Source of the DNA: a plasmid
Assembly: GCF_057098645.1 (NCBI RefSeq)
Contig: NZ_JBXSPU010000006.1
Reading direction: 5' to 3' (one strand)
DNA: 4,063 nucleotides
Shown here: positions 1 through 4,063 of the stretch, one piece after another
Layout of the letters: each line of letters starts with the position of its first letter
Position numbering within the stretch: the first letter of the stretch is position 1
The notes under the pieces: generated by a model
Told to the model about the DNA's origin: nothing
The model's input: the letters and a program-made list of their open reading frames with translations, nothing else
Databases searched by the model: none
Position numbers and translations under genes: made by a program

Positions 1-810
1 ACGTAGTGTGTACGAAGTTGCGTTGTCAGGAAGCCCGATATTCAGAAGGTCAGCCACACGGCGGGCAGGCTCTGTCAGCCCTCCGTTCCTGAGTTCGGTG
101 CGGGAAATCTGTATTTCCAGGTTAAGCCTGTTAATCAGACGATTCTGTTCGCCGCGTTCTGTTTCGATACCGCGTGTTTCCATCGCACAGGCAGACTTTC
201 CGAGGTGAATACCAGGCGTTTTCTCAAGCCCCTGTCGCTCGTATGAACGATGGTCTATCTCTTCCTGATAACCGGCGTTCGCCAGTGCCCTGTTTGCATG
301 GTCAGCCCATGATGCCCGCCACGTCTCGGCATGTGTCCGGTCGTTCCAGTCCCTGACCTTTCCGCTGAACCCAGCAGGTCCGATAGCCCTCGTGGTCAGC
401 ATGATGTGCGCATGGGGATTTGTTTTATCCATGTGATGGAACGCCACATCAGCAATCATGCCCTGACTGACAAAGTTTTCTCTGACAAAGGCGAGAACGG
501 TTTCCCGTGCGGCATCCTGCGGCAGTTCGTGGGGGATGGCGAGTTCAATTTCCCGCGCAAGTTGTGAGTTCTTCCGGCGTTCGGCCTTCTCAACGGCATT
601 CCAGAGTTCGGCACGGTTCGTACACCAGGCAGGGGCGGTGGCGGGGGTCAGAATCACAGCCTCAGCCACACCGCTTTTGCGGGTGTAGTCGTGAGTCAGT
701 CCGGTACGCTCATCAAGCATCAGTGAACCGGAACGATAGGCAGCGGAAGCTACGGCGCTGTAGCCGCTGCTTCTGGAGATAATTTTCATGCTGAGATGAT
801 AAATCGCCAT
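1..810 (-). CDS. mobA: MobA/MobL-family (MOBQ) relaxase, N-terminal relaxase domain; partial, ORF runs off the left window edge
   Basis: Minus-strand frame is open from ATG (plus 810-808) to position 1, 270 codons with no stop (translated by hand). The product starts MAIYHLSMKIISRSSGYSAVASAAYRSG..., with Tyr at residue 25, a His-rich motif NPHAHIMLT, and ...WADHANRALANAGYQEEIDHRSYERQGLEKTPGIHLGK.... These match my recollection of RSF1010 MobA (MAIYHL..., catalytic Y25, HxH motif, ...WADHANRALERAGHDARIDHRTLEAQGIERLPGVHLG...). An upstream in-frame stop lies at 916-918. The gene is absent from the supplied ORF track because it has no in-window stop. No strong Shine-Dalgarno precedes the ATG. Confidence 0.85.
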   Translation of the reverse strand, partial: MAIYHLSMKIISRSSGYSAVASAAYRSGSLMLDERTGLTHDYTRKSGVAEAVILTPATAPAWCTNRAELWNAVEKAERRKNSQLAREIELAIPHELPQDAARETVLAFVRENFVSQGMIADVAFHHMDKTNPHAHIMLTTRAIGPAGFSGKVRDWNDRTHAETWRASWADHANRALANAGYQEEIDHRSYERQGLEKTPGIHLGKSACAMETRGIETERGEQNRLINRLNLEIQISRTELRNGGLTEPARRVADLLNIGLPDNATSYTLR

Positions 811-988
811 TTCTGCCGTAATGCCTTTTTGTAGTTTTCTTTCAGCCCCGCAGGGCGCACACAATCGAAACGGAGTGGAGATTGTATAAGTGCGCACTTC
901 GTGATTTGCCGTGCATTATGCCAGCTCAGTTTTTAAACTACCAGTGACGCGCTAAAATGCGATTTTTCATCGCGCACGGAGTTACATC
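811..988. other. Candidate oriT and divergent mobA/mobC promoter region with MOBQ-like nic-core motifs
   Basis: Intergenic region between divergent mobA and mobC. Plus strand 887-897 reads TAAGTGCGCAC. Minus strand (reverse complement of 852-860) reads GTGCGCCCT. Both resemble the RSF1010/R1162 nic core TAAGTGCGCCCT as I recall it. The two motifs sit in an imperfect inverted repeat: GCGCACACAAT (855-865) and ATTGTATAAGTGCGC (881-895). A -10-like TAAAAT lies at 953-958 upstream of mobC. Confidence 0.5.
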
Positions 989-1243
989 ATGAGCAGAACG
1001 CTCGAACAGAAGATTGCTGATGCTGAGGCGAGATTACAGCGCCTGAAGGCGAAGAGCCGGAGCCTGGACACAGCGCAGAAGGTTGTTGTGGGTGCTGCAT
1101 TGCTGGCAAAGGTCAGAAAGCCGGAGGAGGTGCAGTTGCGTGCCTGGTTACTCCAGTTCCTGAAGGCAGAGGTGACACGACAGGCTGATGTGACGCGCAT
1201 ACTGCCGCTGATTAACGAGCTGGAGGCGCTGCCAGAACAGTGA
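989..1243 (+). CDS. mobC: MobC-like mobilization accessory protein (relaxosome component), 84 aa
   Basis: ATG at 989 with a GGAG Shine-Dalgarno at 978-981 (7-nt spacer) and TGA at 1241-1243. The product contains ...AQKVVVGAALLAKV..., resembling the RSF1010 MobC motif ...RKVLVGAMILAKV... as recalled. Size and position (divergent from mobA across oriT) fit mobC. Confidence 0.65.
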   Translation: MSRTLEQKIADAEARLQRLKAKSRSLDTAQKVVVGAALLAKVRKPEEVQLRAWLLQFLKAEVTRQADVTRILPLINELEALPEQ

Positions 1244-1252
1244 TTGTATCGT

Positions 1253-1311
1253 CCGCTCGCCGCAGCCCCAGCGACCGAGCGTTAGCGAGCGAGTGGGCGA
1301 GGAAGCGGAAG
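1253..1311. other. Segment resembling the ColE1/pMB1 region downstream of ori (putative single-strand initiation / primosome assembly site)
   Basis: CCGCTCGCCGCAGCCCCAGCGACCGAGCGTTAGCGAGCGAGTGGGCGAGGAAGCGGAAG aligns at roughly 80% identity to the pBR322/pUC backbone sequence CCGCTCGCCGCAGCCGAACGACCGAGCGCAGCGAGTCAGTGAGCGAGGAAGCGGAAG, recalled from memory. That sequence lies in the region I remember as containing a PriA-dependent pas/rri site. It contains the inverted repeat GCTCGC...GCGAGC. Confidence 0.4.
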
Positions 1312-1483
1312 TGAATCAGTCGCCAGGTTGAGCACATACGCACGGTTTTTCGGCAGGTGATATGCGCTGAACCCGCATGAATACTGGGTTTCCACAGGGT
1401 TGGAGGGGGTGTATTCGAAACTTGCAATTCTGCTTTATTGCAACGCATTGTTTTTATTGGTTTTTTGTTTTCAGCACCCCAAG

Positions 1484-1492
1484 TTATCCACA
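1484..1492 (+). promoter_or_regulatory. DnaA box, perfect match to consensus TTATCCACA
   Basis: TTATCCACA at 1484-1492, immediately upstream of the AT-rich region and iterons, the typical place for a DnaA box in Rep_3 origins such as pSC101. Confidence 0.6.
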
Positions 1493-1499
1493 GGCTCGC

Positions 1500-1590
1500 C
1501 GTTAAGTTTTTAAGATCTTATTTTTAGATCTTTTTTTTTAAAACCTTTTTAGGTCTTGTAACACCATGATTTTAAAGATGTTCTGGCAAG
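1500..1590. other. AT-rich region of oriV (candidate DNA unwinding element) with two AGATCT (GATC) sites
   Basis: Strongly AT-rich, with T-runs (e.g. 1531-1539). AGATCT occurs at 1513-1518 and 1526-1531. It lies between the DnaA box and the iterons. Confidence 0.5.
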
Positions 1591-1594
1591 ATAA

Positions 1595-1678
1595 GTGGAG
1601 CTTTTGGGGGTGAAAGGTGGAGCTTTTGGGGGTGAAAGGTGGAGCTTTTGGGGGTGAAAGGTGGAGCTTTTGGGGGTG
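1595..1678 (+). repeat. Iterons: three perfect tandem 22-bp direct repeats (GTGGAGCTTTTGGGGGTGAAAG) plus a fourth 18-bp partial copy; RepA binding sites of oriV
   Basis: Perfect copies at 1595-1616, 1617-1638 and 1639-1660; partial copy at 1661-1678. The repeats are contiguous with no spacers and lie about 100 bp upstream of repA. A 22-bp unit is roughly two helical turns. Confidence 0.9.
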
Positions 1679-1687
1679 TAATCCACA
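1679..1687 (+). promoter_or_regulatory. DnaA-box-like sequence TAATCCACA (8/9 to consensus) abutting the last iteron
   Basis: TAATCCACA at 1679-1687 has one mismatch to TTATCCACA. The iteron array would then be flanked by DnaA boxes. Confidence 0.35.
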
Positions 1688-1698
1688 GAAAAAGGGGG

Positions 1699-1728
1699 TT
1701 GCAAAAAAAAAACTTCCACCCATATGAT
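1699..1728 (+). promoter_or_regulatory. Candidate sigma70 promoter of repA
   Basis: TTGCAA at 1699-1704, an 18-bp spacer, then TATGAT at 1723-1728, about 50 bp upstream of the repA ATG. Confidence 0.4.
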
Positions 1729-1755
1729 AAGTGGCGTACAGTAAAAAAACGCCAC
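1725..1755. promoter_or_regulatory. Candidate RepA operator: inverted repeat GTGGCGT / ACGCCAC overlapping the repA promoter, with an iteron-like half-site GATAAGTGG
   Basis: GTGGCGT (1731-1737) and ACGCCAC (1749-1755) are inverted repeats separated by 11 nt. GATAAGTGG (1726-1734) matches the left end of the first iteron (GATAAGTGGAGC at 1590-1601). Rep_3 initiators commonly autorepress through such sites. Confidence 0.4.
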
Positions 1756-1776
1756 CAATAGCAACGAGCAAGCGAA

Positions 1777-2478
1777 ATGTCAGATCTGATAGCTTACAAA
1801 TCAAACGCCCTTATCGAGGCAAGCTACAAGCTCACTTTGCAGGAACAGCGCTTCCTGCTGGTCTGTATCAGCCGCCTAAAATCCGGAGAAGATTCCCCTT
1901 CGCCGGATGAACAAAAAACCATGACCATCACGGCTGCAGAGTTTCATGATGCCTTTCCTGACATGGGACGGCAGCACGCTGAAGCTAGGCTCAAGGAAGC
2001 GATAGATCGCCTCTGGGACAGGTCAGTAATCATCAAGAACGAGGAAAAACGAGAAGAGTTCCGCTGGGTGCAGTACCGGGCGCAGTATTTCAAAGGTGAG
2101 GCGAAAGTAGATATCACCTTCTCCGATGCCATCATGCCGTATCTGACACAGCTCAAGGGGCAGTTTACGCGGGTAGTCGTGAAGAACGTCTCCAGCCTTT
2201 CCAGCACCTACAGCATCCGCATTTACGAGCTGCTCCAGCAGTTCCGCAGCACCGGTGACAGAACGATAGCTATCGATGATTTCCGAACCATGCTTGCCGT
2301 TGAAGATAAATATCAACAATTCAAAGACTTGAATAAGATGATAATCAAGCCAGCCATCGCCGAACTGAACGAAAAAAGCGATCTGGTTGTAGCTGTTGAG
2401 ACGATCAAAAAGGGGCGCACGGTTGTAGCCCTGCATTTTCGCTTCAAGGAAGACAAACAGATCAAGATGACGATCTAA
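1777..2478 (+). CDS. repA: Rep_3-family plasmid replication initiator (iteron-binding RepA), 233 aa
   Basis: ATG at 1777 and TAA at 2476-2478. The product has MSDLIAYKSNALIEASYKLTLQEQRFLL... and ...ITFSDAIMPYLTQLKGQFT...YSIRIYELL..., matching the pattern of pSC101-type RepA as recalled (MSELVVFKANELAISRYDLTEHETKLIL..., ...LTFSEEILPYLFQLKK...YSMRIYEWLL...). It sits directly downstream of the iterons. Confidence 0.9.
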   Translation: MSDLIAYKSNALIEASYKLTLQEQRFLLVCISRLKSGEDSPSPDEQKTMTITAAEFHDAFPDMGRQHAEARLKEAIDRLWDRSVIIKNEEKREEFRWVQYRAQYFKGEAKVDITFSDAIMPYLTQLKGQFTRVVVKNVSSLSSTYSIRIYELLQQFRSTGDRTIAIDDFRTMLAVEDKYQQFKDLNKMIIKPAIAELNEKSDLVVAVETIKKGRTVVALHFRFKEDKQIKMTI

Positions 2479-2499
2479 AATCGATTTTAAGGCACCTAA

Positions 2500-2523
2500 A
2501 ACGCTCCCTGCTGCGTTTTTTTT
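2500..2523 (+). terminator. Possible weak intrinsic terminator of repA
   Basis: Short stem AACGC (2500-2504) / GCGTT (2513-2517) with an 8-nt loop, followed by a run of 8 T (2516-2523), about 25 nt after the repA stop. The stem is short, so this is low confidence. Confidence 0.3.
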
Positions 2524-2585
2524 GTGTTAGTAGTGCGAAGGTACTATTGAAGTGAAAAATTGCGTCAAAAACGCTCTGATGCAGC

Positions 2586-2612
2586 GAAAAAAGACCCCCC
2601 AATTTTTGGGGG
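2586..2612 (-). terminator. Intrinsic terminator on the minus strand (for the long minus-strand ORF / mobA)
   Basis: On the minus strand: CCCCCAA-AAA-TTGGGGG hairpin (plus 2596-2612), then G, UC and a U7 tract (plus A-run 2586-2592). It lies about 115 nt downstream of the ORF stop at 2726. Confidence 0.5.
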
Positions 2613-2725
2613 CGGAAAAACAAAACTATGCTTGCGTTATGTGAGTGTGCTTCTTGCATTCATCCCTGTCGATGAACATCGACGAACATAACACGATGTT
2701 AAACAAAACAAAATATTGTTCACAT

Positions 2726-4063
2726 TCACTGTGACCAACCGCGATCATGTCTCCTCTCGGTGGTGTGTGTTCGTGCATCTTCCTCGCGCTGCCATTCCTC
2801 CCAGGTACGATTAAAACCCAGCGAGCGGAACAGATGATCCGGCTGTTTTTCTGGTGTGTTGACGGCAGCAAAAAGCGGTGCCTCACGGGTTTTCAGATGA
2901 AACTGCATCAGTTCTGGTGCAGGTGATATGTGGCTGTCTGCATCGTGATTTACGGCAACACCATACCCTGCATACCGTAACCCCTTATCGGTCAGCGCAC
3001 TGATGACCAGATGCCTGTTATCGGCTGAGGGAACGGCAAACGCGGGATACAGCGTACCATTAAGCCGGATAACACCGCCCAGAGAGTCATCCACGCCCAT
3101 GACCAGCAAAAGCTGAAGCTGGCGGGTTTCCCGGTCGACAGAACTCATGACCGGCATCAGCGTCGGTGGCAGACGTCCCTGCATAAAATCCACCTTCCTT
3201 GCCGCTGGTGATGGCATGGCTGGCTGGCGGTCTTCTCCAAGACAGAAAGACTCCGGCCATGTCTTCGGCTGGCGGAGATTGCGGGTATGTTGCGGCCATG
3301 TCTGGCAAACCTGCGTCAGCAGTTGCTCAAAGGTTGCAGAGGAATAAACACGTTGCAGTGGCGGACGTTGGCCGATTTCGCTTCGGTCACAGATATAACC
3401 ACTCCTGTCACGCATTAAATCAACACTCTCAAAGATTCTGGTGCGGTATTTCTCCAGCTCGTTCCCCCAGAGCGTATATTCTCCGTTCCGGTTGTGAAGC
3501 AGAAGGTAACAGGTCATTTCCCCGTTACCAGGCATGGGAGCCTCGCCATACCCCGTAACGACTGCTCTCAGCACCCCTGAATCCATAACGGCATTGTCAT
3601 TTTTCCTGAGCTGCTCCGCGCGACTACGTTCAGTATCTTCCTGTTCCTTCCGGCGCAATTCCTCTTCACGTTTAAGCAACTGGGCTCTGAGAGCTGCAAG
3701 GCCGGATTCCCCCCACTGCTGCCACTGTTTTTCAAATGCCATCTGACTCGCGGGAATGTCCTGTTTCTCCACCTTCCGGTAATGCTGTCGTAATTTTTCC
3801 ATTTGCTGGCTCAGAGACTGGATTTTTCCCTGCTCACTACGGTATTCCGGTGCCGCCCATTGCATCAGGGGAATACGGGAAAAACCGGACGAAAACGGCG
3901 ATGATTTTTTCAGGCTGGCAGCATGGCTCATCGCTTCCTTTCGTTCGGTGTTCAGCTCTTCCCAGCGTCTGCGCGTCGCCTGCATATCTGCCATCATCGA
4001 CATGGCATTACTGGTGAGTTTCCATGCCGAGTTACTGTCCTTCGGCAACGCTTCGATAATGTC
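2726..4063 (-). CDS. mobA: Long ORF with complete 3' end and frame open to the right window edge; most likely the C-terminal ~445 codons of mobA continuing across the junction of a circular molecule, otherwise a 5'-truncated gene of unknown function
   Basis: Minus-strand frame has no stop from 4063 down to TGA at 2726-2728. E. coli-like codon usage (CTG-rich). The supplied track starts at a TTG at 4048, but five further sense codons (DIIEA) precede it up to the edge, and no in-window ATG has a convincing Shine-Dalgarno. The last codon at the right edge (4061-4063) and the mobA codon at the left edge (1-3) are both complete, so on a 4063-bp circle the two ORFs join in frame (...SYTLR|DIIEALPKDSNSAWKL...) into about 715 aa. 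The N-terminal ~150 residues of this part are charged and helical (e.g. LLKREEELRRKEQEDTERSRAEQLRKN); the remainder is globular with no Walker A or other motif I can recognise. Confidence 0.6.
   Translation of the reverse strand, partial: DIIEALPKDSNSAWKLTSNAMSMMADMQATRRRWEELNTERKEAMSHAASLKKSSPFSSGFSRIPLMQWAAPEYRSEQGKIQSLSQQMEKLRQHYRKVEKQDIPASQMAFEKQWQQWGESGLAALRAQLLKREEELRRKEQEDTERSRAEQLRKNDNAVMDSGVLRAVVTGYGEAPMPGNGEMTCYLLLHNRNGEYTLWGNELEKYRTRIFESVDLMRDRSGYICDRSEIGQRPPLQRVYSSATFEQLLTQVCQTWPQHTRNLRQPKTWPESFCLGEDRQPAMPSPAARKVDFMQGRLPPTLMPVMSSVDRETRQLQLLLVMGVDDSLGGVIRLNGTLYPAFAVPSADNRHLVISALTDKGLRYAGYGVAVNHDADSHISPAPELMQFHLKTREAPLFAAVNTPEKQPDHLFRSLGFNRTWEEWQREEDARTHTTERRHDRGWSQ

Follow-up and report, generated by a model that had tools for sequence, protein, structure and literature searches.

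A MOBQ relaxase gene divided by the linearisation of a small circular E. coli plasmid

mobA on a circular plasmid

The window, a stretch of 4063 nucleotides of plasmid DNA that was analysed over its whole length (contig NZ_JBXSPU010000006.1, assembly GCF_057098645.1), carries parts of one relaxase gene at both of its ends. The gene, mobA or mobQ, whose product is called MobQ in RefSeq, lies on the minus strand. Segment 1 of its coding sequence (1..810) comprises codons 1-270 with the relaxase domain, and is recognised by its open frame, by the profiles PF03389 and NF041496 and by identity with the N-terminus of WP_001029354.1. Segment 2 (2726..4063) holds codons 271-715 and the stop codon TGA at 2728-2726, and its assignment rests on the phase shared with position 1, the joined translation and the contiguous junction. 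Divergent from mobA on the plus strand, mobC (989..1243) encodes an 84-aa relaxase accessory protein (PGAP, WP_000091746.1). We identify the 178-bp region between the two genes (811..988) as oriT, as it has the same length and position as the mobC-mobA intergenic region that acts as oriT for MOBQ4 plasmids (PMC6856555). A gene for a replication protein lies at 1777-2478.

Why does mobA appear to have a beginning but no end? Read on the minus strand, 1-810 gives 270 codons without a stop, the first residues being MAIYHLSMKIISRSSGYSAVASAAYRSG. A sequence-only reading of this DNA had stated that the gene has no stop in the window. This is true of the linear sequence, in which none occurs between 810 and 1, but on the circle the TGA at 2728-2726 closes the gene: the reading phase carries over from position 1 to position 4063, and the frame ...TSYTLR|DIIEALPKDSNS... 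runs on to that codon. The joined CDS measures 2148 nt, fills 53% of the plasmid and encodes 715 aa, identical to WP_001029354.1 and WDA85543.1; its translation equals the PGAP proteins of three rotated records, and RefSeq annotates an origin-crossing mobQ in NZ_CP054167.1. The cut-off appearance of mobA comes from the point of linearisation, which falls within the gene. When the minus-strand frame was compared with two diverged relatives, substitutions at codon positions 1/2/3 numbered 25/23/76 and 35/25/111, an excess at third positions that is the signature of purifying selection on the mobA frame.

Could the window instead be a fragment of a larger replicon, with mobA continuing past position 1 into sequence that was not supplied? 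The lack of a stop in the linear reading would fit such a fragment. However, the window is matched over its entire length by no fewer than 13 circular E. coli records, each of exactly 4063 bp. When the full window is compared with 4063-bp E. coli plasmid records, coverage is 100%, each time in two pieces, as expected of a different rotation. Rotation and one SNP are all that separate the window from five of these records, and across the junction 4063|1 its last 60 and first 60 bases are contiguous in 5/5 same-length records. The frame, moreover, is unbroken across the join and yields the annotated 715-aa protein. We regard the fragment as refuted, with a vanishingly small probability left to it, unless the source molecule happens to differ at precisely the junction from every record that matches. 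Opened inside mobA, the window is an entire circular E. coli plasmid of 4063 bp, and on sequence grounds this plasmid is of the cryptic mobilisable MOBQ41 (pIGWZ12-like, Rep_3 iteron) type. The single SNP lies at 2392, where the window has G and the five 4063-bp records have A; in rep, codon 206 is thereby GCT in the window and ACT in those records, so that the window encodes Ala206 instead of Thr.

The list of open reading frames that accompanied the window leaves out any ORF running off a sequence end. The sequence-only reading had found mobA missing from this list, which holds for the N-terminal 270 codons but not for the C-terminal 440, since these are listed as 2726..4048 on the minus strand. 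This 440-aa ORF is the C-terminal part of mobA, and its TTG start is artefactual. Taken at face value, a self-standing ORF with a start of its own could mean two genes, a short relaxase (1-810) and a separate 'conjugal transfer protein' (2726-4048). The protein database does contain many separate 'partial' entries for each half, and the halves differ in evolutionary rate, the N-terminal domain being highly conserved and the C-terminal part only ~39% identical between Q41 and Q42. Yet none of the rotated records has a stop between the halves, for which PGAP gives a single CDS of 2148 nt. The 'partial' entries derive from contigs of ~4.07-4.2 kb, that is, from linearised plasmids, and no internal start was found that is both conserved and preceded by a Shine-Dalgarno sequence. 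We consider two genes highly improbable. It is very likely, taking all parts of the statement jointly, that the minus strand of 1-810 represents the N-terminal 270 residues of a 715-aa MOBQ MobA from a circular MOBQ41 plasmid, with its start at ATG 810-808 and its stop at 2728-2726.

Five plus-strand ORFs are listed over the 1-810 region (8-208, 174-356, 331-567, 507-782 and 536-688), and the only minus-strand ORF listed there has 52 aa and lies in a frame other than that of mobA. The plus-strand ORFs had been dismissed as spurious, and we came to the same view: these short ORFs of 8-782 have no Pfam match, and 4/5 are disrupted, by loss of the start or by new stops, in one relative or more, so that we rejected them as real genes. 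The fifth, a 50-aa ORF at 536-688 (plus strand) antisense to mobA, keeps its ATG and is open in both diverged relatives, likewise with no Pfam match. Its openness is probably due to chance within the most conserved stretch of the relaxase domain.

The linearisation split of mobA is systematically present in public annotation. Hundreds of protein database entries named 'MobQ family relaxase, partial' or 'conjugal transfer protein, partial' come from ~4.07-4.2 kb contigs of the same plasmid family, and the PLSDB gene table omits mobA where the gene crosses the record start. A general caution about stop-delimited ORF calls at sequence edges, raised earlier for this DNA, was well placed; the specific lesson is to join the ends of circular replicons. 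In small circular replicons an apparently truncated end gene should first be tested in this way, which here unites a 270-aa fragment with a 440-aa ORF that had lacked an explanation, giving one known relaxase of 715 aa. The plasmid backbone is frequent, being present in 397/5426 complete E. coli genomes at >=80% coverage, and consistent annotation is therefore useful for plasmid typing. The gene, its family, its motifs and oriT are all annotated and published already, and biologically nothing new is established here.

Relaxase domain and start codon of MobA

Comparison of the 270-aa translation with MobA/MobL family members, proposed earlier as a check, returned strong relaxase-family matches. 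Pfam MobA_MobL (PF03389) was matched with an E-value of 2.5e-73 and 247 bits against a cutoff of 26.7, and the full protein matched the NCBIfam MobQ equivalog NF041496 with 264.1 bits against a cutoff of 200, residues 1-193 aligning with positions 1-197 of the 197 in that profile. Among solved structures, the best match was the NES relaxase (4HT4, E 5.9e-28), followed by the minimal relaxase domain of R1162 MobA (2NS6, E 1.6e-11). Both PDB alignments begin with residue 2 of the query opposite residue 1 of the chain, and Y25 is in register. By this homology, the minus strand of 1-810 encodes the whole HUH relaxase domain of a MOBQ-class MobA.

The motifs of the family are found at their expected places on the minus strand. 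Motif I holds the putative catalytic nucleophile, Tyr25 (codon at 736..738), whose counterparts in the alignments are Y25 of 2NS6 and residue 25 of 4HT4. Motif II, E87-I-E89 in REIELAIP (544..552), aligns with E74/E76 of IncQ MobA. The His triad of motif III (406..438), made up of H125 (436-438), H133 (412-414) and H135 (406-408), aligns with H112/H120/H122 of MobA. In MOBQ4 relaxases, Y25/E87/E89/H125/H133/H135 have been named via structural superposition with 2NS6 (Garcillan-Barcia 2019, PMC6856555). The proposal that Tyr25 is the likely catalytic residue, to be checked by aligning the Tyr and the His triad, is borne out to the extent that Y25 aligns with the catalytic Tyr25 of R1162/RSF1010 MobA and the triad is present. 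All of these residues are invariant among the three MOBQ4 relaxases aligned. Opposite Tyr25, the crystallised 4HT4 chain has a Phe, and we take this chain to be the inactive Y25F mutant. For catalysis by Tyr25 in MOBQ4 relaxases the published basis is the structural superposition, and no mutagenesis of this residue was found in the literature; we infer the same role for Tyr25 of the present MobA.

Where does the protein begin? The start had been placed at the ATG at 810, and homology, PGAP and the length of the intergenic region all agree with it. In the alignment of the window with pEC20-5 (a diverged MOBQ41 plasmid) and pPSJ-42_7 (MOBQ42), the ATG at 810-808 is invariant, and MAIYHLSMKI opens all three MOBQ4 proteins. 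All rotated records examined carry a PGAP start at this very codon. The published 178-bp mobC-mobA intergenic region corresponds to 811-988 exactly, which also implies a start at 810. The sequence-only reading had matched this start to the N-terminus of RSF1010 MobA, and correctly so: the RSF1010-type MobA of an actual IncQ1 record, found with an oriT oligonucleotide, likewise begins with MAIYHL.

Upstream, nevertheless, the frame meets no stop before 918-916, and two possible start codons occur in it, a GTG (897) and a TTG (864), both inside oriT. No canonical Shine-Dalgarno sequence precedes ATG 810, the best anti-SD duplex (-3.2 kcal/mol) being formed by an AAGG 14-17 nt upstream; the assignment of the start therefore rests on homology and conservation. 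Scanning 780-1020 for promoters and terminators gave nothing. Could translation begin at the GTG or the TTG, or further inside at the Met8 ATG (789-787)? Just upstream of the ATG, between it and the GTG and TTG, pEC20-5 has an 8-nt deletion, which breaks the frame and so excludes the upstream in-frame starts, while the ATG and the residues after it remain invariant. The upstream segment is itself the conserved oriT nic core. The family profiles and both crystallised domains all align from residue 1-2, IncQ MobA opens with the same six residues, and a start at Met8 would cost a conserved N-terminal strand. These other starts are extremely improbable, and we retain the ATG at 810-808.

The C-terminal half of MobA and known systems

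In sequence, the closest characterised relatives of this MobA are the MOBQ4 relaxases and the staphylococcal NES, rather than RSF1010 MobA. From the pIGWZ12-like MOBQ41 plasmids (pEC147-4, pE2022_4, pSE11-6 and pIGWZ12; PMC6856555) the window shows no difference of substance, and from the same-length records it differs by the SNP in rep. Common to them are the Y25/E87/E89/H125/H133/H135 numbering, the 178-bp oriT, a divergent mobC, Rep_3 iterons, a size of ~4.06-4.09 kb and an enterobacterial host. WP_001029354.1 is listed as the MOBQ41 (group 1) relaxase of pEC147-4 (Table S2 of PMC6856555); the MobA of the window is identical to it and thus belongs to the MOBQ41 clade, which has been described as cryptic pIGWZ12-like Rep_3 plasmids of ~4 kb from Enterobacteriaceae (PMC6856555).

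MOBQ42 comprises ColE2-type colicin plasmids such as ColE9-J and is represented in our comparison by pPSJ-42_7 (Col156). Its members share the relaxase domain, the MAIYHLSMKI start, a near-identical oriT and the domain order. The MOBQ42 relaxase is 55% identical to the MobA of the window overall, but only ~39% in the C-terminal part, and the replicon differs, being ColE2-like; colicin operons are described for these plasmids (PMC6856555). NES of the staphylococcal plasmid pLW1043 (4HT4) matches over residues 2-190 with its motifs in register; unlike the present MobA, it comes from a Gram-positive conjugative plasmid and has an unrelated C-terminal domain. RSF1010/R1162 MobA (IncQ1, MOBQ1) has the same first six residues, Tyr25, acidic pair and His triad, the oriT core TAAGTGCG is common to both systems, and IncQ1 and the window share the synteny mobA(-)/oriT/mobC(+). 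It is nonetheless distant (E 1.6e-11) and carries a C-terminal RepB' primase that is absent from the MobA of the window. RSF1010 also has mobB overlapping mobA in another frame; in the window no same-strand overlapping ORF exceeds 73 aa, and none is annotated.

What, then, is the C-terminal half of MobA, if not a primase? Residues 271-715 match no Pfam family and show no primase or Toprim signature. Within them, residues 435-704 (2762..3571, minus strand) form a module in common with the extreme C-terminus, ~300 residues, of SogL and SogS of IncI1 plasmids (R64, ColIb-P9). By BLASTP, MobA 435-704 is 45% identical to SogL 947-1244 of 1255 (E 3e-72), a segment that lies beyond the DUF5710, Toprim (Toprim_3, 266-365) and LPD7 (775-862) domains of Sog. 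These N-terminal domains are absent from MobA, and the two proteins share a non-catalytic tail, not a primase. We therefore rejected the C-terminal half as a primase of either the RSF1010 MobA or the SogL type: the Toprim and primase signatures are missing, and the similarity is to the Sog tail alone. A "low homology to SogL primases" is all that the 2019 paper mentions for MOBQ4 relaxases (PMC6856555), and since the match is confined to SogL 947-1244, this published homology refers to the non-catalytic tail of Sog.

A search with tblastn found the C-terminal module in ~2000 mostly conjugative plasmids, and the homolog search found it only in MOBQ4 relaxases and Sog-type proteins. The Sog tail is present in both SogL and SogS, and both are transported into recipients (PMC6112013). 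MOBQ41 plasmids are mobilised best by the MPF_I helpers IncI1 R64drd11 and pCTX-M3 (PMC6856555); R64 encodes Sog, and pCTX-M3 encodes the Pri primase, which is related to Sog. The preference of MOBQ4 plasmids for MPF_I helpers makes a role of the module as an adaptor, or in translocation, a reasonable hypothesis. We tentatively suggest, from these sequence comparisons, that residues 435-704 may act as a portable unit for recruitment or translocation, perhaps with a sub-domain of OB-like fold that binds ssDNA, and that this unit would adapt a MOBQ relaxase to type IV secretion systems of the I type. This link between the module and the preference for MPF_I helpers was not drawn in the 2019 paper (PMC6856555). 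The same paper reports that MOBQ4 relaxases strongly prefer oriT in cis, whereas RSF1010 MobA works in trans (PMC6856555).

An internal in-frame start in mobA, giving a second product as with SogS or RepB', was rejected as well. Only M447 and M564 are preceded by a Shine-Dalgarno-like sequence, and M564, the best candidate, is replaced by Thr in both relatives.

oriT, mobC and the replication region

Across Q41 and Q42 plasmids, the columns of 811-988 are 91% identical. Within this region the plus strand can form a hairpin at 861..885, with the arms ACAATC/GATTGT (861-866/880-885) and a 13-nt loop. The arms of pEC20-5 carry a compensatory change, to ACAAAC/GTTTGT. The hairpin ends 1 nt 5' of the nic core. 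This is the arrangement of the oriTs of MOBQ relaxases, an inverted repeat and then the nic core TAAGTGCGCCCT, here with 1 mismatch, and the oriT of RSF1010 is laid out likewise. The consensus nic region of MOBQ is NWACCNNTAAGTGCGCCCTYNN (PMC3832669). At 887..899 of the plus strand the window reads TAAGTGCGCACTT, which agrees with TAAGTGCGCCCTY at 12/13 positions (chance expectation 0.10 per window). In RSF1010 the nick falls directly after TAAGTGCG, as TAAGTGCG/CCCT (PMC4814116, Table 1); by analogy only, the corresponding site in the window is TAAGTGCG/CACTT, which predicts a nick between 894 and 895 on the plus strand.

The choice of strand needs some care. AAGTGCGCACTT in the nic core is a perfect 12-bp palindrome, and the minus strand also matches the consensus, with 2 mismatches. 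Because the palindromic core matches on both strands, the nicked strand is assigned only from the position of the hairpin and from synteny: in the IncQ1 record, nicking occurs on the strand that has the sense of mobC and lies antisense to mobA, which is the layout found here. As a separate observation, the plus strand of 845-905 can fold into a longer stem (arms 849-860/890-901; -12.4 kcal/mol, z -2.85), inside which the predicted nick site would be buried.

No Pfam or NCBIfam profile matches the 84-aa MobC. The protein has been described as lacking homology to other relaxase accessory proteins, and mobC as a non-essential enhancer of mobilisation, its deletion having an effect of 0.6-1.5 log (PMC6856555).

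How might the plasmid be mobilised? Reasoning from the family, H125, H133 and H135 would hold a divalent metal, and MobA, together with the small divergent MobC, would bind the hairpin in the 178-bp oriT. Tyr25 would then attack the phosphodiester bond of the predicted nick on the plus strand and form a covalent bond with the 5' end. The relaxase-DNA complex would pass to the helper plasmid's coupling protein and type IV secretion system, IncI1 R64 being the best helper in experiments, and the strand would be rejoined in the recipient.

Downstream of mobC lie the elements of replication. An AT-rich stretch (1507-1550) precedes four perfect 22-bp iterons, GTGGAGCTTTTGGGGGTGAAAG, at 1595-1678, upstream of the Rep_3 gene, whose product contains the Pfam domains Rep3_N and Rep3_C. 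The iterons and the AT-rich stretch are a pIGWZ12-type oriV. One RefSeq record, NZ_JBRETQ010000007.1, has a partial 'hypothetical protein' across the iterons (1538-1776, minus strand), which corresponds to an 88-aa ORF with a TTG start and is probably a spurious call on repeat sequence. A fourth, 'hypothetical' gene is mentioned for MOBQ41 backbones (PMC6856555).

Between mobC and the AT-rich and iteron region we observed an element of ~58 nt at 1253-1311 (CCGCTCGCCGCAGCC...GAGCGAGGAAGCGGAAG). It recurs with 80-90% identity in at least 5000 plasmid records, from small Col to large conjugative plasmids, and is never annotated. It may resemble the stretch with primosome assembly sites that lies downstream of the ColE1/pMB1 origin.

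Follow-up and report, generated by a model that had tools for sequence, protein, structure and literature searches.

Predicted nicked strand and surrounding fold at the known oriT of a MOBQ4 plasmid from Escherichia coli

Between the divergent mobA and mobC genes of a small E. coli plasmid, two motifs that recall the nic core of RSF1010 face each other on opposite strands, within the arms of an imperfect inverted repeat. The question raised by this arrangement is which of the two strands is cut by the relaxase. The first-pass annotation of the locus held that the nicked strand could not be decided from the sequence, a view that is not supported by conservation, synteny, a strand rule and the geometry of the site. 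Indeed, comparison of related sequences makes it very probable that the plus strand is nicked and that the minus-strand motif is no second nick site. Homology with RSF1010 places the predicted nick between G894 and C895. The next sections discuss the element itself, the evidence on the strand, the helices that surround the predicted nick, and the mechanism that they may serve.

The plasmid and its oriT

The window, i.e., the whole stretch of 4063 bases that was analyzed, is a complete circular E. coli plasmid of the MOBQ4 family (MOBQ41, pIGWZ12-like). Several complete E. coli plasmids of 4063 bp match it end to end at 100% identity, among them pEC224_6 (typed as mobilizable, MOBQ and rep_cluster_1778), and its three genes are mobA (mobQ), mobC and a Rep_3-type rep (Table 1). 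The first of these, annotated as a mobQ of 2148 nt in an identical plasmid, appears in the list of open reading frames only as a 440-aa fragment with a false TTG start, because the gene spans the window ends. Its product passes the NCBIfam MobQ equivalog (266 bits versus a cut-off of 200), and the solved structure closest to its relaxase domain is that of NES (4HT4, E = 4e-28), the enzyme that cuts the pSK41/pGO1-type oriT, ahead of RSF1010 MobA (2NS6, E = 8e-12), which is only distantly related. The relaxase adjoining the oriT is of the MOBQ class, and its catalytic tyrosine and histidine triad (Y25, H125, H133 and H135) do not vary in either alignment A3 or alignment A4, the latter being the closer set that was used in the search for related loci, for which A3 was too diverse. 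MobC shares 36% identity with its RSF1010 counterpart over 66 aa (E = 9e-7) and gave no significant match to the Pfam and NCBIfam profiles. Upstream of rep, the A+T-rich repeats and the iterons form the replication origin described for pIGWZ12.

Table 1. Positions of the genes, repeats and oriT elements within the window.
Feature	Position	Strand	Remarks
mobA, N-terminal relaxase domain	1-810	-	ATG at 810; gene crosses the window ends into 2726-4063 (-); 715 aa
mobA-mobC intergenic region, oriT of MOBQ4 plasmids	811-988	+	exactly 178 bp, between the mobA ATG (810, minus strand) and mobC (from 989)
Mini-hairpin A, CCC-GCA-GGG	847-855	+	directly abuts the outer left arm
GTGCGCCCT	852-860	-	complement of A852, of the right arm GGG of mini-hairpin A (853-855) and of CGCAC (856-860)
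Match to TAAGTGCGCCCT	852-863	-	2 mismatches
Outer left arm, CGCAC	856-860	+	complementary to GTGCG (890-894), which immediately precedes the predicted nick
Hairpin B	861-885	+	arms ACAATC (861-866) and GATTGT (880-885), loop of 13 nt
Spacer ATAA	886-889	+	between hairpin B and GTGCG; one-sided bulge of the extended repeat
Nic core, TAAGTGCG^CACT	887-898	+	1 mismatch to TAAGTGCGCCCT; predicted nick G894 / C895
Palindrome AAGTGC / GCACTT	888-899	both	perfect, 12 bp; spans the predicted nick
Match to TAAGTGCGCCCT	889-900	-	2 mismatches
mobC, relaxase accessory protein	989-1243	+	84 aa; annotated as mobC in identical plasmids
A+T-rich repeat region	1507-1550		upstream of rep
Iterons	1595-1678		22 bp, 3.8 copies (GTGGAGCTTTTGGGGGTGAAAG), 5' of rep
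rep, Rep_3-type	1777-2478		product matches the RepM and RepE family models

The MOBQ4 relaxase family was defined by Garcillan-Barcia et al. 2019, with pIGWZ12 (MOBQ41) and ColE9-J (MOBQ42) as prototypes, and the C-terminal half of its relaxases has low homology to the SogL primases (PMC6856555). For both MOBQ41 and MOBQ42, the 178-bp fragment between mobA and mobC was mobilized in trans, when a MOBQ4 plasmid provided MobA and MobC and R64drd11 provided the mating channel; splitting the fragment at nt 70/71 abolished the transfer, the relaxase acted at least 500-fold better in cis, and mobC was helpful and dispensable (PMC6856555). Thus, the test proposed by the first-pass annotation, i.e., cloning of the region and mobilization of the clone, has already been performed for the MOBQ4 family. 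The same study defines the oriT only as the 178-bp fragment, with nic, strand and internal structure not mapped there (PMC6856555), and a limited literature search found no experimental nick mapping for this family.

The intergenic region of the window, rightly taken for an oriT in the first-pass annotation, is 99% identical to that of pSE11-6 and 93% identical to that of pVR50F, both listed as MOBQ4 members (PMC6856555). It is the same element as the MOBQ4 oriT of pIGWZ12, pE2022_4 and ColE9-J, from which nothing in the sequence sets it apart, ColE9-J having the same hairpin, core and left element. A Rep_3 rep with iterons, mobA, mobC, the 178-bp oriT and the near-identity to listed members make up the MOBQ4/MOBQ41 backbone, and all the sequence-level features that define a MOBQ oriT, and specifically a MOBQ4 oriT, are present in the window. 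The region is an already known element, the oriT of a MOBQ4 (MOBQ41, pIGWZ12-type) mobilizable plasmid, and the finding is in itself ordinary, as this is one of the commonest small cryptic plasmids in E. coli and Salmonella. The function of the 178-bp oriT is taken from the literature, and the anatomy, conservation, co-variation and strand rule described below come from the present analysis.

Two opposed motifs and the choice of strand

On the plus strand, positions 887-897 read TAAGTGCGCAC, and the assignment of this motif to the RSF1010-type nic core in the first-pass annotation is well founded, with 11 of the 12 bases of the published MOBQ consensus, NWACCNNTAAGTGCGCCCTYNN, being present. 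The window likewise shares 11 of 12 bases with the core of the RSF1010/R1162 oriT (MOBQ1), which is nicked at TAAGTGCG/CCCT and whose substrates are written ...CCGGTAAGTGCG/CCCTCCC. At position +2 after the predicted nick the window has A, whereas both the consensus and RSF1010 have C. This CACTT variant of the core is widespread and occurs in many relaxase-linked oriTs; it was seen, among others, in oriTs from Ahrensia, Competibacter and Desulfatitalea.

When the whole plasmid was scanned on both strands for TAAGTGCGCCCT, allowing up to 3 mismatches, only three matches were found, all of them inside 852-900 (Table 1). Over 2 x 4063 positions, simple arithmetic predicts about 0.02 matches that have no more than 1 mismatch; the plus-strand core is thus not a chance match. 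For the minus-strand match with 2 mismatches, taken alone, the expectation is about 0.3, but this match belongs to the inverted repeat. The third match occurs because the core lies in a perfect 12-bp palindrome, which escaped the first-pass annotation and makes the core read alike on both strands. For this reason, the sequence of the core alone cannot fix the strand, and the evidence has to come from relatives of the plasmid.

Among the aligned plasmids, GTATAAGTGCGCACTTCGTG (884-903, plus strand) is invariant in 8 of 8 that bear mob genes and in 7 of 9 mob-less ones, and single-base variants of the core were seen in two mob-less plasmids (L005 and L007). In the mob-bearing set, where GTATAAGTGCGCACTTCGTG is constant, the left motif varies between CAGGGCGCAC and CAGACCGCAC. 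In the nine mob-less plasmids it is CAGACCGCAC or CAGATCGCAC, so that their minus strand reads GTGCGGTCT or GTGCGATCT.

The reason for this variation becomes apparent when the left motif is read on the plus strand. The reverse complement of 852-860 is GTGCGCCCT, as had been reported in the first-pass annotation, and this motif is the complement of two plus-strand structural pieces, namely the end of mini-hairpin A and the outer left arm. GTGCG is found in it because the outer arm must complement the core, and its final CT because the mini-hairpin has A as the last loop base and C:G as the closing pair. The motif reads CCCT in the window because the stem of the mini-hairpin is CCC/GGG, the commonest variant; the two middle bases of CCCT are whatever this stem supplies, and in relatives the AGGG at 852-855 (the last loop base and the right arm) is AGAC, AGAT, AGAG or AGAA.

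These observations bear directly on the possibility that the nick is placed on the minus strand, at GTGCG^CCCT (complements of 856 / 855), with transfer of that strand and entry of mobA first. In favor of such a nick, GTGCGCCCT is an exact 9-mer match to the RSF1010 core over the three quarters at its 3' end, where it has the canonical CCCT absent from the plus core, and GCAGGGCGCAC is also kept in several distant relatives. However, CCCT is replaced by GTCT or ATCT in the small plasmids and in MOBQ42 plasmids that bear mob genes, jointly with the left arm of mini-hairpin A, which indicates that the mini-hairpin determines it. A minus-strand nick is highly improbable. The cross-recognition between MOBQ41 and MOBQ42 (PMC6856555) was also considered as a proof that the minus-strand CCCT is dispensable, and it was rejected because ColE9-J, the MOBQ42 plasmid of that study, has the same CAGGGCGCAC as the window.

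Further support for a nick on the plus strand was provided by the position of the core with respect to the relaxase gene, as the two lie on opposite strands in all 44 relaxase-linked relatives scored (44/44). Synteny agrees with this, since the core of RSF1010 reads towards mobC and away from mobA, and that of a pSK41-like plasmid away from nes. In a scan with a DNA pattern, the loci with an adjacent relaxase homologue had the core opposite the relaxase gene in 15 of 15 cases, 66-285 nt upstream of its start, and in a relaxase-based scan the best core match (at most 1 mismatch) was on the opposite strand in 29 of 29. The sample behind the latter scan consists of 60 loci and is free of motif bias, because these loci were found via the relaxase protein alone. 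A scan of contigs with a 14-mer returned mostly chance matches, only about 25 of 120 having an oriT layout. In the window, 77 nt separate the plus-strand core from mobA, which is encoded by the minus strand; this core obeys the strand rule and the minus-strand motif does not, a best match on the relaxase-coding strand having been found in 0/15 and 0/29 relatives.

Geometry also weighs against the minus strand. The layout common to the relatives is a hairpin, then A, then TAAGTGCG^C, whereas on the minus strand of the window nothing separates GTGCG from the hairpin, neither the TAA of the core nor the 4-nt spacer. One could also envisage that both motifs are used, with the relaxase nicking either strand of a bidirectional oriT, as the region is pseudo-symmetric and the core palindromic at 888-899. 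This reading is extremely improbable, since it inherits every argument against a minus-strand nick and RSF1010 MobA fails to cleave substrates that present the hairpin and the nick in the wrong order; no MOBQ system is known to be nicked on both strands.

Three helices around the predicted nick

The imperfect inverted repeat of the first-pass annotation, 855-865 (GCGCACACAAT) and 881-895 (ATTGTATAAGTGCGC), is indeed complementary save for the 4-nt bulge ATAA. A repeat search returned arms at 849-860/890-901 and at 861-866/880-885, and the repeat resolves into two helices, the inner hairpin B and an outer pairing of CGCAC with GTGCG, to which mini-hairpin A adds a third (Table 1). Folded as DNA, the plus strand of 840-905 reaches -12.4 kcal/mol (z = -2.5), and 3 of 200 shuffled sequences were as good. 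Pairing in the three helices holds for 99.4% of the cells in alignment A2, with compensatory change in 3 pairs, versus 21-42% in slid controls.

Hairpin B co-varies among close relatives, ACAATC/GATTGT versus ACAAAC/GTTTGT, and more than 14 different perfectly complementary stems occupy its position in distant ones. Nearly all relatives have A and TAA 5' of GTGCG, and in most of them the outer left arm lies 0-2 nt from the hairpin. The outer pairing co-varies with the core, being GTGCG/CGCAC in 25 distinct oriTs, GTGGG/CCCAC in four (with three different hairpins), and TTGCG/CGCAA in a Ti plasmid and two others (again with three different hairpins). The exceptions are two alphaproteobacterial plasmids, in which a GCGCG core retains CGCAC, and RSF1010 together with one other locus, in which the adjacent outer arm is absent. 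These counts refer to full layouts upstream of a relaxase only, since the loose core pattern gave many spurious rows.

Mini-hairpin A abuts the outer arm in 27 of 37 distinct oriTs, versus 5 of 37 when it is slid by 1-3 nt. It was found with eight different stems in all, with compensatory changes such as CCC/GGG, GTC/GAC, ATC/GAT, CTC/GAG, TTC/GAA and TCC/GGA, and the loops of the relatives are GCA, GGCA, AGCA, GGTA, GGA and, once, TTTA. A GCA, GGCA, GGTA or GGA loop closed by C:G, as in this 3-bp mini-hairpin, belongs to a DNA loop type of unusual stability. The stems tabulated are those that passed a hairpin finder requiring perfect or near-perfect stems, which 15 of the 16 relaxase-linked loci of the first sample did, the hairpin of the remaining one (L032) lying about 20 nt further away. 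As the sequences compared are often kin, the numbers of oriTs are not numbers of independent events; the differing hairpin stems nevertheless show many separate lineages. A literature search, with several key papers outside its reach, found no description of the outer pairing and the mini-hairpin, and querying texts with the sequences of the left element brought up nothing relevant. That the outer arm and the mini-hairpin co-vary throughout the family may be new.

Co-variation of two half-sites could also reflect a changed specificity of a protein, and the extended inverted repeat and mini-hairpin A might serve chiefly as binding sites for MobC or MobA in the DNA duplex. In that case, their role could be the assembly of the relaxosome or the autoregulation of the divergent mob promoters, either of which is compatible with a plus-strand nick. 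The elements do sit between two divergent genes, and the mob promoters of RSF1010 overlap its oriT and are autoregulated. We nonetheless regard a role mainly in the duplex, in either of these forms, as unlikely. The distance between the outer arms is very variable, because hairpin B has stems of 5-12 bp and loops of 2-20 nt, and this variability fits intrastrand pairing better than a rigid dimer on the duplex. Moreover, the stems of hairpins A and B vary freely as long as complementarity holds, and a simple scan of 760-1040 gave no sigma-70-like promoter and no terminator.

The first-pass annotation had also set the geometry of the site apart from that of RSF1010. For the inner hairpin this no longer holds, because it lies 5' of the core and 9 nt from the predicted nick, as in RSF1010 (8 nt) and in the pSK41-like oriT (9 nt). 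Beyond this hairpin the distinction stands, as in the window the five bases preceding the nick take part in an outer pairing that co-varies and has no adjacent equivalent in RSF1010. As in the window, the hairpin of RSF1010 is 5' of the nick, and its core, on the strand that codes for mobC, lies about 100 nt ahead of this gene and reads away from mobA. The stem and loop measure 6 bp and 13 nt in the window versus 10 bp and 3 nt in RSF1010, which is without a CGCAC arm or a mini-hairpin beside the hairpin and has a GCGCAC about 35 nt further upstream. The RSF1010 oriT sequence used in this comparison matched IncQ1 plasmids at 100%. In RSF1010 (L018:560-600), GAGCGCAC followed by a GAA-loop hairpin, CGCCC-GAA-GGGTG, was observed about 35 nt upstream of the oriT inverted repeat; these pieces resemble those of the window and differ from them in order and spacing.

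The pSK41-like oriT, cut by NES, has a hairpin and ATAAGTGCGC, 10 nt identical to the window, and nes is encoded by the other strand. Its hairpin is immediately preceded by (A)GCAC, which is comparable to the outer left arm of the window. It differs from the window in the CCCTTA after the nick, in its 7-bp stem with a GAA loop and in belonging to a staphylococcal conjugative plasmid, and mini-hairpin A was not detected in it. The nick of this oriT was set on the sequence of a pSK41-like plasmid at what we take to be the position cut by NES. The oriT of the Ti-plasmid TraA (MOBQ2), from a conjugative system, has the same layout as the window, with left arm, hairpin, TATAA, five bases and nick on the strand opposite traA. 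Its core TTGCG and left arm CGCAA constitute a compensatory pair change with respect to GTGCG and CGCAC.

Proposed mechanism and further oriT-bearing plasmids

In RSF1010, the relaxase binds the hairpin at its base, the adjoining single strand extends into the active site, and the nick is attacked there by Tyr25; NES operates in the same way. In the window plasmid, MobA, with Tyr25 as the catalytic residue, would bind hairpin B (861-866/880-885) and the single-stranded ATAAGTGCG after it, cut between G894 and C895 and remain on the 5' end. The strand that codes for mobC, i.e., the plus strand, opposite to mobA, would be transferred 5' to 3' from C895 via the mating channel of the helper plasmid, so that mobC and rep would enter first and the hairpin and mobA last, with the hairpin serving termination. 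Both the exact position of the nick and the order of these steps are what we infer for this plasmid. The useful outcome is a precise prediction, for the MOBQ4 family, of the nicked strand and of the phosphodiester (plus, G894 / C895).

Besides the A at position +2 and the palindromic core, two considerations would count against this explanation. If the 70/71 split of the 178-bp fragment was numbered from the mobC side, a fragment with the whole conserved core failed to transfer; with numbering from mobA, the split would fall within hairpin B, between G880 and A881. In addition, any pairing of the five bases that precede the nick would have to be opened before cleavage.

A tentative proposal, with less than even prospects in our judgement, is that many MOBQ systems hold these five bases in a helix with a guide arm that lies beyond the hairpin, with a mini-hairpin with a GNA loop stacked at the nick. 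Should the mini-hairpin and the outer helix form on the transferred strand, the branch point between the two would coincide with the nick, and this junction might position the scissile phosphate or hold the 3'-OH for rejoining at termination; alternatively, the fold of the complementary strand might keep the nick region melted. The proposal covers MOBQ4, the Ti-type TraA and relatives from many phyla, and for the pSK41-like oriT it extends to the left arm alone, without the mini-hairpin. In the IS200/IS605 transposase TnpA, an HUH enzyme, guide bases beside a hairpin pair with the bases of the cleavage site. TnpA is a working analogy only, as it is a transposase, its pairing is non-canonical, and the guide and the cleavage site are arranged differently. 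If the outer pairing and the mini-hairpin are functional, a component of DNA structure would take part in how MOBQ relaxases find or reseal the nick, and oriT prediction on plasmids that lack a relaxase would improve.

Some observations made along the way concern the diversity of these elements. A tandem duplication of the 9-bp unit CACTTCGTG, aligned to 895-903, occurs in L011, L013 and L003, the last with three copies, and in about 7-10 of 483 PLSDB records. Its left boundary is at the predicted nick G894 / C895 or at most 1 nt from it, which speaks for this placement of the nick, and the duplication could result from replication slippage or be the footprint of faulty rejoining by the relaxase. 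In two distant relatives (L103 and L159), the left arm is longer and amounts to a near-perfect inverted copy of TATAAGTGCGC, so that the oriT is one long palindrome with a core-like motif on both strands.

Nine small plasmids with no annotated relaxase gene (L002-L010, e.g., L002:55-225), eight of 1.5-2.3 kb and one of 5.6 kb, share only about 70 bp with the window (approximately 834-904). They carry a MOBQ4-type oriT core with mini-hairpin, CGCAC, hairpin and ATAAGTGCGCACTTCGTG. About 50 nt upstream and in the same orientation, all of them except pPM18 (L009) also have an I-complex (R64-like) oriT, ...CAATTGCACATCCTGTCCCG, the I-complex part being 90-94% identical to conjugative plasmids of 87-120 kb. 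With both oriTs on one small plasmid, these replicons could hitch-hike on two unrelated relaxases. Similarly, three Candidatus Competibacter contigs of 5-6 kb (L066, L067 and L068) each hold two different MOBQ-type oriTs, one with TAAGTGCG^CAYTT after an ACATCGC hairpin and the other with AAAGTGCG^CCCTCCC after a GGGTTTC hairpin.

Follow-up and report, generated by a model that had tools for sequence, protein, structure and literature searches.

A putative primosome loading site of the ColE1 ssiA type beside the iteron origin of a pIGWZ12-like plasmid

The plasmid and its origin region

The window, by which we mean the whole 4063-bp stretch of DNA that was analysed, is a complete circular E. 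coli plasmid, and is 100% identical to NZ_CP054167.1 and to several other 4063-bp records. It is a pIGWZ12-like plasmid, i.e., it belongs to MOBQ41 and encodes a Rep_3 initiator. The MOBQ41/pIGWZ12 group was described by Garcillan-Barcia et al., and its initiator is of the Rep_3 family, PF01051 (PMC6856555). The gene content consists of mobA, mobC and repA only. The gene for the MobQ relaxase, mobA, lies on the minus strand and runs from 789 to 1 and across the circle into 4063..2726, with its N-terminal domain in 1..789 (NCBIfam MobQ, 2.4e-75). On the plus strand, mobC (989..1243) encodes a relaxase accessory protein and has its stop codon 10 nt before the hairpin described below, and repA (1777..2478) encodes the Rep_3-family initiator (NCBIfam RepM, 2e-51; RepE, 8e-21).

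The oriT core occupies 849..901 on the plus strand, and is delimited by inverted repeats at 849-860 and 890-901, inside which ACAATC (861-866) is repeated in inverted form as GATTGT (880-885). A putative nic motif, TAAGTGCGC (887-895, plus strand), lies within the palindrome AAGTGCGCACTT (888-899); the consensus for MOBQ oriT sequences is NWACCNNTAAGTGCGCCCTYNN (PMC3832669).

In pIGWZ12, oriV comprises iterons, an A+T-rich region and DnaA boxes, all of them upstream of rep (PMC6856555). The corresponding parts of the window begin with a plus-strand block that is common to MOBQ41 variants (1353..1402) and that contains the DnaA-box-like sequence GTTTCCACA (1388-1396). An IncR plasmid (L007) contains a remnant that matches this block with 91% identity. 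A perfect DnaA box, TTATCCACA (1484..1492, plus strand), is kept in MOBQ41 variants, and is followed by A+T-rich repeats of 13-14-nt units with GATC (1507..1550), which are presumed to be the unwinding element. The iterons are 3.8 perfect copies of the 22-bp unit GTGGAGCTTTTGGGGGTGAAAG (1595..1678, plus strand), and directly after them stands TAATCCACA (1679-1687, plus strand), which together with 1388-1396 makes two one-mismatch DnaA boxes. From left to right, the order of parts is thus hairpin, DnaA boxes, A+T-rich region, iterons and repA, and the hairpin belongs to the rep-sense strand. The hairpin is separated by 176 nt from the perfect DnaA box, by roughly 200 nt from the A+T-rich repeats and by 287 nt from the iterons.

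Homology to pMB1 sequence and a conserved fold

An earlier note on this DNA had claimed that about 59 bp between mobC and the origin resemble sequence downstream of the pMB1 origin at roughly 80% identity. This resemblance is real and somewhat closer than claimed. Positions 1253-1311 read CCGCTCGCCGCAGCCCCAGCGACCGAGCGTTAGCGAGCGAGTGGGCGAGGAAGCGGAAG, and in a global alignment with the pMB1 57-mer, 51 of 59 columns are identical (86%), with two 1-nt gaps. The local alignment score against the 57-mer is 74, while shuffles of the window score 20.3 +/- 2.1 (maximum 26, n=200). In both the window and the 57-mer, the element is bounded by the same words, GCTCGCCGCAG at one end and CGAGGAAGCGGAA at the other. 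A BLASTN comparison of the kind that the note had proposed, conducted with 1230-1340 against PLSDB, matches at least 5000 plasmid records, with typical E-values of 2e-8 to 2e-10 for ColE1-like plasmids. Among the PLSDB matches listed, the edges are sharp, and fall at query positions 24 and 81/82, i.e., at 1253 and 1310/1311 of the window.

Judged by these alignments, the nearest relative of the element is not pMB1, because Col(MG828) plasmids of 1.5 kb (87-88% identity over 1253-1340) and an IncX4 plasmid (93% over 58 nt) are closer among the PLSDB matches listed. The conserved unit is longer than the 59 bases originally flagged, and extends to about 1343-1345. A profile of 41 family members finds a single copy in the window (1252-1342, plus strand, E = 8e-20), and there is no Rfam match to the window.

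The 57-mer itself is present letter for letter in Yersinia pestis pPCP1 (L001, 461-517), where it adjoins rop, and in pUC-type vector contaminants, of which one is exact (L029) and another differs only just past the 57-mer (L012). By reconstruction, we take the 57-mer to be the complement of pBR322 2353-2409, and presume that this is the L-strand factor Y effector site. Work from the 1980s reportedly found the hexamer AAGCGG to be common to n' sites. The sequence GAAGCGGAAG at 1302-1311 carries this hexamer, whose last five letters, AGCGG, make up the 3' side of the closing helix described below. A search of a phage collection returned only small, mostly unannotated records and vector-like sequences. 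The sole match labelled 'phiX174' is a 3164-bp record (Z35638.1) with pMB1-type sequence, and is probably vector-derived.

Copies of the element were taken from the PLSDB matches and from one scan of species-representative genomes with the pattern GCTCGCCGCAG-N25-45-GAGGAAGCG. The scan yielded about 50 distinct family members, mostly on Enterobacterales plasmid contigs, and the remainder of its output consists of chance matches in high-G+C genomes. It is important to note that the GCTCGCCGCAG and GAGGAAGCG columns are invariant in this sample because the pattern demanded both words. Between the two words, the sequence is variable yet self-complementary, e.g., TCTCAT/ATGAG, TCCTGT/ACAGG and AACTGAC/GTCAGTT, and likewise TCTTTGAC/GTCAAAG and TACTCATTC/GAATGAGTA. 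We aligned 41 distinct copies (alignment A1) and derived the fold from RNAalifold and our own pair counts.

By comparison across A1, the core of the element is an irregular hairpin of 56 nt on the plus strand (1253..1308). Its closing helix pairs CCGCT (1253-1257) with AGCGG (1304-1308), and is followed by inner pairs between CC (1260-1261) and GG (1301-1302) and between G1265 and C1298. A middle helix (1268-1272 with 1293-1297) shows double changes at five of its five pairs, and an apical helix (1276-1280 with 1285-1289) has a tandem G.A/A.G at its centre and the loop GTTA (1281-1284). This tandem is present in 39 of the 41 copies, and is replaced by Watson-Crick pairs in the other two (L091 and L105).

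Several measures support this fold. In A1, 81.5% of cells are paired, as against 21-39% when the register is slid. The covariation score is 0.218, compared with 0.102 +/- 0.008 for shuffles, none of which reaches it in 500 trials, and with at most 0.060 for slid registers. Compensatory changes affect 9 of 18 pairs and are spread over three helices. The outermost pair of the closing helix (7:63) is CG in 32 copies, GC in 5 and AU in 1, and further G-C and A-T cases occur at this pair in four short-loop variants (L058, L109, L090 and L080). Other pairs that change in kind are 25:49 (AU 26, GC 8, GU 7), 26:48 (CG 27, UA 14), 31:44 (CG 38, GC 3) and 34:41 (GC 33, AU 8). It is the closing base pair that marks the edges of the homology. 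Because G.T pairs outnumber A.C pairs by 15 cells to 1, we assign the fold to the plus strand, i.e., the strand that reads GAAGCGGAAG. A first helix model, with CTCG/CGAG as the outer stem, was superseded by the CCGCT/AGCGG closing helix with its compensatory changes at 7:63.

The earlier note had also proposed folding the single strands. The plus strand does give a hairpin, but its energy is no better than that of shuffles (z of -1.2 to -0.3). The sequence is so G+C-rich that this thermodynamic z is uninformative, and since the single-sequence energy is not significant, the structural case is a comparative one only. Many members have the consensus fold as their structure of minimum energy; for the window, the consensus lies within 1.1 kcal/mol of the minimum, and the window's own minimum-energy fold is in another register. 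Such alternative registers are permitted by a G+C-rich sequence with repeated GCGAG and CTCGC words.

The hairpin is followed by a 3' single-stranded tail (1309..1345, plus strand), which consists of AAG, a variable spacer of about 22 nt and the conserved motif GCACATACGCAC (1332-1343, core TACGC at 1337-1341). Over the 41 copies of A1, the CGC of this motif keeps a fixed distance and reaches at least 90% conservation, and the pMB1 types have CTCCTTACGCATC. Two copies (L132 and L133) have an unrelated spacer, yet keep GGCACTTACGCGC at the same distance. The match to Col(MG828) plasmids also reaches into the tail, to 1340. We considered a pseudoknot between apical GCGTA and downstream TACGC, and rejected it because the loop varies (T, C, G, A) without covariation with the tail motif. 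A cer-like XerC/XerD site was likewise rejected; by eye, nothing but the TGCGTA core recalls a XerC arm, and a XerD arm is lacking.

Position and polarity in other replicons

In ten ColE1-type plasmids with an Rfam RNAI match, the element is on the RNAII-sense strand, which leading-strand synthesis displaces. It lies about 600-660 nt away from where RNAII starts, and 35-110 nt beyond the predicted RNA/DNA switch. Four further records (L072, L073, L121 and L122) were left out of the RNAI-element distance, since each is a short contig with one of the features at either end. ColE1 ssiA, or n'-pas, has been placed at this post-switch, displaced-strand position (PMC3167613), and pCS36-4CPA has an ssi of 82 nt that is no more than 60 nt from oriV (PMC5935869). 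We equate the 57-mer region with ssiA, as is probable from its position in at least 10 ColE1-type plasmids, from these papers (PMC3167613, PMC5935869) and from the pBR322 L-strand site, which agrees with the earlier proposal that it is the ssi/pas region downstream of the pMB1 origin.

The window element is similar to ColE1/pMB1 ssiA (n'-pas, rriA) in that it belongs to the same hairpin family, adjoins a replication origin and has a conserved TTACGCA-type motif about 25-30 nt downstream of the hairpin. However, the ColE1 site is 35-110 nt downstream of an RNA-primed origin extended by Pol I, whereas the window site belongs to an iteron origin and lies about 200 nt away, on the side of the DnaA boxes and the A+T-rich region. 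In addition, the middle helix contains a tandem G.A in pMB1, where the window has C-G and A.G.

The suggestion that the element is a module shared between different replicons was borne out, as the hairpin is found with unrelated flanks in ColE1-type, ColE2-type, Col(MG828)/RepL, IncI2, IncX4 and several Rep_3 replicons. ColE2-type MOBQ42 plasmids (L005, 1038-1092; L092) have both the oriT-mobC-mobA module and the hairpin family in common with the window, and in them the hairpin lies between rep/ori and mobC, about 95 nt past a ColE2-like ori and on the rep-sense strand. However, the MOBQ42 hairpin is inverted with respect to mobC and oriT. With respect to the fork, the homologues in ColE1-type plasmids are on the lagging-strand template; if the leading strand of ColE2-type plasmids runs away from rep, their hairpin would be on that template too. 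We presume that the ColE2 ssi mapped by experiment is this copy; the ssi of ColE2-type plasmids was reportedly described by Nomura et al. 1991 (Gene 108:15; cited in PMC6856555). The IncI2 copy is about 10 kb from the record start, where repA was assumed to be, so a link to an origin is not shown for all copies.

Four distant Rep_3-family replicons are arranged alike on the rep-sense strand, where the hairpin comes first and is followed by a DnaA-type box, an A+T-rich stretch, 22-bp iterons and rep. These are the window, a Cedecea plasmid (L055), L105 and the IncX4 plasmid (L003). A pas beside an iteron origin is thus nothing out of the ordinary. The RepA proteins of L055 and L105 are 28-29% identical to that of the window, and A+T-rich stretches are in the matching position in L055, L105 and L003. 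No MOBQ nic motif was found near the element in L055 or L105, in up to 12 kb searched. The IncX4 (R6K-like) origin is similar to that of the window in its hairpin, DnaA-like box, A+T-rich region, six 22-bp iterons and Rep_3-family rep, all on the same strand. The IncX4 plasmid differs in being large and conjugative, its iterons are unrelated and its Rep is longer (334 aa). By description, a comparable order (ssi, conserved region, four iterons spaced by roughly 22 bp, rep) is found with the ssi-like palindrome of pHW126, pIGRK and pIGMS31. In contrast to the window, the initiator of these plasmids is an HTH Rep, and their mode of replication is debated between rolling-circle and theta. The ssi of pIGRK and pIGMS31 has been reported to be similar to the ssi of diverse replicons and to be non-essential.

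Within MOBQ41, the hairpin is nearly invariant. Across six variants, 2 of its 56 columns are variable (3.6%), as compared with 40% in mobC, 51% in the tail, 38% in the spacer to the DnaA box, 68% in the iterons and 77% in the rep leader. Remnants also occur inside large plasmids, namely a degenerate copy in IncR L007 and a copy in IncK2/Z L006 within an inserted Col(MG828) unit.

Interpretation as a primosome loading site

We consider it likely that the plus strand of 1253-1345 is a signal of the ColE1 ssiA or phiX174 type (n'), i.e., a putative host PriA-dependent primosome loading site for vegetative replication. Comparison of the copies establishes the homology, the folded strand, purifying selection, and a fixed position and polarity beside origins; that the site depends on PriA, how the events follow one another and which way replication runs are what we infer. 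From the inversion in MOBQ42, the Rep_3 layout and the invariance within MOBQ41, we argue that the primary association of the hairpin is probably with the vegetative origin. A pas is a fork-like hairpin at which PriA, PriB, DnaT and DnaC load DnaB (PMC5778457). The likeness to the phiX174 primosome assembly site is one of proposed working principle, in that a fork-like hairpin in SSB-coated single-stranded DNA is recognised by PriA (PMC5778457).

Other classes of ssi and other types of element were also considered. A DnaA-dependent signal (ABC-primosome) does not fit, as the hairpin is without a DnaA box: no match to TTWTNCACA with at most one mismatch falls within 1253-1345, and matches are found at 1388, 1484, 1679 and elsewhere. 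A single-strand promoter of the Frpo/ssiD type seems not to fit either, because -35 and -10 hexamers were not found in 1253-1345; there is no sigma-70-like promoter there on either strand, in a linear-sequence scan that is a weak test for a single-strand promoter. An intrinsic terminator of mobC was set aside as well, since the G+C-rich hairpin is followed by AAGTGAATCAG with no T-run, and 1253-1345 contains no terminator-like site. Finally, an RSF1010-type ssi is specific to a plasmid primase, and no cognate primase is recognisable in this plasmid: the C-terminal 445 aa of MobA have no match in Pfam (E <= 0.001), NCBIfam or PDB sequences, although a primase of novel fold is conceivable. Given the lack of a recognisable plasmid primase, priming presumably depends on host proteins.

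The earlier note had spoken of a lagging-strand or transfer-associated module. The association with the origin stands, and the case for transfer is weaker, because the element is inverted relative to oriT and mobC in MOBQ42. It might nonetheless be supposed that a PriA-type signal is kept mainly for conjugation, so that it enters the recipient early as a single strand and starts complementary-strand synthesis there. In RSF1010 and R1162, it is the mobC-sense strand that is nicked, and recipients make use of the origin ssi sites that the transferred strand carries; RSF1010 has one priming signal on this strand. The window has a similar layout of mobA, oriT, mobC and then an origin with iterons and priming signals, so that its gene order mirrors that of RSF1010. 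On its plus strand, the inverted repeat 861-866/880-885 stands directly before TAAGTGCGC (887-895), which is the MOBQ oriT pattern (PMC3832669), and the absence of a detectable plasmid primase also fits with a role in transfer. RSF1010 ssiA and ssiB are recognised by that plasmid's own RepB' primase (PMC8567376), of which no counterpart is recognisable here. From the sequence of oriT, the plus strand is probably the transferred one, with the hairpin about 358 nt 3' of the putative nic. However, the nic motif is inside a 12-bp palindrome, and the strand assignment is therefore not certain. Moreover, in MOBQ42 plasmids with the same oriT/mobC module, the element has changed strands with respect to mobC and oriT, while its polarity relative to rep and the origin is kept. 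The mob-module homology with these ColE2-type plasmids stops at about 1225, short of the element, and L055 and L105 carry the element beside oriV without a MOBQ nic motif in up to 12 kb. We therefore regard a signal kept mainly for conjugation as improbable. The same site could also prime complementary-strand synthesis in the recipient, and a transfer role appears possible in this plasmid, though not in general.

The sharp homology edges, the unrelated flanks in many replicons, and the remnants in the large IncR (L007) and IncK2/Z (L006) plasmids would all be expected of a functionless recombination scar acquired from a ColE1-like or Col(MG828) plasmid. Such a passenger is nevertheless very unlikely in light of the near invariance of the hairpin among MOBQ41 variants that differ from one another at 38-77% of columns in mobC, spacers and iterons, of the position and polarity common to four distant Rep_3 lineages, and of the compensatory substitutions across the family, which indicate continuing selection on the fold. 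This selection might instead act on RNA, e.g., on a structure that stabilises or terminates the mobC transcript at its 3' end, or on a read-through structure. The hairpin begins 10 nt past the mobC stop codon on the sense strand, the folded strand is the sense strand of the nearest transcription in every replicon class examined (RNAII, ColE2 rep and Rep_3 rep), and G.U and tandem G.A pairs are equally acceptable in RNA and DNA. Yet the hairpin lacks a T-run, 1253-1345 has no terminator- or promoter-like site, Rfam has no match, and the neighbouring gene is different in every replicon. Since the ColE1-type homologues have also been described as single-stranded DNA priming signals (PMC3167613, PMC5935869), we give the RNA hypothesis very little credence. 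A similarly low estimate applies to the idea that the element is chiefly a copy-number or multimer-control accessory, as for the ssi of the pHW126 family, and not a priming site for fork assembly. Deletion of the ssi is tolerated in pIGRK and pIGMS31, but copy number rises and multimerisation is rapid, and the part order of these plasmids (ssi, conserved region, iterons, rep) is identical. However, pIGRK, pIGMS31 and pHW126 are likened to the window by description only, and their phenotype fits a defective priming step, with no need for a separate function. In addition, the tail has no XerC/XerD-type site, its resemblance to XerC arms being confined, by eye, to the TGCGTA core.

For a host PriA-dependent loading site, the following sequence of events can be proposed. 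RepA and DnaA would open the A+T-rich region, and unwinding would spread about 200 nt leftward, freeing the plus strand of 1253-1345. The freed strand would fold into the irregular 56-nt hairpin with its 3' single-stranded tail, resembling a fork, and host PriA would recognise the junction of hairpin and tail. PriB, DnaT and DnaC would then load DnaB onto the plus strand, on which the helicase would travel 5' to 3', i.e., rightward through the origin. DnaG would prime, and the first primer on the plus strand, extended leftward, would become the leading strand of the opposite (leftward) fork. In bidirectional initiation, the first primer laid down by each helicase becomes the leading strand of the opposite fork. 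The model would suit origins at which Rep and DnaA load one helicase only. If forks leave leftward only, the hairpin would be on the leading-strand template, unlike in ColE1 ssiA, and if replication is strictly unidirectional, the hairpin would have a different role.

A broader hypothesis, which we put forward tentatively and consider doubtful, is that a whole class of Rep_3 iteron origins in enterobacteria has the pas as an integral third component, in the fixed order pas, DnaA box, unwinding element, iterons and rep. Under this hypothesis, Rep and DnaA would load a helicase on one strand, and the PriA restart machinery would provide the second helicase and the first leading-strand primer, so that these plasmids would be partly PriA-dependent, like ColE1. 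In MOBQ41, the site might also prime the recipient strand, about 358 nt from nic.

PriA-type ssi in ColE1, ColE2, F, R6K and R100 were reportedly recognised in work from the 1980s up to 1991 (Nomura et al. 1991). The element is a further example of a well-known and very widespread plasmid module, and ssi have already been reported in iteron plasmids. Because this kind of element is of such long standing and iteron plasmids are already among its reported carriers, the gain is incremental. The MOBQ4 paper (PMC6856555) makes no mention of an ssi in pIGWZ12-type plasmids. Our additions are modest: the layout is seen to be constant among the Rep_3 origins, and the fold is made explicit with support from covariation. 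This comparative fold, with its AAGCGG closing helix, covarying middle helix and tandem-G.A apical helix, offers concrete mutations with which to probe how PriA recognises natural pas sites.

The pIGWZ12/MOBQ41 family is represented by hundreds of PLSDB records, and it also serves as a vector backbone. If the element is functional, it would bear on vector design (the minimal replicon, stability and multimers), on host range and on establishment after mobilisation. A very common family of small cryptic plasmids in E. coli and Salmonella would then lean on the host's PriA replication-restart system for part of its origin function.

Sequences flanking the hairpin

The ColE1/pMB1 ssiA-type hairpin (window 1253-1308, + strand) is followed, about 25-30 nt on its 3' side, by the motif GCAC-N-TACGC-AC (window 1332-1343), which is kept in most family members. 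It is also found in L004, in the IncK2/Z (L006) and ColE2-type MOBQ42 (L005) records, in Yersinia pestis pPCP1 (L001), and in the MOBQ41 variants L132 and L133, where the spacer is wholly different, yet the motif is retained. No conservation of the motif was seen in the Rep_3 replicon of Cedecea (L055), and no covariation was detected between the motif and the apical loop of the hairpin. The possibility that the motif is a Xer site was considered and rejected.

Further downstream, a 50-nt block containing a DnaA-like box (window 1353-1402) is conserved in all MOBQ41 variants. A 131-kb IncR plasmid carries a stretch (L007 3001-3116) that is 91% identical to window 1336-1450, and it also carries a degenerate copy of the hairpin and an 80%-identical Rep_3 fragment between IS26 and ISKpn26. 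This region appears to be the decayed remnant of a pIGWZ12-like plasmid that had integrated.

Copies of the hairpin in other records

In IncI2 mcr-1 plasmids, a 90%-identical copy of the hairpin lies directly after hicAB (L002 3001-3056, pMCR-1_Msc_2), approximately 10 kb from the start of the record; the mobC/relaxase oriT region is about 2.5 kb away. This copy is on the strand opposite to the putative transferred strand.

Other copies appear to be out of place (L029, L012, L017, L019, L010 and others, plus H136-H146). Some unlikely hosts, namely a Caldipriscus MAG and Paracoccus salsus, have assemblies containing pUC/pMB1-type copies that include lacZ-junction sequence, and further ColE1-type copies occur in assemblies of Streptococcus infantis, Cutibacterium porci and Streptomyces chilikensis. 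The element is also present in several records of 1.4-5.3 kb that were deposited as 'phages' (H136-H146). All of these copies probably reflect vector or plasmid contamination, or mislabelling.

Mobilization region and iterons

Within the oriT core, a perfect 12-bp palindrome, AAGTGCGCACTT (window 888-899), encloses the putative nic motif, and AAGTGCGC is therefore identical on either strand. The palindrome also takes part in a larger inverted repeat (849-860/890-901), of which it forms the distal arm. No more than 50 nt into the coding sequence of mobA (window 740-770), GCAGCGG and CCGCTGC form the arms of a separate, perfect 7-bp inverted repeat, inside which CTAC pairs with GTAG. This repeat includes AGCGGAAG (+ strand) and does not match the ssi profile, which was built from 41 hairpin copies.

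The C-terminal 445 residues of MobA (window 2726-4063, - strand) matched no NCBIfam model, no Pfam model (E <= 0.001) and no PDB sequence. In RSF1010, the corresponding position is occupied by a primase domain. In the MOBQ41 variants L131, L132 and L133, a 36-nt insertion just before the mobC stop codon (aligned to window ~1238) adds 12 residues to the MobC C-terminus.

The iterons clearly differ between MOBQ41 plasmids whose hairpins are near-identical (GTGGAGCTTTTGGGGG, GTGAACATTTCGGGGG and GCAATATGATTTAAGG; window 1595-1678 compared with L131-L135). This combination suggests that one MOBQ41 backbone serves several incompatibility or specificity groups.

Follow-up and report, generated by a model that had tools for sequence, protein, structure and literature searches.

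Organization of the Plasmid and Its Replication Origin

The window, that is, the whole stretch of DNA analyzed here, is a complete circular plasmid of 4,063 bp that is 100% identical to many Escherichia coli records, such as pEC224_6. It is an iteron plasmid with a Rep_3 initiator and belongs to the pIGWZ12 type (MOBQ41/Col8282). PLSDB contains 643 matching records, 386 of which cover at least 80% of the window; the identical records are typed there as mobilizable, MOBQ and rep_cluster_1778, and one relative carries the name pMTY2330_Col8282. The genes are arranged as follows.

810 to 1, continuing across the record junction to 2726, minus strand: relaxase gene, the N-terminal 270 amino acids of which form a MobA_MobL domain
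989–1243: mobC
1777–2478, plus strand: rep, encoding a Rep_3 initiator with WH1 and WH2 domains (Rep3_N and Rep3_C; PF01051, 9e-41, and PF21205, 1e-21)

Membership in the iteron-type (Rep_3) origins of the pIGWZ12 family is indicated by a rep gene that adjoins tandem iterons, by DnaA boxes and an A+T-rich unwinding region upstream of rep, and by a MOBQ4-type mobA–mobC module in a plasmid of about 4 kb. The published description of the family agrees in placing an A+T-rich region and DnaA boxes upstream of rep (PMC6856555). pIGWZ12 itself, at about 4.07 kb, shares with the window the order mobA(Q)–mobC–oriV–rep, a Rep_3 initiator, iterons, an A+T-rich region, and several DnaA boxes upstream of rep (PMC6856555), whereas the window is a 4,063-bp variant with its own iteron type. 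Between mobC and rep lies an intergenic region of 533 bp (1244–1776), which contains the elements listed below.

1253–1318, extending more weakly to about 1343: ColE1-type segment
1388–1396, plus strand: upstream DnaA box, GTTTCCACA, in the same orientation as the main box and 96 bp apart from it in the window
1422–1443: reported inverted repeat, with arms TTGCAAT and ATTGCAA
1441–1453, minus strand: IHF-like motif, AAACAATGCGTTG, a consensus match with one mismatch; putative IHF or bending site
1451–1471: T runs on the plus strand, equivalent to A tracts on the minus strand, where they lie 5' of the IHF-like core
1484–1492, plus strand: main DnaA box, TTATCCACA, a perfect consensus match
1514–1539, plus strand: AT-rich unwinding region with two tandem oriC-like 13-mers, GATCTTATTTTTA and GATCTTTTTTTTT
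1559–1571, minus strand: second IHF-like motif, AATCATGGTGTTA, between the unwinding region and the iterons
1590–1677, plus strand: four 22-bp iterons, GAAAGGTGGAGCTTTTGGGGGT, identified with a repeat finder
1679–1687, plus strand: third DnaA-box-like site, TAATCCACA, abutting the last iteron and oriented as the other two boxes
1699–1728: promoter-like site for rep, TTGCAA-18-TATGAT

Within the unwinding region, GATCTTTTTTTTT (1527–1539) matches the 13-mer consensus GATCTNTTNTTTT perfectly, and the whole plasmid contains seven 13-mer matches with up to two mismatches, compared to 1.6 expected. GATC (Dam) sites are present in the tandem 13-mers. In the upstream DnaA box, CACAGGG is invariant in an alignment of 51 sequences described below, and in the relatives with the most divergent left arms the box takes the form TTATTCACA or TTTTTCACA, both perfect consensus matches. 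The spacing between the upstream and main boxes is 93–97 bp across relatives, or about nine helical turns.

Toward rep, an inverted iteron half, AAAACTTCCACC (1660–1671 and 1709–1720), overlaps the only promoter-like site upstream of the gene, which is the usual layout for Rep autorepression. A comparison of the iteron regions of six loci (L003, L004, L007, L011, L013, and L014) revealed that iteron sequence and spacing (21/23/21 or 22/22 bp) vary among clades that have the left arm of the origin, the DnaA box, and the 13-mers in common. Such clade-variable iterons fit a role as the incompatibility determinant in a modular origin.

At the opposite end of the region, the segment 1253–1318 is approximately 85–88% identical to a stretch found in more than 5,000 PLSDB plasmids, mostly of the ColE1 type. 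Its counterpart in pSFD10 is located at 861–917, just past the ColE1-type ori, with RNAI of that plasmid at 211–317 on the minus strand. The PriA-dependent primosome assembly site lies at that position in ColE1-type plasmids.

One circular record of 1,667 bp, pKSE-C11_5 (L017, CP125000.1), corresponds to window positions 1149–2808 at 99.3–100% identity and consists of the origin and rep only. Whether this record is a mini-replicon that occurs in nature or arose during assembly, it bounds the self-sufficient replicon. It still contains the inverted repeat and is therefore uninformative on whether the repeat is dispensable.

The Inverted Repeat and Its Conservation

An earlier note on this DNA had drawn attention to the repeat, and its description is accurate. 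By direct reading and by repeat finder, TTGCAAT (1422–1428) and ATTGCAA (1437–1443) are 100% complementary and enclose an 8-nt spacer, TCTGCTTT. A DnaA box had been placed about 40 bp downstream, and the distance from the right arm to the box at 1484–1492 is 41 bp; the T-rich stretch said to follow the repeat comprises T5 at 1451–1455, T6 at 1461–1466, and T4 at 1468–1471. Since TTGCAA is self-complementary, the repeat can be read equally well as two copies of this hexamer 16 bp apart, each extended by one flanking base.

The frequency of such elements was assessed by counting perfect 7-bp inverted repeats with spacers of 3–12 nt in the plasmid and in dinucleotide shuffles. The whole plasmid contains seven, compared to 2.8 ± 2.0 in shuffled sequences, and the intergenic region 1244–1776 contains three, compared to 0.56, with 32.5% of the shuffles having at least one. 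By this measure, the inverted repeat does not stand out from chance.

Comparison with related plasmids had been proposed in the earlier note as a check, with absence of conservation counting against a function. Relatives were collected from PLSDB and from one metagenome scan with a pattern that spanned the main DnaA box and the first part of the unwinding region (81 loci), and 51 distinct left-arm sequences of the pIGWZ12 type were aligned, with a mean column identity of 84%. The outcome is that the repeat is not conserved. The 22-nt segment occurs in 27 distinct versions, and all seven base pairs can form in only one of these, that of the window itself. Six of seven pairs are retained in seven versions, mostly as TTGCAA-n10-TTGCAA, while 19 of the 27 retain five or fewer, most of them without a predicted hairpin. 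The two central G–C pairs are unpaired in 13 and 14 of the 51 sequences and the closing pair in 32. Compensating changes in the stem were absent across the 51 sequences, and the few cells in which both sides have changed have broken neighboring pairs. Even in L054 and L094, which are near-identical to the window, the right arm reads ATTTCAA.

The two arms also differ in how they are conserved. The left arm of the repeat (1422–1428) is weakly conserved, with column entropies of 0.40–1.18 bits, G1424 in 37 and C1425 in 43 of the 51 sequences. A1437, at the start of the right arm, is confined to the clade of the window (7/51). A conservation boundary runs through the repeat, in that the left arm and spacer are variable and the set of invariant positions begins at 1438. 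A1442 and A1443 are invariant because they represent the TT of the overlapping IHF-like motif. The inverted repeat is a lineage-specific coincidence, formed by two TTGCAA copies that happen to be flanked by T and A.

A separate, longer-range complementarity was observed between 1401–1412 and 1474–1490 (GGGGTG/CACCCC and TGGA/TCCA). It flanks the T-rich region on either side and overlaps part of the DnaA box, and both of its sides are conserved. As a stem it was rejected, as no covariation was detected (score of 0.110, compared to 0.109 in shuffles).

An IHF-Like Motif at the Edge of the Repeat

Read on the minus strand, 1441–1453 is AAACAATGCGTTG, which agrees with the IHF consensus string used for matching, WATCARNNNNTTR, at 12 of 13 positions and has A in place of T at position 3. 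Single-mismatch matches to this consensus are frequent by chance, with 10 in the whole plasmid where 5.6 would be expected, and this counts against the motif as an IHF site. Among relatives, a match with at most one mismatch is present in all 59 distinct pIGWZ12-type origins, a set in which sequences were distinguished over a longer stretch (−120 to +200), and it is located at −45 to −47 from the main DnaA box in each case.

The 59 origins carry 12 different 13-mers, for example AAACAACAGGTTA, AAACAGTAAGTTA, and AAACAATAACTTA, which differ from one another only at consensus positions 6–10 and 13, the positions given as R or N, whereas the seven specified positions never vary. The coincidence of six variable columns with exactly the six degenerate positions has a probability of 1 in 1,716 at face value, for a test that was devised post hoc and next to a T run that is itself invariant. 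In the left-arm alignment, the invariant columns are T1438, A1442, A1443, TGTTT at 1449–1453, T1455, 1463–1465, and 1468–1470. Part of this invariance reflects inheritance, considering how shallow the family is, and conservation of the invariant TGTTTTT may have a different cause.

An A/T-rich tract 5' of the core, as in H'-type sites, is also found here, with AAAACAAAAAACCAATAA preceding the core on the minus strand. When the IHF site H' of lambda attP, read from the lambda record, is set against the motif, both core and 5' A tract align (TATCAATTTGTTGCAAC against AAACAATGCGTTGCAAT), with an A6 tract 13–14 nt upstream. The motif differs from H' in having A rather than T at position 3 and in a shift of the A tract by 1 nt, and the setting of H' is a recombination site rather than a replication origin. 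The mismatch argues against an IHF site, as it falls on a T that is normally well kept. Relatives have AATCAA, AAACAA, or ATTCAA in exchange for one another at the homologous site downstream, which makes A at position 3 look tolerated.

Based on these sequence comparisons, the motif at 1441–1453 may be a genuine IHF or bending site, a reading that we rate just short of probable. The earlier note had offered a host-factor binding site as one of two possible functions of the inverted repeat. In that form the proposal does not hold, with the left arm of the repeat lying in a poorly conserved zone; it survives only in altered form, in that the right arm makes up one edge of an IHF-like motif that is conserved.

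Alternative Explanations

One alternative is the absence of any specific site, in which case the region is a T-rich spacer of a recently diverged family and the resemblance to an IHF site is coincidental. Single-mismatch matches are common, the family is shallow, with a mean column identity of 84%, and relatives that are devoid of the left arm evidently replicate. Against this, the motif persists in the most divergent left arms (L011–L013, L014/L015/L102, and L095), where the sequence just upstream is essentially unalignable, substitutions avoid every specified position of the consensus, and the distance between the DnaA boxes is held at 93–97 bp. We consider this explanation unlikely, but one to be reckoned with.

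Alternatively, the T tract might act on its own, with curvature or ease of melting in place of IHF, for example by bending the DNA statically or by assisting unwinding. The T runs at 1451–1455, 1461–1466, and 1468–1471 are conserved, and a weak 13-mer-like match is present at 1459–1471. A crude AA/TT helical-phasing score for 1440–1487, however, falls at about the 80th percentile of the plasmid and well below the iterons, an unremarkable value that lends no support to phased T tracts as a source of intrinsic curvature. A T tract would also leave unexplained why A1442 and A1443 are invariant while flanked by variable positions. This possibility appears improbable.

A third proposal is that the two TTGCAA half-sites, in inverted or direct orientation, form an operator for a dimeric protein in the clade of the window only. 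Consistent with it, TTGCAA-n10-TTGCAA is found in eight of the 27 versions of the segment, covering the largest clades, and a third TTGCAA serves as the −35 hexamer of the predicted rep promoter. The left half-site, however, varies freely (TTTCAA, CTTCAA, CTCCAA, TTGTAA, or TTGCGA) in a left arm that is otherwise about 90% identical, the sequence resembles neither the iterons nor the inverted repeat derived from them at the rep promoter, and neither TTGCAA copy has a −10 partner. Such an operator is therefore very doubtful.

Other readings were considered and rejected. As promoter elements, the hexamers have no acceptable −10 hexamer at 16–18 bp on either strand by our own reading, and the only promoter-like site returned by the scan is the rep promoter at 1699–1728. 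A Rep operator was set aside because the repeat is unlike the iterons; the iteron-derived inverted repeat is located at 1660–1671/1709–1720. Consensus sites for sigma-54, Fis, CRP, and similar factors were compared by eye, and none fitted.

The other function suggested in the earlier note, a weak Rho-independent terminator that would stop mobC read-through before oriV, is contradicted by energy, geometry, prediction, and conservation alike and has hardly any likelihood left. An isolated 28-nt hairpin can form at −6.1 kcal/mol, a value reached by only two of 200 shuffled 28-mers, and like Rho-independent terminators it has T-rich sequence downstream; no other plus-strand terminator is predicted between mobC and rep. 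Unlike in such terminators, the stem is weak and A/U-rich, with seven base pairs, only two of them G–C, below an 8-nt loop, and the U tract is not adjacent to it. A terminator would be expected to have a stable G+C-rich stem–loop followed within 0–2 nt by a U tract, whereas here the 7-nt sequence CGCATTG (1444–1450) intervenes before the T5 run at 1451–1455. In contexts of 61 and 101 nt the fold is no better than that of shuffled sequence (z-scores of +0.57 and +0.70). The terminator scan, which required at least three G–C pairs, returned nothing on the plus strand between 800 and 1900, and a search of the whole window against Rfam yielded no hits at E ≤ 1. Finally, in most relatives the stem is broken without the compensatory changes that would preserve it, even though the mobC–oriV arrangement is kept. 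Taken as a whole, the inverted repeat is very probably neither a functional hairpin nor a terminator.

The Left Arm of the Origin and the Second IHF-Like Motif

The IHF-like motif at 1441–1453 is situated about halfway between two identically oriented DnaA boxes, within a left arm that is about 80–93% identical across clades with different iterons and with Rep proteins only 76–80% identical. That clades with different iterons and Rep proteins have this arm in common suggests that it is read by host factors rather than by Rep. Four metagenome contigs (L022, L048, L074, and L081; Rep 76–87% identical) are devoid of the entire left arm and retain the main DnaA box, the 13-mers, and the downstream IHF-like site. 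The left arm is hence an accessory and replaceable element, and neither part of the core origin nor essential to this replicon type.

In the same four contigs, the place of the left arm is taken by an unrelated GC-rich segment (1185–1496 in L022) with several short hairpins. One of them, GCCGC-N3-GCGGC, is located about 50 bp upstream of the DnaA box, and another, CCTGCC-GCAA-GGCAGG, precedes AGCTAC. In L014, L095, and L016, a similar GC hairpin with GCTAC after it occurs further upstream.

A counterpart of the second IHF-like site is present at +71 to +76 or at +85 in all relatives examined, also where the left arm is missing. In many relatives it is a perfect consensus match (AATCAATATGTTA or AATCAATGGATTA), and in others it begins with AAACAA or ATTCAA. 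It is on the minus strand in the window, and the site at +85 in other clades is on the plus strand. The two IHF-like sites have opposite orientations in most relatives (−46 on the minus strand, +85 on the plus strand) and are both on the minus strand in the clade of the window. The position of the second site, 1559–1571, presumably corresponds to that of the IHF site in pSC101.

Tentatively, two IHF-type sites may bracket the main DnaA box and the 13-mers, with the left arm as an exchangeable cassette for host factors, by which the efficiency of initiation or the host range is adjusted. In such an arrangement, which we consider rather unlikely, the universal site would be the one between the unwinding region and the iterons, and the other would reside in the optional left arm between phased DnaA boxes. 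Less likely still is a clade-specific operator or single-stranded DNA hairpin signal formed by the TTGCAA pair.

Discussion

The most likely model treats the inverted repeat as incidental and assigns a role to the motif that overlaps its right arm. IHF would bind at 1441–1453 and introduce a sharp bend, which could allow DnaA at the upstream box and DnaA at the main box, adjacent to the 13-mer unwinding region, to cooperate. This would help Rep- and DnaA-dependent opening of the origin, as IHF does at oriC, pSC101, R6K, and P1. From the anatomy of the origin, the loss of the repeat among relatives, and the conservation pattern of the motif, we infer binding, bending, and an effect on initiation, and we judge the chances of the complete model to be evenly balanced.

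Several known origins provide precedents. IHF enhances DnaA binding at the R6K origin, an IHF site is required for replication of pSC101, and IHF is needed at P1 when a distal DnaA-box array must act (PMC4980987). The pSC101 origin has the same order of elements as the window, namely DnaA box, AT-rich region, IHF-type motif, iterons, and rep gene, and in both the DnaA boxes would need a bend to communicate. The window differs from pSC101 in a further putative IHF site that precedes the main DnaA box and lies between two such boxes, and in having a ColE1-type segment upstream in place of a par locus. In the left half of E. coli oriC (DUE, R1 DnaA box, IHF site, and more DnaA sites), IHF bending near a strong DnaA box aids DnaA loading and unwinding (PMC4980987). 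At P1 oriR, a DnaA-box array with an IHF site serves as a back-up module that is dispensable when another suffices (PMC4980987), which parallels the relatives without the left arm. Compared to oriC and P1 oriR, the window would represent a Rep-dependent iteron origin in which a DnaA box, an IHF-like motif, a second DnaA box, and the unwinding region follow one another. The IHF-like motif adds one more example of a well-known type of origin element, in an origin that had already been described in outline.

For annotation, the inverted repeat at 1422–1443 should be recorded neither as a terminator nor as an operator. The value of the analysis is modest and consists of an origin map for a very common family of small plasmids, which is also used as a cloning-vector backbone. 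The map comprises an accessory left arm (DnaA box, IHF-like site, and DnaA box) that is common to incompatibility (iteron) types, and a universal IHF-like site beside the iterons. If the ColE1-type segment is indeed a priming signal next to an iteron oriV, the plasmid would be a modular hybrid. Dependence on IHF, if true, would help to explain the copy number and narrow host range of pIGWZ12-type plasmids.

Follow-up and report, generated by a model that had tools for sequence, protein, structure and literature searches.

The DNA analysed here (the window) is a complete circular E. coli plasmid of 4,063 bp that is 100% identical to pEC224_6 and to many other records, and it belongs to the MOBQ41/pIGWZ12 family of small cryptic plasmids of about 4 kb, which are very common in E. 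coli. Its annotation (MobQ relaxase, MobC and MOB-suite rep_cluster_1778) and its backbone, which combines a MOBQ4-type relaxase, mobC and oriT with a Rep_3 replicon, are those of this family. The window-type cassette was found in 160 records from 159 genomes, that is, in 159 of the 5,426 complete E. coli genomes (~3%). Upstream of its replication gene, a DnaA box is followed by the stretch where the plasmid's duplex is least stable, which holds 13-mers resembling those of oriC and two GATC sites. Then come four iterons of 22 bp, another DnaA box and the repA promoter, on either side of which lie two operator-like inverted repeats (Table 1). This order and spacing are kept in 16 further family loci, while the iteron sequence changes. 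We conclude with high confidence that positions 1388-1760 are the oriV and control region of a Rep_3 iteron-type theta replicon, whose initiator gene, repA, follows directly. The original prediction had described a complete oriV layout at this place, and each of the elements that it listed was recovered, in agreement with the adjacent Rep_3 gene, the family membership and the conserved layout.

Table 1. Features of the origin region and of repA in the 4,063-bp window
Feature	Position	Strand	Details
Distal DnaA-like box GTTTCCACA	1388-1396	+	One mismatch to TTWTNCACA; motif count not above chance
DnaA box 1 TTATCCACA	1484-1492	+	Perfect 9-mer consensus
A+T-rich DNA-unwinding element	1502-1561		13-mer-like repeats at 1507-1557; GATC at 1514-1517 and 1527-1530
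IHF-like site AATCATGGTGTTA (candidate)	1559-1571	-	One mismatch; status uncertain
Four 22-bp iterons, unit GTGGAGCTTTTGGGGGTGAAAG	1595-1616, 1617-1638, 1639-1660, 1661-1682	+	Tandem-repeat and motif search
DnaA box 2 TAATCCACA	1679-1687	+	One mismatch; adjoins last iteron
IR1, upstream operator-like inverted repeat	1694-1720		GGGGGTT (1694-1700, weak arm), 13 bp, TTCCACC (1714-1720)
Putative repA promoter	1699-1728	+	TTGCAA (-35), 18 bp, TATGAT (-10); consensus scan only
IR2, predicted operator	1730-1756		AGTGGCG (1730-1736), 13 bp, CGCCACC (1750-1756); just downstream of -10
repA, 233-aa Rep_3 initiator with WH1 and WH2	1777-2478	+	Pfam; RefSeq WP_001281395.1, replication initiation protein
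Probable repA terminator	2498-2527	+	Hairpin AAAACGC...GCGTTTT, then T-run

The iteron array and the A+T-rich minimum are far beyond what chance would give, while the DnaA boxes, the GATC sites and the promoter are individually not, and we retain these last three only because their position is conserved in the relatives. The A+T-rich stretch with two AGATCT sites (1513-1518 and 1526-1531) that had been noted earlier was confirmed by its low GC content (0.27-0.30 over 1450-1599), and no 60-bp duplex anywhere in the plasmid is less stable than the one at 1502-1561 within it (dG of -63.3 against a mean of -85.0 and a standard deviation of 5.2, more than 4 standard deviations below the mean). Matches to the oriC 13-mer consensus GATCTNTTNTTTT with at most two mismatches number 7 for 1.6 expected, one of them, GATCTTTTTTTTT at 1527-1539, agreeing at 13 of 13 positions, and TRF reported period-13 repeats in the same element. 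Both the 13-mer repeats and the GATC sites of this element are conserved in the relatives. GATC enrichment was rejected as evidence in itself: this motif is under-represented in the plasmid (10 found vs 15.5 expected). IHF-like matches in the window number 8 for 3.0 expected, and the position and strand of the candidate site, which carries one mismatch, are not strictly conserved: pIGWZ12 has a perfect IHF-like sequence, AATCAATATGTTA, on the + strand some 15 bp to the right of this place, and one-mismatch sites occur in other variants.

Counted as motifs, the DnaA boxes are not significant (two or more boxes occurred in 28 of 200 shuffles). Box 1, which lies where it had been predicted and is a perfect 9-mer, reads TTATCCACA or TTTTCCACA in each of the 12 origins scanned, and it lies 194-196 bp upstream of box 2 in 11 of these 12, L004 having been left out of the measurement. 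The distal box has the counterpart TTTCCACAG at the same place in all relatives with a MOBQ41 backbone and, in the Klebsiella/Enterobacter relatives, TTATTCACA at a similar location. The second DnaA-like box that had been proposed is also present, and its position is kept in every relative, as TTATTCACA, TTATCCACA, ATATTCACA, ATATCCACA or TAATCCACA, with the iterons changing beside it.

The predicted iteron array was confirmed by TRF (22 bp x 3.8 copies over 1595-1678, 100% matches, score 168), and a search for the 22-mer at up to three mismatches gave four matches in the plasmid vs none in 200 shuffles. The array, whose fourth unit merges into DnaA box 2 by its last four bases, ends 95 bp upstream of repA. 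All four matches at this threshold lie within 1595-1682, so that no second, incA-like cluster was detected downstream of repA. Considering that the iteron copies are 100% identical, as after a recent duplication, one could view the array as a recent slippage expansion without function. We regard this as extremely improbable: in every diverged relative, three or four units are arrayed at the same position, with an unchanged period and the same boxes beside them but another unit sequence, some of these arrays are made of heterogeneous units, and changes in the unit go together with changes in Rep and in the operators. Three short ORFs that run across the iterons (1538-1804 and 1549-1764 on the - strand, 1639-1761 on the + strand) were taken as artefacts of the repeats.

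A different question is whether TAATCCACA is a DnaA box at all, or rather part of a fifth, degenerate but in-phase iteron (1678-1699, GTAATCCACAGAAAAAGGGGGT) that would be a RepA site. The repeat search places 1656-1699 in a 22-bp register with 70% identity and a G5T core in phase, a period-44 array reported by TRF reaches 1699, and box 2 has one mismatch to the DnaA consensus. Yet the motif [T/A][T/A]AT[C/T]CACA is fixed at this position in every relative, including as the perfect TTATTCACA and TTATCCACA, next to iterons that are entirely different; a constant motif beside changing iterons fits a host-factor site and not a Rep-specific one, and for the in-phase G5 the left arm of IR1 is the better explanation. 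We therefore find a fifth iteron unlikely and read 1679-1687 as a DnaA box. The G5 core of the iteron had also been said to recur elsewhere in the window, and it does so at 1403-1412 and 2594-2613, but both occurrences are unrelated to the iterons. As an additional RepA site, the first (GGAGGGGGTG) was rejected on the ground that it is identical in variants whose iterons have no G5, and the second, a palindrome, on the ground that it is conserved in pIGWZ12 and in L010, where the iterons also lack G5; in L012 its stem is kept and its loop changed. By its sequence, this palindrome is a terminator, because, read on the - strand, it gives a hairpin with a T-run after it, and it lies downstream of the relaxase stop.

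The promoter and the inverted-repeat operator that had been predicted upstream of repA are both in place, except that the operators are two, IR1 and IR2, and not one. The promoter is the sole consensus match on the + strand upstream of repA; its -35 is poorly conserved in the relatives and the match is by itself not significant (2 found vs 1.5 expected). IR1 overlaps the -35 hexamer and its left arm has 3 mismatches out of 7 in the window; the same 7+13+7 geometry is found at -83/-63 in L016, L004, L017 and L012, where the arms match the 5' half of the plasmid's own iteron. IR2 can also be read as GTGGCGT N12 ACGCCAC (1731-1756), with arms that repeat the iteron 5' half GGTGGAG as inverted copies, and its geometry is identical in L003, L016, L004 (GGTAATA N13 TATTACC), L017 and L012. 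An iteron-derived inverted repeat at the rep promoter, from which autoregulation is predicted, is a characteristic of Rep_3 replicons. Downstream of repA, the terminator hairpin has a predicted RNA fold of -12.5 kcal/mol (z = -2.9) and is conserved in the relatives.

Several other properties place the window in the Rep_3 iteron-type theta class (pPS10/pSC101/F/R6K): a tandem WH1 + WH2 initiator, direct iterons within the 17-22-bp range next to rep, and an A+T-rich unwinding element with DnaA boxes beside the iterons. Both Pfam domains of RepA scored above their curated cut-offs (Rep3_N, E=9e-41; Rep3_C, E=1e-21), and sequence searches of the PDB matched 1hkq, 2z9o, 1rep and 2nra. An AlphaFold model of moderate confidence (pLDDT 74, pTM 0.52) gave RepE, pi and RepA as top Foldseek matches, among them the RepE dimer-operator (2z9o), RepE54-iteron (1rep) and pi-iteron (2nra) complexes. 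The closest solved relatives are thus pPS10 RepA, F RepE and R6K pi, with structures that include iteron and operator complexes. The best sequence match is the WH1 domain of pPS10 RepA (1hkq, E=2e-13, TM 0.77 on the target, ~35% identity over WH1), whereas F RepE and R6K pi share the two-winged-helix fold with RepA at 16-21% identity.

The original prediction had likened this origin to a pSC101/P1-type arrangement. The part that stands is the likeness to pSC101, and also to pPS10, whereas the resemblance to P1 is limited to the DnaA boxes on both sides and the GATC sites in the A+T-rich part. In pSC101, a DnaA box is followed by an AT-rich region with an IHF site, the iterons, IR1 and IR2 overlapping the repA promoter, and repA. 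As judged from this established description, the order in the window is the same, with sequence kinship at the level of the Rep_3 family, but pSC101 has three iterons and a par locus, while the window has four iterons and an uncertain IHF site. At the origin of pPS10, 22-bp iterons stand in a contiguous run of four, together with a DnaA box and an AT-rich region; the operator of its repA is an inverted repeat of part of the iteron, and its RepA initiates as a monomer and represses as a dimer. Compared by description, pPS10 differs in its iteron sequence and host, and the window has two bracketing DnaA boxes and two tandem operators. The origin of P1, oriR, has DnaA boxes at both ends and GATC sites in its AT-rich part; it differs from the window, which has four 22-bp iterons and no incA-like array downstream of repA, by its five 19-bp iterons and incA array, and P1 RepA was not among the homologues detected for RepA in the PDB sequence search. 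Neither the separate incC iteron cluster of F nor the seven iterons and three origins of R6K are found in the window.

A Col-type replicon had also been suggested, and this holds only as far as 'Col-type' is a PlasmidFinder label, the window not being a ColE1-type RNA replicon. Replication of the ColE1 (RNA-primed) or ColE2 type, with the repeats incidental, could be proposed from this suggested typing, from a family relative with another iteron type (L019) that its depositor named pMTY2330_Col8282, and from the sister MOBQ42 plasmids, which use ColE2-type replicons. In ColE2-type replicons (MOBQ42, PlasmidFinder Col156), a Rep primase acts with a 32-bp origin downstream of rep; the PlasmidFinder reference for Col8282 is presumably DQ995352. 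Against this, searches of both strands for RNAII/RNAI, ColE2-type RNAs or any other Rfam family gave no match at E<=1, the Pfam search returned only Rep_3 domains and not the ColE2 Rep primase domains PF03090/PF08708, and the sole replication protein is of the Rep_3 type, so that we give practically no weight to a Col mechanism.

Having placed the origin in the Rep_3 class, we compared it with that of pIGWZ12 (NC_010885), the MOBQ41/Rep_3 prototype among small cryptic plasmids of Enterobacteriaceae, which falls into the same rep_cluster_1778. Outside 1512-2400 the two plasmids are 95-100% identical, and the parts so conserved are the MOBQ relaxase, oriT, mobC, DnaA box 1, the left part of the A+T-rich element, the last 26 Rep codons and the terminators. 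In contrast, the ori-rep cassettes share only ~66% identity (59-78% across about 1512-2400), although they have the same layout of DnaA boxes, 13-mer/GATC repeats, four iterons, DnaA box, promoter with inverted repeats and rep. About 8 of the 22 iteron positions differ between the window (GTGGAGCTTTTGGGGGTGAAAG) and pIGWZ12 (GTGGAGGAATTTAAGGTAAAG), in the central and 3' part (CTTTTGGGGG vs GAATTTAAGG), and the spacing is a uniform 22 bp in the window vs 21/23/21 in pIGWZ12. The Rep proteins are 80% identical, with 233 residues and His67 in the window vs 230 residues and Asn67 in pIGWZ12. The replicon of the K. pneumoniae plasmid p56661-6.9 is closer to the window cassette (88.8%) but lies on a different backbone. 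Compared in their iteron and Rep sequences, the window does not share the specificity of the prototype, and from these sequence differences a different incompatibility specificity is expected. The origin is thus ordinary in kind and belongs to a family that has already been studied; what is new is its own matched set of repeats, operator and initiator. As an origin it is textbook material; public records of this plasmid type annotate genes only, and its oriV is now well delimited and annotated.

P1 and F have separate iteron clusters whose role is in control only. The array of the window might similarly serve mostly for copy control and incompatibility, by titrating or handcuffing RepA, with initiation elsewhere on the plasmid, all the more as the iterons of pIGWZ12 are reported to be its incompatibility determinants (PMC6856555, a second-hand source for this plasmid). 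We consider this very unlikely. The window has a single iteron cluster, which adjoins the least stable duplex and the DnaA boxes, and a natural 1,667-bp derivative retains just the origin region and repA; moreover, the two roles are not exclusive, the iterons of an origin also exerting incompatibility. Two circular E. coli plasmid records of 1,667 bp have been deposited (CP125000.1 and CP124992.1). We aligned the first (pKSE-C11_5), which consists of nothing but positions 1149-2808 of the window at 99.3% identity, and know the second by its same length; such records could in principle be assembly artefacts. The natural mini-plasmid gives indirect support to the idea that the ori and rep segment may suffice for replication, and the co-variation of Rep residues with the iterons gives support of the same indirect kind to the predicted binding of the iterons by Rep. 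The same second-hand source reports that the family origin was mapped experimentally upstream of rep, with iterons, an A+T-rich region and DnaA boxes, in pIGWZ12, whose iterons and Rep differ from those of the window, and that this plasmid replicates by the theta mode at about 15 copies per chromosome (PMC6856555).

We propose the following model, by analogy with pPS10, pSC101, F, R6K and RK2. RepA monomers would bind the four in-phase iterons, the C-terminal winged helix (WH2) reading the 5' half GGTGGAG and the N-terminal one (WH1) the 3' half TTTTGGGGGTG, and host DnaA would bind the boxes on either side of the array and perhaps also the distal box. A bend, possibly made by IHF, would bring the RepA and DnaA complexes together, which could then jointly open the very unstable A+T-rich element at its oriC-like 13-mers, before the host helicase and replisome are loaded for theta replication. 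The two GATC sites within the 13-mers may allow Dam/SeqA sequestration after firing. Applying the division known from F and R6K, with monomers at the iterons and dimers at the operator, RepA dimers would bind IR2 and IR1, which are built from the iteron 5' half, and since these repeats bracket the repA promoter, we propose that RepA represses its own synthesis. Copy number and incompatibility would be set by iteron titration or handcuffing.

More useful than the origin itself is the comparative result, with one cryptic backbone diversifying its replication specificity as iteron halves, operator arms and a few residues of the recognition helices change in a matched way. Operator arms matched their own iteron type 49 times in 27 cells (~1.8 per cell) vs 16 times in 54 cells (~0.3 per cell) for heterologous iteron types; the operator arms of pIGWZ12 match its own iteron poorly. 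Among 83 variable Rep columns, three classes of iteron 5' half were separated only by residues 181, 184, 187 and 188 (WH2) and two classes of 3' half only by residue 67 (WH1), in a sample of about 9 distinct types that may share a recombination history. In the AlphaFold model, these tracking residues are found where helix 3 of WH2 (182-200) and of WH1 (65-80) begins. For L016 and L017, the Rep motifs expected from the iterons were set down before the proteins were inspected, and both predictions held.

These observations led us to a joint reading that we hold to be about equally likely to prove right or wrong. The members of the pIGWZ12 family would be naturally occurring replicons that are orthogonal to one another and share a near-identical backbone, with at least six iteron/operator/Rep specificities built from two independently swappable recognition modules. 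In the first module, WH2 residues 181/184/187/188 would recognise the operator arms as well as the 5' half of the iteron, with Q-D-K going with GGTGGAG, T-S-Q with GG(T/C)AAT and D-(I/T)-R with GGTGA; in the second, WH1 residue 67 would read the 3' half, with His for GGGGGT and Asn for (G/T)AAGGT. On the same reading, the window would be a Q-D-K/His type that arose by recombination of a Klebsiella-type ori-rep cassette into an E. coli MOBQ41 backbone. If causal, this correspondence would amount to a DNA-recognition code for Rep_3 initiators, simple and readable enough to help in designing compatible vectors, and it already gives directly testable residue-to-base predictions.

If this joint reading is true, sibling plasmids would be able to escape incompatibility and co-reside. 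Strains R9, 4/4 and NR3838 each carry a window-type plasmid together with a sibling of another type. Roughly 25 genomes have two full-length family backbones, and none has two window-type cassettes vs about 2 by chance, although this excess of different-type over same-type co-residence is only suggestive. Matched changes in specificity would explain how sibling plasmids can share a cell. As of 2019, the MOBQ41 Rep had no PlasmidFinder group (PMC6856555), and current typing, with one MOB-suite rep cluster and one 'plasmid species', puts probably compatible replicons into a single group.

The window is a complete circular plasmid of 4,063 bp, with full-length matches of at least 99% identity in more than 100 plasmid records of 4,060-4,074 bp from E. 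coli, Shigella, Salmonella and Klebsiella, one of which, pEC224_6 (NZ_CP018942), is classified by MOB-suite as mobilizable, MOBQ and rep_cluster_1778. Gene coordinates are those of the RefSeq annotation carried over onto the window; since the gene of the 715-aa MobQ relaxase crosses the window ends, a linear ORF listing yields just a truncated 440-aa piece of it. The initiator RepA has both Rep_3 Pfam domains, Rep3_N/WH1 (E=9e-41) and Rep3_C/WH2 (E=1e-21). The solved structures nearest to it by sequence are pPS10 RepA-WH1 (1hkq, E=2e-13), F RepE (2z9o and 1rep, E ~1e-11) and R6K pi (2nra), and a fold search with its AlphaFold model (pLDDT 74) again returned RepA, RepE and pi, including RepE-iteron, RepE-operator and pi-iteron complexes.

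Features of the plasmid, in window coordinates
Feature	Position	Strand	Remarks
MobQ relaxase	810->1 then 4063->2726	-	RefSeq; gene spans window ends
oriT	~811-988		between divergent mobQ and mobC (PMC6856555)
mobC	989-1243		RefSeq
G5 sequence	1403-1412		GGAGGGGGTG
DnaA box 1	1484-1492		TTATCCACA
Duplex stability minimum	1502-1561		60 bp
13-mer	1527-1539		GATCTTTTTTTTT
Iterons	1595-1678		22 bp x 3.8
DnaA-like box 2	1679-1687		TAATCCACA
IR1 (putative operator)	1694-1700 / 1714-1720		GGGGGTT / TTCCACC; overlaps -35
Promoter match	1699-1728		TTGCAA-18-TATGAT
IR2 (putative operator)	1730-1736 / 1750-1756		AGTGGCG / CGCCACC; directly after -10
Inverted repeat as first predicted	1731-1756		GTGGCGT/ACGCCAC
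repA (replication initiation protein)	1777-2478		RefSeq
Probable terminator	2498-2527	+	AAAACGC/GCGTTTT hairpin then T8
Probable relaxase terminator	2594-2613	-	G5 palindrome CCCCCCAATTTTTGGGGG + T-run
Tandem repeat	2669-2689		10-bp TCGACGAACA x 2.1
DnaA-like box	2716-2724		TTGTTCACA; one mismatch

The region upstream of repA had been predicted to be a complete replication origin, and this interpretation is correct: it comprises the oriV and the control sequences of a Rep_3 iteron replicon belonging to the known pIGWZ12 family. All the predicted parts were found at the coordinates given for them, namely the first DnaA box, the A+T-rich stretch (GC 0.27-0.30) with two AGATCT sites, the perfect iteron array, the second DnaA-like box, the promoter match and the inverted repeat. 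The A+T-rich part carries 13-mer-like repeats, one of which fits the oriC 13-mer consensus at 13/13 positions, and the plasmid-wide minimum of 60-bp duplex stability reaches a dG of -63.3 kcal/mol (mean -85.0, sd 5.2). At the cost of two mismatches the fourth iteron can be traced on to 1682, and 200 shuffles gave no iteron match. Both the iteron array and the AT-rich minimum exceed chance by a wide margin; as bare motif counts, neither the DnaA boxes nor the GATC sites nor the promoter reach significance, and these need comparative evidence.

Two parts of the original prediction stood less completely. Of the proposed pSC101/P1-type layout, the likeness to pSC101 holds, pSC101 and pPS10 being the closest in layout, but the analogy with P1 is only partial, since P1 has a second iteron cluster and none was found on this plasmid. 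The G5 core of the iteron (GGGGG) does recur elsewhere in the window, but both sequences are unrelated to the iterons: the one at 1403-1412 is unchanged in variants with non-G5 iterons, and the palindrome is likewise conserved in relatives without G5 iterons. Comparison locus L012 keeps the stem with a different loop, and the palindrome's T-run lies on the - strand, so that this palindrome and the hairpin behind repA would form convergent terminators between repA and the relaxase gene. No Rfam family matched the plasmid, indicating that it has no ColE1- or ColE2-type RNA system.

The comparative evidence came from the 400 bp upstream of rep in 16 further family loci and one distant relative. 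In every family member, the order of the elements is constant: a distal DnaA-like box, DnaA box 1, a conserved GGCTCGCCGTTAAG, T-rich 13-mers (two or three of them, in most cases along with two GATC sites), a spacer that in many members holds an IHF-like site (a perfect AATCAATATGTTA in pIGWZ12), three or four iterons, a DnaA box directly after the last of these, an A-run, and inverted repeats, then rep. Boxes 1 and 2 lie 194-196 bp apart in each of the 11 origins measured, out of 12 scanned (the twelfth being L004, a Klebsiella/Enterobacter plasmid). Iterons of the window lineage are evenly spaced at 22 bp, those of the pIGWZ12 lineage at 21/23/21. Box 2 is always a recognisable DnaA box (TTATTCACA, TTATCCACA, ATATTCACA or TAATCCACA) while the adjoining iterons change completely, which speaks for a host-factor site and against a fifth iteron. 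The DnaA-like box just past the relaxase stop codon lies in a block conserved among relatives and may correspond to the fourth DnaA box that pIGWZ12 is reported to have.

The promoter region holds two convergent inverted repeats, 36 bp apart and alike in geometry (7 + 13 + 7 bp), whose arms are copies of GGTGGAG, the iteron 5' half. Among the other variants, arms match the iteron of their own plasmid (GGTAATA N13 TATTACC in L004, GGTGAAC N13 GTTTACT in L012), and when nine promoters were compared with nine heptamers, own-type combinations gave 49 hits in 27 cells versus 16 hits in 54 cells for heterologous ones; the exceptions are the weak left arm of IR1 in the window and the degenerate arms of pIGWZ12. 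A match of this sort is what Rep-dimer operators should show, and IR1 and IR2 parallel the IR1/IR2 of pSC101 and the operator of pPS10.

The iterons themselves fall into three classes by their 5' halves (GGTGGAG, GG(T/C)AAT and GGTGA(N)) and two by their 3' halves (GGGGGT and (G/T)AAGGT). When all 83 variable Rep columns were scanned with no prior choice, over about nine distinct types and ignoring kinship, the 5' classes were separated only by residues 181, 184, 187 and 188 (Q-D-K-(M/I), T-S-Q-(L/Q) or D-(I/T)-R-(D/A)) and the 3' classes only by residue 67 (His or Asn). The third helix of winged-helix domains is the canonical recognition helix, and in the moderate-confidence model these helices span 65-80 in WH1 and 182-200 in WH2. 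Every residue state is found in the window/Klebsiella clade of Rep backbones as well as in that of pIGWZ12, and the Rep motifs of L016 and L017, two Klebsiella/Enterobacter plasmids, were foretold from their iterons before inspection, correctly in both cases (2/2). These predictions support a reading in which WH2 would recognise the iteron 5' half and the operator arms, and WH1 the 3' half, the division of labour known for RepE and pPS10 RepA. Some arrays are mixed: in L007, L013 and L019, whose Rep is of the T-S-Q type and whose arrays lie ~110-190 bp ahead of rep, the third iteron bears a 5' half of pIGWZ12 type, GGTGGAG or GGTGGGG, among GGTAATATG/GGCAATATG iterons, and the arrays of L006, L008 and L009 are likewise internally heterogeneous; these may be recombination relics or a sign of relaxed specificity.

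The plasmid is a member of the pIGWZ12/MOBQ41 group, and pIGWZ12 (NC_010885, 4,072 bp) has an identical gene set and rep cluster. A passage of PMC6856555 describes pIGWZ12 as stable, theta-replicating and present at ~15 copies; as its origin is reported to have been mapped experimentally, this kind of element is already known, and ours is a new specificity member within the family, not a new kind of element. In a full-length pairwise alignment, identity falls to 59-78% over ~1512-2400, against 94-100% per 100-bp bin outside this cassette, which spans the right AT-rich part, the iterons (GTGGAGCTTTTGGGGGTGAAAG in the window versus GTGGAGGAATTTAAGGTAAAG in pIGWZ12), the promoter with its operators, and the first ~208 repA codons; the Rep proteins are 80% identical. 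The replicon of K. pneumoniae p56661-6.9, a plasmid whose different backbone has traD and a RelE/ParE toxin, shares 88.8% identity with the window cassette (1449-2469). From this, the window appears to combine a MOBQ41 backbone with an ori-rep module of Klebsiella/Enterobacter lineage, joined in the 13-mer region and within repA. The nearest ori-rep relatives, L004, L016 and L017 (3.6-6.9 kb, Rep 88-94% identical), are built on another backbone that has traD, a different MobA/MobL relaxase and a RelE/ParE toxin-antitoxin pair, so the module moves between backbones; L017 has three iterons instead of four. The next-nearest Rep (45% identity) is that of L020, Neisseria gonorrhoeae plasmid pC with blaTEM-1, where positions 1-1200 follow a similar plan, with an AT-rich region, an IHF site that fits the consensus perfectly (AATCAATAAGTTA), four iterons of 22 bp (TTATACGACAACAAATTTCCTG) and a full inverted iteron directly before the ATG; no obvious DnaA box was seen there.

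The literature consulted, PMC6856555 included, treats MOBQ41 as one replicon, and in it we met no account of variants that differ in specificity, of such variants sharing a cell, or of a match between Rep residues and iteron half-sites. As an origin the element is ordinary; what would repay experiment is the lead towards a recognition code. As judged from deposited sequences, different specificity types do share cells: a single assembly of strain R9 (GCF_030707935.1) holds pR9-658-5 (window type) and pR9-658-4 (GGTAAT/AAGGT type), with mob backbones 97% identical and iterons and promoter unalignable, and further pairs occur in strains 4/4 (CP023833, window type, and CP023832) and NR3838 (AP040238 and AP040237). 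In a set of 5,426 complete E. coli genomes, matches to a conserved backbone probe numbered 659 records from 573 genomes (ColE2-type MOBQ42 sisters included), and those to the window-type cassette 160 records from 159 genomes, which is consistent with same-type exclusion without being statistically decisive. Chromosomal matches occurred in 4 and 2 places, respectively. The 2019 MOBQ4 paper (PMC6856555) states that the MOBQ41 Rep belonged to no PlasmidFinder group; the depositor's name for L019 (NZ_CP128962.1), pMTY2330_Col8282, implies that PlasmidFinder types at least its iteron variant as Col8282.

Two 1,667-bp plasmids encoding this Rep, pKSE-C11_5 (CP125000.1) and CP124992.1, were deposited as complete and circular from Ugandan sewage E. 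coli. CP125000.1 corresponds to window 1149-2808 only (99.3% identity), with the origin, repA and short flanks and without relaxase or oriT; if the records are genuine, these would be natural versions of the minimal-replicon experiment. The copy number of the 10-bp tandem repeat is variable, an extra GAACATCGAA being inserted at 2673 in the 1,667-bp mini-plasmid and in 4,073-bp plasmid versions, which explains the two size classes, 4063 and 4073.

Follow-up and report, generated by a model that had tools for sequence, protein, structure and literature searches.

The inverted repeat at positions 1731-1755, which precedes the initiator gene repA of a small Escherichia coli plasmid, is very probably a RepA operator through which RepA represses transcription of repA. 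In this work the sites and their geometry were established by computation, as were their co-variation with both the iteron left half and the RepA WH2 helix and a layout identical to that of pSC101. An operator at the repA promoter is a known, textbook kind of control element. A preliminary description of this DNA had proposed autorepression by RepA through the repeat, and this reading is supported by arms that track the left half of the iteron, by co-variation with WH2, by a geometry like those of pSC101 and F and by the Rep_3 domains of the protein.

The plasmid and its replication origin

The window, that is, the whole stretch of 4063 bp that was analysed, is a complete circular mobilizable plasmid of E. 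coli. The relaxase gene crosses the window ends, which indicates that the window is the whole circular plasmid cut within that gene. Many 4063-bp E. coli plasmids in the plasmid collection are 100% identical to the window and are typed there as mobilizable, MOBQ and rep_cluster_1778. The typing of pIGWZ12 is the same (rep_cluster_1778/MOBQ). With its backbone of approximately 4 kb, MOBQ4 relaxase, mobC and Rep_3 replicon, the plasmid belongs to the pIGWZ12/MOBQ41 group. The prototype of the MOBQ41 group is pIGWZ12 (PMC6856555). The MobQ gene (1-810 and 2726-4063, minus strand) spans the window ends, and the C-terminal 440 aa of its product have no Pfam match.

Two Pfam domains were found in RepA, Rep3_N/WH1 (aa 7-153, 9e-41) and Rep3_C/WH2 (aa 166-223, 1e-21). 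The comparison with the RepE structures 1REP and 2Z9O aligned over aa 8-225, as is expected of an initiator with two winged helices. The origin upstream of repA consists, in this order, of a DnaA box, an A+T-rich stretch, four iterons, a DnaA-like box and a 90-bp promoter region (Table 1). It is the origin of a Rep_3 replicon, with direct tandem iterons located by an A+T-rich region and a DnaA box upstream of rep. Each iteron is made up of a left half, GGTGGAGC, which is the specificity-variable part, and a right half, TTTTGGGGGT. The DnaA-like box at iteron 4 is kept as T(A/T)AT(C/T)CACA in the relatives from Enterobacteriaceae and Yersinia, which indicates that DnaA sites flank the iterons on both sides. 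Upstream of the DnaA box, the element TTGCAAT-8 nt-ATTGCAA (1422-1443), which can alternatively be read as two CTTGCAA-like direct copies, was conserved in L012, L013 and L017.

Table 1. Features of the origin, the repA promoter region and the neighbouring genes in the window.
Feature	Position	Strand	Sequence	Remarks
mobQ relaxase gene	810 across window ends to 2726	minus
mobC	989-1243
DnaA box, perfect	1484-1492	+	TTATCCACA	far edge of origin; conserved in relatives
A+T-rich region	1505-1560			three 12-16-nt repeats, two of three with GATC; repeat families D2 and D3
Iterons	1590-1677	+	GA(T/A)A(A/G)GTGGAGCTTTTGGGGGT	four direct 22-bp copies; repeat family D1
DnaA-box-like sequence	1679-1687	+	TAATCCACA	abuts iteron 4; repeat family D7; in all relatives
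Site 0	1694-1701	+	GGGGGTTG	left arm of IR-1, decayed; 4/8 to iteron left half
P-up (candidate promoter)	1699-1728	+	-35 TTGCAA (1699-1704), -10 TATGAT (1723-1728)	18-nt spacer
Site A	1709-1720	-		inverted iteron left half; right arm of IR-1; inverted repeats I13-I15
P-cons (candidate promoter)	1714-1742	+	-35 TTCCAC (1714-1719), -10 TACAGT (1737-1742)	17-nt spacer; PWM 5.1
Site C	1726-1737	+	GATAAGTGGCGT	direct iteron left half; left arm of IR-2; 10/12 to iteron 1; repeat family D8
IR-2	1731-1755		GTGGCGT, 11 nt, ACGCCAC	repeat of the preliminary description; shuffle p=0.011
Site B	1745-1756	-		inverted iteron left half; right arm of IR-2; repeat family D5
repA	1777-2478	+		233-aa Rep_3 initiator; RefSeq WP_001281395
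WH2 helix codons	2305-2370	+	DKYQQFKDLNKMIIKPAIAELN	RepA residues 177-198

Iteron half-sites in front of repA

The preliminary description had noted that a 9-mer in the promoter region copies the left end of iteron 1 and is part of an inverted repeat. Both observations hold. The 9 nt with which iteron 1 (register 1590-1611) begins, GATAAGTGG at 1590-1598, recur unchanged at 1726-1734, and GTGGCGT (1731-1737) and ACGCCAC (1749-1755) are perfectly complementary, with an 11-nt spacer between them. The exact identity of the 9-mer is lineage-specific, as the 98%-identical relative L009 has GATAGGTGG at the start of its iteron and GATGGGTGG at the promoter site. The conserved element common to the iteron and the promoter sites is a core, (A/G)GTGG, with its flanks.

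Further copies of the left half are located in the same region. Site A, which was absent from the preliminary description, reads AAAACTTCCACC (reverse complement GGTGGAAGTTTT) and matches the iteron at 10 of 12 positions; its position and orientation are the same in all relatives. Site B extends the right arm of the repeat beyond the part described before, and its reverse complement, GGTGGCGTTTTT, also matches the iteron at 10/12. Site 0 lies at the expected spot 26 nt upstream of site A, where an intact site (7-8/8) is found in L002, L010 and L014. With respect to the ATG, the half-sites in the window start at -83(+), -57(-), -47(+) and -21(-), with offsets of 26, 10 and 26 nt. They form two convergent pairs, IR-1 (sites 0 and A) and IR-2 (sites C and B), each with an offset of 26 nt between first bases, and IR-2 lies 36 bp downstream of IR-1. 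The repeat described before is thus the downstream one of two tandem operators, the other of which had not been seen and has a decayed left arm here. Through sites C and B, and also A, the rep promoter has an inverted repeat with one end of the iteron in its arms.

To estimate chance expectation, the 99 nt that separate iteron 4 from the ATG were shuffled 5000 times with dinucleotides preserved. Perfect inverted repeats of 7 bp or longer and with a spacer of 3-15 nt were obtained with p=0.011, a 9-mer in common with the iteron array with p=0.024, and three sites matching the left 8-mer of the iteron at 6/8 or better with p=0.034. Two 10/12 matches to GGTGGAGCTTTT, which result from the extension of the right arm (1745-1756) and from the further inverted copy at 1709-1720, had p=0.0002 in the same shuffles. 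The signals from the window alone are modest (p approximately 0.01-0.03), and the comparative evidence is strong.

Candidate promoters of repA

P-up was the sole sigma-70-like match in the consensus scan and had the top PWM score in the window (8.1); it is restricted to the lineage of the window and L009. Among the 9 relatives scanned, 7 had a promoter at the position of P-cons as their first- or second-ranking match, corresponding to 6/7 of the iteron types other than that of the window. The best promoter matches of pSC101, F and pYR8 are located at the same position. In all of these P-cons-position promoters the -35 element lies in site A and the -10 element at or beside site C. The repA promoter is ambiguous between the two predictions, and both are candidates.

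The preliminary description had placed the repeat over the -10 element and the transcription start, and this placement agrees with either candidate. For P-up, the 9-mer covers the last 3 nt of the -10 hexamer and the left arm lies over the expected start site; for P-cons, the repeat overlaps the start-site region and the -10 hexamer. With either promoter, the half-sites extend over the start site and over core elements.

An intrinsic terminator on the minus strand, stopping transcription that enters the origin from repA, has a close to negligible probability as an explanation of the repeat. The consensus scan does list two minus-strand sites that resemble terminators (1766-1750 and 1734-1716), but their stems are weak, with 3 G-C pairs and with G-T pairs counted. 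These matches are not IR-2; they are side products of a half-site together with the T-run borne by the iteron (GGTGGAGCTTTT). The three matches of the scan are unremarkable against a shuffle mean of 1.0 (sd 0.9), and there is no minus-strand gene or promoter downstream to terminate.

Half-sites and iterons across relatives

The origin and rep region was compared among 13 relatives, plus pIGWZ12, which were taken from the plasmid collection as a graded series and come from Escherichia, Shigella, Klebsiella, Pectobacterium, Proteus, Yersinia and Actinobacillus. The design of the origin is alike in all of them, and the left half of the iteron varies by lineage: GGTGGAGC, GGTGGAGG, GGCAATGT, GGTGAACA, GGTGA(T/G).., GG(T/C)AATAT, TG(T/C)AATGC and GGCATAGA. 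Every lineage except the distant Actinobacillus plasmid carries copies of its own left half in the promoter region. In 12 relatives the half-sites are found at fixed positions and orientations, at about -81(+), -55(-), -45(+) and -19(-) with respect to the ATG.

A permutation test was used to compare the promoter region with its own iteron half and with those of others, over 8 distinct iteron types. For the left half, the diagonal score was 159, whereas the permutations averaged 132 (sd 6) and only 3 of 40,320 reached 159. Repeating the test with the iteron right halves of these 8 types gave no signal: the observed score was reached by 15,480 of 40,320 permutations.

These results bear on the possibility that the repeat is a chance feature or the decaying relic of an iteron duplication without present function. 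It is true that a 7-bp arm is short, that single-window p values are only 0.01-0.03, and that site 0 of the window and site B of pYR8 are decayed. However, the sites have diverged together with the iterons in at least 8 lineages (Escherichia, Pectobacterium, Proteus, Yersinia) with position and orientation fixed, and a neutral relic would not go on matching a changing iteron. We regard this explanation as very improbable. Since the promoter-region sites keep pace with an iteron that changes, they must be under selection for recognition by the reader of the left half.

The arms of IR-2 are imperfect in L003, L006 and L008, and the decayed site B of pYR8 matches at 4/8. The arm offset of IR-2 is 21 nt instead of 26, i.e. 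5 bp shorter, in L005 and L007. Imperfect or decayed arms and a shorter spacing in some relatives indicate that the geometry of a dimer on IR-2 is not strictly conserved, and the half-site layout appears to tolerate some variation.

It was also considered that the repeat acts as an RNA hairpin in the 5' UTR of the repA mRNA, affecting translation or stability, with the likeness to the iteron being incidental. The plus strand of IR-2 folds in every relative (-6.9 to -15.3 kcal/mol, z -2 to -5.8), and in L004 G-U pairs lengthen the stem to 13 pairs; folding is, however, inherent to any inverted repeat and adds nothing beyond the repeat itself. A transcript from P-up, starting at approximately 1735, would contain most of the repeat, whereas the start from P-cons lies inside the right arm, and no hairpin could form. 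Within each lineage the arms follow the left half of its own iteron, which a hairpin does not require, and arm complementarity is poor (5-6/8) in L003, L006 and L008, without compensation. IR-1, which has the same design, sits upstream of or across the promoter, and no Rfam family matched in the window. Taken together, a role as an RNA hairpin is improbable, and the reading of the repeat as a DNA site for RepA is preferred.

Several arrays depart from a uniform iteron type. L005 and L007 contain 3-4 different left halves within one array of four iterons (GGTGGGGG, GGTGATAT, GGTGAGGT and GGTGAGGA); these mixed arrays lie approximately 100-180 nt upstream of repA (locus about 455-540). L013 (CP077357.1) has a hybrid array approximately 100-190 nt upstream of repA (locus about 311-400), in which iterons 1, 2 and 4 carry GG(T/C)AATAT and iteron 3 carries GGTGGAGG, the pIGWZ12 type. 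The hybrid array of L013 suggests recombination between plasmids of differing specificity.

The Actinobacillus plasmid pM2656Tet (L016, 43% aa identity) has a near-complete inverted iteron (17/19) that abuts the ATG, plus two inverted half-sites in the last 100 nt before rep, which represents another operator design on the same principle. It has iteron-like promoter sites in a different arrangement and was excluded from the geometry argument.

Two further elements were noticed on the 3' side of repA. A terminator-like sequence, AAAACGC..GCGTTTTTTTT (2498-2523), lies just past the repA stop codon and is conserved with compensating changes in relatives. The hairpin CCCCCAATTTTTGGGGG (2596-2612) is located between the converging genes repA and mobQ and resembles the right half of the iteron. 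Its candidacy as a second kind of Rep site was rejected. It is conserved or compensated irrespective of iteron type (a compensated version occurs in L004 and L006), which argues for a terminator and not a Rep site, and it probably serves repA and mobQ as a bidirectional terminator between them.

The WH2 helix of RepA and DNA specificity

Residues 177-198 of RepA (22 residues) align with a 20-residue segment of RepE WH2. Similarity of this helix among the relatives tracks the similarity of the iteron left halves (Mantel r=0.56, p=5e-5). Similarity of WH1, in the same kind of test, does not track the left half (Mantel r=0.08) and tracks the right half (Mantel r=0.62, p=0.007).

The comparison of the window with L002 gives a mosaic, in which the WH1 codons are 93-98% identical and the operator region and WH2-helix codons 50-63%; at the WH2-helix codons there is a local drop to 58-63%. 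The low-identity stretches between these two plasmids are found at 1710-1770 and 2280-2340. Conversely, pYR8 of Yersinia is 73% identical overall, yet it has the same WH2 helix and the same GGTGG core. The flanks of the origin/rep module, both 5' and 3', are near-identical among family members with different iterons.

In RepE and in RepA of pPS10, WH2 reads the element that is common to iteron and operator. Contacts of RepE WH2 with GTG/GtCA within this common element have been described (PMC4980987). A scan in this work confirmed the common element in the iterons and the repE operator of F. The right-half permutation control revealed no right-half sites in the promoter region. The putative operator carries the iteron end that would be read by WH2, and the end that would be read by WH1 is absent from it. 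The co-variation in the window family appears to match the division of labour between WH2 and WH1 described for RepE.

Comparison of the natural variants points to a simple reading code within the WH2 helix motif F-K/R-x-L-N-x. Helices of the type D..K pair with GGTGG and those of the type T..R with GGTGA; helices with S/A/R..Q pair with GG(C/T)AAT, GGCATA and GGTCTA. If true, such a code could serve the design of orthogonal replicons.

We hold it to be an even chance that the family has repeatedly swapped or diversified a specificity cassette within a nearly constant 4-kb backbone. The cassette would consist of the iteron left half, the four half-sites and approximately 20 WH2 codons, and each swap would give rise to a new specificity of replication and incompatibility, with autoregulation left intact.

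Proposed autorepression of repA

Both arms of the repeat copy the left half of the iteron, the part predicted to be read by WH2. Since the arms are convergent, a RepA dimer could contact both, one with each WH2 domain. The arms lack the iteron right half, which would be read by WH1 of an origin-bound monomer. The four half-sites would span the -35, -10 and start-site region of whichever of the two candidate promoters is used. Bound RepA would exclude RNA polymerase because the half-sites cover the promoter, and would hold RepA synthesis at a set level. By homology with pPS10, F and pSC101, a RepA dimer is expected to bind at the operator and to repress repA, with an effect on copy number.

That the operator is bound purely by dimers is the least secure part of the model, because monomers and dimers of the F initiator have both been argued to act in autorepression (PMC13028717). 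The 2026 report on F argues for a contribution of both forms (PMC13028717).

A different proposal is that the sites bind RepA mainly for replication, as an origin enhancer, in handcuffing, or as extra monomer sites comparable to IR-1 of pSC101. IR-1 of pSC101 has been linked to origin function, and the layout here equals that of pSC101 IR-1/IR-2. Iteron 4 is only 30-80 bp away from the sites, and each half-site alone could bind a WH2 domain. On the other hand, the sites overlap both candidate core promoters, and stable occupancy by RepA should therefore affect transcription. Only the half read by WH2 is present, and the right half that WH1 reads in the complex of monomer and iteron is absent. 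A role in replication is also compatible with repression, as the two roles are not mutually exclusive. As the main function of the sites, we consider it unlikely, and autorepression through the operator is the preferred reading.

The element is what would be expected as the autoregulatory operator of a Rep_3 plasmid, and no concept is changed by it. The analysis provides a functional annotation, consisting of the origin, operators and candidate promoters, for a cryptic plasmid type that is present in hundreds of sequenced Enterobacteriaceae isolates. The main point of interest is how cleanly the iteron half, the operator arms and the WH2 helix co-vary in nature. As half-site, arms and helix change together, the natural series permits the assignment of protein domains to DNA halves without a structure. 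The series could also guide the engineering of mutually compatible small vectors, and pIGWZ12 is already in use as a vector backbone. Altering the replication specificity requires that the operator be exchanged too, and not the iterons alone.

Comparison with known systems

pIGWZ12 is of the same family as the window and has the same backbone, mobQ/mobC genes and origin layout. Its RepA (WP_001281403) is 79% identical to that of the window. The iteron is AGGTGGAGGAATTTAAGGT in pIGWZ12 and AGGTGGAGCTTTTGGGGGT in the window, and the operator arms of pIGWZ12 are of the TGTGG type. Of the two repeats in pIGWZ12, IR-1 is better than IR-2, whereas the reverse is true of the window. F is a low-copy plasmid. 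A copy number of approximately 15 per chromosome has been reported for pIGWZ12, and its iterons have been reported as the incompatibility determinants (PMC6856555).

RepA of pPS10 has a WH1 domain that matches RepA of the window (1HKQ, E=2e-13), and the iterons of pPS10 are 22 bp, as are those of the window. The origin of pPS10 contains four iterons, to which RepA monomers bind; dimers bound at an inverted-repeat operator repress repA (PMC4857107).

RepE of F aligns with RepA of the window over its full length, including both domains. In F, the 8-bp sequence TGTGACAA at the left end of the iteron recurs as convergent operator arms at -42(+) and -18(-), which are located between the promoter and the ATG of repE. 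The operator of F consists of one repeat, whose arms are offset by 24 nt, compared with 26 nt in the window, and F has an extra iteron cluster (incC) downstream of repE that is absent from the window. Dimers of RepE are the autogenous repressor at the repE operator, and monomers initiate replication (PMC5785507, PMC13028717).

The closest parallel in layout is pSC101, beside which the annotation places the pIGWZ12 family structurally. RepA of pSC101 is 32% identical to that of the window over the full length. Its half-sites, at -74(+), -48(-), -38(+) and -12(-), have offsets of 26, 10 and 26 nt, identical to those of the window family. The two-operator layout of the pSC101 type is found in the family, and the left arm of IR-1 matches at only 4/8 in the window. 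In pSC101 the core promoter spans the right arm of IR-1 and the left arm of IR-2, as P-cons does here, and the best promoter, with its -35 at -58 and its -10 at -36, is located in the same place as P-cons. The iterons are of similar design, with AGG, a variable 5-6 nt, an AATTTA-like sequence and GG. pSC101 differs from the window in having three iterons instead of four, a RepA of 316 aa with a C-terminal extension, the half-site GGTCTAGC and a near-consensus promoter (12.9), compared with the weak positional equivalent in the window (5.1). The window, unlike pSC101, has a stronger promoter-like site 15 bp upstream of P-cons and a decayed left arm of IR-1.

Follow-up and report, generated by a model that had tools for sequence, protein, structure and literature searches.

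A probable intrinsic terminator downstream of mobA in a pIGWZ12-like plasmid and its likeness to the iteron core

Between the convergent genes repA and mobA of a small Escherichia coli plasmid, a run of six C residues is followed, across a short A/T segment, by a run of five G residues, and part of the resulting palindrome also occurs in the iterons of the replication origin. Is this hairpin a transcription terminator, and for which of the two genes, or is it an additional site at which the initiator protein RepA contacts the plasmid? A first-pass annotation of this DNA had read the hairpin primarily as a terminator for the mobA-strand transcript and had proposed RepA binding as a second, speculative role. 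Here, we weigh both readings, together with further alternatives, against the anatomy of the locus and its variation among related plasmids and metagenome contigs.

The plasmid and its convergent genes

The window—i.e., the whole stretch of DNA that was analyzed—is a complete circular E. coli plasmid of 4063 bp. Eight E. coli plasmid records of 4063 bp, among them pEC224_6, match it at a listed identity of 100.0%, with pEC224_6 deviating from the window by one mismatch, which lies in repA. In PLSDB, 643 records match the window, almost all of them mobilizable, of the MOBQ type and assigned to rep_cluster_1778, and the replicon type Col8282 is named in one matching record. The plasmid belongs to the pIGWZ12-like (MOBQ41, “Col8282”, Rep_3) family. 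This MOBQ41 or pIGWZ12-like group was described by Garcillan-Barcia et al. 2019 (PMC6856555); its members replicate by the theta mode and use their iterons as incompatibility determinants (PMC6856555, citing Zaleski 2006 and 2015), and their origin, located upstream of rep, comprises iterons, an A+T-rich region and DnaA boxes (PMC6856555, citing Zaleski). The words “terminator” and “hairpin” are absent from this MOBQ4 paper (PMC6856555), and nothing is annotated in the hairpin-bearing intergenic region in the plasmid records inspected.

Three genes make up the coding part of the window. The repA gene (1777-2478, plus strand) encodes a Rep_3 initiator comprising a WH1 and a WH2 domain (Rep3_N, 9.3e-41; Rep3_C, 1.1e-21) and is convergent with mobA, while mobC is an annotated CDS at 989-1243 on the plus strand. 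Between mobA and mobC, the oriT region (880-900, plus strand) carries ATAAGTGCGCAC after an inverted repeat, CACAATC...GATTGT; we take ATAAGTGCGCAC to resemble the nick region in R1162 and other plasmids of the MOBQ type. The mobA gene, also annotated as mobQ, lies on the minus strand and crosses the ends of the window as given: it starts at 810, runs through position 1 and continues from 4063 to its stop at 2726, encoding 715 aa. Its 5′ part (1-810, minus strand) contains the relaxase domain (MobA_MobL, E = 2.5e-73), and its 3′ part (2726-4063, minus strand), belonging to the same MOBQ4 relaxase, corresponds to the RefSeq mobQ CDS with the stop at window position 2726. The C-terminal 300 aa of MobA (2729-3628, minus strand) match no Pfam family; at ~45% identity, they resemble the C-terminal region of annotated SogL primases or LPD7-domain proteins, and most of these SogL/LPD7-type matches belong to the 1790 matching records classed as conjugative. 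The SogL records are of the IncI1 type, and the homology of MobA to SogL has been noted before (PMC6856555). Over the mobA stop codon, and pointing antisense into mobA, lies a promoter-like sequence TTCACA-18-GATCAT (2719-2748, plus strand); sites of this kind occur at chance level in the window, with 2 found against 3.2 expected.

A G/C hairpin with a strand-specific U-rich tail

The earlier description of a G5/C6 hairpin between the convergent genes, with a 7-bp stem and a 3-nt loop, agrees with the sequence. Situated between the repA stop (2478, plus strand) and the mobA stop (2726, minus strand), the letters read C6 (2595-2600), AATTTTT (2601-2607) and G5 (2608-2612), such that positions 2596-2602 pair with 2606-2612 around a loop at 2603-2605, and the sixth C (2595) stays outside the stem. 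In the RNA of the minus strand, the hairpin (2596-2612) is CCCCCAA-AAA-UUGGGGG, with five G-C pairs among its 7 bp. Its minimum free energy is nearly the same on either strand, amounting to -11.7 kcal/mol for the minus and -11.4 kcal/mol for the plus strand. The flanks, in contrast, are strand-specific. On the mobA-sense strand, the hairpin is immediately followed by the U-rich tail GUCUUUUUU (2587-2595, minus strand), whereas the plus-strand sequence after the hairpin, CGGAAAAAC, contains 0 U. The tail had previously been given as a U7 tract; a U-rich tail is indeed present, yet it reads G-U-C-UUUUUU (2595->2587) and is thus interrupted, with 7 U in 9 nt. Directly 5′ of the hairpin is another U-rich stretch, GUUUUGUUUUUCCG (2613-2626, minus strand), which is partly conserved (G10 and T11-T13 are invariant in alignment A1) and which forms A-tracts on the plus strand, leaving that strand without a U-tract.

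Lying outside the coding sequence, the hairpin follows the mobA stop codon at a distance of 113 nt, and a consensus scan classed it as terminator-like on the minus strand. No other perfect hairpin in the plasmid has a stem of 7 bp or longer with 5 or more G-C pairs. Two short overlapping ORFs (2462-2659, minus strand; 2560-2691, plus strand) were considered for a coding role and ruled out, since they are broken in relatives by indels of 1, 2 and 10 nt within or close to the hairpin.

On the opposite side of the interval, repA is followed by a terminator-like hairpin of its own (AAAACGC-N8-GCGTTTT, then T8; 2498-2527, plus strand), which is kept in all relatives. The two hairpins face each other at a distance of 58 bp, so that each transcript should stop before becoming antisense to the other gene. 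A weaker second terminator-like hairpin on the minus strand (GCGUUUUUGACGC, then AAUUUUUCAC; 2562-2574), whose conservation is partial, may act as a back-up terminator for transcripts on this strand, and the repA terminator, read from its opposite side (stem plus UUUUAGG), could provide a further one.

To follow the hairpin through the family, 21 whole related plasmids (L002-L022) were fetched along with the record of the window itself (L001) and rotated onto the window. In 20 of these 22 whole plasmids, a C run and a G run still form a stem that is followed on the mobA-sense strand by a U-rich tail, and one exception has its hairpin elsewhere. The fetched plasmids and contigs yielded 15 sequence variants, which were folded one by one because MAFFT had set two of them (L018 and L021) one column out of register. 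All variants have C5/G5 arms except for L008, which has G4, and the 50-nt segment folds with a dG of -8.5 to -14.4. Every variant has a U-rich run directly 3′ on the mobA-sense strand (UUCUUUUUU, AUUUUUUU, UUCCUUUUU or UUAUGUUUU), with 6-7 U out of 9 wherever the hairpin is the outermost structure, as compared with 0-3 U in the tail on the opposite strand. The loop, in contrast, differs in both sequence and length (AAAAAUU, AAAAAAU, GAAAAAUU, AAAAUU, GCAUAU, CGUAUAU or ACUAAGUU), including 1-nt indels. Compensatory covariation is almost absent (RNAalifold term of +0.26; double changes in 2 of 27 pairs), because the G-C pairs of the stem are invariant.

Metagenome contigs were scanned with an anchor placed inside the conserved stretch next to the hairpin and outside the hairpin itself. 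Hairpin and T-tract were present in all 84 evaluable copies, 56-82 nt after the anchor; three further copies failed at a contig end or in Illumina adapter sequence. One metagenome contig (L043) ends in such adapter sequence. A scan of genome assemblies contributed 6 contigs, all near the window family and adding little diversity. The genome-contig matches (L023-L028) carry the titles Clostridiales MAGs, Rhizobium, Xanthobacter, Chryseobacterium and Bradyrhizobium, and look like contamination by this enterobacterial plasmid.

Among the relatives, the window itself does not have the most common form. Most have A at the position corresponding to 2595, which gives an 8-bp stem closed by a G.U pair and followed by the tail UCUUUUUU, and most read UUCUUUUUU; by this comparison, C2595 of the window is the derived state. 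The change removes the closing G.U pair and places a G before the tail UCUUUUUU, and the window variant may therefore terminate slightly less well than the ancestral form. The C2595 variant accounts for 21 of the 84 evaluable metagenome copies, of which 9 come from contigs with iterons of the window type, 9 from contigs in which no iterons were recognized and 3 from contigs with iterons of the ATTTAAGGT type. A more radical replacement is seen in plasmid L020 (NZ_AP022099.1), where the mobA 3′UTR is followed, at the same position as the window hairpin, by UCCCCG-UUUUU-CGGGGA and U8, and a second copy of the conserved stretch by CCCCCC-AAGACCC-GGGGG and U7, indicating that other stem sequences can serve in the same role.

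At the sequence level, the features by which an intrinsic terminator is recognized are thus found together at this locus: a G/C stem-loop with a stem of ~5-12 bp and a loop of 3-8 nt, a 3′ U-tract, a position after a gene and a conserved structure. With a probability that we put at roughly 85%, the hairpin is a Rho-independent terminator acting on minus-strand mobA transcripts, and the terminator proposed by the first-pass annotation gains support from anatomy, from position and from the relatives, in which stem and minus-strand tail are kept and the loop varies. The mobA transcripts would run through the conserved 113-nt 3′ untranslated stretch, the RNA would form the CCCCCAA/UUGGGGG stem-loop, and release would follow at the U-rich tract GUCUUUUUU; that RNA polymerase stops at the hairpin is what we infer from these features. 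Termination at 2587-2612 would keep mobA transcription from entering repA in the antisense direction, with the terminator of repA itself (2498-2527) facing the mobA hairpin. Against this reading stand the near absence of compensatory changes in the stem, the unusual conservation of the 113-nt spacer, and the U-tract of the window, which is set off from the stem by a G, interrupted by a C, and somewhat poorer than the ancestral combination of 8 bp and UCUUUUUU. In addition, a consensus promoter scan of the window found no mobA promoter on the minus strand.

Iteron likeness in a family with swapped replication modules

The origin contains four 22-bp iterons (GGTGGAGCTTTTGGGGGTGAAA; 1594-1681, plus strand), and these are the source of the likeness to the hairpin, in the form of the 9-mer TTTTGGGGG. 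Upstream of the iterons lie a perfect DnaA box (TTATCCACA, 1484-1492) and an A+T-rich stretch (1505-1560) with repeated TTTTTAGATCTT units containing GATC sites, and a second, near-perfect DnaA box (TAATCCACA) is present at 1679-1687; together, DnaA boxes, A+T-rich stretch and iterons are the typical layout of a Rep_3 origin. The 5′ half of the iteron, GGTGGAGC, is found again in the form of an inverted repeat (CCACC...AAGTGG, 1716-1734) that covers the predicted repA promoter. As judged from window positions 1594-1737 and the corresponding segments of L007-L022, this inverted repeat changes along with the iteron 5′ half in relatives, and the 3′ half, ATTTAAGGT, is common to most iteron classes.

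The hairpin had been described as containing a sequence nearly identical to the iteron core, a likeness that is confirmed for the 9-mer and does not extend to the repeat as a whole. TTTTGGGGG occurs five times in the window—in the four iterons and in the hairpin—against 0.07 occurrences expected, and the likeness of the hairpin to the iteron extends to 12 of 14 positions (family D2). The full 22-bp iteron, however, matches the hairpin at just 13 of 22 positions, equal to the weakest of the maxima obtained with shuffled sequences (13-17). The 5′ half GGTGGAGC was sought at the hairpin and is absent there, and the site occurs just once, with ~930 bp between it and the iteron array. Hence, neither a whole-iteron match nor a tandem or inverted arrangement was found at the hairpin, and the same holds for covariation with the iterons, as detailed below.

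Whether the hairpin follows the iterons can be asked in this family since its replication module has been swapped. The repA classes among the fetched plasmids are only ~73% identical at the nucleotide and 75-79% at the amino acid level, and their iterons fall into classes represented by GGTGGAGCTTTTGGGGGT (the window type), GGTGAkrTrATTTAAGGT, GGTGGAGGAATTTAAGGT, GGyAATATGATTTAAGGT and GGTGAACATTTCGGGGGT, whereas the stretch from repA to mobA is 87-99% identical in most of these plasmids. Judging from these comparisons, the family is a mosaic with at least five iteron classes, in which a replication module (RepA plus iterons) has been swapped onto a common mob/intergenic backbone. With different modules on a near-identical backbone, it provides a natural experiment that separates sequence coincidence from function.

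In this experiment, the hairpin does not change in step with the iterons. Of the 15 plasmids with iterons devoid of TTTTGGGGG, ten keep the 9-mer in their hairpin, which in these ten is (A)CCCCCAATTTTTGGGGG or a one-base loop variant thereof, and plasmids with ATTTAAGGT-type iterons and a 75-79% identical RepA carry the identical CCCCCAATTTTTGGGGG hairpin. Among the metagenome copies, the 9-mer is present in the hairpin on contigs with only ATTTAAGGT-type iterons (29 of 37) as well as on contigs with window-type iterons (22 of 24). Where the hairpin sequence does differ (CCCCCATATrCGGGGGG in L018 and L021; CCCCCAACTTAGTGGGGG in L019), TTTT is lost and just the G run, i.e. the stem arm, is left.

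An extra RepA contact within the 3′ arm, with TTTTGGGGG acting as a half-iteron for handcuffing or for coupling termination to replication, would account for a 9-mer that is common to all four iterons and occurs so far above expectation. Yet, the full match is no better than the best hits in shuffled sequence; the missing half, GGTGGAGC, is the one that is repeated in the repA operator and changes with the iterons; the site stands alone and far from the array; the hairpin is unaltered beside ATTTAAGGT-type iterons and their diverged RepA proteins; and the divergent loops of L018, L019 and L021 drop TTTT and keep only the G-run stem. Taken together, this renders such a contact exceedingly improbable, and the secondary RepA site suggested before is not supported, given the chance-level full match, the absent 5′ half and the lack of covariation with iteron type. 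Most likely, the shared TTTTGGGGG is a coincidence arising from a G5 stem arm beside an A/T loop, and a tempting but false link between terminator and iterons is thereby removed.

The conserved mobA 3′UTR and comparison with known systems

The hairpin is preceded by a highly conserved mobA 3′UTR (2627-2725, minus strand) that extends from the mobA stop. As a whole, the 113 nt from the stop to the hairpin (2613-2725) are more conserved than repA, and this holds where repA and iterons are ~73% identical (nt). Such conservation is unusual for a plain 3′UTR and hints at some additional function of this spacer. Contained within it is a 10-bp repeat of variable number with the unit GAACATCGAn (~2668-2690), present in 2 copies in the window, in 3 in L005 and L009-L014, and in 4 in L017; the unit also forms a palindrome, TCGATGAACATCGA. 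RNAalifold keeps three hairpins in the stretch 2613-2725, with a covariation term of ~0. In the middle hairpin, G.U pairs of the window are replaced by G-C or A-U pairs in L018 and L019, changes that are favorable on the mobA-sense strand only.

The conserved stretch and the hairpin travel together as a cassette. In L020, which has additional DNA between repA and mobA, two direct cassette copies, each consisting of an A-run, a C/G hairpin and the conserved stretch (rotated coordinates ~3080-3225 and 3880-4070), have differing hairpin sequences and flank ~650 bp that lack an ORF of at least 60 aa. In L034 (CP099153.1), a 145-kb IncF plasmid, the cassette (within the region 3000-3735) is situated downstream of another minus-strand ORF, which encodes a hypothetical protein of 111 aa for which a Pfam search returned no family. 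Upstream, in loci of the L034 type, the segment after the window's mobC is joined directly to the hairpin region, and origin and repA are consequently missing. On the far side of the small ORF, L034, L042, L046 and L091 have the conserved stretch once more in inverted orientation, cut by IS26 in L034, and inverted copies of the stretch are carried by three metagenome contigs.

These properties invite other readings of the locus. Hairpin and adjacent stretch (2587-2725, ~140 nt) might constitute a portable functional RNA, be it an sRNA derived or processed from the 3′UTR or an element of mRNA stability. This would fit with the conservation of the 113 nt beyond that of repA, with the U-rich sequence that flanks the minus-strand hairpin on either side and together with the poly-U end has the look of an Hfq-binding module, with the strand-specific pair changes in the middle hairpin, and with a cassette that has moved in one piece to a site behind a different ORF (L034, L046) and occurs twice in L020. 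What speaks against it is that an Rfam search with the whole window gave no match at E <= 1, that the covariation term of the stretch is close to zero, that the consensus scan detected no minus-strand promoter inside or just upstream of it, and that a variable-number 10-bp repeat and a 10-nt deletion are tolerated inside it. On balance, we regard an RNA of this kind as unlikely.

Alternatively, the palindrome and the conserved stretch might operate as DNA, either as an ssi-like priming hairpin or as a recombination site for module exchange. Both strands allow the palindrome to form, the swapped repA/iteron module and the mob module meet in this region, and copies of the conserved stretch are direct (L020) or inverted (L034, L042, L046, L091) around short inserts, all of which is consistent with such an element. 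A symmetric DNA hairpin, however, has no need of the strand-asymmetric T-tract that is conserved here, and in L020 the stem sequence is replaced with hairpin and U-tract remaining. XerCD sites have two 11-bp arms separated by a central region of 6-8 bp; in a search by eye for a cer-, psi- or dif-like site in the adjacent stretch, the candidate arms GACGAACATAA (7 of 11) and CGATGTTAAAC (9 of 11 versus psi) turned out to be only 2 bp apart, and this candidate was rejected. A Ter site was likewise rejected, as no GTTGTAAC core was seen by eye in the conserved stretch. We thus hold an element acting at the DNA level to be very unlikely. Nor does mere chance offer a convincing account of the palindrome. 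Stems of this size are not rare by themselves, arising in 87 of 300 dinucleotide shuffles of the plasmid, and shuffling the local 46 nt gave a z of only -0.74; this local test is, however, uninformative because the C and G runs survive the shuffling, and a plasmid-wide hairpin count was used in its place. When a T-tail was required in addition (6 or more T among the 9 nt that follow), such stems appeared in only 8 of 300 shuffles (mean of 0.03), and all 84 evaluable copies retain stem and tail beside a varying loop and varying flanks. A palindrome without function is therefore about as implausible as a contact site for RepA.

The reading that we prefer, an intrinsic terminator for mobA, adds this signal to the annotation of small enterobacterial plasmids that form a very common family; it is an ordinary feature of a known plasmid group, apparently unannotated in the records inspected.

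How does the hairpin compare with known systems? With the iterons and operator half-sites of Rep_3 replicons (pSC101, pPS10, F RepE, R6K pi and pIGWZ12), it has in common the TTTTGGGGG that it shares with the 3′ half of its own plasmid's iterons; it differs from them in lacking the 5′ half, in its 13/22 match, in being a single copy and in showing no covariation with iteron or RepA type. In enterobacterial sRNAs, the Hfq-binding 3′ module is made up of a U-rich stretch, a terminator hairpin and a poly-U tail. The minus strand of the window resembles this order, with GUUUUGUUUUU upstream, then the hairpin and then the U-rich tail, whereas it lacks a promoter and an Rfam family, and its tail is merely U6 after UC. 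A counterpart in position is found in the more distant ColE2-like MOBQ42 plasmids (L030, L031), in which another G/C hairpin, GGGCCACAAAATTTTTTGTGGCCC, follows the stop of the homologous MOBQ4 relaxase gene. It, too, has G/C arms around an A/T loop, but its sequence is unrelated, its arms are longer and its T-tract (GCTCTGCGTTTTC) is weaker. Finally, compared with the Rho-independent terminators of enterobacteria, the window hairpin stands out by its offset and interrupted U-tract and by the conserved 113-nt 3′UTR that precedes it, while it shares with them the G/C stem of 7-8 bp, the short loop, the 3′ U-tract, the position after a stop codon, and the strand specificity conferred by a U tract on the minus strand only.

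Follow-up and report, generated by a model that had tools for sequence, protein, structure and literature searches.

The question raised by this locus is whether a short perfect palindrome behind the relaxase gene of a small enterobacterial plasmid is a dedicated site or an incidental product of the sequence in which it lies. The window analysed here, a stretch of 4063 bp, is a complete circular plasmid of the pIGWZ12/MOBQ41 family with the genes rep, mobC and mobA. PLSDB holds 643 matching records, eight of which have exactly 4063 bp and match at 100%. Records of multimer length, from 8146 to 24355 bp, exist and may be assembly artefacts. Members of the MOBQ41 (pIGWZ12) family are cryptic, mobilisable, high-copy plasmids of enterobacteria, and their selective advantage is unknown (PMC6856555). 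About 8% of completely sequenced E. coli carry a member of the family: a search with 71 bp of the window (2614-2684) matched 420 among 5426 complete genomes of this species, nearly always on plasmids. A literature search, whose coverage did not extend to the 2015 paper on pIGWZ12, found no description of the region between rep and mobA. The first-pass annotation had read the palindrome as a possible protein-binding site, of the resolution or partition-like kind, or else as an RNA processing or stability element. Here we weigh these readings against the origin, variation and folding of the sequence.

Results

The Rep_3 initiator gene rep occupies 1777-2478, with four 22-bp iterons (GTGGAGCTTTTGGGGGTGAAAG) at 1595-1678, and mobC lies at 989-1243. 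The gene mobA encodes a MOBQ4 relaxase of the MobA/MobL type (MobA_MobL domain match, 6.5e-70) and runs on the minus strand across the circular junction, from 810 to 1 and then from 4063 to 2726, with its stop codon at 2726-2728. Downstream of it on the same strand stands a strong intrinsic terminator (2613-2590, stem-loop 2612-2596), which reads GCCCCCAAAAATTGGGGGG and then TCTTTTTT; among relatives its stems are kept and its loops vary. The palindrome lies between these two elements, where it had been placed by the annotation. A further terminator-like hairpin with a T-run is found 3' of rep on the plus strand (2498-2527), so that few rep transcripts should reach the palindrome. A terminator at the palindrome itself was rejected because there is no T-run on either strand and the scan lists no site at 2668-2683.

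The palindrome, GTCGATG (2668-2674), aa, CATCGAC (2677-2683), forms an inverted repeat with perfect 7-bp arms about a centre of 2 nt, exactly as described, and the GAACAT copies at 2674-2679 and 2684-2689 can be read directly in the sequence. The two had been taken as separate, adjacent features. Both are present, but they belong to one 10-bp tandem repeat, TCGAYGAACA, which repeat finding including TRF places at 2669-2689 in 2.1 copies; the units of the window read TCGATGAACA followed by TCGACGAACA, and GAACA recurs with 10-bp phasing in the repeat region. Because TCGA and TG..CA within the unit are self-complementary, two adjacent units give the palindrome. The plasmid contains nine perfect 7-bp inverted repeats with a spacer of up to 12 nt, compared with 3.7 ± 2.5 in dinucleotide shuffles, and 67% of such shuffles hold at least one with a spacer of up to 4 nt. 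Chance alone would be expected to produce such a 7-bp palindrome in 4 kb. Five of the nine are in the rep-mobA intergenic region of about 250 bp, which is an unusual clustering. The observation of the palindrome is accurate but ordinary, and the evidence points to an incidental product of the repeat rather than a dedicated site. The statement that its centre is too tight for an RNA hairpin was not borne out by folding: with DNA and with RNA parameters, on both strands, all four folds form a hairpin at 2668-2683, in which the central G-C pair is opened to leave a predicted 6-bp stem and a 4-nt loop.

The rep-mobA spacer was aligned from PLSDB relatives, and 90 metagenome stretches were collected by an anchored pattern. 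The number of repeat units among relatives is one, two or three. Copy 1 of pKFS-D08_4 has one unit, and the palindrome is impossible there. Two units are the window type, whose exact 41-nt repeat-region sequence occurs in 21 of about 100 homologous copies. Three units are the majority form (about two thirds of relatives). About 68% of the copies in PLSDB fall in the 80-90% identity band, and those listed span 91-93 bp against the 83-bp query, which is consistent with one extra 10-bp unit. Three-unit plasmids have a tight palindrome of 6 bp at best, and in the prototype pIGWZ12, a relative of the window plasmid, the first of the three units reads CATAGAA and the tight palindrome is broken. In pMCR-4.2_AB243 the palindrome is split, between GATGAAC and GAACATAAC, by an insertion of IS1294 (IS91 family), and the insert also carries mcr-4.2 and a RelE/ParE pair.

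Nucleotide diversity (pi) in the patch 2666-2684 is 0.244, whereas in mobA it is 0.086 at third, 0.022 at first and 0.030 at second codon positions. The patch is thus about three times as variable as the synonymous sites of mobA, and the palindrome sequence sits in a local hotspot of change. Diversity, unit number, the state of pIGWZ12 and the IS1294 split all show that the palindrome is not conserved in related plasmids, so that the lack of conservation which the first-pass annotation had named as evidence against its own proposal is largely borne out.

The surroundings of the patch are those of a mosaic. Sliding identity of relatives to the window is 54-78% over rep (1777-2377) and 82-100% over 2377-2527. 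At 2527-2640, where the plasmid varies most, six of seven relatives have 23-74% and L019 has 98-100%. Identity is mostly above 90% from about 2640 onward through mobA, with an exception around 2627-2777 in pLAO91, pE166-P5 and L061 (62-86%). The block 2645-2717 thus forms the margin of the conserved MOB module, in a family that is mosaic. From about 2640 onward conservation is the same as in mobA and by itself is no evidence of function; the proposal that the block is functional because it is better conserved than the spacer was withdrawn on this identity profile. The linker at 2614-2644 is highly variable, with mosaic ancestry and indels (pi = 0.325; 43-74% identity). Two small open reading frames in the region, of 43 and 65 amino acids, were discarded, as they are broken by indels in relatives. 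The stretch 2571-2716 persists as a unit in hybrid plasmids without mobA, although what defines its ends, at 2571 and 2716, is in essence a single hybrid lineage.

One hairpin is common to nearly all relatives, and it is the only one. This stem-loop, H0, lies on the minus strand at 2657-2678 and overlaps the left arm of the palindrome; its RNA reads UGUUCAUC-GACAGG-GAUGAAUG, with six Watson-Crick and two G.U pairs. The 6-bp core helix TTCATC/GATGAA, in which 2659-2664 pair with 2671-2676, is almost invariant within the hypervariable patch. H0 is lengthened to 9 bp in pE166-P5 (TGACGTTCA/TGAACGTCA) and to 12 bp in pLAO91 (CTGACATTCATC/GATGAATGTCAG). The two outer positions of the stem form G.U or U.G wobbles in most variants, with pairing in 16 of 16 and 15 of 16 sequences, and with these wobble pairs the extension of H0 works on minus-strand RNA alone. 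An alternative hairpin on the plus strand, HB (AACATCG/CGATGTT, 12-nt loop, 2675-2700), uses 2677-2681 of the right arm of the palindrome, so that the two cannot form together. The HB pair G2681-C2694 is A-T in pE166-P5 and pSA20094620.4. Other stems occupy the position of the palindrome in other plasmids, namely TCTGATG-aa-CATCAGA in pSA20094620.4, CATGTGA-acg-TCACATG in pE166-P5 and an 11/12-bp composite stem in the pKFS type.

Each of the 16 variants folds better than shuffled versions of itself, with a mean z of about -1.8 to -2.0 on both strands and with RNA or DNA parameters; in relation to single-strand initiation, the fold z-scores are -1.7 to -1.9, again on both strands. Assignment of a strand by fold energies was given up, since the z-scores are alike on the two strands. 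The RNAalifold consensus of the minus-strand RNA consists of H0, as a 5' hairpin, and the terminator. Covariation is not significant (the observed score is equalled or exceeded in 58 of 500 shuffles), and none of the consensus helices shows a double compensatory change. Where a wobble has become a Watson-Crick pair, a single transition was enough, as would be expected under neutrality too. Read by eye, the wobbles of the palindrome and of HB point to the plus strand in three lineages and to the minus strand in one.

The best-conserved part of the region is a 32-nt stretch at 2685-2716, which reads ATATTTTGTTTTGTTTAACATCGTGTTATGTT on the minus strand (pi = 0.042). It contains an extended -10-like motif, TGTTATGTT (2693-2685, minus strand), and a T-rich upstream part, and from its sequence it is a putative promoter directed at the terminator. 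All variants retain TGnTATGTT, the sole change in the 9-mer being at n in pSA_L (TGCTATGTT), and so do the rearranged copies without mobA (pKFS-D08_4 copy 2, pEC488-3, pMO17_54 and p2005FS026). Upstream of the motif a match to a -35 element was not found, and a consensus promoter scan makes no call; extended -10-like motifs are common by chance. The conservation of the 32-mer is not better than that of 23% of equal-sized samples of mobA third positions, in a set of sequences part of which was selected on 15 of the bases of the 32-mer. In the one-unit copy 1 of pKFS-D08_4 the left arm of H0 overlaps the putative -10. A semi-conserved 21-mer on the minus strand, GGATGAATGCAAGAAGCACAC (2645-2665, pi = 0.163), contains the right arm of H0, and 3' of H0 the consensus fold leaves it unpaired.

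A convincing multimer-resolution site had not been seen elsewhere in the plasmid, and for sites of the Xer type, to which this result applies, we agree. The whole plasmid was scanned on both strands for a XerC arm, a centre of 6-8 bp and a XerD arm, scored over 22 positions. The best core in the plasmid scored 16/22, and 200 shuffles scored 15-18; a cer-like MOBQ42 control scored 22/22.

Discussion

Our data are best explained by a non-essential RNA stem-loop in the mobA 3' untranslated region that is generated by the repeat and remodelled by slippage and template switching, a reading to which we give a probability of about 45%. Slippage would change the copy number of the unit TCGAYGAACA, and the palindrome would be made or lost with it. 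The patch at about 2655-2700, between the mobA stop and the intrinsic terminator (2612-2590), is unusually fast-changing and hairpin-prone. What relatives would retain here is neither its sequence nor any given hairpin but the capacity of the minus-strand transcript to fold into a stem-loop of some kind. To the constant core TTCATC/GATGAA (2657-2678) lineages would add stems of their own or substitute them, and the palindrome of the window would be one of these. If the stem-loop acts, it would be a structural stability element at the RNA level. It might be an internal stem-loop at the 3' end of the mobA mRNA, or the 5'-proximal stem-loop of an RNA of about 90 nt that would run from TGTTATGTT (2693-2685) to the shared terminator. 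The suggestion of an RNA processing or stability element is compatible with the data and lies in the direction of this explanation, in which action at the RNA level, the strand involved and any promoter activity are what we infer.

The palindrome could also be a purely mutational by-product with no function at any level, made by slippage and the correction of quasi-palindromes, and this, the chief competing account, we consider somewhat unlikely. Template switching at quasi-palindromes is a source of clustered multi-base changes that make perfect stems without selection. By repeated switching between imperfect inverted repeats it would make perfect palindromes specific to a lineage, and the conservation of the flanks would reflect no more than their membership of the conserved MOB module. 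Much of the variation described above has this character. Diversity in the patch is three times that of synonymous sites, the unit number ranges from 1 to 3, and clustered multi-base changes have led to perfect stems of 9 to 12 bp in single lineages. From about 2640 on, the conservation is that of mobA and the family is a mosaic, the covariation is not significant, and plasmids that replicate bear natural disruptions of the palindrome. Neutrality accords less well with the folding, as all variants still fold better than shuffles and the 6-bp core of H0 is almost invariant inside the hypervariable patch, and with the unit being largely intact in hybrid plasmids that have lost its neighbour mobA.

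The same features could be read more ambitiously. The unit of about 145 bp at 2571-2716 may be an autonomous small-RNA gene that acts in trans on host transcripts, which, judging from the sequence, is clearly unlikely. Its promoter would be TGTTATGTT, and a transcript that begins about 7 nt past the -10-like motif is predicted to have its 5' end at about 2677-2679 and a length of about 90 nt. From 5' to 3' such an RNA would consist of the stem-loop of the repeat patch, the purine-rich, single-stranded GCAAGAAGCACAC, the variable linker, the stretch AUAGUUUU and a terminator of the Hfq type with a U-tail, and the variable 10-bp repeat would tune its 5' structure. Among the properties expected of a small RNA, the region has an intrinsic terminator with a U-tail and a conserved fold, and it shows no compensatory covariation. 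No Rfam family matches the window or three relatives. A trans target within the plasmid was not found, the best non-self duplex having -35.2 kcal/mol against a shuffle mean of -36.0. On the chromosomes of E. coli an extended match was not found; they gave only 3 of the 495 matching places, and among the matches listed there is no partial antisense match. If the region were a small-RNA gene, it would be the first known cargo function of these 'cryptic' MOBQ41 plasmids.

Very unlikely, in our judgement, is a signal in single-stranded DNA, in which the hairpin cluster on the plus strand would serve priming or single-strand initiation, either to make the complementary strand after mobilisation or in lagging-strand synthesis. 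An oriT-like inverted repeat, ACAATC/GATTGT, with TAAGTGCGC lies on the plus strand at 861-896, and by analogy with R1162 we take the plus strand to be the one transferred. The G.T wobbles of the palindrome and HB lie on that strand, in three lineages against one, and a site just 3' of rep on it would make rep double-stranded early. The stems are short, however, and they have no known ssi consensus. The plasmid already contains, at 1253-1343, a widely shared segment, which is presumably pas-like and of the ColE1 type. The z-scores with DNA parameters are modest and equal on both strands, and the palindrome is dispensable in natural variants. Constructs of the family with oriT only are poorly mobilised in trans (PMC6856555), which would allow a second element in cis. 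A primase of the plasmid's own, with its own ssi, was considered and rejected. At its C-terminus MobA shares 44.7% identity with the LPD7 part at the C-terminal end of IncI Sog, and sequence searches against Pfam or PDB found no catalytic primase domain in MobA. The likeness to this non-catalytic part of Sog fits R64 as the best helper plasmid for mobilisation (PMC6856555), not a primase, and it too argues against a single-stranded initiation signal.

Least likely of all is a site for a protein on double-stranded DNA, be it a recombination site (of a degenerate Xer type or another), one resembling a partition site or the operator of a response regulator that reads direct repeats phased at 10 bp. 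Some sequence likenesses can be cited for it. GAACA is repeated with this phasing, and the minus-strand ATGTTCATCG recalls the TorR box, which we take to be CTGTTCATAT. At 2694-2704, CGATGTTAAAC matches 9 of the 11 positions of what we take to be the psi XerD arm, TTATGTTAAAC, and elsewhere the plasmid has no canonical resolution site of the Xer type. In pSA20094620.4 an insert lies between diverged copies of the block, and in pKFS-D08_4 such copies are inverted, a pattern like that around recombination sites. Against these stand the absence of a XerC arm at a workable distance from CGATGTTAAAC, with a score equal to that of shuffles, the hypervariability of the sequence, in which half-sites change together to unrelated sequences, and the lack of partner genes on the plasmid. 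One of the rearrangement junctions is accounted for by the choice of GAAC/GTTC as a target by IS1294, and the others by homologous exchange in a mosaic family.

The resolution and partition-like proposals lack support, in particular given the missing Xer core and partition genes and a sequence that is hypervariable and naturally disrupted. A partition site was rejected, as the plasmid has neither ParA/ParB nor ParM/ParR and its genes are rep, mobA and mobC only. Site-specific recombination at the cargo junctions was rejected as well, because the mcr-4 junctions are IS1294 (IS91-family) target sites at GAAC. The palindrome is not a Rep-binding iteron: it has no similarity to the 22-bp iterons, and iterons differ by Rep class, which the block does not. 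Likewise, the resemblance of the terminator hairpin to iterons or Rep binding is coincidental, since this hairpin does not follow the Rep classes. A nick site of the IncI type (NikB, MOBP), for which we required CATCCTG/T located 8 nt 3' of a long inverted repeat, was dismissed. The IncI oriT reads ...TATTACAATTACACATCCTGTCCCG, that is ACACATCCTG/TCCCG, behind a long inverted repeat, whereas the block of the window, CATCCCTGTC, has an extra C and no inverted repeat 5' of it; among relatives this nick-like block varies (CATCCATG, CATCCAGT).

As a candidate for resolution or partition, the palindrome matters little. A cer-like site is recorded for the MOBQ42 sister plasmids, and none is mentioned for MOBQ41 (PMC6856555). 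The family is very common and, unlike these sisters, has no recognisable Xer site, which puts in question how it avoids loss driven by multimers. The patch is also a natural insertion point, as seen with IS1294 and mcr-4.2, and this could be of practical use for tracking resistance cargo on the backbone.

Comparison with known systems

Like the cer, psi and dif sites, the locus lies in non-coding DNA of a small, high-copy plasmid of enterobacteria, and a stretch like the XerD arm, ATGTTAAAC, adjoins the palindrome. The MOBQ42 sister L111 carries a cer-like GGTGCGTGCAA-CGGGAG-TTATGGTAAAT. Here, in contrast, there is no XerC arm and no centre of 6-8 bp between arms, and the sequence is hypervariable, changes its number of units and is naturally disrupted. 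With the ssi and primosome assembly sites (ColE1 pas and G4-type ssi) it shares a cluster of short alternative hairpins, a position outside the duplex origin and a location on the strand inferred to be transferred. It differs from them in its very short stems, in having no recognisable consensus and in lying on a plasmid without a primase of its own.

Tandem-repeat and quasi-palindrome hotspots resemble the patch in its one to three units, in clustered substitutions that lead to lineage-specific inverted repeats and in a diversity above that of synonymous sites. They provide a mechanism of origin rather than a function, and they leave the H0 core and the 32-mer unexplained. Small RNAs of the MicL or DapZ type, which are encoded within the 3' end of a gene, share the terminator of that gene and have a promoter of their own. 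The locus differs from these in that no -35 element, Rfam match or target was found and in a proposed seed that is no more than semi-conserved. What it has in common with them is its place directly behind a stop codon, that of mobA, and an order of parts in which a conserved -10-like motif is followed by a 5' stem-loop, a single-stranded middle, the A/U-rich stretch AUAGUUUU and finally a strong hairpin and its U-tail.

Discussion

The repeat patch in the 3' UTR of mobA, made up of 10-bp tandem units (TCGAYGAACA, 2669-2689), is a target of the IS91 family, since these units contain GAAC/GTTC tetranucleotides. In pMCR-4.2_AB243 (L018 2501-2536, L109 1-34), the patch is split precisely at the boundary of GATGAAC and GAACATAAC by an insert that carries mcr-4.2, a gene for an IS91-family (IS1294-like) transposase and a RelE/ParE pair. 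In pSA20094620.4 and pKFS-D08_4, the block, which comprises the repeat patch and its flanks (2645-2717), is present together with the terminator hairpin in two diverged copies per plasmid. Those of pSA20094620.4 (L015 360-503 and 1150-1290) are direct and stand on either side of an insert of about 700 bp; those of pKFS-D08_4 (L110 4335-4495 and 4840-5005) are inverted, and one of the two has a single 10-bp unit. In a hybrid lineage (L003 pEC488-3, L004 pMO17_54 and L017 pKFS-D08_4), the block is fused directly at window 2716 to TTGTTAGCGGGTTTCGGAGCGCAGCC...CAGTCACGTAGCGCTAGCGGAG, which we take to resemble the ColE1/pBR322 bom (oriT) region. A search with Rfam found no RNAI in the hybrid lineage.

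In the divergent relative L061 (metagenome contig JGI25842J50178_100064), the palindrome found at 2668-2683 in the window is gone from its usual place, which reads GTCGATGAACGCCAGA. An additional palindrome, GTCGA-atg-TCGAC, is present in the variable linker about 45 nt away, at the equivalent of window ~2625. Another metagenome contig, L027 (OOAG01013480.1), has Illumina adapter-like sequence (…AGATCGGAAGAGCACACGTCTGAACTCCAGTCAC, reverse complement) joined to the plasmid at about window 2630, and this fusion is a chimeric assembly artefact.

Several PLSDB records have exact multimer lengths for this plasmid family: NZ_CP134665.1 has 8146 bp, NZ_CP133869.1 has 24355 bp with 6 copies, and others have 8162-8182 bp. 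These records are either real multimers or artefacts of long-read assembly. Multimers, if real, would agree with a plasmid family without a Xer site.

The terminator hairpin TTTTTGGGGGCGGAAA (window 2596-2620) is similar to the core TTTTGGGGGTGAAA of the iterons (1595-1678). We judged this resemblance to be coincidental because among the relatives the iterons vary with Rep class and the hairpin does not. At the 3' end of rep, window 2377-2527, covering the final ~100 nt of the gene and ~50 nt beyond it, is 82-100% identical across Rep classes; elsewhere the rep genes of those classes are only 54-78% identical. This stretch includes a perfect palindrome of 14 bp, TAAAATCGATTTTA (2476-2489), which overlaps the stop codon of rep. 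The conserved rep end is either the boundary of a recombination event or a cis element under constraint.

The non-coding segment 1253-1343 is widely shared: the matching PLSDB records number at least 5000 and span many types of plasmid. The ColE1/pBR322 region ...CCGCTCGCCGCAGCC...GAGCGAGGAAGCGGAAG contains a primosome assembly site, and by eye we take the segment to correspond to this region; it is therefore a likely host-type ssi for the plasmid. On the plus strand, 861-896 has an oriT-like layout, with the inverted repeat ACAATC/GATTGT followed by ATAAGTGCGC, and resembles the nick region of R1162/RSF1010. The position of this arrangement on the plus strand implies that the plus strand would be the one transferred. 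The C-terminal 291 aa of MobA (window 2729-3601) show 44.7% identity to the LPD7-annotated C-terminal portion of Sog, the IncI primase, in about 2000 conjugative plasmids. This likeness is consistent with the finding that, of the helpers, R64 (IncI1) is the most efficient (PMC6856555), and the two C-termini may represent a shared transfer signal.

Follow-up and report, generated by a model that had tools for sequence, protein, structure and literature searches.

Two edge-truncated reading frames of a 4,063-bp Escherichia coli plasmid contig join into one MOBQ41-family relaxase with a Sog-like C-terminal module

The stretch of DNA analyzed here (4,063 nucleotides in all, hereafter the window) is almost certainly a whole E. 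coli plasmid, circular, cryptic and mobilizable, which belongs to the MOBQ41 (pIGWZ12) family and was linearised inside its relaxase gene, the open reading frames at its two edges being parts of a single mobA (mobQ) gene that encodes a protein of 715 aa. The plasmid is already well described and biologically ordinary, its type having been characterised experimentally between 2006 and 2019, and the type is common, with about 8% of the complete E. coli genomes carrying it. What is mildly new concerns the tail of the relaxase: its homology to the Sog proteins of IncI1 plasmids can be placed precisely in a non-primase module at the extreme C-terminus, a position that Garcillan-Barcia et al. (2019, PMC6856555) neither give nor tie to the choice of a helper plasmid.

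Translation of the minus strand from position 810 to position 1 gives 270 codons that start with an ATG (810–808) and contain no stop, and translation from 4063 to 2726 gives 445 codons followed by a stop codon (2726–2728). The coordinates and lengths of the original prediction, which described a mobA gene starting at 810 and open to position 1 with a complete codon, and a long minus-strand frame ending at 2726 and open to 4063, are therefore exact. Both segments start and finish on complete codons and, as had been proposed, they lie in the same frame on a circle of 4063 bp: once joined they form a stop-free reading frame of 2,148 nt with a single stop at its end and a product of 715 aa (270 + 445). 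The 5' part of mobA thus occupies 1..810 (codons 1–270) and the 3' part 2726..4063 (codons 271–715), the latter continuing from position 1 over the circular junction. Comparison of the fused protein with known relaxases, proposed at that stage as a check, revealed identity over its length to WP_001029354.1, a RefSeq "MobQ family relaxase". The corresponding CDS is unbroken, as mobQ (2,148 nt), in NZ_CP099758.1 (760–2907), it is likewise unbroken in NZ_CP018942.1 (950–3097), and in NZ_CP054167.1 it is flagged as spanning the origin of the record. The largest frame of the window is accordingly the C-terminus of the relaxase and not a cargo gene, as had been suspected. A pair of "unknown, edge-truncated" frames in a short contig can thus be one gene split by the arbitrary cut of a circular replicon, and its recognition as such here removes an apparent unknown cargo gene.

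A megablast search of PLSDB with the whole window matched 643 records, at least eight of which describe complete E. coli plasmids that are circular, have exactly 4,063 bp and are about 100% identical to it; each of these aligns in two pieces because it was cut elsewhere on the circle. The window corresponds to NZ_CP099758.1, NZ_CP018942.1, NZ_CP054167.1 and AP024699.1 rotated to another starting point, and the 4063|1 junction is therefore internal to these four public records. The sole difference from the 4,063-bp records is a single mismatch at position 2392 (A to G), which changes residue 206 of the replication initiator (T206A relative to WP_001281395.1). It is these independently linearised circular records that bear out the circularity claimed for the molecule, the ends of the contig showing no terminal direct overlap of 5–199 nt. 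The expectation that genes and intergenic regions account for the whole molecule holds to the nucleotide: mobA (2148), oriT (178), mobC (255), the origin region (533), rep (702) and the 3' intergenic region (247) add up to 4063. MOB-suite classifies the identical records as mobilizable, MOBQ and rep_cluster_1778, and the description as a cryptic 4.06-kb plasmid agrees with an annotation limited to rep, mobC and mobA.

The replication module lies on the plus strand. The oriV region (1484..1728) consists of a DnaA box (TTATCCACA, 1484–1492), an A+T-rich stretch (about 1500–1560) that contains GATC sites, four 22-bp iterons (GAAAGGTGGAGCTTTTGGGGGT, 1590–1677) that a repeat search found to be flanked by degenerate copies, and a promoter-like site (1699–1728) detected by a promoter scan upstream of rep; the origin of pIGWZ12 has the same architecture (PMC6856555). 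The rep gene (1777..2478) encodes a Rep_3-type replication initiator of 233 aa, represented in RefSeq by WP_001281395.1. It matches the NCBIfam models RepM (2.2e-51) and RepE (8.2e-21), both under the family cut-offs; its assignment to Rep_3 (PF01051) is taken from PMC6856555 and agrees with the MOB-suite replicon type. The genes rep and mobA converge on an intergenic region (2479..2725) with predicted terminator-like hairpins for rep (plus strand, 2498–2519) and mobA (minus strand, 2612–2596), in which a 10-bp unit, TCGATGAACA/TCGACGAACA, is present at 2669–2688 in two copies; the relatives of 4,072–4,087 bp that bear the extra unit have three. The difference in size between the window and its 4,072-bp relatives, which have one unit more, results from this missing unit. 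A scan of the whole window against Rfam (E ≤ 1) found no RNA family.

The original prediction also implied that the plasmid carries no accessory gene. The RefSeq gene set comprises rep, mobC and mobQ, with no cargo gene annotated, and the open reading frames within 2479–2725 are broken in relatives by frameshifts, indels or stops; this part of the claim stands, and the lack of cargo fits the designation of the family as cryptic. On the other side, the MOBQ41 backbone has also been counted with a fourth, usually unannotated "hypothetical protein" (PMC6856555), for which the supplements of that study give no description and which was not located among the open reading frames of the window. Two further frames, of 42 aa (1377–1505, plus strand) and 78 aa (1212–1448, minus strand), are mostly open in five plasmids and overlap a conserved segment of non-coding appearance. 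They were not called as genes, openness in five plasmids being insufficient and the overlap with such a segment speaking against it.

The 178-bp region between mobA and mobC (811..988) corresponds to the origin of transfer. On the plus strand, at 887–895, it holds TAAGTGCGC, which resembles a MOBQ nic core and is found once against 0.01 occurrences expected. This 9-mer, which we take to be the nic core of RSF1010, lies inside the palindrome AAGTGCGCACTT and constitutes a putative nic site; the arms of an imperfect inverted repeat are located at 849–860 and 890–901. The whole region is 98–99% identical in four family members and equals in length the 178-bp oriT of MOBQ4 plasmids, which has been cloned and is functional (PMC6856555). 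Divergently from mobA, mobC (989..1243, plus strand) encodes a relaxase accessory protein of 84 aa (WP_000091746.1 in RefSeq), described for the family as a non-essential enhancer of transfer (PMC6856555). Its reading frame is intact and 96–99% conserved in four relatives, and its product gave no match with the NCBIfam HMMs.

The N-terminal part of MobA is a MOBQ relaxase domain (residues 1–213, about 172–810 on the minus strand). Residues 18–213 match the Pfam family PF03389 (MobA_MobL) with an E-value of 6.5e-70, and the protein scores 264.1 bits against the NCBIfam MobQ model NF041496, whose cut-off is 200, which places it within MOBQ. The nearest structures in the PDB are 4ht4 (NES of pLW1043, 3e-27) and 2ns6 (MobA of R1162, 3.4e-10). 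The catalytic tyrosine (Y25), the acidic motif II (E87/E89) and the three-histidine motif III (H125/H133/H135) are all present; they align to Y25, E74/E76 and H112/H120/H122 of R1162 MobA and are the same residues as those named in PMC6856555. At the level of the whole protein, MobA of the window is 95–100% identical to hundreds of relaxases from plasmids of 4.06–4.09 kb.

The remainder of the protein (residues 214–715) gave no family at all in sequence searches of Pfam, NCBIfam and the PDB apart from weak Pfam noise of the coiled-coil type. This noise (FUSC, FlxA) falls on a charged linker (residues 214–434, encoded by 3566..4063 and 1–171 on the minus strand), which is probably helical or disordered and in which E, K, R, Q and D make up 39% of the residues. 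Beyond the linker, a tblastn search with the 445-aa fragment matched, over its residues 165–434 (435–704 of MobA), about 2,000 large conjugative plasmids at 44.7% identity and E about 1e-65, the matched proteins being annotated "LPD7 domain-containing protein" or "DNA primase". By BLASTP, residues 437–704 of MobA (2762..3565, minus strand) are 45% identical (E 4e-72) to about residues 946–1243 of a 1254-aa IncI1 Sog protein, and the identity varies between three successive blocks (36%, 30% and 70%), the last 129 residues of the module (576–704) being the most conserved with 69.8%. This Sog homologue, encoded by the IncI1 plasmid pFAM22871_2 (1,254 aa) between traJ/traK and a DotI/IcmL-like traM, carries all its recognisable domains upstream of the match, namely DUF5710 (8–59), the Toprim_3 primase domain (266–365) and LPD7 (about 774–861). 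The similarity starts only near residue 948 of Sog, and MobA shows no Toprim match. Judged from its sequence, the tail is thus a Sog-C-like module and not a primase; the 'low homology to SogL primases' reported in PMC6856555 is true but concerns the non-primase tail common to SogL and SogS.

The assignment to the C-terminus of Sog is consistent between methods: besides BLASTP, it is recovered in a profile alignment of 15 members and by Foldseek, with a probability of 1.00 to SogS and to entries annotated 'DNA primase'. None of the 15 members matched a Pfam family. When 1.84 billion representative proteins were searched exhaustively, only 106 matched the module. The full-length ones among these are either MOBQ relaxases (P0122, P0189) or Sog-like proteins of 1,065–1,423 aa, and in all of them the module is at the extreme C-terminus, except in P0191, whose sequence stops within it. 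The AlphaFold2 model obtained from the 15-sequence alignment is confident (pLDDT 82, pTM 0.71) and predicts a β-rich fold with a long terminal helix, and its Foldseek matches in AFDB50 are only MOBQ4 relaxases and the C-termini of Sog, SogS and TraC primases, whereas PDB searches with the full MobA and with the profile of the module returned nothing beyond the relaxase domain. Of the conjugative-plasmid homologues, that of pFAM22871_2 and three more distant ones were examined; each occupies the position of sog within a Dot/Icm-like (I-type) tra cluster, and MPF_I is the type assigned to two of these four records. An internal in-frame start that would give a short product in the manner of SogS or RepB' was also considered, for instance Met430 just before the module, and was set aside for want of a convincing ribosome-binding site.

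Taken with what is established for the family, these features suggest the following course of events for the plasmid. The Rep_3 initiator would bind the four 22-bp iterons beside the DnaA box and the A+T-rich region and thereby start theta replication, the replication of the family being of the theta type and iteron-controlled (PMC6856555). For transfer, the MOBQ domain of MobA, aided by MobC, would nick the 178-bp oriT and stay covalently attached to the 5' end, as shown for the family; mobilisation within the family requires oriT and the relaxase, proceeds more efficiently with MobC and displays a strong cis preference of the relaxase (PMC6856555). The coupling protein and type IV secretion system of a co-resident conjugative plasmid would then export MobA with the strand, the best helpers being expected among I-type (MPFI) plasmids such as IncI1 R64. 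The most efficient helpers found experimentally are indeed the MPFI plasmids R64drd11 and pCTX-M3, and RP4 (MPFT) also mobilises plasmids of the family (PMC6856555). The last ~270 residues of MobA most likely bring the relaxase to the secretion machinery of the I-type helper, bind the transferred single strand, or do both, with no part in DNA priming.

Of these possible roles, the likeliest appears to be that the tail docks the relaxase to the helper's I-type machinery for coupling and secretion. Recipients receive many copies of both SogL and SogS, whose transport does not depend on DNA (PMC6112013, PMC8406263), so that Sog is a substrate exported by the very type of system that best mobilises this plasmid family. 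Since Sog is exported and the shared module is consistently C-terminal, recognition by the I-type machinery is the most probable function of the tail; as RP4 also mobilises the family, the module would not be the sole determinant. A search of the literature for a translocation signal in the C-terminus of Sog returned nothing relevant. We further consider, tentatively and with somewhat less than even confidence, that the tail of MOBQ4 relaxases is a captured copy of the helper's own secretion-substrate module, which would give access to the I-type (Dot/Icm-like) system by mimicry of a native exported protein. If true, such mimicry of Sog would explain why MPFI plasmids are the best helpers, and it would define an unnamed, Pfam-less T4BSS substrate-recognition domain of ~200–300 aa common to relaxases and primases. 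In any case, the homology between the tail and Sog leads to a testable hypothesis on the way in which a mobilizable plasmid picks out the secretion system of its helper.

The Sog-like tail might instead act in the recipient as a domain that binds or protects single-stranded DNA, coating or anchoring the strand as it enters, and not as a secretion or docking signal. We regard this as a live but less likely alternative: the structural matches of the module are not significant and are mostly to barrels that do not bind DNA, and an extreme C-terminal position in two unrelated classes of proteins fits a secretion signal at least equally well. The two roles are compatible with each other.

Much less probable is a third possibility, close to the RSF1010-type label under which the original prediction had placed MobA, in which the protein is an IncQ-type relaxase–primase fusion whose C-terminal 445 aa prime the complementary strand in the recipient or at the vegetative origin. 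The two proteins are of similar length (715 vs. 709 aa, the size of IncQ1 MobA having been given correctly in the original prediction as about 709 aa) and their N-terminal domains are homologous, as the match to 2ns6 also indicates; the low homology to SogL primases mentioned above could be read in the same sense. The reference for IncQ1 was a 709-aa MobA reconstructed from a plasmid of that group; its N-terminus matches the sequence of the R1162 crystal structure at 100% identity. MobA of the window aligns with it only over residues 1–233 (34% identity, E 7e-32), whereas the regions that follow the relaxase domains, residues 214–715 and 187–709, respectively, gave nothing significant in BLASTP, where the best E-value was 1.3, or in phmmer --max. 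Moreover, searches of the C-terminus against Pfam, NCBIfam and PDB sequences found no RepB, Toprim or other primase domain, the tail, whether searched alone or as a profile, has no PDB sequence match, and the region of Sog that it resembles, 948–1243, lies far from the Toprim domain at 266–365. The plasmid also replicates by its own Rep_3/iteron system. The fusion is therefore already contradicted as far as sequence comparison can tell, and the label does not hold beyond residue 233, the C-terminal parts being unrelated. No mobB is annotated in any of the related records. Small out-of-frame reading frames inside mobA are open in five plasmids; as the sequences of these plasmids are 96–98% identical, the openness of such frames carries little information.

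The weakest alternative holds that the in-frame join is a coincidence and that the window was either cut from the interior of a larger replicon or multimer or arose from one as an artefact of assembly; it draws on the facts that two open ends on the same strand share a frame by chance once in three and that the window itself lacks an overlap marking circularity, but it is practically untenable and is already refuted by the many independent complete circular 4,063-bp records of identical sequence that hold the junction internally and by the identity of the fused protein to a RefSeq protein, and it also conflicts with the distribution of the 164 nt next to the junction (3900–4063), which are present in 430 of 5,426 complete E. 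coli genomes, with 493 of 497 places on plasmids.

With the whole circular plasmid and its single 715-aa relaxase as the preferred reading, the window can be compared with known systems. MOBQ41 comprises small cryptic plasmids of enterobacteria, with pIGWZ12 as prototype, that have a Rep_3 initiator, a MOBQ4 relaxase MobA, a divergent non-essential mobC and a 178-bp oriT between the mob genes (Garcillan-Barcia et al. 2019, PMC6856555). The window agrees with this description in its replication module (iterons, an A+T-rich region and a DnaA box upstream of the gene for a Rep_3-type initiator), in its layout (a divergent mobC at 989–1243, with the 178-bp oriT at 811–988 between it and mobA) and in its relaxase, as Supplementary Table S2 of PMC6856555 gives WP_001029354.1 for the MOBQ41 plasmid pEC147-4. 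The genes and their order (rep, iterons, mobC, 178-bp oriT, mobA) are the same as in pIGWZ12 and the MOBQ41 plasmids pEC147-4, pEC224_6 and p806883-9-2019d (Zaleski et al. 2006, 2015; PMC6856555), and the relaxases of pEC147-4 and pEC224_6 are identical to that of the window. Relative to pIGWZ12 itself (NC_010885.1), the mob module displays 96–99% nucleotide identity, whereas identity in rep and the iteron region reaches only 72–78%, and MobA is slightly shorter (715 vs. 719 aa).

In the MOBQ42/ColE2-like colicin plasmids (ColE9-J; pUC4224_2, NZ_CP104474.1), the N-terminal domain of mobA, mobC and oriT are closely related to those of the window, and the relaxase's C-terminal part is homologous to that of the window MobA over its full length (38.8% identity, E 1e-86). 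These plasmids of ~6.7 kb differ in having a ColE2-type Rep and a colicin/immunity/lysis operon, both absent from the window. RSF1010/R1162 (IncQ1) shares the MOBQ relaxase fold with its catalytic Tyr, Glu and three-His motifs, a divergent mobC and a MobA of comparable size (709 vs. 715 aa). Its oriT presumably carries the nic-core-like TAAGTGCGC found in the window. In IncQ1, on the other hand, the C-terminus of MobA constitutes the RepB primase and is overlapped by mobB, whereas the tail of the window MobA is Sog-C-like, shows no primase similarity and is accompanied by no annotated mobB. Finally, the last ~300 residues of Sog (SogL/SogS) of the IncI1 plasmids R64 and ColIb-P9, and of the Sog-like 'TraC/Pri' primases of other MPFI plasmids, are homologous to the MobA tail. 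The module is C-terminal in both Sog and MobA but is preceded by DUF5710, the Toprim primase and LPD7 in the former and by the relaxase domain in the latter, and the version found in MobA lacks ~45 residues of the first sub-domain relative to that of Sog.

Comparison of the window with pIGWZ12 and three other MOBQ41 plasmids (L008, L009 and L010) reveals 96–99% identity in mobA, oriT and mobC, whereas identity is only 72–78% in rep and its iteron/ori region (window 1244–2478). On this sequence comparison, a conserved mobilisation backbone is carrying a diverged or exchanged replicon, and the iteron incompatibility specificity has presumably diverged or been exchanged likewise. Four records of 4,063 bp match the window everywhere except at position 2392, where each of them has A and the window has G; this sole difference turns rep codon 206 from ACT into GCT, i.e. 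Rep T206A. A further difference from the relatives concerns a 10-bp tandem unit (TCGATGAACA / TCGACGAACA), which is present in two copies in the window (positions 2669–2688) but in three copies in pIGWZ12, L008 and L010; of the length by which the 4,072–4,087-bp relatives with a third copy exceed the window, 10 bp are due to that copy. Within oriT, a perfect 12-bp palindrome, AAGTGCGCACTT (887–898), encloses the nic-core-like sequence. The core GTGCGC is consequently identical on both strands, so that the nicked strand cannot be read from the sequence alone.

The spacer between mobC and the origin contains a non-coding segment of roughly 90 nt (1253–1343) that is common to at least 5,000 plasmid records at 80–90% identity, including very small (1.5–6 kb) Col-type plasmids, and that is without annotation in every record among the matches listed. 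The segment resembles the pBR322/ColE1 sequence 'ccgctcgccgcagccgaacgaccgagcgcagcgagtcagtgagcgaggaagcggaaga', which is found in the stretch that holds the primosome assembly (PriA) sites, and it may be a single-strand initiation signal. The same spacer harbours two overlapping short ORFs, one of 42 aa on the plus strand (1377–1505) and one of 78 aa on the minus strand (1212–1448). Both are open in most of the five diverged plasmids compared, the latter being interrupted by one stop in L010. The published MOBQ41 backbone count includes an unannotated 'hypothetical protein' (PMC6856555), for which either of these ORFs might be a candidate.

Turning to the C-terminal module that MobA shares with the Sog primase of IncI1 plasmids, the alignment indicates that, compared both with Sog and with the MOBQ42 relaxases, MobA lacks about 45 residues in the first β sub-domain. 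The gap is situated at residues about 486–500 (window about 3380–3420), the missing segment is the one containing 'LVK..GDVVTLTL', and pLDDT is reduced to 52–77 in that part of the AlphaFold model. Sog from the IncI1 locus L004 and five Sog-like proteins (P0123, P0128, P0133, P0186 and P0214) give weak, sub-threshold matches to NCBIfam MOBP relaxase models (E-values of 1e-4 to 7e-13), which fall at the C-terminal ends of these models (about 400–502 in TraI_MobP_relax, about 236–312 in MobP1). The LPD7 repeat is probably the source of these matches, which suggest that the sharing of domains extends further, to conjugative primases and MOBP relaxases.

Follow-up and report, generated by a model that had tools for sequence, protein, structure and literature searches.

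Mobilisable plasmids with MOBQ4 relaxases rank with the most common small plasmids found in clinical E. coli, Salmonella, and Shigella, and some of them carry colicins. Among 5426 complete E. coli genomes, 537 were found to contain MOBQ4 plasmids. What determines which conjugative plasmid will move a mobilisable one has long been a practical question. For the MOBQ4 plasmids, the best helpers described are R64drd11 (IncI1) and pCTX-M3, both MPF_I; F-type plasmids fail, and RP4, R751, and R6K, which have no Sog, also mobilise them, less well (Garcillan-Barcia et al., 2019, PMC6856555). The MOBQ4 relaxase acts in cis, and its C-terminal domain was already stated there to have "low homology to SogL primases"; the part of Sog matched was left unnamed, and the domain was neither analysed further nor tested for function (PMC6856555). 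A literature search found no later paper analysing the MOBQ4 tail, and one for translocation signals in SogL brought up nothing relevant.

The Sog proteins are themselves transferred. Hundreds of copies of SogL reach the recipient by an export that does not depend on DNA (PMC8406263), and SogS, which consists of the C-terminal 844 residues and lacks the primase, is also transported (PMC6112013). In a Tn-seq study of pESBL (IncI1), the SogS part scored 1.00 as "required for transfer," with about a quarter of sogL dispensable (PMC4288162); loss of sog from R64 is reported to lower transfer only about 10-fold (PMC6112013). The other described system of immediate relevance is MobA-RepB' of RSF1010/R1162 (MOBQ1), in which a relaxase of the same fold likewise has a large C-terminal extension.

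The plasmid and its relaxase gene

The stretch of DNA analysed here (the window, 4063 bp) is the whole of a circular E. coli plasmid. At least eight E. coli plasmid records of exactly this length match it at 100% identity, and database typing describes the plasmid as mobilizable, MOBQ, rep_cluster_1778. On the identical pEC224_6, the RefSeq annotation consists of three genes, two of them encoding a Rep_3-type initiator and a 715-aa "MobQ family relaxase" and the third being mobC. The backbone is that of MOBQ41, a ~4-kb plasmid having a Rep_3 initiator with iterons and mobC divergent from mobA, and the plasmid belongs to MOBQ41 as published by Garcillan-Barcia et al. (2019, PMC6856555).

Because the window is circular, the minus-strand ORF of interest spans the linearisation point. 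The true relaxase CDS runs from 810 to 1 and on from 4063 to 2726, and its 715-aa product is identical to RefSeq WP_001029354.1. The peptides quoted in the preliminary description were located in the minus-strand ORF at 2726–4048; the residues numbered ~160–445 there correspond, once the ORF is followed around the circle, to residues 435–715 of 715, which are the region studied here. The features of the window are as follows.

1–810, minus strand: 5' part of the mobQ (mobA) CDS, residues 1–270, with its ATG at 810–808 (circular reconstruction; RefSeq of identical plasmid)
2726–4063, minus strand: 3' part of the mobQ CDS, residues 271–715 plus the stop codon at 2728–2726
232–810, minus strand: relaxase catalytic domain, residues 1–193, with Y25, E87/E89, and H125/H133/H135
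3572–4063, minus strand: linker and charged helical segment, residues 271–434 (domain-wise BLAST)
3446–3571, minus strand: sub-domain a, residues 435–476, a predicted three-strand beta unit plus a short helix (alignment, model)
3362–3445, minus strand: low-confidence stretch, residues 477–504 (alignment gap, pLDDT)
2804–3361, minus strand: core of the Sog-C-like module, residues 505–690, predicted helix plus ~11 beta strands
2837–3076, minus strand: stretch at ~80% nucleotide identity to sog, residues about 600–679 (blastn, sliding window)
2729–2803, minus strand: charged C-terminal tail, predicted helical, residues 691–715
989–1243, plus strand: mobC, relaxase accessory protein gene (84 aa), divergent from mobQ (RefSeq of identical plasmids)
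811–988, no strand assigned: mobQ-mobC intergenic region, putative place of oriT, from MOBQ gene organisation
1568–2478, plus strand: replicon, with five 22-bp iterons at 1568–1699 and the Rep_3-type rep gene at 1777–2478

The N-terminal part of the product raises few questions. Residues 1–193 match the NCBIfam MobQ equivalog NF041496 at 264 bits (cut-off 200), and the PDB entries for NES (4HT4, E 3e-27) and MobA (2NS6) match residues 2–190 (2–181 for 2NS6). The residues Y25, E87/E89, and H125/H133/H135 are those named for MOBQ41 in PMC6856555, so that by its sequence the product is a MobQ relaxase of MOBQ41 type. In catalytic residues, Rep_3 replicon, divergent mobC, and ~4-kb size, no difference from the published MOBQ4 relaxases and their plasmids was found. 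The following segment, residues 271–434, has BLAST matches to MobQ proteins only; it is common to MOBQ4 relaxases and not found in Sog.

Beyond this point the usual resources are blank. The NCBIfam MobQ and TraA models reach only residues 1–240; Pfam gives nothing at E<=0.001 in the last 440 aa, and nothing worth naming at E<=0.1 when 21 family members are searched one by one. Against PDB chains, phmmer with the region found no primase or related sequence, and hmmsearch with the 21-sequence profile returned zero matches at E<=10, RepB' included. The preliminary description, which could name no motif or domain in the C-terminal region, is thus borne out by Pfam, NCBIfam, and PDB sequence and profile searches, and no solved fold, PDB sequence, or Pfam family identifies the region. 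A search for internal in-frame starts that could give a free-standing tail, as for sogS and repB', turned up one weak candidate, M564, after AAGGAAGGTGGA.

Homology to Sog, predicted structure, and selection

A search of 5.8 billion proteins with the region returned near-identical relaxases together with proteins named "DNA primase" or "LPD7 domain-containing," at 43–45% identity over 94% of the query. The primase-named homologues are on large conjugative plasmids, with matches in 2924 plasmid records. On pSE11-1 the homologous gene has 1255 codons and lies between nuc and traL in the IncI transfer region, and its product has an EGYATA primase motif near the N-terminus; position, length (1255 aa), and motif together identify it as sog. 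The relaxase tail (query positions 11–280) aligns with residues 947–1244 of this Sog at 45% identity (E 6e-74). The primase of Sog occupies about residues 1–400 and is followed by an acidic linker and LPD7 (776–861, Pfam), so the match lies beyond all of these, at the extreme C-terminus, and the database name "primase" is misleading for this module. The primase and LPD7 segments of Sog have no match on MobQ, where the relaxase stands in their place.

The Sog proteins of IncI1, I-gamma, K, B/O, and Z plasmids (SogL/SogS), and the Sog-like "Pri/TraC" of other MPF_I plasmids, resemble the MobQ tail along the full length of the module, which in both is at the very end of the protein and has the same invariant G/L/P/F pattern. 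They differ in what precedes it: primase, long acidic linker, and LPD7 in Sog; relaxase and charged helical segment in MobQ. The region had been presented as having no recognisable function and as the one place in the window where an unknown function could sit; it is no orphan, being homologous along its full length to the non-primase C-terminus of Sog, a link already contained in one sentence of PMC6856555. The plasmid family and its Sog similarity are thus in the literature. Added here are the delimitation of the module, the exclusion of the primase, the distribution over two architectures, the predicted barrel without catalytic residues, and the evidence for sog/mobQ exchange.

The same comparison bears on whether the region is a diverged primase like RepB' in RSF1010 MobA-RepB', as the preliminary description had offered for consideration. 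The architecture is analogous, a relaxase plus a C-terminal extension, and homologues carry "DNA primase" names, although those derive from the N-terminal domain of Sog. The Sog alignment, however, covers only 947–1244, with the EGYATA domain at the opposite end of the protein; the PDB sequence and profile searches described above did not recover RepB'; and the family has no invariant D, E, or H. The MobQ41 extension is unrelated to RepB' in sequence and predicted fold, has no catalytic residues, and shows no primase fold, which makes a primase an extremely improbable identity for it. The C-terminal domain of R1162 reportedly carries a type IV transport signal as well.

An alignment of 21 sequences (A1) has 10 invariant columns. 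Conserved positions are restricted to G, L, P, F, W, A, and T, with R462, R633 (17 of 21 sequences), and N642 partly conserved; no D, E, H, K, C, or S is invariant. This pattern, without catalytic residues, points to a binding or scaffold module rather than an enzyme. In sub-domain a, the residues conserved between MobQ and Sog are G443, L459, and W469-G470, and at the end of the core P674 and L685-G686-F687 are invariant. MobQ41 shows a gap in the alignment where sub-domain a of Sog is completed by about 30 further residues, and the last ~25 residues differ between MobQ41 and Sog, whose tail ends ...HSPGR.

An AlphaFold2 model from alignment A1 (mean pLDDT 78, pTM 0.69) distinguishes four parts in the region: a small beta unit spanning residues 436–476 (pLDDT about 70); a low-confidence stretch at 480–504 (pLDDT <50 at model residues 56–80), which coincides with the ~30-residue deletion relative to Sog; a confident core at ~505–690 (pLDDT about 90), with one helix and then a meander of ~11 strands; and a charged, predicted helical tail at 691–715. 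The globular region of ~280 aa proposed from the sequence alone thus keeps its confident core and loses its unity. The core fold, generic and beta-barrel-like in the prediction, is the same as that predicted for Sog C-termini.

A degenerate second copy of the LPD7 (PF18821) repeat within the core was considered and rejected: none of the 21 members has a Pfam match to it, and hhalign gives 7% probability over 26 columns. The idea had come from the likeness of "GGVIRLNGT" to "GGVIELTGS" and a single BLAST match (E 5e-5), and was not borne out.

The module occurs only in Sog-like proteins and MOBQ4 relaxases. When 1.84 billion representative proteins were scanned exhaustively with HMMER, only 81 matched, and all 16 long matches are either primase-linker-LPD7-tail (Sog-like) or MobQ4 relaxase-tail proteins. 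A match to P0125 (1085 aa, five matching stretches) was set aside as spurious, the protein being a cadherin-like repeat protein. Foldseek against AFDB50 gave 100 matches at E<=0.001, of which the best 50 are all Sog-like or MobQ4, including entries named SogS. In pSE11-1 and in three distant carriers that were checked (P. syringae pDC3000B, a 64-kb K. pneumoniae plasmid, and an E. coli IncK2/Z plasmid), the gene is inside a Dot/Icm-like (MPF_I) transfer operon, in the same slot in all. NikB, the cognate IncI relaxase, is not among the module homologues found in the scan of 1.84 billion representative proteins, so the module is not a universal entry ticket for this channel.

Could the tail be a functionless, decaying remnant of past recombination with sog? 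Sub-domain a is shortened, the extreme tail is unlike that of Sog, and dN/dS (0.27–0.33, against two natural variants) is above that of the relaxase domain (0.08–0.16). Still, the region is under purifying selection; the reading frame is intact in 386 plasmid records covering at least 80% of the window; and no frameshift or stop before residue 505 was seen among full-length records, the frameshifted fragments coming from error-prone assemblies. The module is also kept in MOBQ41, MOBQ42, and two further MobQ lineages, with a core predicted at high confidence. Decay, which the preliminary description had tied to an absence of conserved homologues, is on these grounds very improbable.

Tail types and exchange with sog

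An all-against-all comparison resolved discrete tail types. Type A comprises the common IncI-type Sogs, 52–85% identical to each other, to which the MobQ41 tail of the window is 39–45% identical; the MOBQ42 tail of a colicin E2 plasmid is a looser member (40% to MobQ41, 33–37% to Sog). Type B comprises Sog P0094 and the MobQ relaxases P0100 and P0083, whose tails are 75–79% and 61% identical, respectively, to that of P0094. Both of these relaxase tails have only 26% identity to that of the window, while for the corresponding relaxase domains the figures are 71% and 78% (70–78% overall). With similar relaxases carrying different tails, the tail phylogeny cuts across the relaxase phylogeny.

A comparison of conjugative plasmids suggests what the tail follows. 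Between the IncK2/Z plasmid with a type-B Sog (NZ_CP055049.1) and pSE11-1, the T4SS proteins are only 39–57% identical, whereas over its first 1380 nt, which encode the primase, sog has 93.6% nucleotide identity. In this one plasmid pair, the tail follows the machine while the primase is freely exchanged.

Nucleotide identity between the window's tail and sog is uneven, at 33–52% over residues 425–575 and 70–87% over residues 604–683, the latter including a blastn match of 240 nt at ~80%. In pEC20-5, a MOBQ41 variant, a patch of 60 nt (residues 623–642) has three differences to sog where the window has 12; pEC20-5 and the window differ at 13 positions within the patch and at 0–3 per 30 nt in the upstream flank. 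By its pattern of differences the patch is identifiable as a gene-conversion tract. Taken with the protein alignments, the module evidently shares ancestry with the extreme C-terminus of Sog and still exchanges sequence with sog.

Lineage matching and continuing homogenisation with sog would also be expected if the module bound Sog itself, like with like, and so either hitch-hiked on Sog export or recruited the helper primase to the strand in the recipient. The replicon of the plasmid is of Rep_3 type, and no primase is encoded; borrowing the Sog primase for complementary-strand synthesis would be useful. Against such binding, RP4 and R751 still mobilise MOBQ4 plasmids without Sog (PMC6856555), and it is regarded as distinctly unlikely.

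Possible roles of the module

The favoured reading, which has about an even chance of being right, is that residues 435–715 are a non-enzymatic docking or translocation module matched to the helper. A coupling or recruitment domain had been one of several options in the preliminary description; it is now the preferred one, at the strength just given for the putative role. In the proposed mechanism, the N-terminal domain would nick oriT and remain covalently attached to the transferred strand; the Sog-like tail would make the foreign relaxase-DNA complex resemble a native substrate, which the coupling protein and T4SS of the helper would accept and export; and variants of the tail would be matched to helper T4SS lineages. 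In a receptor-mimicry variant, the relaxase tail would bind whatever the Sog tail binds. The module would then presumably leave the cell through the I-type T4SS, as SogL and SogS do as whole proteins.

The argument for docking is one of economy. Having no coupling protein of its own, a mobilisable plasmid depends on the machine of the helper to accept its relaxase, and in the present relaxase the tail is the only part shared with any helper protein, in this case the most abundantly exported substrate; it is also lineage-matched and recombining. The preference of MOBQ4 plasmids for the MPF_I helpers R64drd11 and pCTX-M3 can be set beside this. Several observations count against docking: the absence of NikB from the module homologues; the less efficient mobilisation by RP4, R751, and R6K, which have no Sog; the drop of only about 10-fold reported for transfer of R64 without sog; the ~30 residues of sub-domain a absent from MobQ41; and the lack of conservation between MobQ41 and Sog in the extreme tail, a frequent location of T4SS signals.

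Co-residence of MOBQ4 plasmids and sog was also looked at as helper evidence and discarded. Among complete E. coli genomes, 184 have both against 103 expected (odds ratio 2.5, p 1e-18, by inclusion-exclusion), but the control, traD of F, which is not a helper, was equally enriched (odds ratio 2.9), so the signal says only that the genomes are plasmid-rich.

The charge of the module bears on a different role, that of a domain binding or handling ssDNA, which would hold or protect the T-strand in donor or recipient. Sog proteins have been proposed to coat and stabilise the transferred strand (PMC6112013), and sub-domain a of Sog is basic (pI 9.6). The core, however, has a neutral to acidic pI, 6.5 in MobQ and 4.9 in Sog, and no conserved basic or aromatic surface pattern, and the basic sub-domain a is the part shortened in MobQ41. 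Lineage-matched types and co-variation with T4SS genes would be unexpected for a generic DNA binder, and this role is considered rather unlikely.

The docking reading can be carried further. The C-terminal module of Sog may be a portable address tag by which Dot/Icm-like (MPF_I) machines recognise protein substrates, matched to the lineage of the machine and repeatedly stolen from, and by recombination re-synchronised with, the sog of the helper by small parasitic plasmids, whose relaxase would thereby imitate the protein that the helper exports most; this broader proposal is plausible, if somewhat short of an even chance. A conceptual parallel is the BID domain, likewise a C-terminal non-enzymatic module, found both in a relaxase and in a protein exported by the same T4SS. 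BID is reportedly a secretion signal in Bartonella Bep effectors and in alphaproteobacterial conjugative relaxases. It differs from the present module in being a helical bundle and in serving T4SSs of the VirB/D4 type, and its signal function is proven, where that of the MobQ tail is one that we infer. To our knowledge, no substrate-recognition determinant is known for Dot/Icm-like conjugation systems.

An address tag, if real, would account for the helper specificity of the MOBQ4 plasmids and be the counterpart, for MPF_I, of the BID domain. If the tail is the determinant, the requirement of IncI transfer for the non-primase part of sog would have an explanation, and helper specificity would reside in a swappable module of ~200 residues and would become both predictable and testable.

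Plasmid layout and the relaxase reading frame

The plasmid is circular and complete in the window, and its linearisation point cuts the relaxase ORF in two; in the mechanical ORF list the 715-aa relaxase appears only as a 440-aa piece with a TTG start at 4048.

1-810 and 2726-4063, minus strand: relaxase ORF, the halves separated by the linearisation point
1515-1545 and 1697-1728: A/T runs on both sides of the iterons
1568-1699: upstream of rep, a 22-bp iteron repeated five times in tandem (consensus GAAAGGTGGAGCTTTTGGGGGT)
1777-2478: rep, 3' of the iterons
3182-3184, minus strand: in-frame ATG (codon M564), with AAGGAAGGTGGA upstream at Shine-Dalgarno distance
3362-3445: stretch left at the MobQ41 deletion (residues 477-504), predicted to be disordered

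Internal restarts give rise to SogS within sog and to RepB' within mobA of RSF1010. Since the relaxase gene also has a candidate ATG, at M564, in a low-confidence loop directly ahead of the conserved barrel of the tail, a separate 152-aa tail product starting there is conceivable but unsupported.

Variation at the start of the tail

About 30 residues completing the first small beta unit of the tail (sub-domain a) are absent from MobQ41 but present in all Sog and type-B MobQ tails. In P0083, an 824-aa MobQ4 relaxase encoded at 838-3312 of a 7431-bp Logan contig (SRR23994534), sub-domain a occurs twice and is followed by a type-B tail. This plasmid is of the Rep_3 type, and its cargo, a glycosyl hydrolase family 28 gene together with an MFS transporter, is unusual for this family of otherwise cryptic plasmids.

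Occurrence in genomes and databases

The 537 complete E. coli genomes, out of 5426, that have MOBQ4 relaxase genes are simply rich in plasmids: IncI-type sog is enriched among them (34% vs 17%), and so is F-type traD (74% vs 50%). Fragments 94-98% identical to the E. coli relaxase are also filed under Lactobacillus crispatus, Bacteroides ovatus, Gardnerella vaginalis, Bifidobacterium longum and a Myxococcus species, most likely through contamination or mis-binning of this abundant small plasmid in these assemblies.

Exchange of sog segments

In the MOBQ41 variant pEC20-5 (NZ_CP060906.1), mobQ codons 617-647 (equivalent to approximately 2930-3020 in the window) form a sog-like tract, of which 60 nt have three differences from the sog of pSE11-1 and 13 from the window plasmid. 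In the flanks of the tract, the mobQ41 genes of pEC20-5 and the window plasmid are 93-100% identical to each other. The tract is a gene conversion with a sog-like donor.

The sog gene itself is a mosaic, as a comparison of the IncK2/Z plasmid NZ_CP055049.1 with pSE11-1 shows. The part encoding the primase domain (the first ~1380 nt) is 93.6% identical between the two, while the Sog tails share 27% identity and the traK, L, M, N and O products 39-57%. The Sog primase domain seems to move independently between MPF_I lineages.
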